Shown one piece after another: positions 1-64,000 of a stretch of 64,000 nt of DNA. Position numbers and translations under genes: made by a program. Each line of letters begins with the position of its first letter. The first letter of the stretch is position 1. This DNA comes from Glaucostegus cemiculus (Eukaryota). The notes below the pieces were generated by a model. That model did not search any database, was not told the DNA's origin, and saw only the letters and a program-made list of their open reading frames with translations. The stretch is from positions 930,001-994,000 of the forward strand of contig CDPCPM010000120.1 of the NCBI GenBank assembly GCA_976551045.1. The letters are read 5' to 3'.

Positions 1-3000
1 AGGGAGAGGAAGATTATATGTAGCTTTCTGGGACAGTGAGACAGAACTATTAGTAACAGCCAGGTCAGACTATGGCTCGAGCAAGAGGAGCAGATGTAAG
101 AATGCTGAAAATCCTGTCGTGTGGCCTCGCAACTACACCATACAGTAATCCTTCACTATTATGAGCGTAATAAATGCTGTTCAACACAACAGACAGACAG
201 TAGAGGAAACAGGGGTAACAGTTTGAGACAACTGAGTTTCCTTAACTCCCTAATATAAAAAAAATGGGGATGATTCTCCCGAGGAGCTGTTACAACTTGT
301 GCCTAGTTTGAAGGGACTAGTTAAACTAGTGCCTGCTGGTCAAAGCCGGCAGTTGATAGTTTGATCACTTCGTTAATTATTCTGATTTCAAGTAAAAACC
401 AACAGCTGCCTTCCACTTATAGTCGGCTGCAATTCAGCATATGCCTTCGAAGTTCTTCGGGCTGCTTCAGTTAATGCTTCCCCCTCCATTCCTCTTATAT
501 GATTCTGAAAGTTGTTGAAAAGAATGAAGACACTTGTCAACAAGAGAGAACTTGAGGTTTATCAAATCTGTTTCAGACCTATTATATATCCAGCTCAAAG
601 GCTAATGACCTGCTGGTGTGCGCAACAATTTAGTCAGCATTACTCGAGTTGGTAATGATCACAATGGTTGAACATCAGTATTGTCATGCTAATAACAAAG
701 AGACATAAAAGATCAGTAGCCTCAGCCACGATATGGTAGAACAGTTGCTCTTTTATTATCTTTTGTAATAAAAGATAATTTGATAGAAACCAATGCGTCG
801 GAGCTCTTGCACATTACCAATTTTTTATTGCTGTAAGCTGAGCTAGCTGATGAACAGCCTCCAGGGAGGAGTCAGGATCACTTTAGACTTCCTGTTAGGC
901 CAGACTGGGAAAACCACTAATGAAAGAAAAGAAGCAAATGCTGTTAGCTCAGGTCAGCGGTAATAGGTAAGAACTCAAATATATGTTATGCATGCATGTT
1001 CAAAAATATTTTGTTTATTACCCCCTTTAATGTCTTTTATTTTATGTCATTGGAATGACAGTTTGTGAGCTGTTTCTTTAATACTGAAGTGCACTTAAGA
1101 TATAAATTGAGTTTATACAAAATTACATTTGTTTTAGCTGGCTAACCCTTACCCAAATCACCATTTGCATTTATAGATCCACAGAGACTGCAGTAAGTTA
1201 GGTTCATCCAGATCTAAACTAAATGCAGTTTCCCAAGGGTTTATCAAAGAATTGCTCCAAGTCAGTAGGGTGCTAAGCAGCTTGTCTGATGTGTGTGCTG
1301 ACTTTCTGCACTAGACGTAGAAAGGCTCCTCAGCTTTATAGCTACACAGCTATGATGAATGGTTGGATCATTCTAGGCTTTTAAACCTTGATATTCCCCA
1401 ATAGAAACATAATCTTCTGAAATTTAATCCTTCTGTATCTAAGGACTTTGGCTTATGTGCATCCCCTTCATGAGTCTCCCAAGGATCAGATGTACCATGC
1501 CCAGGAATACAAATTTTCATTGCCTAATACCACTTAATTCCAACTCCCACCCTCCACTGACATTAAATGGTTCCTATTTAGCACAAGGACAACCATTGCA
1601 TTTCCATCAGAGGAAACGATAACATAAAACCTTCATTTTGTGAGGATAGAATTTTACCAATAGTGATCAGGTCCACCTTCTTCTGTCCTTTCCCTAAATC
1701 AGTTACAAAATAAGCCAGTATAATAGTATCCTGTGACATTATACAAATGATGCCGTTATCATGGCACCCAGAATAACATCATATTTGGTTTGCAATCCCA
1801 AATTCCTGTTGTGATTATAAGAATTCAGGATTAAATTTTGCAAATCCTGCTGATTACTGGGATTATTATTTGCCATTACCTAGATGTTTTTTTCTGACTT
1901 CTGCTTTGCTGTTGACAAGCTTTGGGATTCATTACTAGAGACAAGTGTCACAAGTTCAAAGCTTCTGTACCGGGATAATCTGACAAGGATTTAAAACTGT
2001 TTCGGCAATAATTTGCATCTGGAATTCCTGAAGCATGTGGTGAGCATTGCTTTGCCTAAAGCTCCTCATCACAATCACCGGCAGTCTTCTCCACCAGCTC
2101 TAAGGCCTTCTCTTAACTGTGCCTCTCTCACAACATCTCTACGCTCTGGCCTCTCTCTATCTCGGCCTCTCTGATCCAGGTTTTTCTTGCATGCTGCTTC
2201 TTTCTACGGCGCCTCCATTCTCACTGACCAGCACCTCTCTCCTGTGTTAGCTTCTGGTTCTGGCTGCTCATCAACCAGTGAACATACGTACATAAGGCAG
2301 CACCATCCCCAGCAACTGGATAAACCTCATCCTTGCCATTTTGCCATTTCTGAAATTGTGGGATGTTTTAGTCTGTACATTTCAGCATTGTGGCTTTGTT
2401 GCCAAGGCTACACTTATAGAATAAGGGTTTTCAAATCCTTCTGCCAAGAACAAATTTGTACAATTTCAAGCGCATGCCAGATATCATTGAGTTCACATAA
2501 TAGTTAAAGATTGGAATGGTCTATATTTGGCTAAATTTTGCTGAATTTAGGTTCACTGCTGATCCCCCCCCCTACTATTTAAACATGATCACTTGCTACA
2601 CTTTGTTGCCAATTTCAGCTCAATGATCCCTGTTTGCCAACATTCATGTCAAAAGTACTAGAGTGAATTTTTTATAATTTTTCAGCCAAGTTTTTAAATA
2701 TCATTGCAGTTACCACACTCTTCGTAATGCACAGATTCAGGTTAGACTCTTGTCAATCCCAGAACTCCAAACGTACAACATAGAAACAGGTCTTTCAGCT
2801 CAAATGTCCCCTATCAATATTTGTGCTGTATACTACACATTATTAGCATTGTTGTCATCACCAGCATTTACATAGCACCTCTCATGTTGAAGAATTACCC
2901 AAGGTACATCACATTTATCTCTTTGGTTTCTCTCTGCACCTCTCCCCCACCAAACAGTCTTGACCCTATGATTTATCCAGTCACACTTCATACATTTCTT

Positions 3001-3099
3001 CAATCTATAGGATGGACTTGTTCATGAAATGGAGACACAAGAGGCTTCATACCTTGCCTCTATCCTGTCTAGCTTTGCCAGTACCTTCCCACCTACATC

Positions 3100-3847
3100 C
3101 AATACGTCCCATGCCCTCCCATTATTCTGACAACTTCCAATTCTCTGGTCCCAACTGCCTCACCTTCACCATCGGCTTCCAGTCTCTATACACCTCCATT
3201 CCCTCCTGCTTTCTGGAACAAAGACCCAACCAGTTCTCCAGTAACACTCTTGTCTGCCTGGCGGAACTTTTCCTTAACCTCAACAACTTCTCTTTCTACA
3301 CGTCAAAGGTGTAGCCATGGGCACTCGCGTGGTCCCCAGCTACATCTGACTTTTTGTTGGCCTCATGGAACAGCCCTTGTTCCAAACTTACTCTGGTGCC
3401 CCTCCCCAACTTTTTCTTTACTACATCAACGACATTCGTCAATTTTACCACCTTTGCCACCAACTTCCACCCTGCCTTCAAATTCACTTGGACTATTTCT
3501 GACACTTCTCTTCCTTTTCCGGATCTCTCTGACTCTATCTCAGGAAATAAATTATCCACCAATATCGACTATAAACAGACGGACTCCCACGTCCAATTCG
3601 ACTACACCTGCTCCCACCCTGCCTCTTGTAAGGTCCCTTAATTCCTGTCTCTCAGTTTCTCTCTCTGCACCGCATCTGTTCTCAAGATGAGGCTTTCCAC
3701 TCTAGGACTTTTGAAATGTCCTCCATCTTCCGGAAATGTGGCTTCCCCTCTGCCATAATTGATGGAACCCTCACACACATTTCCTCCATTTTCCACATGT
3801 CTGCTCTCACCCTGGCCCCCACCCCACCCACCCACAGACAGAACAGA
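3100..3847 (+). mobile_element. Penelope-like element, decayed RT region (5' part)
   Basis: Translated fragments LAELFLNLNNFSF, KGVAMGTRVVPSYI*LFVGLMEQ and NFHPAFKFTWTISDTSLPF...YKQTDSH..DY..SHP are typical of Penelope RT. Contains stops and frameshifts. Confidence 0.85.
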
Positions 3848-4437
3848 GTGGCTCCAGCATCTTCTGTTTTTGCTTTAGATTCCCAGCATCTGCAGTTGTT
3901 TTGATTTTCACTGGAGAAACAAAGGACTGCAGATGCTGGAACCTAGATGAAAAACACATTGATGCTGGAGGTACTCAGCAGGCCAGGCAGCATCCATGGA
4001 GAAAAGCAAGTGGTCAGTGTTTTGGGTCAGGACCCTGATTTTCACTTACTTGTTGAATTCACTGCCGCTTCTGTTGTGGGAATGCCTGACCTGAAGCAGT
4101 TCTACTCTGCTCTCCGATGGGACTTCCGTCTGTCTCTGTTGCCTTCATCCCCTCCGTGGTGTCCCTTTCCCTTCTTGACTTTGATAAGGTGTTGACCAGA
4201 ACTAGAGATGTGGCCTGACCAGTAGAGTGTTCATTTTCTGTTTTTGTTTTAGATTCCCAGCAGTTGAAATACATTTGAATGAGTACATGGATGGGAGGAG
4301 TTTAGAGGGATATGGGCTAAACCTGGGCAAATGGGACTAGCTTGGTGGGCACCATGGTCGGCATGGACGAGTTGGGCCGAAAGGCCTGTTTCCACGCTCT
4401 ATTACTCTATGACTCTATCTGCAGTTTTTTGATTCTC
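3848..4437. mobile_element. Composite insertion of Penelope terminal fragments (inverted pair plus a third copy), flanked by the direct repeat ACAGAACAGA
   Basis: ttcccagcatctgcag faces ctgcagatgctgga at 3851-3970. ACAGAACAGA occurs at 3838-3847 and 4438-4447. Confidence 0.7.
4263..4418 (+). mobile_element. CR1 LINE 3' end
   Basis: gagggatatggg...ggcaaatgggactag...gttgggccgaaaggcctgtttcc followed by a tactctat-gactctat tail. Confidence 0.85.
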
Positions 4438-5280
4438 ACAGAACAGAAGTAGAGGTATTCACCTTTCACCCTACTAGGCTCCACATCCAGCATATCATTA
4501 TTCGCCTCTTCTGCCAGCTCCAACAGGATCCCACCATCAGTCATATCTTTCCCTGTCCACCCCCCTCCCTTACTACTTTCTGTGGTAACCACTCTCTTCA
4601 TGACTCCCTGGTCCACCCCTCCGTCTCCAGGCGGCTTCCCCTGCGACCGTAGGTGGTGCGACACTTGTCCCTCACCACCATCCAGGTGAGGCAGAGACTC
4701 ACGTGCACCTCCCCCAAACCCTGGCTTTCGGTGCTTGCGATGTGGCCTCCTCTACGTCAGCGGAGCACCTGTGCTCTTGTCCGCAGTGGCCATTTCGAGC
4801 TTGCACTTCAGCTCCCTTTTCCATTCCCACAGCCGCATGTCTGTCCTCGGCCTTTTCCATTGCCATGCTGAGGTAAACTGCATTGGGTGGCCTACAGCCC
4901 AGTGGCATCAACACTGAATTTTCCAGCTTCAGGTAACCCACGCCCCCTGTGTTCCTTTCCCACTGCCACCACTGCACCCAGGTTCTCCCTCCCTTTGTTC
5001 ACCTTTTCCACCCCTCCCCCCATCATTACCAAGGCTCATTACCCTCCTCCATCTTCCCACCACCCACAGACCTATCTACCTTGGTTCCTTCTCCCTTGAT
5101 CCACCTTTTCTATCCCTTCCCCACCAGGCTCACCATCCCTCCCTTATCTGGTTTCACCTATCACCTACCAGCCTCTGCCTCACTCCTCACTGTCACCTCT
5201 TTATACTTGCTGTCTTCCCTCTGAACTCTCAGTCCTAATATAGGGCCTTGACCATCCCTTTGCCTCCACAGATGCTGCTT
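4438..5280 (+). mobile_element. Penelope-like element, 3' part (decayed GIY-YIG endonuclease and terminal region)
   Basis: QVRQRLTCTS...RCLRCGLLYVSG, a pyrimidine-rich tail, and terminal ccacagatgctgc. Confidence 0.8.
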
Positions 5281-8200
5281 TACTTCATCACAAACTGTTG
5301 GCTTGTCCTCACGTGAGAGGGGTGCCTTGTTATGGGCAAACATTGCGGGTTTTCATTATGTCGAAGCTCCAGTTATGTCGCAGACCAAGATCATAAAAAA
5401 AACCTTAGCTATCAAGTCTGCAGTGTAATCCCATGATCACCTTGTATAGGTGGAAAGTCTACTCCTTTTATTAGTTTCATACTGGTTAAGCAGCTGAATG
5501 GGTGAAACATTACATCTGTGGGCCAGTTGTTACCTGTGAAGGAACTTCTGGTCTTATTTTAATAAGTAAAAGTTGTAAACAGACATTGGGAGTATTCTGT
5601 TGGTAGGACTATGACACTTTTCACTGAAACTGGCTTGGTGGTGATATTTCGATCTTTTTTGTTGACAGTCCATTGTTCTGTGGTATGACTGTGTTCTTTA
5701 TTTGATGGGCTGAATACAAAGATTTCTGATGGAACGCCTTGTAACCACTGACTTGAGACAATTCATCTGGAAACCACTCATCTATTTGTGGTTTCTGCAG
5801 GCTTTTCTATGAAATTAAGATAAGTGGATTCCTTATGTGCATGACTTGTAAACAAAAATAATGAACCCTCTTTCGAGGAAAGAGTTTGATCTACAATTAG
5901 TACAAAAATAGATCAAGCTCTAACTCAGGAGCATAACAACCATCTCCGGATAAAGTTTGCTGTGTGAGTATTATATCCTGCTTTACAGTCCGTAGACATG
6001 CTGAAATCATAGCTCCAGAACTCATGGCCAGGATACTGGTGTTTGCTGTGTTCTGCTGGCATGTAATAACTCGATCTGCTTTGTGCAGACAAAATATATT
6101 AAAAGTATGGAAGAGTGAAGTTTGTGCCCCAGGGAGAAGGAGAGATAATGCATTGAAATTGTTCAGAGGTAGTTAGATGCCTAATGGTCTAATATGTGAG
6201 CTATGTGAGGTCCACTGTCTGACTCTCATAAATTCTGGCTACACTGATCCAGTAATTTAGGGGACAGGATGGAACTGTCATCTCTGGTCATCAGTGCTTG
6301 GGATCTATTATGCTGATTCCTTCTATTGAGTGTTTTTTCTCAGTTTTGTTTAAAGTGAGGAGCAGTAGGTGGTTTAAACTAGTCTGTATTCCTTTTCTCC
6401 TGCGGATAATCTTTCCCCTTGCACCTTTTTTATTCCAACTGCTGGAGAGAAAGGCATTTACCGTGAGGTTTGTTAGAAGCCACAGAGTGTCCCTGTTAAA
6501 CTGCATCCACAAAGTGGGTTTTAAGTGTGGTTGTAAGGGACGGTTACGGTTACACCCTCCACTTGTTCTGGTGTTGCCCCAGTGAATTTGCTACTTATAC
6601 TGAATTAGCAGTATCTGCAAAATTGGCAGAGTTCCACCACATATTTAGTATTAGTGTGGTGTGAAAGATCGTACCACATGAACATCAAACATGCAGCGTA
6701 ACTGGGACACAAGGTATTTGGTTGTAATCAATTTTGCACACAGTATTTTAATCTTCATCTGAGTTTGGGTCCAAGTGTGCTAACAAACTATTTTGTCATG
6801 CATAGCAAAATGCATTTCAAGTGTGATTGGTTGTTAAGATTGTAAGTGGAAAGTTTCAGCATTAAGTAAATCTAATTCTGACAATGTTTTCATGTGATGC
6901 ATTTTTTTTTCAAATCTTACACTAAAAAGTTGTGGTTATTTTGTGGAGTATAAAACCATGATATAAGGCCAATTTCTTCTTGCCTTTGTGAGGTAGAGTT
7001 TGCTTGATTTATCTGGATTTGCCTCTGCAGAGGATCTCTGGTTTACAATGTGTGCACAAGCCATTAAATTGGTGTTGATGTTTATTCAGAGGGCTTGCTG
7101 ATTGCATGTACTATGCATTTCCATGAATTTATGACAGAGCAGCAATTTGTAGAATATCACATCTTCAGTAAAAAATTCACTTTTGTGAGAGGTGCATGCT
7201 CTGGCAATAAGTGGGTATTTGAATCTCCCCACATTATACATGGATTAGCACATTGGGAAATGACAAAAACTTACCTTAACTTCACTGATCGCACTTAGTA
7301 GAATGCTGTCAACATATCAGCTCAAAATTTGGCAGGCCACAGGCTCATCTTGGAAGGCAAATTGATGAAAAACATTGCAATAGACTTGCACCAACTCAGT
7401 GAACATAAATTAATGGTGTACCAAACCAGCATCTGGCTGAAAGCCAGAGGAAAACAGCAGCGAAGCCAGCTATTGTTGAGGGGGCAGCAACTGTTTTCTG
7501 TGGGGGAACCCTGTTCACAGTAACATTACACAGCTACTGGCTTATGATCCCAGCCTTTGAAGTGTAAGAAATGATAACTGTTTTATTTCTCTAGACACAC
7601 CATCACGATGGCCTTTCATTGGAGCTTCCATAATTGTTATTGTGCAGCCTGTAAGCCCTGGTGAAGCAGCAAGCAAGTACAGCTACTTGCTGCAATTTGA
7701 ATGCCTGTGCTTTGCTCTCTCTCCATGTTTAGTAGTACACGTCTGTGAGCCCAAGTGAGTCATGCAGCATTCCTGCCTGTTTTGGCTGCTGTCAGGAAGT
7801 AGTAACACTTAGATCCACATCCAGTGCAGCTTAAATTGACTACACAATTAATCTTGTGCAAAAAATTTCCAATGTGGAATCCAATAGAAAGTATTTAGTG
7901 TAAAATCATGTTCAGCTATTGCTAGCAAGAAGACCAAGGGGTAGAGTTTTGAATTTGTAAAATGAAAAATGAAAATTAGTATGTGGTTAAAATACATACT
8001 CTTTTGTAGCTACCAGTTCACACCCCTGCGAAAGCTTCATCAATGCAGAGTGGTTTCAGGACAGCCAAACCTATGACCTGTGTCCTTAATTCACCACAGT
8101 CTGGTTCCACAGTGATGAAGTGATCCATCATCATTGTTACTATATTCTAGCATGTATTCCACTGGGAAACCTCAATTGCTACAGGATGGCTATGCCAGAA

Positions 8201-9083
8201 ATGACTGAATTAGAGATTTCAAATGGCCATATACATAGTATAACTGCATTACCTCAAGATGCCTTGCTTCTCCTACAATAGTTAGTCTTGGTTTTATACT
8301 GACACTTCATTGTCATCTGTACTGGCTTCAATGCAGAGAGAGTTAATATTGATGGATTAGATGGAAAAGGGAAATGCATATTTTGACAACACATAATAAC
8401 TAGTATGTTTGTGGCTGCAGTCTTGAGCCACTAGAGGTTTACTAAGAAATGATTCCAAAACATGCATTTCACCCATTCAAAATTATCATGTAAGCCTTTT
8501 GATTTCACTCCGTACTCCTACTGCACAACATCCTTGTTGTTTTTATGAACCATTAATTATCTTCATTACTGAGTGTAAAATAAAGGACAATCACATTGTT
8601 TGGATGAATTCTGGTGTTAGGAAGCATATTTATCACTGTGGCATAGTGCAGCACCTGACAGCCAAGGATTGATGACCAAGAGTAGTCCAAGAGGCTAAGG
8701 CAGCCTTATACAATGCAAATTACCAACTGTGAATTTAGATTCATCCTATTCATTTCATTCGCCTCTGCTGAAAACTATTAGTGGTTTAGTAGTAGCAAGG
8801 GGTCATTACTAATATGGACAAGGTAAGATGAGGAAAGCCTCCTGCAATTACATGGCTTTCAAAAGGGCTGGAGGCTGATCCAAAAAAGTGTCAACACCCA
8901 GCAATCAAAATAATTTATTTCATTTTAAAAAAATCCATATTAGATGAGCATTACTTTCTTTCCTTGCAGAGATATTTTTTTAATGAAACACTGTCCTTCT
9001 GTAGTTAGAGTGAATTTAATCAGTGCCAGCTTTTGTTTTGTGGTTCCAAGCTTCTCATGACCGATGCTTATTATTTTGTGCAG

Positions 9084-9160
9084 CATCCGTACCCATCAGA
9101 GGAGCAGAAGAAACAGTTAGCCCAAGACACGGGACTCACGATCCTACAAGTGAACAACTG
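9084..9160 (+). CDS. MEIS2: MEIS2 homeodomain exon (77 nt): [25 protein letters not shown](W)
   Basis: Acceptor ttttgtgcag|CATCCG and donor AACTG|gtgagt. Contains the TALE PYP loop. Too short to appear in the ORF track. Confidence 0.97.
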
Positions 9161-9884
9161 GTGAGTGACTTGTCCTGGCTTTTATTTTCTCTCTGAAGGG
9201 GTGCTTTGCTTTGTAACTAACCCCCTTTTTTTGGAGATTCAGAAGTATTTAGCACACAAACATGCAACTTTGGTTATGGTATGCTGGATAGAAGGTTTCG
9301 CATTGTCCCGTCTCAAAATTGTATTTAGAATAGGATATTGATTTTCCTTTTTGATCATGTTTTTAAAAGTATACATTTTTTCCCATTTTACATGTGTGAT
9401 ATGATGGATTACTGCCACGGCAGTAATACTAGTTGTCCCTTTGTAGATGGCTTAACACATAACTTTGAATGGTAGTGGGGGAGATGTGGGGAGGTTGGAT
9501 TAAATGAAATGATCACAGTACCAAAGAAATGATACAGGAATTACTTATCAAAATACTGGCCCGGGCTTTATCTGCAGCTTAATTTTGTTCAGTACATTCT
9601 CGGGTGATGTTCAGATTAATTGAACTGACAGTTTCCTTTCAAAATTCAGGGAAGGTATTTGCACGGATTTCAGGTCTTATACAAACTTAATTACATGGAA
9701 CCCCATTTTATCATTATAATTCCATGTAGCAGAGGTTGTATTTACAAATGAGAAGACTTTCCTTTTATTCGCAGCTTTCCTTAATATATTTATCAAAGCA
9801 GGTTCATTTACAAAGTGCTCTATCTGTGGGATACAGGCAGGCAGACATTAACGAAGCTTTTAGGTTTATCGGACTCCGTGCCTG

Positions 9885-10142
9885 NNNNNNNNNNNNNNNN
9901 NNNNNNNNNNNNNNNNNNNNNNNNNNNNNNNNNNNNNNNNNNNNNNNNNNNNNNNNNNNNNNNNNNNNNNNNNNNNNNNNNNNNNNNNNNNNNNNNNNNN
10001 NNNNNNNNNNNNNNNNNNNNNNNNNNNNNNNNNNNNNNNNNNNNNNNNNNNNNNNNNNNNNNNNNNNNNNNNNNNNNNNNNNNNNNNNNNNNNNNNNNNN
10101 NNNNNNNNNNNNNNNNNNNNNNNNNNNNNNNNNNNNNNNNNN
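9885..10142. other. Assembly gap (258 N)
   Basis: Run of N. Confidence 1.
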
Positions 10143-11644
10143 GCTAGCACTATGCAAAAGGCAATGTGCCTAGCTACAGAGCAGAAAATTGAGTTGCTTA
10201 TATTCTGTCAGGTTGACTTATGCAGAAATAAACTGCTGTATTGAAGATCAAAAAAATACTGAATTGTTTTAAATCAAAATAACACATTTCATGGAATTCA
10301 ATAATTGTATCTCTCTTTGTAATGGTATCATGAAACCAGTGAGTTAGATAACATTTAAAGCAATTGAGTATTTTAATTTTGCCAGTTTATGTTATGCTAG
10401 ATATGGTACATTTTGTACCAAATTAATAATTTAATATTTCCTAAAGAACTGACAATGTTAAGAGCTCAGCCACTCAAACATCAAAAGCTTCACAGTGATC
10501 AGCTGACATTGTCATTTTTGAAACAAGAATTAGATGTACAGTCTAGATTGCCAGGTGGAAAGTCAAAGGTGGTGCAAGGGTCTACATTTGTAAACACTGG
10601 ACATGTGGTATCAAGTGCTAGATCATGGTCCCATTAGACATCATAAAGTATAGGGATTGCATGCTTCTTTTAAAAATGGAAAGAGGCTCCTAAATAGCTT
10701 TAAAAAAAATCATTCAAATTAAGTTCTTGTTTCTCAAGCTGAAGAGTGTTTTGCAGAAGTGCTCTGATCAATTTGAAGAGCTTTCATATTTGATATCAGG
10801 AAATTAATGGTCAGTGCCAGTGGACTGATGCAGTCGTTTTTAGTTTCAAGCAGCCACATGAAAGGGGATGCTGAATCATTCCTTTGTCTCAGCAGCACAA
10901 TCAAGGCTTGGAGAGGTCAGAAGGAAGCTCTGTTTTGATATCGCAAGTGGCGCATCATTCTCAGACAGCTGAAACCGTGTTTGCGATTCCTTAGCATTTA
11001 CTTAATTTTCAATTGTGAGAGGCAATAAAAAGGAATATTGGGCAATGTTCAGGATAAAGTGGTTAGAAATGTTGCAAAGGCTTCTAAGCAATATTAAAGA
11101 GCAAGATAAAAGACTACTTTATGTATAATGAGCAGCATTTTTACCTTTGTCTTTTGTTTCAGTTCTAAATTTAGAAAGAAAGATTTACTTAATTCTCTGG
11201 GGTGTGCTCACTTAGGGGAATCTTAGTACTATATGGGATTTTAAATCACATGATACCTGAAGACTGAGGTTTTCCTCTGTAGTGTCAAATTACTGTTTCT
11301 TTTTAAGTTTATCTGATTGTTGTGAAAACATCTTTGGATTCAGTTGTGACTCATGGGAAAATATTGTGGTGGCTTTTGGCAAGAATCAGTGTTTAATGGC
11401 ATATGGTGTGAAATTTATCTTATCCTATATGATGAATGATGGCAGACACCAAATTTTGCATTAATGTACAGATTCAGTTTATCTTTCTGGGTTATGTATT
11501 GAATACAACAGAGTATAAACTGCATATTGTGCAATTGAAATTTTTAAAAAGCTGGCAATTTTATTTCTCTCTCTTAATGCTAGCAGAATTGATAATGTTC
11601 TAAAATGGGTTTGTGCATGACACAAAGAGATAGGAGGTTTTACT

Positions 11645-12200
11645 TATTAATTCATTGTGTATTTGCCCAACCCTAACTGCCCTTGAAAATGTGATAGTAA
11701 CCACTTTCCTGAACCACTGCAGTCTTTATGGTGAGGGTACTCCCAGAGAGCTGTTGGGAAGGGAGTTACAGAATTTTGATCCAAGTGATGTCAGTCAAGA
11801 TGCTGTGTGACTTGTTGAGCAAGCTAGTGATGGTGGGTTTTCATGTGCCTGTTGTCCTTGTCCTTCTAGGTGGTTGATGTTGTTGATTTGAGTTGTGCCG
11901 TCAAATAAGTTGTGATGAGTTACTCCTGTGCATCTTATCGATGATGTGCATTCATCCATGGCGCACCAGTGATGGGGGAAATGAATGTTGGAAAGTGTGC
12001 CAATCAAATGGGCTGTTTTGTCCTGGAGGATGTTGAGCTTCTTGAATGTTGTTAGAGCTATATTCATCAGACATGTGGGGAGTATCCATCACACTCCTGA
12101 CTTGTGGATAGGAGGTGGTCGAAAGGCTTTGTGCAGTCAAGAGTTGATACATTCACTGCAGAACACCAATCTTCTGACCTGTTCACGTAGTCGTAGTATT
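11645..12200 (-). mobile_element. CR1/L2-superfamily LINE 3' fragment
   Basis: Minus-strand translation TTFKKLNILQDKTAHLIGTLSNIH..HH resembles an ORF2 C-terminus and is followed by 3' UTR-like sequence. Confidence 0.7.
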
Positions 12201-12225
12201 TATCTGCCTCCTCCTACACTCTCTC

Positions 12226-12244
12226 ACACACACACACACACACA
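12226..12244. repeat. (CA)n microsatellite
   Basis: Read directly. Confidence 0.9.
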
Positions 12245-12699
12245 GCTGATAATTTAACTTATGGTTACCTTTCACTGCTATATGATTTTTAATTAATACT
12301 TGATCGACGTTTAAATTTGGCATAAGTGAAGAAACCAAAGGTATTTATCATAAAACATTACTTTAAAACGTAATGTTGTATTTAATAGTTTTTTGCAATC
12401 ACCTATAAGGCTGTGATATTGCATTGGCAATTTGAAATCACTTTATTTCATTATAAAGGTAAAAAGTCCCATTTTATCCTCACGACATATAATAGAGAGT
12501 AGAAATTAATAGCCAAATTTTTCGAGATTTTTTTTTATTCTGCCCCAACAGTAGAATCTTCCCATTTCTTCAGCAGAATTACATTATCAATTATATAAAA
12601 ATGAACAATGATTGTTATTACCCAATCATTGTTAAAATATGGCCACCACTTCAATATTAATAGATGGTTACCGAAAGGATATATCAAATAATTAGCATT

Positions 12700-13420
12700 G
12701 AAAGACGGTAATAAGTAGCTTATTAAAATCCATGTGAAGGATTTCTGACCTTAGTGCTCTGAAGAATACATATCACATGACAGCGAAGTCATCTTGCAAT
12801 ATAAGCACCCTCCTTGTGCTCCCTGTTGGATCACCTGCCTATGACATTTAATAAGCTATATGTATGATTTATTGTGTGCCCTTTTGACAAGATCTGAAAA
12901 CTGAAATGTTATAGTCCTTGCTGGCATCCAGTACTGCTTTCATTATACACTCATCTAATGGAAGTGTTACATTTAGTCAAATGGATTATATGTAGAGCTG
13001 TGCAGATCTTGCACATTCCCTGTAGTCATTGTTCAGAGCATAATAAAATTATGCTATCAATTTGCTATGAGACGAACACTAGAGTTCAGTGACTTATACC
13101 CCAGCGTGTTTATACTGCAATCTGCTACATCTCCAACTTGTGATGATGCAAACAGCACATGGATTCCATTTACTGACTTCTGAACAGCAACTACAGAATT
13201 AGCCAAGTAGGAAGCCAATATATAGTGAGACATGTCACAAAAGGTTATAATAACTGCCTTAATTCTACACTAGTGTCTTGTGTGACCTGAAGGCACTGGG
13301 TAAAATTGAAACATTATGCTGATGATATGATTGGCCTCGTTTTAATAATGCTAATTGGCAGCTAAATAGGGGCTTGCATTGTTGTTGGGTTGTTGTGCTG
13401 AGTCCAGGGGTTAACCCTGA
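12700..13420. promoter_or_regulatory. Candidate intronic enhancer / conserved non-coding element
   Basis: Repeat-free. TGACAG at 12778-12783, TGATTTAT at 12865-12872, TGATTGGC at ~13329, many TAAT cores. Conservation not computed. Confidence 0.45.
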
Positions 13421-14554
13421 CTTCTTACGAGGATCTTGTAGCAACAAGTAATATTACTTCTCTTTTAAATAACACTTCTGATATCATGGTAATCACTACT
13501 TTGAGAATAGCAATCCTAATGGTGATCTGAAGGAAAAAAGGTAAAAAGTCAGTTGTTGGTTCCCGTTCCAAGTTTCCCTTGAACTGACATAATTAAAAAT
13601 GTTTTCTTTCAGAACTTGTAGCGCTTGAACTTAGCCAGTCCAGAGGACTATCGTGTTCCATTGCATCTCCTGAGCATTGCCACTTTTGAAATCTTTGCTG
13701 CATCCTGCCAACTAACTGCTCGTGTGTGCTGAGATTTGATCCATACCTCATCAAAGCTATAGCTCTCCATCCGTGAAACTCAGACCTTGTCTGCATTAGA
13801 ATTTGTTAGGGAAATGTGGCTGTCAATTTGAAGGAAAGAACAATGAAATATCTGACCAGATAATCTATTTGGTGTATTAGTTGGGGGATAAATTTTGGCC
13901 AGTTTACCAAAAGAAGTCTTACTGCATGTTTTGTATAATCCTTTATCATGTAATTTTATCAATTCCACCCGAGATAAGCTCAAATCCATAGTGTTCTGAC
14001 TGAAAGGCAAGAATATCATATTGAGCCCAAGATCAACAGCTTGTAAGGAAATAGCCAATTATTCTCATCGTTATTGTCTTTACTTCTATTGTTTATTTCT
14101 GCCATTGCTGTTGAGTTATGACCCTTAATGATGACCTCCAAAAGCCTAAGATCAGGTACCGGTATAACATTCACCTTTATCTTTCACCCTCTTTTTCCAA
14201 ACCCCAGGCTGTTCCTTCAACTGTTCGTCTGAAGGGAAGCCTTAACTGAGCCAAACATTTTATCCAAGGTCGTGCAACATCAGCAAAACTCAGTATGTTG
14301 TCTTTGATGTTGCTGGTGCTTGCATACAATTGGCTGTTGGTCTCCCCATCTCAACTGACTCCAGCAACACGAGGCCGTGCACACGGTTCAAACCCAAATG
14401 TCTGATAAAAGATCATCACCCTGAAACATTAACTTTGCTCTCCTAACTGCTGATGCTCTCTGCCTTTATATAGCACCTTTTCCAACATCAGGGTATCTGG
14501 AAAAAAAAGTCACAGTCAGTCATTGTTGTGAAGGACATGTGACAGTTAACTGCA

Positions 14555-14685
14555 TTCAGCAAGCTCCCACAAACTGCAATGTGAATATCACCAGAAAATC
14601 TGTTTTTTAGTGAAGTCATTTTAGAGATAAATATTAGCCAGGACACCAGGAAGGTTGCCCCCTACTCTTTCTGAATTAAAGCTGT
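14555..14685 (-). mobile_element. Old Deu-domain-like SINE fragment (a related copy lies at ~13830-13970)
   Basis: cagcaag.tcccacaaac...ccaga.aatctgttttt...gataaatatt.gccaggacacc resembles shark Deu-SINE cores. Recognised from memory, not by alignment. Confidence 0.5.
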
Positions 14686-14689
14686 GGCA

Positions 14690-14900
14690 ATTTTCCAGTT
14701 CAGTGGGCATCAAGGGGAAAGCACTCCAGTGGTTGGAGTCACGTGATACACAAAGGGAAATGGTTGTGGTTGTCAAAGGTCAGTCATCCCAGCACAATGG
14801 AGCTCCTCACGGCTGTGTCCTAGCCCTAGCCATCTTCAGCTGCTTCATCTGTGGTCTTCCTCCCAATAAAAGGCCAGAAGTGGGGATGGTCACTGGGGAA
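14690..14900 (+). mobile_element. LINE RT fragment (CR1/L2 superfamily)
   Basis: GIKGKALQWLES...QREMVVVVKGQSS...GAPHGCVL, a decayed form of the GVPQGSVL motif. Confidence 0.75.
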
Positions 14901-15249
14901 CTTCATTTGCTGTGGAACTGAGCACCTCCAGTGTCTATTTGCACTTTGGCTCCTGTTCTCCCAATTCCACCATTGGTTGTCTCTTCTTCAACCACTACAT
15001 CCATAAGATTTGGGAGTCCCTTCTCATATTGTCTCCCTGCCTAGTTTAAAATAAACTTACATAACCCTTTTCTTCAGTCACGTACCTACCCACCTCCCCC
15101 GTCCCCACACTGTCCGCTTACCTCTTGCCGCACGCCCGCTGTGTATCACTCTGTCGTAAAGCTCTTGTGAGAAGTTCATTCTACACATTGAGGAGAACTG
15201 TTCCAAACCAAGCCACTGCCTTAAGAAAGTCAAAAGGCTTGTTTTGGGA

Positions 15250-16700
15250 AACAGAAAAAAAGCTCAAATTACTCATAGAGTTCCTTACATTATAGCAATA
15301 AAAATGTTGGCTGCTTATAATTAGAATTACCCACCTGTTACATAGCTGTTTGGTTATTTCACTCTTGTCCATCAACAGTAAATCAGGGGGAGGTTGTGGC
15401 CTCCAGAAATGGTAACCAAGAAGTTTTAGAAATGGGCACTCGTTATGAAAAACAGGTGGCAGCAAAGCAGCTTTGTAGGTATGCGTACATCTTGCATTAA
15501 TAAAATCTTCAAATAGCCCAAGCGAGAAGGCAAACTGATATTTAAAGGAGCAGTGTCATCTTGTGGAATAAGGGGAGGTGATATGATGCTGGGGGCAGTT
15601 CAGACAGCCTCTTCCATTACCAAACAATAGTGTTTATTTAACATTCTCTGGAGGGCTTCAGCCAAAATGCATTTACATTAACTTTCTCCTTTAAAGAAAA
15701 TTGTCAAGGCATCTTTTCTGTAAACTACGCAGTACATTTCTATTTATCGTAGGCATATTAAATGCAACCACACCATTTCCTGCCAAGCAGTAGCATTGTT
15801 AATGTGATGACATCAATGGCACAAATCAATGTTCTGTAAACAAAAATTGATGAAGTCTCTTCTGACATGGGCCCTTTAATACTTGTGAGCAAGACATTAT
15901 GATATCATAAAAAATGAGACTGGAAACATTATATATTTGCTTAGAGGCAGGTCAAAATTATCTGCTTATATTGAGATAAATCTAAACAGAGAATTGTAGA
16001 TTAATACTTTTCTCCCCTTTGTTTGAGGGGGCCATGTTTCTTTATGAATATCTATAGTACCGGTCATGTGATGTAGCATACTTGGAGTCCGTGTGGCACA
16101 GGTTACGTGCATAAATCAACTTTAATTTTAAGGTGGGTGGCAGCAAGGAAACAGCATTGAATATAGACAGAGAAAAATAGACTAAAACAGAGTGAAGGAT
16201 GCAGTGTACACAAATAAGCAGCTTAATGCATCTTGGCACACAGTGTAAGCCTTGTAGGAGCTCGAAGAGCCTCGGGCAATCTGTGAGTTGAATAGCAATT
16301 TTATTACTTTGTCATTAAACCAATTTCACAGCAGTATTGTTTGTTAATGAGCAGCAGCAAACGAGTGAAGATGTCACACAGTGGAATAGCAGTGAGATTT
16401 GTGACCAAGGACTGCATCATTCAGATGAAAAGGCCATCGAAGGCTATAAAAAGGAACGATTGGGGGTGGGGGGGGGGGGGTGTGGTTGAGGAGGGGGTTG
16501 GGGTGAGCAGTCAGTCTGATATTTCAGAGCAAACGACTGTAGAAATAATGTCAAAATAAAACTCGCTAAAGCAGATATGAAAAGCAGCGTGGCAGGTTGT
16601 GCTTTTAAACAGCTAAATGAGGGGAAAGAGCATCTATTTTTACCTGCGAACATTCTGCATTTCATTTTGTAAAATAATATGTTCCTTTTGATGATAACAG
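15250..16700. promoter_or_regulatory. Candidate intronic enhancer cluster
   Basis: Repeat-free and rich in homeodomain/forkhead-like motifs (ttgtcattaaaccaatt, tattgtttgttaatga), with retained CpGs. Conservation not computed. Confidence 0.4.
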
Positions 16701-17289
16701 CTTTATCAAAAGTCTTTATGTCCTTTGCACTTGAGCTTGGGAACTACCTTACTGAATAGCCAAATGGGACACTACTTCCACTAGCTGTTACCCTTTTATA
16801 TGCGGAATACAGAAGTCTTCACAGCAACACCTACCCATTCTGTGAGATTTGTAGTTTAAGCCAGCCAGTTAGCTTCAGTGCAAACAGGCTTTAACTTCGT
16901 CTCAACACGAATTGCAGTCTATAATTTCAAGGTGCAATCAAATCCATTCTACTCTGTGATGTATGCCCACTTCCAGGATTCAAACATTCATCATTTAGCC
17001 TCACGTCCGCTGCAGTATAACTGCAGTTTAAGATGAAGCTTTCTGCAGAGGATGCCCCTGCTCAGGACAATATCATACTGTATTGAATGCATTCAACTCG
17101 AATTTTAACATCAATCTCAAATAGACTTGCATGAAGAAGCACTGTAACTTTAAAGTCAAATTTGCATTAGTTAGGATTTATTTCCTGTGGAAGTCTTTCT
17201 TTCAAAAGAAATTCCACCAAATGAGGACCCGTAATCTCAATGGGTTTGTGGGCAATTGAGGTGCTCAAAATATTGGAAGGAGTTGACAG

Positions 17290-17585
17290 ACATGATACAG
17301 GAAAACTATTTTTGTTGAAGGGGGTATTGAAAATGATGGAACCTAGAATTAAAGTATAGAATAGGGAAACGTTGTTTAACTCGAAGGGACATAGAAATTT
17401 GGAATTCTCTCTCTCAAAGGGGTGGATATGAACCAATTAAAGTTTTGGAAACTGAGATTGATGGAACTTTGAAAGGGCAAAGCCAAGTCAGATAAATGGG
17501 ATTGAAGTGAAGGCCAGCGGGGATCTAATTGAAGGGCAGTGCAGGAGTGAGGGGGGTGCTGAATTGCCCTACTCCTGTCGCTGAT
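17290..17585 (+). mobile_element. Old CR1 3' fragment
   Basis: ttggaattctct...aaactgagattgat...ctgaattgccctactcctg pattern. Confidence 0.55.
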
Positions 17586-20500
17586 GTTCTTTTTCCAAAA
17601 CATGACAGGATTGAGAGAAAACCTCACTGATGCTATTGCGAGTTTTTCTGTTGCAGAGATCTGATTATCCTGCTTAATCTGCCCTTGGTACAATATGGTT
17701 AAACTCTCTTCCAACCCAGTGCTCATCTTGACAGTCCTGGGAGTCTAGCAAGACTTTTTTACGCCTGGCAGGGCAGAAACCACTGGCTGACCTGTTCTAG
17801 TTGGCAACTTTTCAAGTTTATCCTGCTCCTGGGGTACAATTGGATAGAATTGTCAGACTGATCAATTCACTTGTAGATTCCTTCCATTATGCATGGCACA
17901 TTATATATTTTCACTGTTCTTATGATACAGGTAATGCAAAAAAGCTTTATTTTCAGAGGAAAGTAATTTGCACTGCTCATGTCAGAAAGAAAGGAGAGCA
18001 AATGGTCTAAAGGGATTTCAGATGATTATAGTTGTTTACCAATACCTGCTGGCTTCACTAGTGAGAGTGCATTTCATGGAGGCTATCAGTAACACTAAAA
18101 CCAGTGATAGGCAGCTTGTGGCAAACAGACATTTAAGGTAGAACACCATGTTTGGCAGAAGGTGAAGATAAATTGAATTTAAGAGGATTCCACAGAAGGG
18201 CTGATGTTATCAAACCTGATTGGACCATTTGATATGGACTGTAGTTTGTGAATGTGTCAATTAAACTTCTAACGGTTGAGTGCTGCTCTACAATTTCCAG
18301 TAGTCAGGACTATGTTCATTGGCTGCTTACAAGTGCTTCAGATTGCCAAGTTATTAAAATACATTTTTTGTTTCACTGAAAATTAATCTGTGCAGTACAA
18401 TTGTGATGGCTTAAGCTGGCACCTTTTGTAAATTGACTGCAGTTTAGAAAAAATTCTCCAGATATTAATGCAGACCAGACAGATAGTTAAGAGGCAGTCA
18501 CCACAGGGACTAGGACTAATAGTCACCTGTCTTAAGTGGTTAGGTCTAGACATCAGTTTCTGATCCCTTGTGTGTGAAACCTTGGTCTCTATTGGTCAAA
18601 CCATTATCAGTCTGCAAAGGGGAATGAAACAGCTTAATATTCACATAAATATGTGCCAACTGTTCATATTATATTCCAATTTTGTTGCACTCCTAATTAT
18701 TAACTACATTTTAGAATTTGCTTTAAAAAGTACTAATCAGTCCTCTTATTATGTCCAAGTCCCCTTTTTTTAACAAAAAAATGACATCGTTAAATATTGA
18801 GAAATTTGGGAACTTTAGCACTTCAAGGTTATCCATTATCTTTTATCTTTTGCTTGGTTATGAAAGTTTTATCAAAGTAGGTCGACTCCTTCTGTCTCTC
18901 TGTAAATGCTGAAAGATAAGTCACTTGTTTGATAGTCATAGCCATGATGGTGATGAAGCAAGTTGAAAAATCCAGTGGGGAAGATTGACAAGTTTAAAAT
19001 AGCACCCCCTTTAGGTTCGTTCAGATATCATCATTTAACCTTGCCGAAATGTGCACAAATTATTCATGTTTTTTTGTGGAAAGCTAATGTATTGACATAG
19101 TTTAATGGCGTTGATATTGAATGTGCACATTAATTATGTTGATATTTGGCAGTGTTATGTAAATCCACTGTATGTGATTTCAGCAAGTGGAGAAGAAGCT
19201 AATTTGAAAAATGCACATCAGTCATAAAGATGTTAGGAAACCAGTGATGGCTCATTATATCACATTTATTCATCCGCTCTGAGACTGGAACATTTGGACA
19301 AATCATTCAGGCTAACAATATGGATTTTTATTTTAATTGATAAACTTAGGTTTTAGTGACAAGCGGTTGGAAAGTACAAGTCAGAAAATACCAATTTTAT
19401 TAAAACTAGGTTTGATGCAGATCGTCCAAGAGTTTAGTGATTTTCGATTTGTAAATGCCTCACAAATTGGGCATACAGAAAAATGCTGTCTAAAGATATT
19501 TTGAAGTGGACTTTTGTCTGTTCTTTTAATTCCATTATATATTAAAACAAATAGTTGAAGGAGAGTGTCTTTCGTACAAACATACTTGAGGTTTAACGTG
19601 AGTGTAAAGTAGAGAAAGCACTATGCACTATTAATGTCATATGATTCAGAAAACACGATTCAGTGGCCTCAGGGATGAACCTGACACACCACTCTACAAC
19701 CAGTATCTTCTTTCATTTGCGTTTTCTTGACAGTTAGGCTTTGTGGGTTTTGCCTTGGGATCTGGGAGAAGTCTGGCTGGTCTGTTGTTTTAATCCAGTG
19801 CTCCACCAATAGGTACAGATTTAGCTCTGATCTGAGTCCCTTGCTGAGTGTTTGCATTTCATTTGTGTAATATCCTAAAATATATTTTGTAGTGTTCATA
19901 TAAAAAATGAAGTCTAAATCCAATGAAGCCTATGGTTGCACTTTTTGATTTGGTTGCTAAAGATCATTACTTGCAGATACGTCCTTATGTAAATAGTTCA
20001 GAAGCTAAAGCAAAATGAAATTGGTATTTTGTATTATGTCTGAGTAGGGGCTGTTGAATGTAGGAATGATGTTGGACAATATTGATTAAATAATTATCAC
20101 TTTATCCTTGCATAGAATTGCCCTGCTGTTGTTCCACTGCAAATAATTTTAAACTCTGCTAATACACAATGCAGGCTGCTCACTGTCTACTGTAATGACA
20201 GAGCAACAACTCTCTGTGGAGTCAATCAGTCCCGTAATTGAGATATTTTCCACTCTGTTCCTGATTCACTGCTCTTATTCTAAATGACACTTGCAGGAGT
20301 AGTTGGAGGTCAGGCACTTCAGTTTATTGACCTGAACTAGTGGTTTCAAAGATTTGTAAGGTAGGCCGAGGAGCTGACTACAAGATGAAAACAAATGTAT
20401 GGTTTACTGTTCTGCAACATAAAAAAAGCATGTTCAAAATAATAAGCTAGTTTCTAGTTGCTTCTGCTGTGCCCAATGTTTTTTAAAACTATAATTATCT

Positions 20501-20832
20501 CCAGATTGCACTGTATTTATTACAAGAATTGAGACTCATCCCTCTGCATGTTGAGTTTAGGATTTATTAAATCCATTAATATAATCTCTAATCCAATCAA
20601 GTAATCTTACACGGCTGCATAAAAGTGGGGTATTGATTATGTTTAGAGTTTATCATCATGGGTGATTAATAGCAAAGCATCTTAACCACATTAGATTTAT
20701 CTACACAGAGAAATGCTCACTGGACCTTCCAAAAATCTTTTCACAGAACCATCTATCCTGCACTCTGTAAATGACAATCCAGCCTAATGCTACACCTGAA
20801 GTGAAAGCTTTATAATGGTGACATAGTGAAGG

Positions 20833-21134
20833 GCAGGCACGGTAGTGTAGCAGTTAGCGTAACGCTATTACAGCGCCAGCGACCTGGGTTCAATTGCAGC
20901 CACTGTCTGTAAGGAGTTCTCCCCATCTCTGCATGGGTTTCCTCCGGGTGCTCCGGTTTCCTCCCACATTCCAAAGACGTACGGGTTAGGAAGTTGTGGG
21001 CATGTTATGTTGGCACCCGAAGCATGGTGATACTTACGGGCTGCCCTCAGAACACTCTATGCAAAAGATGCATTTCACTGTGTGTTTCGATGTACACGTG
21101 ACTAATAAAGATATCTTATCCTTTCTTATCTTAT
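20833..21134 (+). mobile_element. Full-length tRNA-derived V-SINE
   Basis: tRNA head with B-box ggttcaattgc (20887-20897), V-domain tgggtttcctccgggtgctccggtttcctcccaca, then aataaa and a (tctta)n tail. Three further copies are in the window. Confidence 0.92.
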
Positions 21135-23324
21135 ATGTGGAGGGTGACGAGCTGATTTTTACTTCAGCAATATACATGTCAAGATAGCATTTTTGGGTCT
21201 GGGTTAATGGATCTAATCCCAGTAAGGAATCTTCATTCTGATTTGCTCTATGGATCCTGAGAGAATTTTTGTTTTGTGACTGACAGAGAGCCAAATATAA
21301 AGTTACCTCTCTAATCCCCATTCTTTAGGTCTTATAGCCTTAATAAATAAAAAAGGAAAAATGCTCTTGACTGTGGGTAAGGCTTTAGAGGTCAGCAGAA
21401 ATATGAAGTACACTTCAGGCAAGATTTGCCATAGGGGAGGATGGAGCATTCTTTCTTAGTATGGAAATGGGTAGTATGTATGCAGTTTGGACGAGATGGT
21501 TGCCACAATAAGGCTCCTTTCATACAGGTGTGTTTATGCCCCAGGCGTGTTGGCCACAGTCCATTCAATGTACAGAAGTTAAATTGAACAATAACAACTG
21601 AATCTCGAAAGGTGAGCATCAGAAGAGATGCCTGAGAGCTGTCTCGGAGCCAACGAAAGCCTGTTGCAGTTGTCAGAGCTTGTTGATGTTGCAATGAACA
21701 ATGCAGTTTTCCACCAGATTTCATGGTTCTGCCTTAGGAAAGAAAGTAAAATAGAACAGAAGAACAAAGTCCTAGTACATAAATCAGCAGCTGCTCTTTG
21801 CCAGATCAAAGGAATGACATTCTTGCTCCTGCTCTGCTTGTCCACTTCAGGTGGTTGATAGACAGCTAACAGCTGGCCTACCCCTGATGATAACTGGACC
21901 ATATTATCTTTTGGAGGATCAATAATAAAATTTATTATGACTTTAATTGAAATAACAAAAGGAAAATTGGAAGTATTAAATTATGTGAACCCTTTTACTG
22001 AACAACCAAATGTAGGAAGAGCTCATTTCCTCCTCTCAAAACTTGGTCTGCTGATAGGTGATTCTTGTCTTATTGACCCATCGTGTAACCATTGTCACAT
22101 CGAGTTTACCTCTGGAATGAACAAAGGTGTTCAATTGCTAAGGTTCAAATTATTTTATTTTTATTCACTTGTCAAGTAACTCCCACGCTTTCACAGTCAA
22201 GGCATTATTTAATTTGTTGTATTCCCTACAACTGTAATTACTCTGTCTCGCCCTTCCTACTTGATGGCAAGACTTTAAAAATATATACTTGCCCACGCAA
22301 AAGGTTACATTTAAATGTTAATAAGCGATAGACACAGTCTATTCTGTAACCATTTTTATCAAATATATTCCATTTCAACTCTAGGGTAAGGTTTGCTGGA
22401 TTGAATTACTAGTTGCATTAAATGCTGTATTTGAAGTTTTGAAACACATTGTTTATTTTGAAAACTTATCAATAATTAACACCGAAACCCTTGATAACAG
22501 TTTAATTAATTTTACTGCAATACTGTTGTATGTGATTTTTTTTTCATTACATTAGTTCAAGTAGTTTTTAGAGCACAAAATGTTTATTAAAACAAGACTA
22601 ATCAGTGCATTAGAACTGTAATTATATACTAATTAAATGACAACTAATTTGAAGAATTCTGAGTATTGATAAATCTAAAAAGATATAAATATTAACACAT
22701 TTAATTAAAAGATCAATTAAATAATAGTCTTCCAAAATTATTTTCTTTACACAAGGCAAATTGTTCTGGTTAATTTATGATTAGTACTTTAGGGAGGTTG
22801 AAAATTACTTTATGAATGAAAGAGACTTACATGCGAAGATGACAAGAATCTGCAGATAAGCCGGAGCTGATAAAATTGAACATGCCTATTCACAACCTTT
22901 CACTCAAACCTGGCGTTACAGTTGTACTTTTTCAACATCTCATCAATGAAAATTATAACCTATCAGGAGATAAACCTATCAAATCAGTGCAGGCACAAGG
23001 CTGAGTATTCCATGAAGGGAACAATCCATAAAAAATGCCCAGGGGTAAAACATTGAACAACCCACCAATCAGCTGTCACCCTCATCCTATCCCAAACCCT
23101 AGCAAAAGGACTATTTAACAAATAGCAAATGGAAACCAAAGTGTATTATGGAGAAACATCTGCTCCTTGTGGGAGTCAAATTTGGCTGAAGATTAAGGTC
23201 CACAAGGAAGGCATTAGAATCATCTTTCATTTGGTTCTGTTGTGTTGCAACCTTCATAGAACCCTAAACAAAACCTAGACCAGCCCTCAGCAGGTCTCAG
23301 CATATGAAGGTCTGGTGGGACTGT

Positions 23325-23445
23325 CAGAGGTCTCGACCCAAGACGTCGACTGTTTATTTCCCTCCATAGCTGCTGCCTGACCTGCTGAGTTCCTCCAACA
23401 TTTTGTGTGTGTTGCTGCAGATACCAGCAACTGCAGAATCTCTTG
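23325..23445 (+). mobile_element. Penelope terminal fragment with a decayed hammerhead motif
   Basis: ggtctcgaccca-agacgtcgactg...gctgcctgacctgctgagttcctcca...ctgcagaatctc. Confidence 0.8.
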
Positions 23446-23585
23446 CATCAGAGGTAAATGGGGCAGGATGTAGGCAGCAGCCAACCCTAATCAGCTGACT
23501 CCATAAAGTCCCAGGGGGTTGTTAATGGGAGATAACAGAGGAAATGTGTGCCTACCAATGACCACCATGGAAATTGCTTTTTAAA

Positions 23586-23740
23586 GTGATCAGTGGGTTC
23601 ACTGAGGCACCTCAAGTTCAGGTCTAATCAATGGGTTACTTCAAGGTGAAGGGTGATCAGTGGGTTCACTGAGTTACTTCGAGGTGAAAGGTGATCAGTG
23701 GGTTCACTCAGGTACCTCAAGGTGAAGGAGGATCAATGGG
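23586..23740. repeat. Minisatellite, ~38-39 bp unit, ~4 degenerate copies
   Basis: gtgatcagtgggttcact recurs at ~23586, 23653 and 23691, with a partial copy at ~23731. Confidence 0.85.
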
Positions 23741-24024
23741 ATTGGGTTCAGCTTCATTTTTTTCCCAAGTGACCATTATTAAAATAAGAGCTTATTTAAC
23801 ATAAAGGGTAACATTATTGAACCTAATCCCTTTTTACCCTTGGAGCCCAGCCTGAAACAGAAAACCTGGCTAACTTTCTGCATCCTTAATCCAAGGGTGT
23901 CAAGTCTAGTTTAAGTAGACTGTAGTCTGCTGAACTACAGTCAGTAGTAGCTCCAGCTGACGTTTGAAAGTGGTACCTTGCTGATGAAGTAGTCCTATAC
24001 TAATCACCAAATGAGATACCGGGA

Positions 24025-24492
24025 ATAAAAACAGAAAATGCTGGAAAGACTTAGGTGGACAGGCAACATGTGTGGAAAGAGAAACAGAGTTAACGTAGAA
24101 CATTACAGCGCAGTACAGGCCCTTTGGCCCACAATGTTGTGTTGACATTTTTTTATTCTGCTATAAGATCTATCTAACCCTTCTCCCCCACATAGCCCTC
24201 CATTTCTCTATCATTCAAGTGTCTATCTAAGAGTCTCTTACATTGTCCCTAATGTATCTGCCCCCACCACCTCTATCAGCAGTGTGTTACACACACCCAC
24301 CACTCTCTGCATAAAAAAACTTACCTCTGACATCCCCCTTATACCTTCCTCCAATCACCTTAAAATGATGCCTCCTCGTGTTAGCCGTTGTCGCCCTGAG
24401 AAAAAGTCTCTGACTGTCCACTCGATCTATGACTCTTATCATCTTGTACACTTCTATCACATCAGGTTAACGTTTCAGGTTGAGGATCCTTC
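24025..24492 (-). mobile_element. Penelope terminal fragment interrupted by a CR1 3' end
   Basis: acagaaaatgctggaa...gaaacagagttaacg resumes after the insertion as gttaacgtttcaggttgaggatccttc. Confidence 0.75.
24097..24465 (-). mobile_element. CR1 3' end with 8-bp flanking duplication GTTAACGT
   Basis: agaacattacagcgcagtacaggccctttggcccaca is an inverse CR1 tail. GTTAACGT occurs at 24089-24096 and 24466-24473. Confidence 0.85.
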
Positions 24493-25344
24493 TTTGGGCA
24501 CAATATTATTTTGCTACAGATGTACAGTGTGCACAGCTGAATGTTCAAACCATGACATCTTTATGTTCAACCTTAGGATTTGTATACTTAAGGCCATGGA
24601 CTAAGGCTGCCTTGTGCTGATCTCTTGGCATCGTGGGGGGCAGCTGCCTTTGCATTTTGATATCCAGTCACAACCACACAACGTTGGTGCAATTCATGCA
24701 AGTGGATAAGTAGGACAATGGCCTTCACATTGGCCATTACGTCAGGGAGATGCAGAATAGACAGCTGGTGACACCAGTCCTTGTGCACCACTAACTTGAC
24801 ACCAGCCCTGCCGTGTTGGCCTGCAGTGAGCCTGATGATGCATTCATGTTTGCACCATTACAGAAAGTCTAGCCTTCACAGCAGGAAAAGCCAACTGACA
24901 CCAACCCCCACCAACCCAGATCCCACCTGCACCCTACTTGTGTCATCTAAAGAGATCCACAATGACTTGGATGCTTAGCAGGGATTGAATCGAAGATTGT
25001 TAGGTTTGAGAGAATTGTGAGGCGTGAGTGTTTTTGTGACAGGTGTAATATCTGTGTCTAACGCTGTGGTGCAAAGGATTCCTTATAGTGGAATTAATGG
25101 GCACTTTGATGATGTGTGTTTGCTTGGGCTTCTCGCATTAAACGCTGACATTGATCCTATCTGACATGTGTGCCGTTTAGCACACTCCATTCTTACCCAA
25201 TGCTAGCTTTTCTTGTAAATTCACATCATTCACAGTAGATATTGGTTATTTAATTCTTATCTAATATTGGGGTGATTTAAATATTCCACATTCCCACACA
25301 AGATTAGTATAATCTGTACATTCGCACCATGTTGCCCAATGTAG

Positions 25345-26272
25345 CTTCATTTGTGCACCCATACTCCTCTCCAAGATTGATGCTGTTTTCACAGGCACAT
25401 CACTATTTGTACACACATGGTGAGAAACTGGATCTCACCCCATCCGAATACCGTTTTACCCGGAGTAAATCTTGACAGTGCTCATTTTCATGTGAGATTG
25501 CCTCAATCACAAAATTGACTTATGGTTGCAATCCACATCTGAAGTGAATGCACCGAGTGAGCTCACTCGCCATGCAATGCCCATCGCTGCCCGTACCGCC
25601 ATAAATCCGAGCTCCGCACTGCAGGCACTGCGACACAGCCTCATTCAAGCTTGTGGCATGACAGGCTCATGTGCGGCTTGAGATTTCAAGGGACTGTGCC
25701 GACTTCAGGAGACCTGACTGGGGCAGTCTCAGAACCCACTGCAGGCTGCTCACACACTAGCCGAAGTCCACGGGGAGTGCTAACTCTAACAGGGAGTTCC
25801 TTCTGTGGCCAGAATTTCACTCTCTTTCTGTGGGTGCCTCAGTGGTGTCACTGCTGGCACCACCATTACTGGAGTGGCATGGCTGGCCACTCAGGGTGAG
25901 TGCCTTGGTGCAGAAAGCACAGACTGCCCATCTGCAAAATGTCTACTTCCACAATAACTTTAGAAACATCTTGCTTGGACCCTCTGATGAACATTGCATT
26001 TACTGGGACATAAGAGATTCTGCAGATGCTGGAATCTGGAGCAACACACAAACTGCTGGAGGAACCCAACAGGTCAGGCAGCATCTGTGGAGGGAAATAA
26101 ACAGTAGATGTCTCGGAGGTCCTTCTTCATTTGTGCACCCATACTCCTGCCCAAGATTGACGCTGTTTCCACAGGCACATCACTATTTGTACACACATGG
26201 CTAGAAATCGGATCTCACCTCATCCGATTTCCATTTTACCATGTGAGATTGCCTCAATCACAAAATTGACTT
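25345..26272 (+). repeat. Direct duplication: 25345-25521 and 26125-26272
   Basis: cttcatttgtgcacccatactcct...gcctcaatcacaaaattgactt occurs twice. The second copy lacks ~29 nt. Confidence 0.95.
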
Positions 26273-26365
26273 GGAGGCCCTCCCCTTCCCCCGACCTTCT
26301 GATTCTGGCTTCTGCCCTCCTCCTTTCCAGTCCTGATGAAGGGTCTCAACCTGAAACGTTGATCA
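26008..26365. mobile_element. Penelope inverted terminal fragments enclosing captured local DNA
   Basis: 26008-26124 is a minus-strand terminus (ctgcagatgctggaatc...caggtcaggcagcatctgtggagggaaa). 26273-26365 is a plus-strand terminus. Confidence 0.8.
26328..26365 (+). ncRNA. Minimal hammerhead ribozyme motif of Penelope type (stem I degenerate)
   Basis: cagtc-CTGATGA-a-GGGT-ctca-ACCT-GAAA-CGTT-gatca: both core boxes intact, 4-bp stem II, palindromic AACGTT. Confidence 0.65.
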
Positions 26366-26569
26366 TATTCACTGGTTAAGGTTTCCCAAGGCTGACATCA
26401 CTAAGATCACTGGGACTATCCTGCAGTCTATCCAAACTAGTGGGATATTGATGAGCAAAGTCACAGGCAAGCTGCAGAGAAGCACAGAAGCCACATGGAG
26501 TGAAGATGGAAGGACATAAGCCATCCGAATTAGCAGTAACATAAGGAACAAAGTGAGGGAGGAAACATG

Positions 26570-27160
26570 AGAGAGCATGAGAAAAGAACGGCTGCGAACA
26601 TAAAAGAGAATCCAAAGATATTATAGTGATGTGTTATATATTAGAAGTAAACAAAAAAGGGATTGTGAAAAGGGAGGTGGGGCTGATCAGAGATCGGGAA
26701 GGAAGTTGATTCATGGAGGCAAAGGACGGGGCTAAGGTACTAAATGAGGACTTTATGCCATTAGTAAGGGAAGAAAATGCTGCAGGAGTCTCCGCCAAGG
26801 AAACTGTAATTGAGACTCTTGATGAGCTCCGAGTTGATAAAGAGAAGGCAGTGGAAGGGCTGCAGCTGGCCCAGGTGGGAAGCTTGCAGAGGGAAGGGAG
26901 GAAATCGCAGAGGCCCTGGGCACTCGCCTCTGAGCAACTGATGCCTGAGAACTGGCACTTTGCAAATGTCACAGCCTTGTCTCAAAAAGGGTGCGGGGAT
27001 AACCCCAGTAACTGCAACCGGGCAGCTGAACCTTTGTAGAGAGGAAAGCTCTGAAAAGAATAATCAGGGACAGAATTAGCAATCACCCATTCAGGTGTGG
27101 ATTGAGTAGTGAAAGCCACATGGATTTATTAAATGCAGATCGTGCCTAACTTACTGTCTA
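26570..27160 (+). mobile_element. CR1 ORF2 fragment (decayed; pre-RT region and RT start)
   Basis: AKVLNEDF...PENWHFANVTALSQKG..DNPSN, then HGFIKCRSCLT at ~27118-27150. Confidence 0.85.
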
Positions 27161-27219
27161 CCTTCTTTGCTGGCTTCCCCCCATTGACTACTTCCAGTGC
27201 CCATTAGGCCTCTCCTTCA

Positions 27220-27720
27220 TAATCATAGGTCATAGAATTGGACAGCACAGAAATGGGCCCTTCGGCCCAACTCACTTATGCCGACCAAGCTTACTATCTA
27301 CACTAATCTCTTTGTACGTTCTCCCCGTGTCTGTGTGGGTTTCTTCTGGGTGCTCCGGTTTCCTCCCACATTCCAAAGACATACAGGTTGGGAAGTTGCA
27401 GGCATGCTATGTTGGCGCCGGAAGTGTGGCAACACTTGCAGGCTGCCCCCAGAACACTCTACGCAAAAGATGTATTACACTGTGTGTTTTGATGTACACT
27501 TGACTAATAAGGACATCCATCTTGCCTTAATCCCATTTGCCCTCGTCCTTCTCCTCCTTGCTTATCCAAGTACCTGTTCAACATGCCTTTTTAATGTTGT
27601 AATTGCAACTCCCTCTATGACCTCCTCTGGCAGCTCGTTTGCATATACCCACTACCCTCTGTGTGAAAACCGTGCCCCTCAGATCGCCTGCTTGCCCCTC
27701 AGATCCCTTATCTGGACCTT
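27220..27720 (-). mobile_element. CR1 3' end split by a SINE
   Basis: catagaa..gacagcacagaaatgggcccttcggcccaac...cactaatc | SINE | taatcccatttgcc. Confidence 0.8.
27311..27525 (+). mobile_element. 5'-truncated V-SINE
   Basis: Near-identical to the 3' two-thirds of the copy at 20833-21134. Confidence 0.9.
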
Positions 27721-28420
27721 ATGCTGAAGAAGAGAAGTTTCCAGTTGCTTCATAGGGAGAATTTCTTACCGTTGAATGCCATGTTTTTGGGGAAGCAATT
27801 CAGGACTTGTCCACCGCGAGGAAGACTGCATTGCCGGAATTTTCAGTGGTAGCCGGTGCTGGAAGACTGGGGCACCAGGGCAATCCTCCACTTCCTTGGC
27901 TGCTCTGACCTCAGTAGCTGAGCTCAAGTACCACTGCCCCCCCAACCCCTCCCCCCCAACTAGCCTACCCACACCGTGGGGGAAACTGCCCAGGGATGAG
28001 ATTTTGTTGCCTCCATCAGTACTTCACGCTGCACAGCCGAGTTGATTGAAGATGGCAGCCAGCACTGAAGGAAGGAGCCTCAGAATCTGAGGGCCACAAG
28101 GGGACCGGGACCAGGAGGAAGAAGGGCGCTCCCGGGGGATGACCCTGCTCAGCGTCCGCAGCCCCATCTCCCACCAGTGCGGAGGAGGAAGAGATGCAGG
28201 TGACTCCCCGACAGAGACGATTTTCATAAGGAAGCTCCCCGGTGCAAGCCAAGTCACCCTTGCTTCTATCGTTACCACGAACATAGTGCACCAAAATCAG
28301 CCAGGAGAGTCCCGATGATGCAGGAACGTCCCTCCTGGTCCTGTTGTTGTAGCTCCACGTTGCTGATTCCAGAACCTTTCAAAGAAATGCACTGACCTTC
28401 GATCAGCTGCTCTCTCAGCT

Positions 28421-28506
28421 CCACTTGCGGGCTGCCCCCAGAACGCTAGAGATGCATTTCACTGTGTGTTTCAATGTACATGCGATTAATAAAGATATCT
28501 AATCTT
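28421..28506 (+). mobile_element. V-SINE 3' fragment
   Basis: cacttgcgggctgcccccagaac...gatgcatttcactgtgtgtttc...aataaagatatct. Confidence 0.85.
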
Positions 28507-30159
28507 AAGGTGAAAATGATGGTGGTTGCTGCACCTTTCGGGGTGTGGCTCTGCACTGAGGGGGGCTGGGCTGCAGTGTAGCCACAGCGGCTGAGAGTAA
28601 TGCATATAACCTGTTGACCAGTGGGCTGGGCGATCCACCTGGAGCCTACGTTTCAAGCCAGTGAAGAACACAATGAAACAGTAATGAATTAAAAAAAACC
28701 CTCATGAGATTCCATTCAAGGTTCAGCCACGCCGTAGCACCAGCTGAGCATTTCAAGCAACGGCAATGGGGGGGGGGGCCTGGTGAAGTACTGGTCGGAT
28801 ACGCACCGCGTCACTCAACTTGCACCAAGTGGACGGGGTTACCGTTGTGTCATTGTCCTGCACAGACCATCTCTTTTCCCAAACTCCCTCCCCCCACTCC
28901 CAGTCAGAAGGCTGACCCGTTCCCTCATGAATGTGTATGGACAGCTGTGATGGCCCACGAGGGCCTCTTGCCCCGGATGGGACAGTCTCAGATTGCTGCC
29001 TACGGCCAATTACGGGAACGGTTCTGGGATGGCCGGCAATGAGCATAGGAGAGCGTGCTGCCTGGGAGGCCATGGTGGAAGGTCATCTAGTGGGGCGGAG
29101 TATTGATGGCCTGCAGTTGCTCTCAGGAGGCCGGGCAGACAATGAGACAATGTGCTGTTGGCACACAAACCAACTGTCATTCATTGTTTCGACCTCCAGA
29201 GCTAGAGCTGAACTGGCTGACAACCTCCGAATCACTGGTGTCTGCTCCCTCCCTGCCTCAGAGTCGGCCCTCTGTGCAACCTGAGCAGGACTCAGTGGAC
29301 GACGAGGAGGGCTGTGGGTGTAAACAGGGCCTGTGTCTGCTCCCAGTCAGAAGAGGGGCAGGCTCCCATCCTGGCTCCAGAAGGAGAACGAGCCGCTGAC
29401 GGACAGCATCACCCCGCCCACGCAGGAGAGTAATCTCCTGCAGTGGAGGAACTCCCTGTTTGTGGAGAACAGGCAGGTGATCACAGGCAGAACACCATTG
29501 TTCCCGTAGAACCACAGGTTGCTCCCCTACATCCACAGGGAGCACCGGTCTACTGTGAGTGAGTGGCATCTCTCTGCTCATTCAGGGCATCGAGTTGCTC
29601 CTATGCAACAGGCCCCAGACCGCGATCTTGCTCAGTCTGAGACTTACAAGGCAGAAGGACATTGTGTGGGCTCAATCTGTGTCCCATAGCAGCCACGGGA
29701 CAAAGAAGTGCGCACGGGGCTCCAGAGGGAGGTTGTGCAGAGGATGGAGGCAACAACAACAGTGGAAGGCCTCCTTCCTCTGCACAACCTCCTAAGGGGA
29801 TTTGCAGATGGATTCCACGTCTCTCGCTCCCCATCCCATTACACATCCACATCAGCCTTGTCGTAACATCATCCCAGCCATGGTCTTCACCTAAGCCCTC
29901 GGAAGCAGTACAGGTACGTGGAGCAACGCACACAAAAATGCTGGAGGAATTCAGCAGGTCAGGTGACCCTCTGGTGAGCTCCTACAGACAATCTCCACGT
30001 GATACATAAACTTTGGGGCTCATATCTCCTGGTGCCGGTCTCCGAGGTGATGCCTCTGGGGCGTCAGGTACACCGATGCACACTCATCCACTTCCTCCCC
30101 CTCTGCAGTCATTGATTCACAGTACGCAAAGGATGCCAAGCTCCAGGCCAGCAATGGCT

Positions 30160-30710
30160 CCTTTGTGCTAGCACAGCGGAGGATGGGCCTTACACCAAAC
30201 ATTCAGAAGACAAACATCCACCACCAATCTTCTCCTGCCACCAAATGCTGCTCCTGACAGTGAGGATCCATGGGGAGACCCTGGAAAACGTGGATCACCA
30301 TCCATATCCCAGAAGCTGCCCTCAGTGGAAAAAAGACATCGCTGCTGAAGTCAACTTCTGCCGCCTTTAAAAAAGAGTGTTAAAAAGCCAAGGACTCAGA
30401 CCCATCACCCAGCTCATGGTCTACCAGGCAGCAGTGAGTCTCCTTGCTTCGGAGATAGAGGCAACACGTTGTGGACCCCTCCAAGGACTGAAGAAGGAGC
30501 AGCAACGCTGCCTGTGCAAAGTGCTCCAGTGAATAGCAAGTCAGAACAACCTCCCCAGCAACAAGGCTCATATCACGTTCAACCGTCTCTGCTGGGAGCT
30601 CATATTGTCCGTGTGCCTGACATTACACTCCCCAAAATAGTACAATACTCTAAGCTCTGTCACGGCAAGAGTTTTCCAGAGGGACAGAGGATATTCTCGA
30701 AGATAGTGAG
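30160..30710 (+). mobile_element. RTE-clade LINE fragment (decayed RT C-terminal region)
   Basis: RRMGLTPNIQKT, VRIHGETLENVDH, LMVYQAAV, QRCLCKVLQ. Confidence 0.75.
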
Positions 30711-31079
30711 ACGTCCTCTCCTTTGCCTGTGACTGTTCAAAACAGAGAGGTGCGTCCAGGAAGGCACTGAGCGCCTTGTCTCTGTGACGGAAGCAGACCC
30801 AAATCCAAACAGTAGGAGTGGTCGGCATCCCTCTCTGGCCACCCACCTGCCCTGTCAGGTATTAGCTGCCCACCCTGGCAGAGTCTGCAAATCCTGCACA
30901 GGATTCTCCCTGAATCCCATCCCCCCTGCAACTGGGGTGGAAGTGAGCAATCCCCTAACCCCGAGGGAAAGTCTGAGACAAAGAAGAATTCACGTTGTTT
31001 GTCCATTCATTTACACAATTCCAGGCAACAGTAGAGTTATTTTTTACACTGACATTGTTCTTACCCCTATAGCATACAA

Positions 31080-31362
31080 AATTATGATAGGGTAGATTGT
31101 AGAAACTTTTCCCCATGGCAAAGGTGCCTATGTCTAGAGGGCATAGGTTTAGAGTAAAGTGTAGGAGGTTTACACTGGATCACACTGCCTGAGGGAGCAG
31201 TGGAGGTTAAGACTTTCACAGCATTTAAGAAGAATCTAGATGAGCGCATGAATTGCCAAGGCAAAGAAGCCATGGACTAAGTGCTGGGAAATGGGATTAG
31301 AATAGATGGGTTCCTGATGGTTGGTACGGACATGGTGCTGTTTCTGTCCCACGTGACTCTCT
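31080..31362 (+). mobile_element. CR1 3' fragment
   Basis: tctagagggcataggttta...gcatttaagaagaatctagatgag...gggaaatgggattag...tgactct. Confidence 0.85.
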
Positions 31363-33609
31363 AATTTTATGAGTTTTTTCAAATTTAAACAGAAATTTAA
31401 ACGTGTTTACAGCTGTAACATAATAAAATGATCTTTAATCAATCACCAATATCTTCTCAACAAACTCGTATTTCACTACAGCTTTATATCTTCATGGTAG
31501 GAATATTGGTAATTTGTTAAAACATTGAATCTGGCTGATTTCCTTTCATTCTGTTTATATTTACCTCTTATATTTGGGTGTAATCCTATAGTGTGAGTTT
31601 AGTGAGTGGATTATTAGAGCCTGTCATAATGAAAAGGCAGAATTAATTCTACAGCACAACTTGTTAGGTTCTGAAGTTAGTTCTTTAAATATTTATCTGC
31701 AAATTCTTCCCATTTTTCAGGCGTTCAGTTGACTTTTCTAATGTGATCACAGGCTAACTTTGGTGTAAAAGTTCTAATACCCACAATGAGTTAAAGAATT
31801 TGCTGACACAGACTAGGTTCATCTTCCATCCCATGAGGAGGACAGACAAGAACATTGCTCATACCCAGATTTGCACAAAACAGGAAAGACTGTCCCAGAA
31901 TGAATCAAGAACAAGTTGGGACCTGATCAAAATATGCTAGTCATCTTGATTTCTTGCTTGATGTATATCATGAGCAAAAGATAAAAAGAATTTGCATTTA
32001 TATAGCACCTCGTCTCGTCTCTCGGGATACATGATGGATTACTGTGTGGTGCCTTCACTGTTGCTGCTTTGACAAATATAGGAGAAATCTTCGGTAGCAT
32101 TTGAGCTGTTGACAGGTTCTCATTCTAGCATTCTGCTTTTAAGAACTCATGGTGCAATTTCTCATATTTCCTTTACGTCTTGCTGACGGTGCCCTCAGAG
32201 TTGGAGTGAGCTTCACAAACAACTTTTATTGAGAAAATGCAAGCTCAAGGTAGTTAATAGCCTCTGACTCTAATTCTCTGTGCCTGTTATGTGAAACACT
32301 ATCTTAGGGATTCAATGAACGTATCTTCCTTCTAAAGGCTTACTTAGATATTGTTACCTTTAGTACTGTGGTCACCCTCCCACTATATTTATCAAGGGAA
32401 ATGCATAATGATACAGTCATAATGTAGAGAATAGTATCCACCATTCCTGGGGTCAGCCTTTAGAACCATGACTGAGCATAATAGAGTTCATGTTTTGCTA
32501 TCCATGGACCTGCTGAAGACAAGTCTGAAATTGTTCCAAGTGTTTTATTCTTGGCTTTGTCTATTGATAATTGCCATTCAGTACTCAATAGTGTGAACTA
32601 TACAGTAAGTCCTTTGAGAAGAGGCCACAGTACAGACTGAGACCTGGGCACTTTGCAGGAATGATGTGAATAGTGGCAGAAAAAGCCTCGCATAAGGTAT
32701 TTGTCTCTGGAGATGTTGCTAGCATTGTGTTAACCCATGTCAATGAGTTCATGGCCACATAAAGTTATAAAATAAGCAACACCACCAAAATTAATTCACT
32801 TTTTAGCAGCCTTCGTGAGCCAGTTTTTACTTTTGACAAAATACATCTAAATTTCAAAACTGGTTTGGCTTAGAAGTGACTCCTGGGATTCCTGCTCTGT
32901 GGGTGGACATTCCTCTTTGTGATTTGGCATCAAGCATTAGAGCAAATTAGATTGCAGTTTGTTTAAGTGTACATCTGGCATTCCGTGAAAACATGCTATT
33001 GGTGCGGACCTATTATTAGTGTCAAAACTGAATGTATCCCAGCAACTAACAGGAGCACAGAACATCCTAACTTTGGACCAAGAAATATGATACACCCTTA
33101 ATACTGAGCAATCCGTCAAAAAGTTGCGGCAAATGAATAGGAGTACTCAGCAAGGCGCCTGTTTGGTGCAAGATCGCTGCTTAACTACAGCAGAAAGGGA
33201 GATGAAAACAACAAAGCTGTGCCTTGTCAGTCTCCTGGCTGACAATATTACAGCATGCATCCTATTCTTTGGTTTAACCACCAATCTTGTTTCCCAAGGA
33301 GAAAATTGTTATGGTCTGAGTTATTTCACTCAGATTGGTTCATTGCATGGTTCTGAGACCCCTGCCCAGTCACTCAACAGCACCCATTAAGGGGGACCAA
33401 ACAGTCAGACTTCGATAGTCCCAACGAATATTTTGCTGGAGAGCCTATCACTGCATAATTCGCTATGCAAAAGATCGAGGTGCCATGTGCAATTAAATAG
33501 GCCGCATACACTGAAATGTTTTTCCTCCCCATGGATGTTCTGAGGAGTGACTGCTTTGGTTGTGCTCACCTATGCTAAACTGGGATTGGAATGATTGTCT
33601 TCTGCTCCT

Positions 33610-34404
33610 AAGAAAACCAAGGAGATTGTGGTAGACTTCAGGAGGACGAGCAGAACAGAACTTGGCCTAGTGCTCATTGATGGCGAGGCAGTAGAGAGAG
33701 TTACAAGCTTCAAATTCCTGGGGACTCACATCACCGAAGACCTCTCCTGGGGAACTCACTCTACAGTAAGCATCAGGAAGGCACAACAGCATCTGTACTT
33801 CCTACGGCAGCTGAAGAGTGCAAACTTGTCAACAGGTATCCTGGTCAATTTCTATAGGTGTGCGATAGAGAGCATCCTGACATACGGCATCACTGCCTGG
33901 TATGCCAGCTGTACCAACAAAGAGAGGAAAGGCCTACAGCGGGTGATTGACATGGCACGAAAGATCATAGGGGTGCGCCTACCCGCATTGGCGGACATTT
34001 ATGAGTCCCGGTGTCTGAACAAGGCTACAAACATCATTAAGGACTCTTCCCACCCGGCCCATCACCTCTTCAGTCTGCTCCCCTCAAAGAAACGCTTCAG
34101 GACATTCCACACATCCATGACCAGATTGAGGAATAGCTTCTTCCCCAACGCCGTGAAAATCTTAAACAAGGACTTTAAATTTCACAGATTGCACTAGTTC
34201 TTTCTCGCTTCTTCTCTCTCTCCCTCTAATACATCAAGTAAACCCTACAGTGTAAACTCTAACTTAATTTATTCTCTATTTATTTAATATTTAAGTACTG
34301 TGCCTATTATCTGACATGGGAGTGCTATTGAAATCTCGTTGTTCTGTTGTCCCAACGGCACAATGACAATAAAGCAATCTTGGATCTTGAATCTTGAATC
34401 TTGA
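33610..34404 (+). mobile_element. Rex1/Babar-type LINE, 5'-truncated and young; uninterrupted ORF C-terminus ends at 34197
   Basis: KKTKEIVVDFRR...VERVTSFKFLG.HITEDLSW...KAQQHLYFLRQL...FYRCAIESILTY.ITAWY; aataaa plus (atcttga)n tail; GCTCCT at 33604-33609 and 34405-34410. Confidence 0.92.
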
Positions 34405-35402
34405 GCTCCTCCAATCCCTATTCCCCATCTCCTGACCCCAATCCCACAATCTCCTGATTGCCAATTCCCTGATTCCCTAGAACCCAAAATCCCCCAAGCA
34501 CCCCAATGTCTCTCACGAACACCTTAACCTGTTAGACTGTAGACCGTGTCTAACTCTGTTACATCCAAGGCCCCATTCTTTACCAACCACCCACTAACCA
34601 GATACTGATCTCTGGCCAGCTGAACGCACACCTACCCTCACACCAAGGTCCTGATGGAGCTTGGATGCAGCAACCAGCTCACCCTCCATAAGTGACCCAG
34701 TTGGGCCTCTGATCCTTTAAACCCTTCCCCTTGTGTGCTCCCGTTGTCCCACCCCATGCCACCCCTCACACTGATTTGGACATTAGATGCTACTGGTGTG
34801 CAGTGGTGGGGCCACGACTGAGATGGTCCACATAGCACATTATTTATAGTGCACAACCACTTCCTGTCCAGTGCCAGAGAGGGATGTGAAGAAGTGTATT
34901 AATCACGCAATAGATTTACCTCAGCAAACCGGAAGAAAGAATTCTTCATCCTCAGATTTCAGTCCCTGCTGGATAATACAAAAACAACGCCATTAAATGA
35001 AAGTCCATTCTATACAACCGTAGAATTATAGTGATGAGCTTGATACTAGTTTACTCCCAGGCAAAATTAATATTAAGCATTTTAGTGTGATTGTCTCAAA
35101 GAGCACAGATAAGTTTTAAAGGAACAGTCACAAACTTCCACCAATCCTTAACCACTTGAGGTATTGGGTATAAATCCTAGTTGGATATGCTTTATGGAGG
35201 GAAGAGGCTGGATTGAATGGACATCACCCAAACTGTACTACACATATATGGTCTTTGAGTTCCAAAACGTAAGGACTGTTAGTTTGTCACAGATCCTACT
35301 TAAACAGTTCTTTTCTTAAGATGAGTGGTAAAAGTCTTATGTAGGGAAGGTAAAATTTACAAAAGAAATCAGTCAATTTGCAAAGAATTAATGTTTTCTT
35401 CA

Positions 35403-35475
35403 GAGACACAAGAAATTCTGCAGATGCTGGAACATGGAGCAATACAGAAAAAGTGCTGGTTCCTCCAGCACTTTT
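35403..35475. mobile_element. Collapsed Penelope terminal fragment with a perfect 11-bp hairpin
   Basis: ctgcagatgctggaa...AAAAGTGCTGG-ttcct-CCAGCACTTTT. Confidence 0.7.
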
Positions 35476-35748
35476 AATGTTTTCTTCAGTTTACCACATA
35501 ATCTCAAGATGAGGGTTTAAAGGAATAGATTATTTGATTATTTTATTGCTATTTATTATGTTAAAAAGTATGAATTTAAATCTTATGCACAAACTACCAT
35601 TCATTTTCTGACATAAGGAAAAGGGCAGGAGGCTAGTCAATGTCTCGGCCCTCACACAACGTTTTCTTGTCCTATCCCCACATCTCTTGCTTCTTTTGAC
35701 GTCCTCAGTTTTAAACACAATCAATGACTGAGCCTCCACAGCCCTCTC

Positions 35749-36036
35749 AGATAAGATAAAATAAGGTATTTTTATTCGTCACGTGTACATCGAAACGCAG
35801 AATGAAATACATCTTTTTGCGCAGTGTTCTGGGGGGCGGCCCGCAAGTGTTGCCACACTTCCGGCGCCAACGTAGTGAGCCCACAACTTCCTAACCCGTA
35901 CGTCTTTTGGAATGTGGGAGGAAACCCACGCAGACACAGGGAGAATGTACAAACTCCTTATAGACAGTGGCTGGATTTGAACCCGGGTCGCTGGTGCTGT
36001 AGAGCTTTACACTAAACACTACACTACCGTGCCTGC
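35749..36036 (-). mobile_element. V-SINE, near full length, inserted into an old minus-strand CR1 (~35610-36360)
   Basis: Reverse complement of the 20833 copy, ending ...actaccgtgcctgc, with a small deletion between the gaggaaacc repeats of the V-domain. Confidence 0.9.
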
Positions 36037-38778
36037 AGGTCAAAAATTCTGGAGGTTCACTGGTTTCTTCTCATTTCAGTTCTAAAAGGCCTACTCCTTC
36101 ATTTGAGACTGCGACCCCAGGTTCTAGAATCATATGTACATGTTAAGTCACATCTCATTCTTCTAACCTCGAGAGAATAGAAGCTCAGCCTACCATCGCT
36201 CCTCATATGACAGACCCGCCATCCCAGGAACCAGCCTAGTAAATCTTTGCTCCATTCACTCTATAGCAAGATATCCTTTTATTACATAAGGAGGCCAAAA
36301 CTGTGCTAAATACACCAGGTGTGGTCTCCCCAAGACTATATAATTGTAGTAAGATATTTTCTGTCTTCTACTCAAATGTAAAGTGACAGTTTGGCATATT
36401 GTTTCTTTTTCTCTTAGTGAAGAGAGAAAATGGAATCCATATTTTCGATTTCCCGATGTAATTGTGCTGCCTTGTCAAAGTGATTGAAGGCAATCTCATG
36501 AGGTTGCTTGGCCATGGGAGAAAGAAGTTAAATAGTGGAGGGCAAAGGAATACCTTCAGGGGAGAAGCAACCCTTGAGGTTTTCCCACTGGATAATCTAC
36601 AAGGTGCCAATAAAGATTTAACTAACTGTCAACAGCCATACATGTTTTCTACAGAGAAGAACTTCAGAGGTAGGACTAGGTGAAGGCCAGACAGGTCCTC
36701 AAGTCTGGTGCAGAATTTGATAAGATCATGGCTGATATCTATGGTCCTATATCTTGTCTGGCCTCTACCTTCATCCCAGCATAAACCAAAAATCTCTCAG
36801 TAATCTTACAAACCTTGATCAGTTCACCCCTTAACTGATGGCTTTTCAACATGCTGAGCCCCAATTCTTTTAGCTAGTCTTGCTAAGTAGGATGTTTAGT
36901 TCAGCAGCCAACCCGTCCAAATTACAGGAAAATCGCAAGGAGAGTTTGAGATGGTTATTGGAATTATTGGATAACTGGGATGTAACAAATTCAGCAAATA
37001 TGGAGCACTCACCCTCAATTGAATCCCCGAGGTTTCTGTGAAGTAATTTACAAAGATATTGGGAAGTATTTATGAGTCTGGGTGTCACTAATTCTCCCAG
37101 AAGCAGCAAGAAGAAGTAAGTTTACAGGTGTTAATATCTCTGGTAGCTAATATCTCATTAGCATTCCCAAGCATAAGTAATATTTGCACCTTATTTTGGT
37201 TTGAACTGCATTCAGTAGAAAATTCACCAAAGGTCAATGGTTCTTGCACCTTGAGCTTCAAACATTTCGATTTCAGTATAGCAAAAAAATCAGATCACAT
37301 TCTATCCTGCAAGCAAATTAAAATTTTGCTTACCATACTAGAGAACTTTTCAAAATATCAAAGCTTATCAGTGTAAGCTTTTCATCCTGTGACAGAACTT
37401 AATTCACATAGTGTTTGTAGGCTGGATTCCAGCTATCAGCTACAAGATTTTACAAACCGGTTAAACAACTAGTTTTGGAAGAGAGTTTGTTCAAGGAGAA
37501 GTGACTATCTAATTTGGGCTCTGTTCCAGAAAAATAAGGTTTGGCATCAAGTTTTCTCATGGCAAGATTGCTGAAAATAAGAGCAAGCTGCCAGGTGTGG
37601 TGTTTAGTCAGTGAAGTGGAAAACAGGGTGGTATGAGTAAAGGAGGTTTAAGTTCAATAAAAGTAGGGCACAGATGCAGGGGAATGTTAACCCTACATAC
37701 AGAGGCACCATACAGATTTGTGTGTTCTTTTTTAATGGTAATGGCAGAGGAACTACCAGTGTTGTCGAGATCATTTGGTGAATACATTAAACATGATGAA
37801 ATGGAAACTTTTCAGGATTATGTATTTGGAAGTTGGTGTTACAAATTTTGTCTCGCATTTTAAATTGCTGCTTTTGCATTTGTACGACCGTAGAAGCATT
37901 TTTAAAATCTCTGCACGTTAAATGAACCTCTGTTGGTACTAATGTAAACATTCTGATGAGTATCCAAAGATATGACCTCTGTGTGACCCCTTAACCTTGC
38001 CTGTAATTATTTGTTTGAAGACAGTATGAAGTTCCCATGCTGAGAGGGACTATAATGGTTTGCAGCTCTGTGTGCAATTGTGTACAAGGGGAGCAAGAGA
38101 GACTTTATAATAAGGAGACTACCAGATGTAAATAATAAAAATGGTTGGGGGTAAAAAGAAAAACCTAGTAATTTAGTCCAGCCCATTACTTGGAGTACGC
38201 CAGGGAGAAATGAATGGGGGAAGGGTAAGAGGAGGGTGCATTACTCAGTGATGTGATATAGGAGCACATGAATCTCTCCTCATCTGGAGTTTTTTTTGTG
38301 TGTCATGTGCACACACCATTAGTGGCTCTTGGGAGGAGAGAAAACAGTCTTATCTGCCCGGTCTGATAATCTCAATTGGCCGTATTCTGATTGATAAAAG
38401 GGAGTGTAGCTACAGAGCTTTGAATCAACTCCCAAAGGAACACAACACATTAGCCTGCCAGTGAGTCTAGTATGGAGAAGGTTACTATGCTCAAAATGAA
38501 CAAGTGTGGGCACCAAAAGATCTGAGGTGTAATTCACACTATACCTACAACCCTTTGAGCACTGGGCACACCTCTCCTTCCTGCTAAAGAAGTGAACCAC
38601 CATTTCTCAATGTTACAGTATAAAGTATAATTTAAAAAAAATAAAGTCCTTCAAATGCAAGAGACCTTTTGAATATTACAACAGAGGTCTATGTTCCAGA
38701 TAGTCACATGTGGATGCGCTTTACGTTTCCAGTTGTTTCAAATCAAAATATGGAGCATGACCTGTGTTAATCAATGCA

Positions 38779-39930
38779 ACAACAACAACTTGCATTTACA
38801 TGGCAGCTTTCACAGAACAACATTTTCAATTCACTTCTCAGGAGCATTATCAAACAAATTTTGCAACAAACAACTTAGGGAGATACTAGGGCAGGTGACC
38901 AGAAGCTTTTGTTCAGACAAGGAAGGTCCTAAAAGATGAAAAAGTTTTGAAAAGGTTTTCCATAACTTAGGGCATTGACAGCTGAAGGCATGAATACCAT
39001 TGGTGGAACGATTAAGTTTGGGAATGATCAATAGGCTAAAATTGAAGGAGCGCGAATATCTCATGGGATGAAAAGATTGGAGAAAATTACAGACCTAGGG
39101 AGGATCGAGGATGGTGAAGAATTTGAGCATAAGGATGAGAATTTTCAATCAAGGTATTGCATAGTCAGGAGCCACTGCATGTACAGGGACATTGTGCAAA
39201 CAGATGTGTGTAGCAGAACTTTGGATGAGCTCAGTTTTGGAGGAAAGAACAAGGAACACCTGATAAGAATGTGCAACTGAAGTCTAGGGATAACAAAAGT
39301 CTTCATGAGGGATGCAGCAGGTGAGCTGAGGCAGGGATAGAATCAACCAGTGTTAATAAGGTAGAAACAAGTAGCCTTGGTGATGGCACAGATGCAGCCT
39401 GAAACTCATCTTGGGGTCAAGAATGACATCAAGTTGCAAGTAGTTGCCAAAGAGATTGGTGGAGGTGGTGCCTAAAGTAAAGGGTTCTGACAGGAGTCGA
39501 AGGTGTGCTTCATAGTTGCTAAAAATGAGGTGGAGGAAGTTTCTGCTGACACAGTACAGGCTATCAGACAAACACTGATAACTCAGAGGTGAGAGAGGCA
39601 ATGCTGAGGTGGAGCTGGTTGTCATCAGTGAATGCATGAAAATGGACACTGTGCTTTCTAGATGATGGCACCAGGGGACAATAAGAAATAGGAAAAGACT
39701 GAAAATAGGTACTTGAGATACAGAGCTAACAGTCTGGGCACAGAACCTATTATAGGTAATCCTCTGATTACAAATCGATGGTTAGGAATGGAATTGGTTG
39801 GGTTTTATCCCACCCTATTGAACAATGGTGGAGGAAAATGCCATGGTCTGTCATGTCAAAGATTAAGAAAAAAGGAGAATGGATAGACCATCTTCGTCCC
39901 AATCACGTAGAATATCATTAATGACTGTGT
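38779..39930 (-). mobile_element. L2 LINE fragment, old
   Basis: aacaacaacaacttgcattta is an inverse L2 tail. Minus-strand TDDNQLHLS (~39598-39630) is a decayed ADDTQLYLS motif. Confidence 0.75.
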
Positions 39931-40699
39931 TACTTGAATATTAGACCAGAGTGCAAATATACACCTCTTAATATCAGTTTAGGCTCAGTTTACAAGGAGG
40001 GTGGGTGGTAGCCTACTCTTGATAGCAGGTTTGCTCAGCCCGGATGGGTAGCATTATCTATAACGATACGATGTGTGCTGAATAAATCAAAGGGCTGTGA
40101 TAATGCTTTGGTATCACACGTTGCACCAGCACTATTTGGTGTCACTGAATATTAATGGGACAGGTTTAATCCCCTTGTTTCTTTCAGCCGTACACCCGGA
40201 ACTAACGTCACTGGTGGCCAAGGAGAAGATTGTTCTCCCTTCTCTCTCTTGGACACATTGCTTAGGTTTAATTGCAAAGGAAAAATTGGGGAGGGCGGTC
40301 CAGGGAAAGGAGTGCCATGGAGAGATATAGATCTTAGAACAACGAAGGGAGATAACTGCTGCCATTTACTATCAAGAGTTATTTATGCTTTTTTTTGTAT
40401 AAGAAGTCAGTGAAACATTGCAGTAGAGGAGGCGAACAAGAGCAACTTGGCTGTGGCCACACTATGATAGTCCCACTCCCCCTTCTCTTTCCCTGTATTC
40501 CTGCAGTCCTGTCCTTCTTAAGAAATATGCATTCTCCTTTGAAAGTCACCGTTGAATCTTCTTCTGCTCCAGTATTATCATTGCCCATCTGTAAAGAGCT
40601 GGACCAATCTCAGTCCTCTTCTTACACACCCTTTCACCCCAACCACCACCCCCCACCCTCCTCCACCCAAGGGACATTGGAGCTCCTGTCCAGCGTTGC

Positions 40700-41060
40700 A
40701 CAGTTCCAGAGAGGAGAATTGAGCTCACAATTAATCTGTCATATGACACTGAACGTTAAGTCACCGGCTGTCATCTGCCTTTTTGTCTTGTCACTATTTG
40801 CAAATTTTGCAACACCTCCTCTGATGGTCAAGCATTCAGGCCATCAACGCTGCTGTGTGACCGGTCAAAACGTAATGGATTGGTCTTGTTCTCCAGTTTG
40901 TCTGCCCACATGGATAATACCCTGCTTTTGCAAAATACTCCATCTACTGGCCTCAGTGAGAACGAACAACCGCTTCAACTTCACTGAAAGGCAGCATTTA
41001 GACTGGGAACTTTTGGTTGGAAATCCAGCAACTGTCAATGATTCAGATCCAACCAAAACA
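40700..41060. promoter_or_regulatory. Candidate enhancer with clustered TALE (TGACA) sites
   Basis: CTGTCA at 40736, 40768 and 41032; palindrome TGTCATATGACA at 40737-40748; TTGTCA at 40788. Confidence 0.5.
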
Positions 41061-43055
41061 AAAGCTAATGTCCCATCTAAAAGTTTTCATTGGAATATTC
41101 CAGTTGCAAAACTTCCTATAAAATCTGCACCTAAAATCTGCAGTGGGTGTTTGTTTTGACCTTTCTGTTTCTTTGCACATGACCTCCATTTAGATGTGCC
41201 TTCAAAGTCCATTGATTCCAGTCAAAAATATATCTGCAGCTACCCAGGTTGCACACAAACTTAATATTACTTTGTTCTGTACTATGATTCAGTTCGATGG
41301 CAAGTGTGAACATGGGGTAAACTGAATTCCGTTTGGATCTGGTAATCGTAACTGAATTGCTCTCATTCTGCACAGGGTCACTTTGTGCATTCTGACTGTG
41401 GAACAGATGTTTGTTTACTGATGATTTGATTTAATGATATCTGCACTGCTTGTTAAAAGGACCCTCGCCATTTCCCTGAAGAACATCTCTTTCTTCAGTT
41501 GCTTAGCTAGTTTTAATGCCTGAAGCAGCTTTTCAACTAGAGCTTAGGCAAGACAAGTAATTGTGTTGGGTGACATTTTTTGACAACAAGATAAAATGCA
41601 AATCTTTAGAGGATTCTTCCCTTCAATAATCAGTATATAGATAGAAAATATTTTATAACGCACCTTCTAAAACATTGGCAAGATTATTACAATTCAGTTA
41701 GAAGGTCCATCCTGAAATAAGAATGCTTACTTCAGAATAATAATAAGGTATTTGGCAATGACTATTTTGCATCAGAAATCTGTCATGGAATTGTATGTTT
41801 TTTTCTGGGCTCCTGGATCATTCTTGTTTTTTTCTCCCCATCCCCCAATTTCACAGCCATGAGACATTTGTTACATGCCATTCGCATGAGTTGTATTTCT
41901 TGCACTAAGTTGGACATAAAAGACAGTGGAGTAAGTTTGGCACCATTTCAAATGCAAACATTTGGCCCCTGCATAGAGATTGCTAACGTTTTAGATAGTA
42001 AGAAATATGAGGGAATTTTTCGGGGGGGGGGGTGGGGGGTTGTTGGTGGTGAGTTTGGGTCGGGAGGCATTGCTGCTAAATTAAAGCCAGACCTGTGACG
42101 ATTAATTTCAAATAGCTCTTAGGAAGTGATTTTTATCTGGCTTTTTGGGAAGAACAAGAGAGTGGCAATTTTCTGGCAACAGTGATAGACCGTCAAACTG
42201 TATCATAATTTGTCAAATCAGAAGCAGAATCCAAGGTTGTCACGATTTTTCCTTAACTGCAGCACTTTGGTGGTGCACAGGATGCACAATGATTGTCAAA
42301 CTTTTTTGCATAAGAATCTGCAACAATAGGTTCTCGAGAAAAGTATTAATTTTTAAAGCCCTTAATGGATTGGACTGGCATCCCATTACCATTTTAGGTC
42401 CTTTTCCACCTTTTCATTTCCCAGAACAACAAAATATAGAAGTGCAGATGTACCTTTCATCACAAAATCAAAAGTGTATGTGGAAAGAATTTGCCTACCT
42501 TCACTCACGTCTTTGTGTACCCCCATCCCTGATGGGCATTTGCCTTTTTTTCTGTGCCCTGGGTGTGGAAATCTCAGTTGAAAAGGTCACTGTTGCCAGT
42601 CGCTAACCTCCAAATGACCCCTTGACTTTACAGTCTAAAACTGCAGGAGCTGCGAAGGAGCAGGAGCCTTTCTGTACCAGCACTTATTTGCTGCTGTGGT
42701 GATAAAACTTCAGACAGCCTAATTGATGGGCTTGCTGACATAACAATACCTTGTGAAAGCAGAGTGGCAAAGCCTGGTCTTCATTTATGGACAGCTGGAA
42801 GGGGTGTTACAACCCCTTTCAGAAGAAAGCAAGCTAGTTGAAGCAATGAACTTTTACCATGTTTGTGCCTCTTGCCCAGACATTCCATTTTAAACACTAA
42901 ATATATTAAAATGGTTGACTGTAAGAGGACTTTAAATCAACAGATGACATAGTGGGCAGCTGATTCTTCTGTGCCTTTAACAAATTAAAATGAGGGAAAA
43001 GCAACTGTGTTTTCAAATTGAGGAGTAAAATCTACCCTTTTCCTGTTTGTCTTAG

Positions 43056-43114
43056 GTTCATTAATGCCAGGAGAAGAATAGTACAACCCATGATCGACCA
43101 GTCAAATCGAGCAG
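43056..43114 (+). CDS. MEIS2: MEIS2 exon (59 nt), homeodomain helix 3: (W)FINARRRIVQPMIDQSNRA
   Basis: Acceptor tgtcttag|GTTC. The first G completes the TG|G Trp codon. Ends at a non-canonical GC donor, CAG|gcaagt. Confidence 0.96.
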
Positions 43115-45175
43115 GCAAGTCTCAAGTAGTAAATGTATTCAAGTCCCGCAGGCACAAATCTTCATCAAGTTATTCATCAGGAGTTCCTTCACCTGGTAAA
43201 TAAACCCAGCAGCCAGGCATTTCCGGGAGAGCTAACAATCCAGAGTTCCAGTGCAGGGAGAAACCTCACTAACTGATGCCAACTGGAATTCCCACCCTCA
43301 CTTTCTCAAAGCTGCTTTTATTTCTTTTTAATAATGGTAATTGGGCAAATATCCTTGCACCACAAATAGCTTTGCTGAGTGGGTGCTGTTGCTGCAAAAT
43401 CACTGGTTGTCTCTCAGCCACTGATGCCTTTCCTTACTGCTCACAACTCCTGGGTGAATGCACTGTTATTATTGCCATTGCTGCTGTTTTTTTTTACTGT
43501 TAATGATAGCTATGGATCCCTTAAAATGATTACAGTTAAAGTCAACCGAAACATAATGCCCCAGTTAGTAATTCTAAAGTAAAATGTAAGCTTGAGTGTC
43601 AAGTAGTGTTCCCCATCATACATCTCGTTACTCTATTGTCACATTTGATGAGGGGAAGGAAATATACTCCCTAATTAACCCGTGTAAATTTTTCTTTATT
43701 TCATTTTATTAATCCTTGAGATAAAAACGTTTAATTTCAGTCTGATCATTTTTGTTTTAATTTGGCTTATACACAAAATTGAATCTGCAAGCATGTTGTG
43801 CAGACCATGGAGTTGTGTGCTTCTGCATTGGTTTGCCAGAACCTTTATTGAAGTCTTTTATTGTCACTCACACTGCTTTGATTTGATGTTGATTTGCACC
43901 CGCTGCTTTACTTCAATATGTAGAGTGCTTCTTATTTCTGTGAATTGTGTGCAACTTGTCAAACGTGCTTCTCGGGGATCAGAAGTGGTATTGTGGTGTG
44001 AACAGAACAGGATGGGCAGGAGCTGTGGCCCAAATTTCTGTGTCAGCCAGAGAGAAATTTGGTTTTACTTGTCAGGGGAGTACGAGTTAACCTCAGTGCT
44101 GCATGACAAGACTCAGTAAATTCAAGATAGTGTGAGAAAGTTTTCCTCTCTCACTCTGTGGAAGGCACTGACTCTAACTGGGATTTGGATCCACAGGTGC
44201 CTTCTGAGTACCTTGCCCAAGTGGGTTTCTTCATGCGTGAGAGGCATCGCAGTCAAACCCCATGCTTTCATTACCCAAAATCAACACACACATACACTCA
44301 AGAACAGATTATTGGAAAGAAGCTAGGACTGGTAGGCTTGGCTGATTTTTTTTTCAATTTTCCCCCTGTTTCCAAGCTCAGGAAAATTATTTTTAGTGCT
44401 CCTTCCTTTGGCTGAGGTGAGTGAACTCACCGCAAGCCACAGTTTCGAAAAGGAAAAGGTTGAAAAGGTGTAGGGGTAGGGACCTGCCATAGCATAATGG
44501 GCTGAATGGCCTTCCCTTTCCGCTGTGGACTTCCCTGATCCTATCAATCTGGGCTGTAAAGGTCGGACCCGTAGTACAGCATGCATTTAATAAGTTAAGG
44601 ATTTAAGGAACTGCCTGTGTAATTCATTTTTAATCATCATAAATTGCATTCTATTCATAACACTATTCTTAGTTTTATGTAATTTGATAGTATTGATCGA
44701 ATAAATCCATTAAATGTTAGGCTGGATGTCTTCATACTTAGAGTGCAATTAAAGAAGGTGTAGACAATAGTCACAGTTAATTATCAAGGGACAATCAGGG
44801 CACAGTGCCCGACTAAGTAATCTTTAATTTAAGAGACACTGACTGCATAAGCAGAGAAAATACCTTATTTTTGGACAAAATAAGTTTACGGATCTTCTAG
44901 GCACTGGGGAGTGGAGCTGCCCTTTGGAGCACTCCATTGTTTGCACTTTTGTGATATAAAGTTGCACCTTTGATATGCTTGTAGCTGCTGGGAACATTCA
45001 AATCTGGGGATACGGTGGGTTGCGGGGGTGATGGTTGATGGCTTAATTTATTTCTTTAATTCCGTTCAAGTTTCTTTTGTTCAACAACGTATTGCGTTTG
45101 CTGTTTCAGGAGTAACTGCTGATTGTTTGGTATGTCTTTTCTTTCTCCTCTGTGTCTACGTTTGACTACAATCAG

Positions 45176-45286
45176 GTTTTCTTCTTGATCCTTCAGTAAG
45201 CCAAGGAGCAGCGTACAGTCCAGAGGGCCAACCAATGGGGAGCTTTGTATTGGATGGTCAGCAACATATGGGAATTCGGCCTGCTG
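45176..45286 (+). CDS. MEIS2: MEIS2 exon with tandem acceptors at 45176 and 45197: (GFLLDPS)[30 protein letters not shown]
   Basis: Acceptors aatcag|GTTTT and cttcag|TAAGC lie 21 nt apart in the same phase. Donor CTG|gtaagc. Confidence 0.95.
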
Positions 45287-45551
45287 GTAAGCCAAATGCA
45301 GTTGGCCCACACCCTAGATGTAGCGTCATCACCTCCTCTCTCCCTCCCATCCACATCACCTGTCATGCCCTACCATCACAGGGTTTTCCTCCTTGCCTGC
45401 TGCCTGCCTTGCCTGTCTTCTTTGCACCCAAGGGGAAACAAATCTTGCAGACAAGAGATTTGTGAGGAATTTGTCCACCCCACGGATCCTAAAATACAAA
45501 AAAAAAATTAAAAAGGGGTCTTTTTCACTATCTACTAGTCGACCTTGCTGA

Positions 45552-45647
<96 letters not shown>

Positions 45648-47916
45648 CCTTCATCTAGTTAACCAATCGCAAAGCACGGGGGAAGTAAGTACGACCGGGC
45701 TGTTTATTCCGTCTATTACTGTAGTGCATTTTTTTAAAAATTCCCACCCACCCATTCCTCCAATTTTTTTTTTGCCTTGCCCGTATTTGCATGCTGTTCC
45801 AATGAAGGGCCAGTTGTAATTATTTATCTCATGACATTCGACACCATCCCACAAACTGCAAAAGGTCAGCTAACTAATTTACAGTATCCAGTGCAAATTA
45901 GGTCTGAAGTCATTCGGTTTAATTATGAAGCCCAGAGAATCAAACTCAAGCAGTGAATGAACAATTGGGACATTTAAGGGAAAAGAAACATCTTCAGGGC
46001 ACCCAATTGACTTGAGAGAAATTAACCAGGCTTCATGAAACGATAAAAGCAAGAAGTGAGACTGTCCTTTGAGTGACATAAATCTGTCAGGAAACGATTG
46101 ACTCACGAATTATCTTATGCAAAGATGAAATGTTACAGTTTGCAATCTACAGTCTGGATGTATGGTACTGGTAATACAACACTTTCCTCATTGGGGTTTT
46201 TTCCCCCTTGTGTAGGCATATCCATCACCTCCTGTGTGAGATTAAAAAAAAAGACAGGAAAATGTAAAAAGAAGCAGTGGCAGATATTAAGAGATGACTG
46301 CAAGTGAAGGAATGGATTTGCCAGTGAAGCTGATTGGCTGCAGTCTAAATAATCCATCAGTTGGAGTGTGTCCAATGTATGTGATGTTTGAGGAATTCAG
46401 ATACAGCAAACACCAATACATCACATCATTGAGGCATCAGACCATGAGGTTTTATTTAATAACTGAAACTCTTTGCGAACATCGAGCTGAATGCTTACAT
46501 CTAAAAAGAGTGGCAGACTATTTCATTATTAAATCGCCTTCAGTTCTCTTGTACTGGAAGTTGTATATTCTACCGTCATTAAAATGACCTTCCCTGGAGT
46601 CAGCTGACTGAATTGCTTCAGATCATGTAAAATAGTGCTTACAGTTTCATGTAAGATCTTTGAGGGGGTTACCATAATACACCAGTGATGGAGTCAATTT
46701 CCTTCCTTCCTTCCTTCTCTAATGCAGTCAACAAGAAATGTTAAAAGCAATGTTCCCTAAAACAGTCATTGAAACAACATTTTCTCAGCTTGGATAATTC
46801 TTAATATAGGCCATATAATTTCTGGCCTATTTAATTACATAACATATTTTATGCTTCATAACCAATTACATTAATAGCTTAATACAAACAATATTATCCT
46901 CCCTTTATTTGATTATGCAGCCAGACAATATGGTATATTTGGTACTTAATTATCATCATCCAGTGAGCATGCTGCTGTGCTAGAATAAACAGAACTGAGT
47001 TGGACTTATTACACAGTGCAGACTGTATTATTGTCTCAGTATGGATGTACCAGTGTGGTTACTAATACTCTGCAGAACTACTTAACACAATGACAACAGC
47101 TTATAGGTCTTTAGATTACCAGCTTATGTTATCAAAACAAAATCTGCACAATTCTGTTGGTAAGTTCTAGTGGATGAAGAGAGTTAAAGTTGATATCCTA
47201 TGATTTAGACATTGCGTTGATATATTAAAATGAATTCTAGCAAGATGAATGGACTCTATGATCTGATTGACATTTACTGACAGATCCTTCTCAATATGCC
47301 CACATCCCACGCTCTGAGAGCAACAGGTATGACCCCCCCAACCCCACCCCCCCAGCTTCCTTCTGTGACTCAGGTCTAGTTCTGTAAAAGGAGTCCAATC
47401 AAAATGCACGACTCAACATAAAAAATATTCAGAAAGTGCACCAAGAAACAATTTCACCAATTTTCCTAAAAAGACATTTCTTTAAAAAGAAAATTTGGAT
47501 ACACAGCATGTATGAAAGAGAGGGATACCAAGTGCAAGAGACTTTCTGCACATAGGTGCCTTCCTGATCACATGCCATGTTCCCCTCTGGTTCTGCTTAA
47601 TTTTCAGTATTTTTCTGTCATTCCCTGTATTCTTTCTGCCCGAAACTTGATCCTTCTTTCTTTCATGAACCTGTGACCCATGAGTAAGATTGAACACATG
47701 GTGATTAAATTAATCATTTTGACTTGTCCAGTGTGATTTATTTTTAGAAAATACACGTGATTATGTAATACATCAATAGAACTGCAATCCAATATGTATA
47801 GAGATGTATGCGTCCTGACCACATACAAATAACTAGTAATGAGACATAAGATAAGTTTCTGTAGAATATTTTTAAAAACATTAACACATTGTATTTGTTT
47901 GTTTCTGTCTTTTCAG

Positions 47917-48203
47917 GTTTACAAGGCATGCCAGGGGACTATGTATCTCAGGGTGGTCCTATGGGTATGAGTATGGCACAGCCAAGTTACACTCCTCCCC
48001 AGATGACCCCACACCCTGCCCAGTTAAGACATGGACCCCCAATGCATTCCTATCTCCCAAGTCACCCACATCACCCGGCCATGATGATGCATGGAGGACC
48101 CCCGCCTCACCCTGGAATGCCAATGTCAGCACAGAGCCCCACAATGTTAAATCCTGTAGACCCCAGTGTCGGGGGACAGGTTATGGACATCCACGCCCAA
48201 TAG
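47917..48203 (+). CDS. MEIS2: MEIS2 terminal exon, long C-terminus GLQGMPGDYVSQGG...GGQVMDIHAQ*
   Basis: Acceptor cttttcag|GTTTA in phase 1, matching the 45286 donor. Corresponds to ORF 47889..48203. M/P/H-rich MEIS activation tail. Confidence 0.96.
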
Positions 48204-49290
48204 TATAAGGGAAAAAAAGAGAACCACAAATGTAAGACTTTAACCTTTGAACAGATGTTGACACTTAATGGAATTCCAGACGAGCTGTGATTTTGTTTTC
48301 TCTCAACGTCAACAGAGGACCAATGACAGGCCGAGGCTAATGTGAAGCCAAAGGCCTTCTTCACCTGAACTTATCTCCAATGTAAAGTTCCTCTGGAAAA
48401 GACTGAAAGATTTATTACTACTGTAGCATAAATATAGGAACTAAGTTAACTTGTACATTTCTGTTGATCACTCTATTTCTGTTGCTTCCAATAGTTTTTA
48501 GAAAGAAAGTTATCCTTTTTCCACACTATGTGTGTTGTTCCCAAAATGGTTGTCCTCGTACAGCAAATGGAGTCATGTTTCCGACCAGATTGCCCAAGTC
48601 CAGCCAAGCTGCCATAGAGGAAGAAGCTAAAGCGAAGATCTGTAAGACTTTTTTTGGATGTGGCACTAGGTGAAAAGTTTTAAGAATGCACTCACATACC
48701 TGATTTTACTGGATCGAATAGGACCTGCTCAATCCAAGTGAAGGGCCTGTGTCCAATTATGTTCTGGACTGACTCTTCTTCAAAGAGCTTGTTGATGGAA
48801 CACTGAAGATGAAGTAGCAGCTTCCTCCTATGGCTGTGCGTCACAGCATTGAGAAAATGTTGTCACACAAGCTATTCAGAATGCTCTTGGGTAGAATTTT
48901 CTTAATGAAATATCCTTTAGCTGGTCTTGCACCAAAAGGAAGACCTTTTTAAATGAACTCAAACTGCTTGGAACAAGCAATGGCAACAAAAAAATACTGT
49001 AACATACTTGGTACAGAGAGTTCAGTATATTAATTGTTACATGTTAGATATCTATGTGTTTACCTCAATGAGAAATAACGAATGTTTTGCTAGTATCAAA
49101 TCTGCTGTGGAATTGGTATTGTATGTCAATGAATTCCTTACTTTTATCAGCACGTGTCACTAGAAGAAAATGCTGTTTCCCTTGCGAGCTTTGTCAGATT
49201 ACATAAATACTTGTATGAGGACTGTGACGTATGTTTAAAAGGTGTTCAGTCACAAATGCCGTAATAAATATTTCATTTTTAGATTTTTTT
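48204..49290 (+). other. MEIS2: MEIS2 3' UTR (3' end approximate)
   Basis: Follows the TAG stop, is repeat-free, and ends just after AATAAA. Confidence 0.75.
49263..49268 (+). terminator. Polyadenylation signal AATAAA
   Basis: gtAATAAAtatttcatttttagattttttt: the hexamer is followed by a T-rich downstream element. Confidence 0.75.
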
Positions 49291-52200
49291 CTGTTTGATA
49301 ACACACCTGTAATGACTTCAGCTTTCTTGAGACTTTCCAATGGACTCCACCAGAAGTATCTGCAGCTGCAGGACATTTTTCTGTTTTTTTTTAATTATTA
49401 TTGTTGGGTTAGTTCAGTCCTGTATGGTTCACATTGTTTGCTGCTGTAAACAAGCAGTTGATGTGAAGTTTTATGTTTGATCCCAGAAGCTGGTCATATT
49501 TGAAAGATATGTTTGCCACTTGTTCAGACATGGCCACTATTGGATTCAAAAGCAGGAAGAATTTATTTTCTTTCTGGAGAACAGCAACTGGGAAACCTAG
49601 GTTCACTTGAAAGAAACCTGTGGAGTATTTAAGAGGGTTTATATAATATATATAAACAGGGTATCTTATGTACAAAAGAATTTCTAAGTGTTATACAGCG
49701 TTTTGTATACAACACTCACCAAGAGACTAAGAATCCCAGTAAATTTATCAATATCTTGGTCACAGGTATGGGGTTTAATTAAAAAAAGTTCGAAAATGAT
49801 ACCAGCTGCCATATCCAACTTTCCAGAATTTTGTGTCTCTGCGTGTTAAGAGCTCATCCGTCACGAATTCCAGAATTTGCTTTCACTGGTTAACATCATG
49901 GAACCTTAGTTCAGTCGCACACCTTTTCCCAGTTCCAACTCTCCCCATCTACTTCCCAGTGTGAGGATAAAAGTATCTGTCAATCTCAAACCGAATCTCT
50001 CTCTCTCTCTCTTCCCCCCTTTCCTCTTTGGCCATGAAACCAAACGGGCCGAATTATTCCCGAATTTTTGCCAAGTCAATATGGTGGCGGGTGGGGGAAC
50101 AATGGTATTTATGGAAATATGGAAAATCAGATTGGCCAGCATTTGAAGTGAGTTATATTGTATCTAAAACCCTGGAGGTTTCTCCTTTTTGTTTACAGAG
50201 CTTCTTAATAAAAGTTTATTTAAAAAAATCAGAGCCTGGGTTGATACCATGAAAATGTGTTCCGCACAGAGTAATGGGTGAATGTTTAGACATTTTACAA
50301 TGTGCTGAGTATCTTGGGTTGTGGGAACGATGTGGCAGTGGCGATTCCAGTCTGCAAGCTGCAGGGACCAAGCGCACCGTCTGGTGTGTTTAGCCAGGAC
50401 GTTTTGGAAACTCTCCTGTTTAGAAATTCATTCATAATCATTTCATTTCCCGAACCATATTTTTCTCCTCCGCAGTTCAGGCACGATCCGAAAACTTCGG
50501 AGAGGTCGCAATTGTGAAGTTGCGGTAAAGGCGCTGACTGCGTTTTCTGCAGTAACCTGGGTTGCACATGATCAAACTCTGATCCGCGGGTTCAGACTTA
50601 CTGATCGCTTTTTCATCTTTACTGGAACCTCCCGAAGAGTCCCTAGAACGTCCTTTCGCTCATTTACTCGAGAAAGGGGAACTTGCTTTTTAACAACCCC
50701 TTTGCAAAGTGGTCATTCTGGAGAACCCAGGCCAAATTCGCATGTTCCTATCCACACTCCCCCTCACCAACCCTTGCTTTTAGTTCCATGCTGAATGCTC
50801 CCACTGTTTATCTTCTGTTGCTCCCTCTGAAGAGCAGCGAGACCCCCTGTAAGTGCTTATCCCGAAACAACGGTGCTTGCGCCCAATTAGGAAAGATACT
50901 TCTTCTCTAACTTTATTGCTTAGGAACTTTAAAAAAAACGATGGGCGGGGGGAGATACTTTGCGTTTTCCTGCCCTTGCACCAGGTTTGGGATTAAATCT
51001 GTTCTTCAATTACCACAAACGGTTTTAACCTGAAATCTAAGGTTGAATTGTTTTATTTTCAGTTTTATGTTTGCTAATAAATTTAAACAATAGTTTTCTT
51101 TTTGATTCTTGTGCGGAGTGCAGTCCGACTGTTTCAATGACATGCTGCTTGGGTTACTGATTTCAATGAATGATGCAAAATGAGCAACTGGATTGTCGTT
51201 CTAACTTGAAGGGTCCCTTGACCTATTTGCTCTTAACTTTAAAATCACAAAGGATGACGAAAAAATCTGGTGAGTTTATAATATTCTGTTGCATCTTCCC
51301 GTGCGCTTTAAATCTGATTCTTAGATGTTCTTATTTTCACCTAATTTTTTTTTTGAATAAGGTATTTTGCAATCTTTTACTGGAGGCTTATTTGTTGGAA
51401 ATAGAACGTGCATGAGGGAGATTGAAGACTCCACTTTTTAGCAAATGGAAAGTTGATATATTTGTCCAGGAAAAATAATGTGGGGGCTTTGTGCTGACGG
51501 AAATGTTGCCGTTCTCCGGATTGTCTGGTAGGATCTGAGAAAACGGAAAGTTTGATAAAGATTTGGTATCGACTGCACGGCTAAATGTATTCTTGGGGAA
51601 ATTGATTAAAATGAAACAAGCAGTTCCACTAAAGTAATTTAAGGGAGGAAATCTATAAAAATCAAAGTCCAACAAAAATACCATTTACATAATTGACAAC
51701 TGCAAATGCAAAACTATATTTTTTCACAATAAAAAAAACAAGAAAAGTCATCACATTTCTTAAGAATTGATTGCCAGACCCAGACCCAAATAAATTACTA
51801 CTGAAATAAATGACCAAGCAATAGCGTTTAATTTCTTTTGCTGCAGACTCGTTTACACTTAAGAATGTGTTAAAACCAGCGAAGGGAAAAAGAGCTGTAA
51901 ATTTGAATAGCCTGTATAAAGACTTTTCTGCATTTTGGAATTTTTAACCAACCATTTTAGCTGTAAACATGTTACTATGGAGACTCCTTGTATCCCAACC
52001 CCTAGAGCCCAGAGTGGGTCAGAGAAAACGCCGCTATTTCTGGAGATCATTTATCACTGTCACCAGATAATGATCCCCGCAGCAACCTCCTATTGATGTT
52101 TATAATTGCATTATCTCATATGGAATGATCAATGAAAACGGGAGCCAGGCATGGGATAATCGGCAAACGCCTCCAACAAAACAAAACTTCTTTGCTCTTT

Positions 52201-55200
52201 TCAAAAGATAAGCAAAAAAAAAAATCTCTTTACAAACTCGATTCACGTTTGGGCTCGGCCTCAGTTTCAGAAATCCAAGAAGGTTACTGTTCCAACGTCT
52301 GAAAAGTCCGCAGATAACCAATATGAACAGGAGAAAAGGAATCAATTCGGATTGTGTTACCGCCTCTCACGGAAGTTATGACAAATTACCTGTGAACGCT
52401 TTCTCGGAGGATACTTGGCTATTATCTCAGGGCCCAACTAAATCAATGCAAATAAATGCTCGGACTGCACTTGTGTGACCCTCGCCGTGCGTATCACGAT
52501 TGCCTAAAATACAGTTTGTTTTGCTCCAAAATCTGTCAGTCTTGATCCCAAACTATAAGTATTTATGCATATTATTTAATTATTTTAAGGAGAGTTTCTT
52601 TTTCAGCCTCAGGGGTACTAATTTGACAAATGTCCATTAAATATTTACCAGTTGAAAACGAATGCGAATATTTTTTTCAAAATAATTGATACTAATCGAC
52701 AAGTTTGACTTTGTGACAAGTTACACTTGAAAACACATCCTAATTAGAACGTTGGTCCAAAGCGCAGACTGACTCGGATTAATATTAAGTTTTGGACCAT
52801 TTTACTATCTGCAGAATGAAATCCTACTGAAAACAAAAAACTGCGCTGGATATTTATCACACATTAGTTGAACTCTGGGTCCATATATTACCATTCAATG
52901 TCGCTTTCCTTCAGCGAAATCAATGTCACGCAGAAAAAAAATGACTACCTTTCGCCCTTTTTATAAGTTTTGCATCTGTTGTGCGGTCACATTTAACACT
53001 GAATTGCATTCAGTCAGAAGCCGTTAGAGCAAGAATTGGCAATGGGAGAATTGAGGTTTACATTAAGTTTGTGTCAAATCCAAATTTCTGCTTCACTGCT
53101 GATGTGCTTTAAAAAATCTTTATATATCCGTCGGTATGGTAAATTATGATTCCTATTTACCCAAACTGGACGTGGTAGACTTATTGGTATTTTTTTCTCA
53201 GTGCAACGAAGCTTATTTAATAGTTTTTGATTGTTCCCGGAAATGTCAGACCGTCTTTAAGACCAGGTTTTGCTTTGCTTCCAGCTCATTTCTTCTTCAA
53301 CCTGCACATTATACATCGGTTTCTAATTCAGTCTGCACCGTATCTCCCTACAAGTTGGACTCCCGTCATTTTACTGCGAACACAATGGATTATCTCCCGG
53401 TGCGTAACTATAGGAATAATGTATATCGTTACATTTCGGGTACCAGGGCAGAGTTTATTAAGGAGTAAGGAGAAAAGGTGCATATTGAAACTGATAGGAT
53501 TCTGTATTGGTCATAAAATATGTAACTGCAAGTGACGTCAACCTATATTTGTCTCTGCATAGGCGTCACACCTTTATGGAGACAGTATGTAACATACCAA
53601 ACCGTACCGAAAAACATTGAAACCAGTGCAAAAGGCAACTTATAGCATGTAAACCATTCAACTGAGGCTCTCAGGGAATAGAACTGACTTGAGTCACGTT
53701 TTTATCTCCTTTATCTGTTTAAGAAGGCTGGATGAGCTTTTATCCAACGGATTATATATGAAGACATTTCGCAATACATTACCTTGCAATGTGGATGTAA
53801 ACAATATGATTCGGGATGTCGGAGTTTGTAATGTTACCGCGTTATCATAATTGAAACCGTTAGGTTAAAGATAAGAGACAAATGGCAGGAATGCTGAAAG
53901 AGCCCTGTATTCCTTAAAGTACAATCATTGCTTCATCAGTAAATGTGGATTTCATGGCGGCATAAATCAGATTACTGTATCTCCGTTCTTATTTTGAACA
54001 AGTTATTTTTTTAAAAAAAGTAAACGTCAACAGATTATTCCCCACAGGAAGCTCCGAAATATTTTGCATAATTACCCCTAGTGCGTAAATGCCAACTCTT
54101 ATTTGCTTTTGATGACCAAGGCGGGAGGAAGGAGGGGGAGGTAATGAAAGAAACCTAGATATTATTTGTAGTATTTTCCATCTTTACAGGTAACATTTCC
54201 GGCTCTGCGGAGACTCCGATGTGCGACAAACATGGACAAGAAATGCAGAGAAACGAACATCATTAAAACATTTCCGTTGCATTGACTCAATAAACACACT
54301 CGTTTTTCAAAAGTGTCTCTACAGCGGTTTTTTAAAAAAAAATTATAGTTGGAAATAATTTTACAAATAAATGCAAATAAAGTTAAAACGTGCATCATTT
54401 TCCCATTAGCGATTTGATTTATAAACTCGCATGGCCAATCAAAAGTGTATGCCGCTTTACGTGAAGAATACTCACTATCAATATTACACAAAATATTAAA
54501 GTCTGCTGTAACAAGCAAAGCGCCGAGCTATTAGAAGTACTGATTAATAACTAGCAGGATAATGTTCACAGCCTTTTCTGCCCGACTGCCTTTTTGAATT
54601 AGAGACGGTTGCACACTCTCCAGTGTGTCTACCTTCTAGAAGAATGAGTGACGGATATTTTTCCTCGCTCTCCTCGACTTAATGATGTAAATATTCTAAT
54701 TAGTAAATCACACTTGCTCAAGGCAAGACCGAGAGATCGAATCGCCCGCTCCGCAAAAGACGCTGCTGTTTGCTTTTTTGATGGAAAAATGTCTTTTAAA
54801 AAAAAACACGCACAAAAAAAGGAGCAACATATAAAACTTGAGATAAAGTTGCGTGTGCAGCTTTCCGCTGAGCAATCCTGGCTATTTCTAATCTGCTAAG
54901 GTTTAACTAGAAGCCGCAGGCTCGGGGTTTGGATGAAGACCCTCTTTTTCCTCATTAGTTTCTCATCACTAATCTTGGGTGTTATGTTGTCTTAAAGGTT
55001 GTCAACATTTGACCAATTCCGTGGAAAAAAAACACCATAGCTCCGGGAGTCGCAGGGCACAGCAAATAAATCGTGTTCGAACCAGCGGAACTAACAGGCG
55101 CAAAAATGTTGATAATTTATCGTTTCAAATCGTTGTTATTTCCTACCAAGCATTCAATTTTTCCCCCCTCAATGCAGAATAAAAAGGTTATAAGTATCCC

Positions 55201-55374
55201 GCGGGTAGTTGGTGGCTAATGCGGGTATTAATTGCATAAAGATTTCATGATAAGTGTAAGTAACAGTCTTGGATCGAGAGCTGGGCTTTGCTCCGGACCT
55301 GGATTGGGGGGGATATTCGCCAGCAATGAAGTGGTGGCCGCAGGACACAGCGAGAGGAGGGGAGCGGCCTCCGA

Positions 55375-55388
55375 GCGCCCCCTACTGA
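55375..55388 (-). promoter_or_regulatory. CTCF motif
   Basis: The minus strand reads TCAGTAGGGGGCGC, a 13/14 match to the CCAGTAGGGGGCGC-type core. Confidence 0.65.
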
Positions 55389-55528
55389 CGGGCGCGGCTC
55401 CGACCGAGCGGAGCCGTGAAACTGACCCGCAGTCCAGCACGTGGGGCAGAGCAGTGGACAGGCAAACGCTGCGCTGCCTAATGCTTGTGATCACCACAGC
55501 CTTACTACTCCTCAATGATGTGCGCGAA

Positions 55529-55551
55529 CACACACACACACACACACACAC
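55529..55551. repeat. (AC)n microsatellite
   Basis: Read directly. Confidence 0.9.
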
Positions 55552-58500
55552 GGCAGGAGTATGCACACACAACCGTTCACACAATGCATGCTAGAAATTG
55601 TTCAAATGCAGATGCAGGTCTTAGAAACCTACCACTTTTGTTTCAGGAATAGTCTTAATAGTTTTAGCATTTGGTTTCTCCCGCTGCAATAAAACTAGCG
55701 TGGATTGCGACTTATCAAAGGTGCAATCGCGACTTTGCCTGCAATGAGATGGAAATCCTCCGATGCTTTGGAAGCTTCGGTTTGAGAAGGGGGCTGGGTG
55801 GGTGAGTGGGAGGGAGGGAATGGCTGCAAATCGCACGTTCGGGAAATGACCGGATTGCTTCAGTGCAAAAGTTACTGACATTGTACCTGAAAGCAGCCCG
55901 TGGCGTCGTAGCTGAAAGTTAATATTCTGGAACATCAGCGAACCATAGTGCCGCCGAATCTCCGGGGAAGGCGTGTTTACCTGTGCAATTAGTCCAAATA
56001 TAGCTTATCAATAAAATGTCTATCTGGCCGACTCATGTTTTATACTGAATGCTGTCCTGAAGGGGACGTTTTTGAAATGATGGGTGCTCGGTTTCACTGT
56101 AAATTTAAACACCCTGCTATTTGCAAAGTGCGAATTCTAACAACACCGCCGTGAACATAAATCAACAAATCGCACGAAACACTGCGTTTGCTTTAAATAA
56201 TAAAAACCCACGCAGGGCTGACCCAAATTCTAAGCCACGGTAAAAAAAATCCATGCAAGATCTGTTTGAATGCAATCTTAATAATGGACAAATGTTTAAA
56301 GTACGGTCACATTACCCATTAAGAAGAGGACGACTGTCATTTTCCCCAATGTATAGGCAAAATTAGTCACGAAGTTGTCTTAAAATATAAAGCAAATAAT
56401 GAAGGCGTTATCAGGCTTCTGAGTTTAAATATTAGTCCAGGCACTTCACTACGACTATCCAAATCACTTAAAAGCATCTTCGCCAGGCTAAAACCGGGTG
56501 GATCACAACACTGCTCACACTTATTTCATATGGCTGGTATCTTCTATTGTTAACGTTCACATTCTGGTGATTGTAGAGGTTTGTAGGATAACACACTATT
56601 TGTGAAAGAAACCGCATTAAGTAGGTTGCAGCAAATAAGTCCATTGCTATGTATTTAACAGTTAAGGTGCGGCATGTTTTACCTTTGAACGACCGAGGAA
56701 GTAATTCGCAGCGTTATCTCCCCCAGTCACGGAAAATAAACAATTTCTGGTAATGCTAAACATTATTCTGTAAAATATAATGCAACATTCGATTTTACTC
56801 CTGAAACGTTCCACTAAATCCAACTCAATTCATTCTCAACCATTTTTAAAATCCAATTTTCTCATAACTGTTCTAACACAAATGTATCAGTACATTTCTA
56901 ATTCGAGGGAGAGCAGAACAAAACAACATAAAACAGAAAATAACCAGCCAAAGGAAGAATTAAAAACTCAGTAAATTACAGGAATGACTGACTCTGTAGA
57001 TCTGGTAATGCAACAAGAGTCAGAAGAACTGAAATTATTGGACAAAAAATGCTTTTGGAAAAAATCAGATAATGTACAAAATGTTACCATGATGCTAATA
57101 ATATTGCAAATAATCATTGCCTGTATCAGTCATGTTGTAAGCTATTTGCAACATTGATATTAATCAATTACAAATAGCATTTCATTAAAAGTTACAGCCC
57201 GTGTTGGTGTGAAAGGATATACCTTTAATTCAAATATCTTTCCGTGGAAAATGTGAGCCATAGTAACTTTATTAGTAGCTTTGTGTAATTGAATTCCAGT
57301 ATCATGATTATTCTGTTTGAACAATTTAAGTAAGCAATCTAAAGGTTCGATGAAACACATAACATAGGCAGAGAATTTTTGTAAAATATGTTGGGAGACT
57401 TGTTAATCCTTTATCCATCCATGCAATCCAGAGTAACAGAATGAAAGATCAGAGTACTTCATTCACAAAAAAACATAAGTTTTTCTTTAATTATTCAAAA
57501 TAACCCCCTATATTTTAAGAAAAATAAGGAGGCATTTATCATCAAATCAAATGTTTAAATGGCAACAACAAATAAACAATTGATTTAATGCTAAAATATA
57601 TTTTAAAACAATGTATCAGGTAGCAATATTAAGTACCAAACCTGTAGTAACAATGACAGGAGATATTAATCCACTGAAAATGGATGCTAGAGGAAATTTT
57701 ACAGGGAAGCGACATTTAGCAATGAGGAGACCTAGTTAGCAGCTGGAAGCATTGGTGCTGAAAAGCAATAGCTGGTGTCAAGAACTTTTTTAAGCTTTGA
57801 AGACTGCAGCTGACAGCAATATATAGTTTTCTAATAACAGTTAGTGGCAGGGGATAGTTTACCCTTCATGAAAAGTAGCACCGTACATAGCTCCTTCAAT
57901 TTTGATACCACAGTGAATTAATCTTAAATGACTATTTCATAAATGAATCTAGTAACTGATTGAGTTGGAAAATAGGCACAGAATAACATTAAAGCATTTG
58001 CCAGCATAGCTAGCTAAATGAACACAGGTGCTCAATAATTTATTTCTACCTTTACAATGTTTACTCATGTAATATCCCATCTATCTACTGCACTTTAGAC
58101 TTGTCTTCAGAGTTTTAGACATTTGGAATTATTTAATTTCTTTGAAAATCATAGGCAGCATACTATTCATGTATATTAATGCATTGTGCAAATGTCTGCC
58201 AAATCATTTTCCTAAGAGAGAAAAAAATTGAAACAGCATTAAAGTAAAACTTTGAAGATTGGTTTGTACTCTCAAATATTTACTATTTCAATACCACACC
58301 CCTCCAAATGCAAGGAGAGGTCGGGCAAAAGCCACAGGTTCTTCTTGGCTGTGGTGTTATGCAAATTGCAGCCGCCACAAAACAAATTGAGCAGAATGAG
58401 ATAAATAGTGTTGGTCCTTCTCTAACCTTCTCCCTACAACACTCAGTGTCTGCATGGAGCTCTTGCAATCACGTGCAGAGGAGATGGGGCCTGCAAAGCA

Positions 58501-59728
58501 CGAGTTCACCATTCACTCTGTCTCGTGCAGCACCCATCCCAGTCACCAACGGAGAGGAAAAGGCCCAGAGAAAAGTCATCTGGTGGTCAGGCAGAAAGCA
58601 GAACAGAGCCAGTTCCTGAAGTGAGCGACAGTGACTGACAGGCTGGCTGTGACTTGAACTTTTGACTCTCTTTTTGAGACCAAAATGCCCAGCTGTTTGA
58701 ACAACTGGTTAAACCCTGCCTGCTCTCCTTCACCTACCACTGCCTCCCACAGTGGTCAGTGATTTGCTCAGATAACTTACCTAAACGACAAGCAAGGGAA
58801 GCAAAACAAAAACCACATCAAATGGTTAATCAAAAGGCAGGATACGTTCACGTTCATAGCTTTCATTGAAACTGCTACACCCATATCATCTGCCTTTCCC
58901 ACTCTCTATGTAATAACTGGTGAATGAGTTAATCATATAAGTTAAAGTGAAATTCAGTTCTGATTGGGAAGCCACCCCTGAAACCACCAGGTTTCTAACA
59001 TCATAATTTTACATGCTGCTTTCCTGGTTGCATATTTCTTTCCCAATAATTGCTTTTCATTTTACTAACTTATGTAGTTAAACTCGTCTCTCAAGAATCT
59101 TGTGCTACATTTTGAGCACCATCTTGTACTGACATGAAGTCAACAGAAAGTGTAAGGAGGAATGTTGAAAAACCAGCTCAGGCCTTACCTTTTCCCTCAA
59201 GGTCACCTGCCAATCTGTGAGTGACCTTTTAGTTTCCCAAATATAATCCACAACAGCCAGCTTGATCCATGTTGATGAACAGTTCTTGCCCACTGCAATT
59301 TAATCTGCTCTCTCCAAAACTGACTGGTATTCAGGAAGTACGGGTATGTTTTCCTCACTCCATTTTCTAGTTCGGCTCACTGTCATCACTTCATAGTCAC
59401 TCATCACCTTCCTGTTTGCTTGCTCTTCTCTCTTTGATCCAGCCTCTCTTGTCATCTGAAGGCATATAATTAACAATATTGCTAATACCTTTTTATATTT
59501 CCTTCCCAAAACAGAACTACACATGATTTCAACCAAACTATTTGCAATTGTTTCCTCATTCCAGTCCATTAACAGGCAGGTGTTAACCAACTTCATATTT
59601 AGACATATTTATGTGGATTAGACCTACCATTGTATAGAAACGGTACCAAATAATTCAAACATCGGTTTAACTAATGCATGATACAAACAAAGACAGGCTT
59701 GTGCAATGGAAATTTCAATATTTTTTTA

Positions 59729-60877
59729 ATCCCATTATCAGTTAAGCCCTAATTTTCGTCTGAGACCTTCATTTTGGCAGTTTGTCATTGGCATTCTTCT
59801 AACCTTTAGTTTGTTGACCTTGCCTCAATCTCCAGGGTCAGCCTAATTTACACACTGTAGTCAAGCTTCTCAGTGTCAATAATGCTTCTCTTTGGTAGCC
59901 TGCCATTTAGAAGGAATTCCACCATCTGCCATCTGCTAAGCATATATTGATATTAGAGTTACGGGATTATACAACCTTAAGTGGTTCTCCTGACTAGCTG
60001 TTGTGGAGAAGGGTGCATTGGAAAATAAATATCCCTTGTACATGTCCCTTCCCTTGGATTCTTAAATGCTTTCCTCTCTGACAGGTTCTGTGCATTTACT
60101 CTACTGCATGATCCATTCATGTACTCACTCATACCTTTGTTAATTGACAGGCAGCCCACTAGAAGAGAGAAAACATAAACTAAACTATCATCCTCTTACT
60201 CACTTTGTGTGAGGTAGTGGACAGAACCCTGGCCCCAGTTCATTATTGTTCTCATATCTAATTTTTCTTGAACCTGTTCACTATTTGCACCAAACTGTCC
60301 AGTGAAGCTTAAATCCATGATGCTAAAAGCTACAGTTGAAGAGATCTCAACAAGATAGCACTGTGACACAGATTCTCTGCTCCTCTTATCTTTGGCGTGA
60401 ACGATGACAATTATCATCCTTTTTCAGCTTTTAAAAGGCTTTTCAATGTACACCAGTGGACCTCAGATGTTTTTAGTACCTCTTGGTGCAACACTTGGTT
60501 GAATGCTACTTTGATTCCAAGAGTGGTCTTTGTCTCTCCTTTGCATTTAGCTTTTATGTTTAAATGTGAACCAAAGATATGAAAATTCCTGGCAAGCCCA
60601 ACCCAAGAGCAGCAAGTAAGTTGGGGAGGAACAAATGTTAGAGGAAACTCTAATATCAATATATGCCTAACAGATGGCAGATGGTGGAATTCCTTTTAAA
60701 TGGCAGGCTACCAAAGAGAAGCATTATTGACATTGAGAAGCTTGACTACAGCGTGTAAATTAGGCTGACCCTGGAGATCGAGACTAGGTCAACAAACTAA
60801 AGGTTAGAAGAATGCCAATGACAAGCTGCCAAATTGAAGGTCTCAGACGAAAATTAGGGCTAAACTGATAATGGGAT
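59729..60877. repeat. Long inverted repeat: arms 59729-59960 and 60646-60877, 685-bp spacer
   Basis: Manual alignment gives 232 bp with 11 mismatches and no indels. Confidence 0.97.
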
Positions 60878-63800
60878 GAAAATAAATTGTTGAGAACTTC
60901 TCCCATCACGATGCTCATTGTAGTAATTGGCAATGAAGTGGGCAGGAACAGTCTAGTTAAGGTGATGCTGCAGGTGGAGACACGTTGGAGCCTGCAGTTT
61001 AGTGAGGATTGCCTCAATCTTATGCATTTGGAGACACATAGCATCTCAGACAGACCAATTGCACACAGTAACTAAGAGGAAATAAAATTGTCACACACAC
61101 AGATCACATGCACAGGAAGGACATTTACTTGCTTTTAAGAGGCACTGCCTCCAGAAAGGGTTCTTGTCGCGGCGCTGGACTTTGTCAAGGCCTGTTACCT
61201 TTGGCAGCACAGTTGGAGGTCAAGTTAGTGTAGGTGAAAACATATTCCTCAGGATTTGGCAAAATTGGGAGCATTACTCCTTACTGAGCAGACAGGTACT
61301 GAGAATGTGGTACCTCACTAGGCACCTGTCGGTAAACTTCAGTAGCAATTCATTCAATGCAATCCTTCTCTTCCAGTTCACCTGTTTGCTGATCATTGTC
61401 TGCTACTTCCAGTTGTATAGCATTCTCATCTCACCAAAATCGGTTTTGCAATACTGTGTTGCAGGAAGACATCTGATTCTCAGTCTTTACCAAACTACAA
61501 CACACTTGATGATAATTTTGGTGTATGTGCGGACATCATTTTACCTGGGCACGGTTGCTATGGAAGCTTGTGAGTCTGAGCTGTAGGGCATAGAATTAAT
61601 CTCCTGGGAACCAATTTTGCACGCTCCTTTCTGGGTGGTATTAAAACAAAGGGATGAGAAATGCTGCTTAAGCTGCAGACGTTTACCTGCACACTTGTGT
61701 GCAGATGGTGGCACATTAATAGTGGGGTAATCCTTTGCAGTCATGAATGAACAATTATTGTACACAGAAGCACCAGGGCCATTTGGGTACCATTAATAAC
61801 ACACTGGACCTTGGGTAACCTTGCTACTTGAAAAATGCAGTGGCCTCTTGTGCTGTTGTCAGTTGTCCATGGGGAAAGTTAAGTGCTACCTCTGGCAAAC
61901 AATGCATCAGTCACCTGCTCTATACATCTGTGCACTGCAGATTTACTGATGTCTCTAGTGGCAGCCTAGATTGAGCCCGAGACATAAAACACTAGGGCAC
62001 AAGTGGACTACAACATGTCCTGGAGATTGGTTACCATTCAAATTGAAACATATAAAGCATAGCTATGTCATAGCCTTCTGGATGAATCCTTATGCCAAAA
62101 GAACACCCCAGGCAAAGTCCAGGTACCTGCTTACATAAAATGGATTTGGAGGGTAAAAGTGGGTGGGTGTATTGCAACTTTAATGCATCTCACATCTTCA
62201 TTTTCCTCCTCTGAATGACTTAAAAACAAAGGAATTTCGTAGGGCCACTTGTGTCCAATGCTGTAGGTACACATGCACAAAGAAAACCAGCAACTTATCA
62301 CACAAGTGTCAATTTTGCTTTGGAAACTGAGTTGAAGCTATCAGTGCTTCATATTATTACAGTGATATTGACAAATTCTAGAGGACATATATCCTGCAGT
62401 CTTCTCCAGCAAAAAAATGGAAAATCAGTGCCTGATGAGGGGTTGTGTTTACAAACTATTTTGTAATCTACCTTTGAAAATGGTAGGCAATGTCAGGGGT
62501 ATTGGTGAGATTTTAGTTTGTATTCTAAGCCAGAGTTACTGTTGTGATACTGCCCGGAGATAAATTTACATGTGTGGAATTGAATTCACTGATAAACAAA
62601 AAATAATGTATTTTACTATCTTTTTTTGTGTTTATTTATGCTATTTTGTTTCTACCTGAAAGACTGGAACATACACACATGGCTATTTTCCATTCTGGAG
62701 TTTATCAAGAAGTAGTCAGAAAAGAAATGTACCCCTTACTTCTAGGTTTGTGGTCTAACAGAAAATGTCAATGTGATTGGCTGCTGAATCAGCCTGATGA
62801 CACCAGTGTTGCTCGTCACCAGGGATCCCCTCGATTGACGCTTGACAGCAGCTGATGTCAGGCTCAGTGATGGCCAGATCTTTGTGGGCAGCCGTCTTCA
62901 AAGTCAGTGGAGAGCAGAGCTGCTGCATCACTGATTGCAAAACCCAGGCCAATAAGGAGCACCAAAAACCAATTGAATGACGAATTTTATACTTTCATGC
63001 TGAAACATTAAAATGTAAGACACAGCAAATTAGCATGGAAATTTCATTGTGCAGAACTAACAACGCACACTTGACACATGGGTCAGAAAATGGTACAGCT
63101 TCCATCATGCCGTAATAAAGCTCTCACCCATTTCTGGTAGGAGATTCCAGTAGTCAAATTGAGTGCAAACACACAACATTGGTTAACACTGAGCAGCAGG
63201 GATATCTGCCCACATTTGCTTACTGCTCATTAGGTCTCGATTTAATTTGGGCACAGGGGTGGGGGGTTAATGGAGTCAAATTTGCCTACTTAGCCGTTCT
63301 TTATAACATGGCAATTATAGTACAAATTGTGATTTATTCTCACAAAATATTCAATTTCTTCAAGGTGATGAACACTCACGACAAAATTTCCAGAAAACTA
63401 AAACATATTTTTAATACTATATATTTACTATTGAAGCACCTAAATATGTAGAGCTCAATGTGCATTACATATATTGACACCTGACTGACTGCATTCCACA
63501 GATGACACTTTGTAGGACAAACAACAATGAGATTTTTAGGCCCCATATACCGTGTTTTTGATATGCTTACATTTATCCTTGTAAGCTTCCATTGCATTAT
63601 TAAGTATATCCAATTCATTTCCCAAGGAAATAATTCATGGACCATGTTTGACACGAGACCATTATACTATCAGGTAAATAAATTTCTTCCAATTTCTAGT
63701 CTTTTACAGAGTTTACCAATTTAACAGTCATGTTTCTCAGTTCCATTATTACAGCTTCAATCTGATGACTTGTTTACACCCTCAACATTATAAAGACTGC

Positions 63801-64000
63801 ATTGAAGTCCCTGATTTACCCTCTTTCTGGGAGAACAAGTTTGATTGTAGTCTCCCAAGTCTGGAATCCTAGTAAGTCTTTTTGTTCAGCTGTGGATAAT
63901 CTGAGAAGTATCAATATGTCCATGAAGGTGGGTGGTTAAAATAGAATAATATAACAAAGGTTGCCTTTAATTTGATCTACAAGGATTTTAGGCAGGTTTG

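Follow-up and report, generated by a model that had tools for sequence, protein, structure and literature searches.

We propose that the 81-nt segment directly behind the homeodomain of the MEIS2 gene in this stretch of 64,000 nucleotides (the window; the segment lies at 43115..43195, + strand) is the known Meis exon 10' (Irimia et al., 2011, Genome Biol Evol 3:551; PMC3140891), an identification to which we give a probability of about 0.85 and which rests on the features of the exon as the paper describes them. In the available portions of that paper, exon 10' is named, traced in 22 species, tested by RT-PCR and explained as an alternative splice site within exon 10, the upstream site being GC in 46% of genes. 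The segment in the window likewise ends at a downstream alternative 5' splice site of exon 10 and has a GC upstream site and a pre-bilaterian origin, and the agreement extends to its loss from Meis3 (locus L003 here) and to the hemichordate site that is 42 nt shorter (14 residues, proteins P0013 and P0113 here). Exon 10' itself is a real feature that has already been described. The preliminary description had treated the extension as a new cassette, which does not hold, as the exon was published in 2011 and RefSeq models carry the insert.

The window contains the 3' part of a MEIS2 gene on the + strand. Exon 9 (9084..9160), which encodes the homeodomain as far as the beginning of helix 3, is placed by a motif scan, by its donor and by a spliced exon 9-to-10 contig in sequencing run X2. 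The constitutive part of exon 10 (43056..43114, acceptor AG at 43054-55) supplies the end of helix 3, and its peptide agrees at every position with the last 19 residues of 3k2a_A, a solved Meis2/Meis1 homeodomain chain. Exon 11 (45176..45286) has two acceptors, one at 45176 that adds a 21-nt extension and one at 45197 that gives the short form, in agreement with protein records of both forms and with the available text of PMC3140891. The coding parts of exon 12a (45589..45647, to the stop) and exon 12b (47917..48203) were found by motif scan, the latter also from its sequence, and a 3' UTR AATAAA with a U/GU-rich downstream element (49263..49268), probably a genuine poly(A) signal, served as a comparison site. 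Assignment to MEIS2 follows from the Meis2-type exons 9-12b with the 21-nt extension of exon 11 and from the best protein matches, which are Meis2a/Meis2; in the search of the same genome, the MEIS1-type and Meis3-like loci sit on other contigs. Intron 9 includes a run of N (9885-10142). Intron 10 measures 2.06 kb in the window versus ~28 kb in the MEIS1 paralogue (G000:C5:2628341-2656270; L002, L006 and L007), and Table 1 of PMC3140891 gives 1.1-1.8 kb for Meis1 intron 10 of human, mouse, chicken and fugu Meis1.1.

All of the signals placed by the preliminary description, namely the GC donor, the 81-nt open frame, the GT donor, the TAA and the AATAAA, are confirmed at their positions. The GC donor (43115..43122, +), whose intronic bases are also the first codons of the extension, is followed by a frame that is open through 43200 and yields the 29 residues reported before, the first 27 of which make up the basic, Ser-rich exon 10'. 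The GT donor (43196..43203, +) lies 81 nt past the GC donor in the same phase, read-through of it reaches the TAA at 43201-43203, and the AATAAA (43199..43204, +) overlaps both. Earlier called weak, the GC donor is not so by our scoring: it matches 9/11 positions of the U1 consensus, compared with 8/11 for the GT donor, and it is likely the major site. At the composition of this intron, 27 stop-free codons arise by chance with a probability of 0.21, so that the case for the extension depends on conservation. Donor, stop and hexamer do not overlap by three separate events but largely by one: with the donor and the TAA in place, the hexamer needs only one more A, and A follows AAATAA at 21/60 window sites.

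The required conservation is found within the same genome, where five loci match. The MEIS1-type locus (L002) shares with the window MEIS2 the GC donor, the 11-base GT donor and the stop, and likewise has an extension of 27 codons, but it lacks the AATAAA because the base after its stop is C. Between the window MEIS2 and this MEIS1, 63/81 nt of the extension are identical, compared with 31/81 in the next 81 nt, and this conservation is not due to chance. The suggestion in the preliminary description that MEIS1 isoforms have a similar tail is borne out. In the Meis3-like locus (L003) the donor is GT and the extension is missing, and the two PKNOX-like loci carry a basic patch of their own inside the exon. 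GC occupies the upstream donor in the window MEIS2, in the MEIS1 of this genome and in L009, a fish Meis1-type locus.

A protein search gave 187 relatives, 120 of which were listed and compared. Among the matches listed, the segment occurs in Meis1/Meis2 of sharks, rays, chimaera, gar, sturgeon, teleosts, frogs, turtles, birds and mammals, and also in hemichordates, molluscs, a tardigrade, nematodes, sea anemones (including Nematostella), corals and Hydra. The suggestion that the extension predates the MEIS1/MEIS2 duplication is therefore correct and even understated its age, which reaches back to the cnidarians. In 156 proteins, chosen by a pattern that fixes some columns by construction, Val6 is conserved in 151, Phe9 in 145, Lys10 in 147 and Lys15 in 143. 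A metagenome scan gave 80 loci, among them six coral loci, two invertebrate transcripts in spliced form and a single vertebrate-type locus with 10' (L009); 13 fell outside the pattern. In the six coral loci the segment lies inside continuous coding sequence and there is no upstream donor, because the Gly codon is GGA (GA at the place of the donor); 6/25 codons vary among them, with six synonymous and zero replacement changes. The hemichordate proteins P0013 and P0113, which differ by 14 residues at 10', come from Glandiceps and not from Saccoglossus.

The 27-residue insert is joined to exon 11 in 48/189 proteins (49 were flagged, of which P0090 is a false match), including Meis2 records of Chiloscyllium, Hypanus, Mobula, Pristis, turtles and birds. 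The same insert, followed by either exon 11 acceptor, is found in RefSeq isoforms of Meis2a and Meis1 (for example XP_043553936.1, our P0002, and XP_059811702.1, our P0124), which are predicted models rather than functional studies; the match to P0002 covers 96% of the window peptide at 93% identity. Insert position 7 (43132-43134) is Asn in the window and Thr in runs X1 and X2 and in most relatives. No Pfam family was found for the extension peptide. A wolf Meis2 model (P0022) joins an open but diverged 10' to exon 11, and gene calls P0010, P0017 and P0019 are similar; the wolf model contrasts with the available account in PMC3140891, which lists 10' as lost in mammalian Meis2.

As far as the accessible text of the 2011 paper goes, nematodes include 10' constitutively and amphioxus and hemichordates do so frequently, inclusion is very rare in the vertebrates tested by RT-PCR, the middle splice site of hemichordates is 42 nt shorter, and 10' was lost at least nine times, including from every Meis3. 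Meis2 lost it in zebrafish, Xenopus and mammals, and in chicken it is interrupted by stops, whereas the 10' of this glaucostegid Meis2 is intact. No cartilaginous fish is among the 22 species of the paper ('shark': 0 occurrences in its text), and poly(A) does not figure in it ('polyadenylation': 0 occurrences). Its available portions leave open both the function of 10' and why a segment as old as the cnidarians is rarely included and repeatedly lost; what the window adds is a lineage with 10' intact in both MEIS1 and MEIS2. A literature search that covered few subscription papers found no functional study of 10', no study of Meis isoforms in sharks or skates and no Meis2 intronic poly(A) site at this place, and the portions of PMC5630039 and PMC3342872 available add nothing on 10'.

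Transcript evidence comes from four sequencing runs, two of which (X1 and X2, from close relatives) gave contigs and two of which (X3 and X5) gave none. The runs are not recorded as RNA, and X1 and X2 nonetheless contain spliced contigs; the depth of a contig is a rough measure, and rare forms drop out of contigs, which show presence rather than absence. Run X1 has a 140-nt contig (depth 40.6) that tracks 10' before it departs from the window, and its 30-letter loose end equals the MEIS1 10' end of the present genome joined to MEIS1 exon 11, ~28 kb away. The length of this contig (about 30+81+29) suggests a splicing bubble. Run X2 contains the exon 9-exon 10 join (depth 215), the short-form MEIS1 junction (depth 7.9) and, for MEIS2, a contig (depth 19.7) that is unbranched from 43086 to beyond 43400. 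This read-through contig is 555 nt long and by its length would end near 43640, where there is no canonical hexamer. A MEIS2 junction was looked for by means of contig loose ends on 42950-43400. None of the four runs showed a MEIS2 10'-to-11 junction, X1 (to 43269, depth 4.8) and X2 giving MEIS2 read-through contigs only. Of the junction predicted from 43195 to exon 11, the MEIS1 equivalent is thus present in X1 and the MEIS2 form is in none of the four runs; the joining of 10' to exon 11 is observed for MEIS1 in a relative and not for MEIS2, and use of the 43196 donor in MEIS2 therefore rests on database gene models.

Constraint on the segment was examined in three pairs drawn from the window MEIS2, the MEIS1 of this genome and the fish locus L009, a small and underpowered sample in which dN/dS of 10' is 0.33, 0.48 and 0.59 (Fisher p 0.07, 0.11 and 0.26). 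Across these pairs, dN is 0 in exon 10 versus 0.18-0.30 in 10', and dS, at few sites, is lower in 10' (0.43-0.62) than in exon 10 (0.77-2.55). Protein-level constraint on 10' in vertebrates thus appears modest and is not significant, and the pattern would fit an exon of a minor form under relaxed protein constraint with some nucleotide constraint. The ratio is below 1 in 3/3 pairs, none of them significant, and the Meis2 models of two ray species are frameshifted. These models, from Mobula birostris and Narcine (P0023, P0151, P0153 and P0155), have the frameshift within 10', either through loss in the lineage or through assembly error.

These data bear on an alternative about function, one that leaves the identity of the segment as exon 10' untouched, namely that MEIS2 10' is a decaying relic, kept mainly by splicing or regulatory constraint at the nucleotide level, with an insert of little function there. 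The dS of 10' below that of exon 10 while dN climbs from 0 to 0.18-0.30 would be expected of such a relic, as would the frameshifted ray models and the Meis2 losses in zebrafish, Xenopus and mammals and the stops in chicken (available parts of PMC3140891). In addition, 10' is missing in 12/14 listed members of the P0002 cluster, including the longest-numbered X1 models of six species. Nevertheless, the frame, the length of 27 codons and the donor are retained in Meis2 records of shark, ray, sturgeon, turtle and bird, dN/dS is under 1 in every pair, and only 2/81 nt of 10' differ between run X2 and the window, compared with 11 listed substitutions and three indels in the next 196 nt, a difference that is not significant (p 0.16-0.36). 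We regard decay as a rather unlikely account of the exon in this gene, if one to be taken seriously.

A second alternative attributes a function to the stop and the AATAAA. In composite internal/terminal exons of the type known from the IgM heavy chain, a donor and a poly(A) site compete at the end of one exon, and exon 10', the end of which carries a poly(A) hexamer together with a 5' splice site, resembles these. U1 and the cleavage machinery would then compete for the overlapped donor and AATAAA, with a homeodomain protein that lacks the activation tail as the product of cleavage; in this lineage, U1 bound at 43196 would shield the AATAAA, and limiting U1 would permit cleavage and yield a homeodomain protein that carries the basic tail and lacks the activation domain. 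Such an exon agrees with the presence of hexamer and stop, unchanged, in both X1 and X2, with a stop that is common to the MEIS1 of this genome and to nine read-through gene calls among the listed matches, with the read-through contigs of both runs, and with 11 teleost Meis1 models (P0097, P0159, P0161 and P0181-P0188) that end in intron 10 past 10'. The tails of the teleost models are other, variable ones, however, and all nine stop-ending gene calls lack exon 9. Moreover, the hexamer is absent from both MEIS1 of this genome and L009 and amounts to one base beyond donor and stop, a 21/60 event in the window. The U/GU-rich downstream element is also missing: the 50 nt after 43204 have a T fraction of 0.16, only 3/51 window AATAAA sites being as low or lower, and no U/GU tetramer, versus a T fraction of 0.48 and seven downstream U/GU tetramers at the 49263 site, and there is no TGTA upstream of the hexamer. 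The contigs extend 65 nt (X1) and more than 196 nt (X2) beyond the hexamer with no poly(A) loose end, although contigs cannot show ends. None of 126 proteins that bear both the homeodomain and the extension, taken from the representatives of the clusters and at most 15 members of each, ends at this stop. The differences from the IgM-type exon, that is, no downstream element, no hexamer in the paralogue and no evidence of cleavage, make both the composite exon in general and the U1-dependent switch in this lineage improbable, the AATAAA is likely unused as a poly(A) signal, and the truncated, dominant-negative protein of the preliminary description is not supported. The teleost models that pass the 10' donor may reflect a terminal exon or an annotation artefact.

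A chance open frame in the intron with no biological meaning, for which the 0.21 probability of a frame this long could be cited, is refuted for practical purposes by the 63/81 nt identity to MEIS1 that ends at the GT donor, by conservation of the protein across the metazoans and by the spliced MEIS1 junction in run X1.

Taking the segment as exon 10', we suggest that it is the ancestral 3' part of exon 10, intact in this MEIS2 and probably included in a minor form through the 43196 donor. Judging from the coral GGA, the upstream donor was likely born in Ala-Gly-Lys-Ser codons as the Gly codon became GGC or GGT, which would explain the frequent GC at the upstream site, and its origin inside a coding segment would be the reason that two donors compete. 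The GC site is predicted to pair with U1 at least equally well and likely wins in most cases, with removal of the segment, and occasional use of the GT site would give a basic tail of 27 residues, predicted to be disordered, directly behind helix 3. In the P0002 structure model (mean pLDDT 52, alignment of 26 sequences), helix 3 ends at residue 345, which is the boundary of exon 10, and residues 346-372 have pLDDT under 50; none of the solved Meis structures reaches past exon 10. The stop and the AATAAA are most likely by-products of an A-rich donor, and read-through RNA is probably unspliced or intron-retaining, and would be a target of nonsense decay if its downstream introns were spliced.

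The most probable role of the tail, by analogy, is one like that of the C-terminal extension of PREP1 (PKNOX1), in which a patch of lysines that follows helix 3 and is unstructured increases DNA affinity ~2x and is required for cooperativity with PBX1 (available text of PMC5240567), and the 10' tail would most likely strengthen, through electrostatic contacts, the hold on DNA or on the PBX-DNA complex. Both are unstructured basic tails behind helix 3 of a TALE homeodomain, but that of the PREP1 type is constitutive in the two PKNOX-like loci here and differs in sequence and spacing, and the analogy is one of function only. The basic cluster of the insert is conserved among the pattern-picked proteins and could possibly act as an NLS, a role proposed before from the same residues, although a predicted NLS of Meis1 has already been placed within the homeodomain in the part of PMC13379096 available. 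Phosphorylation of the Ser-rich part, also proposed before, would be a further candidate role. The docking motifs considered for the hydrophobic core of the insert were PP1 RVxF and calcineurin PxIxIT. The insert fits neither consensus, and both readings were rejected.

Inclusion of 10' may differ between the MEIS1 and MEIS2 paralogues. Among shark and ray records, in a sample biased by the insert-bearing query, 10' is found in 27/28 of MEIS1-type and 13/26 of MEIS2-type. Together with the X1 contig, these records suggest that inclusion in shark and ray MEIS1 may be high, unlike in the bony vertebrates tested in 2011, and we put forward tentatively, at somewhat less than even odds, that MEIS1 in these fish still includes 10' as its major form and that inclusion in MEIS2 is reduced. 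If so, they would provide a vertebrate for testing the ancestral tail; the literature search, which covered few subscription papers, returned nothing on the level of 10' inclusion in shark or ray MEIS1. The value of the locus would rise only with a proven poly(A) switch or with high, regulated inclusion in sharks and rays. As a separate observation on the gene models, full-length shark and ray Meis1 models labelled isoform X1 (P0191-P0204 and P0223) all contain 10', and several Meis2 models with the same label are without it.
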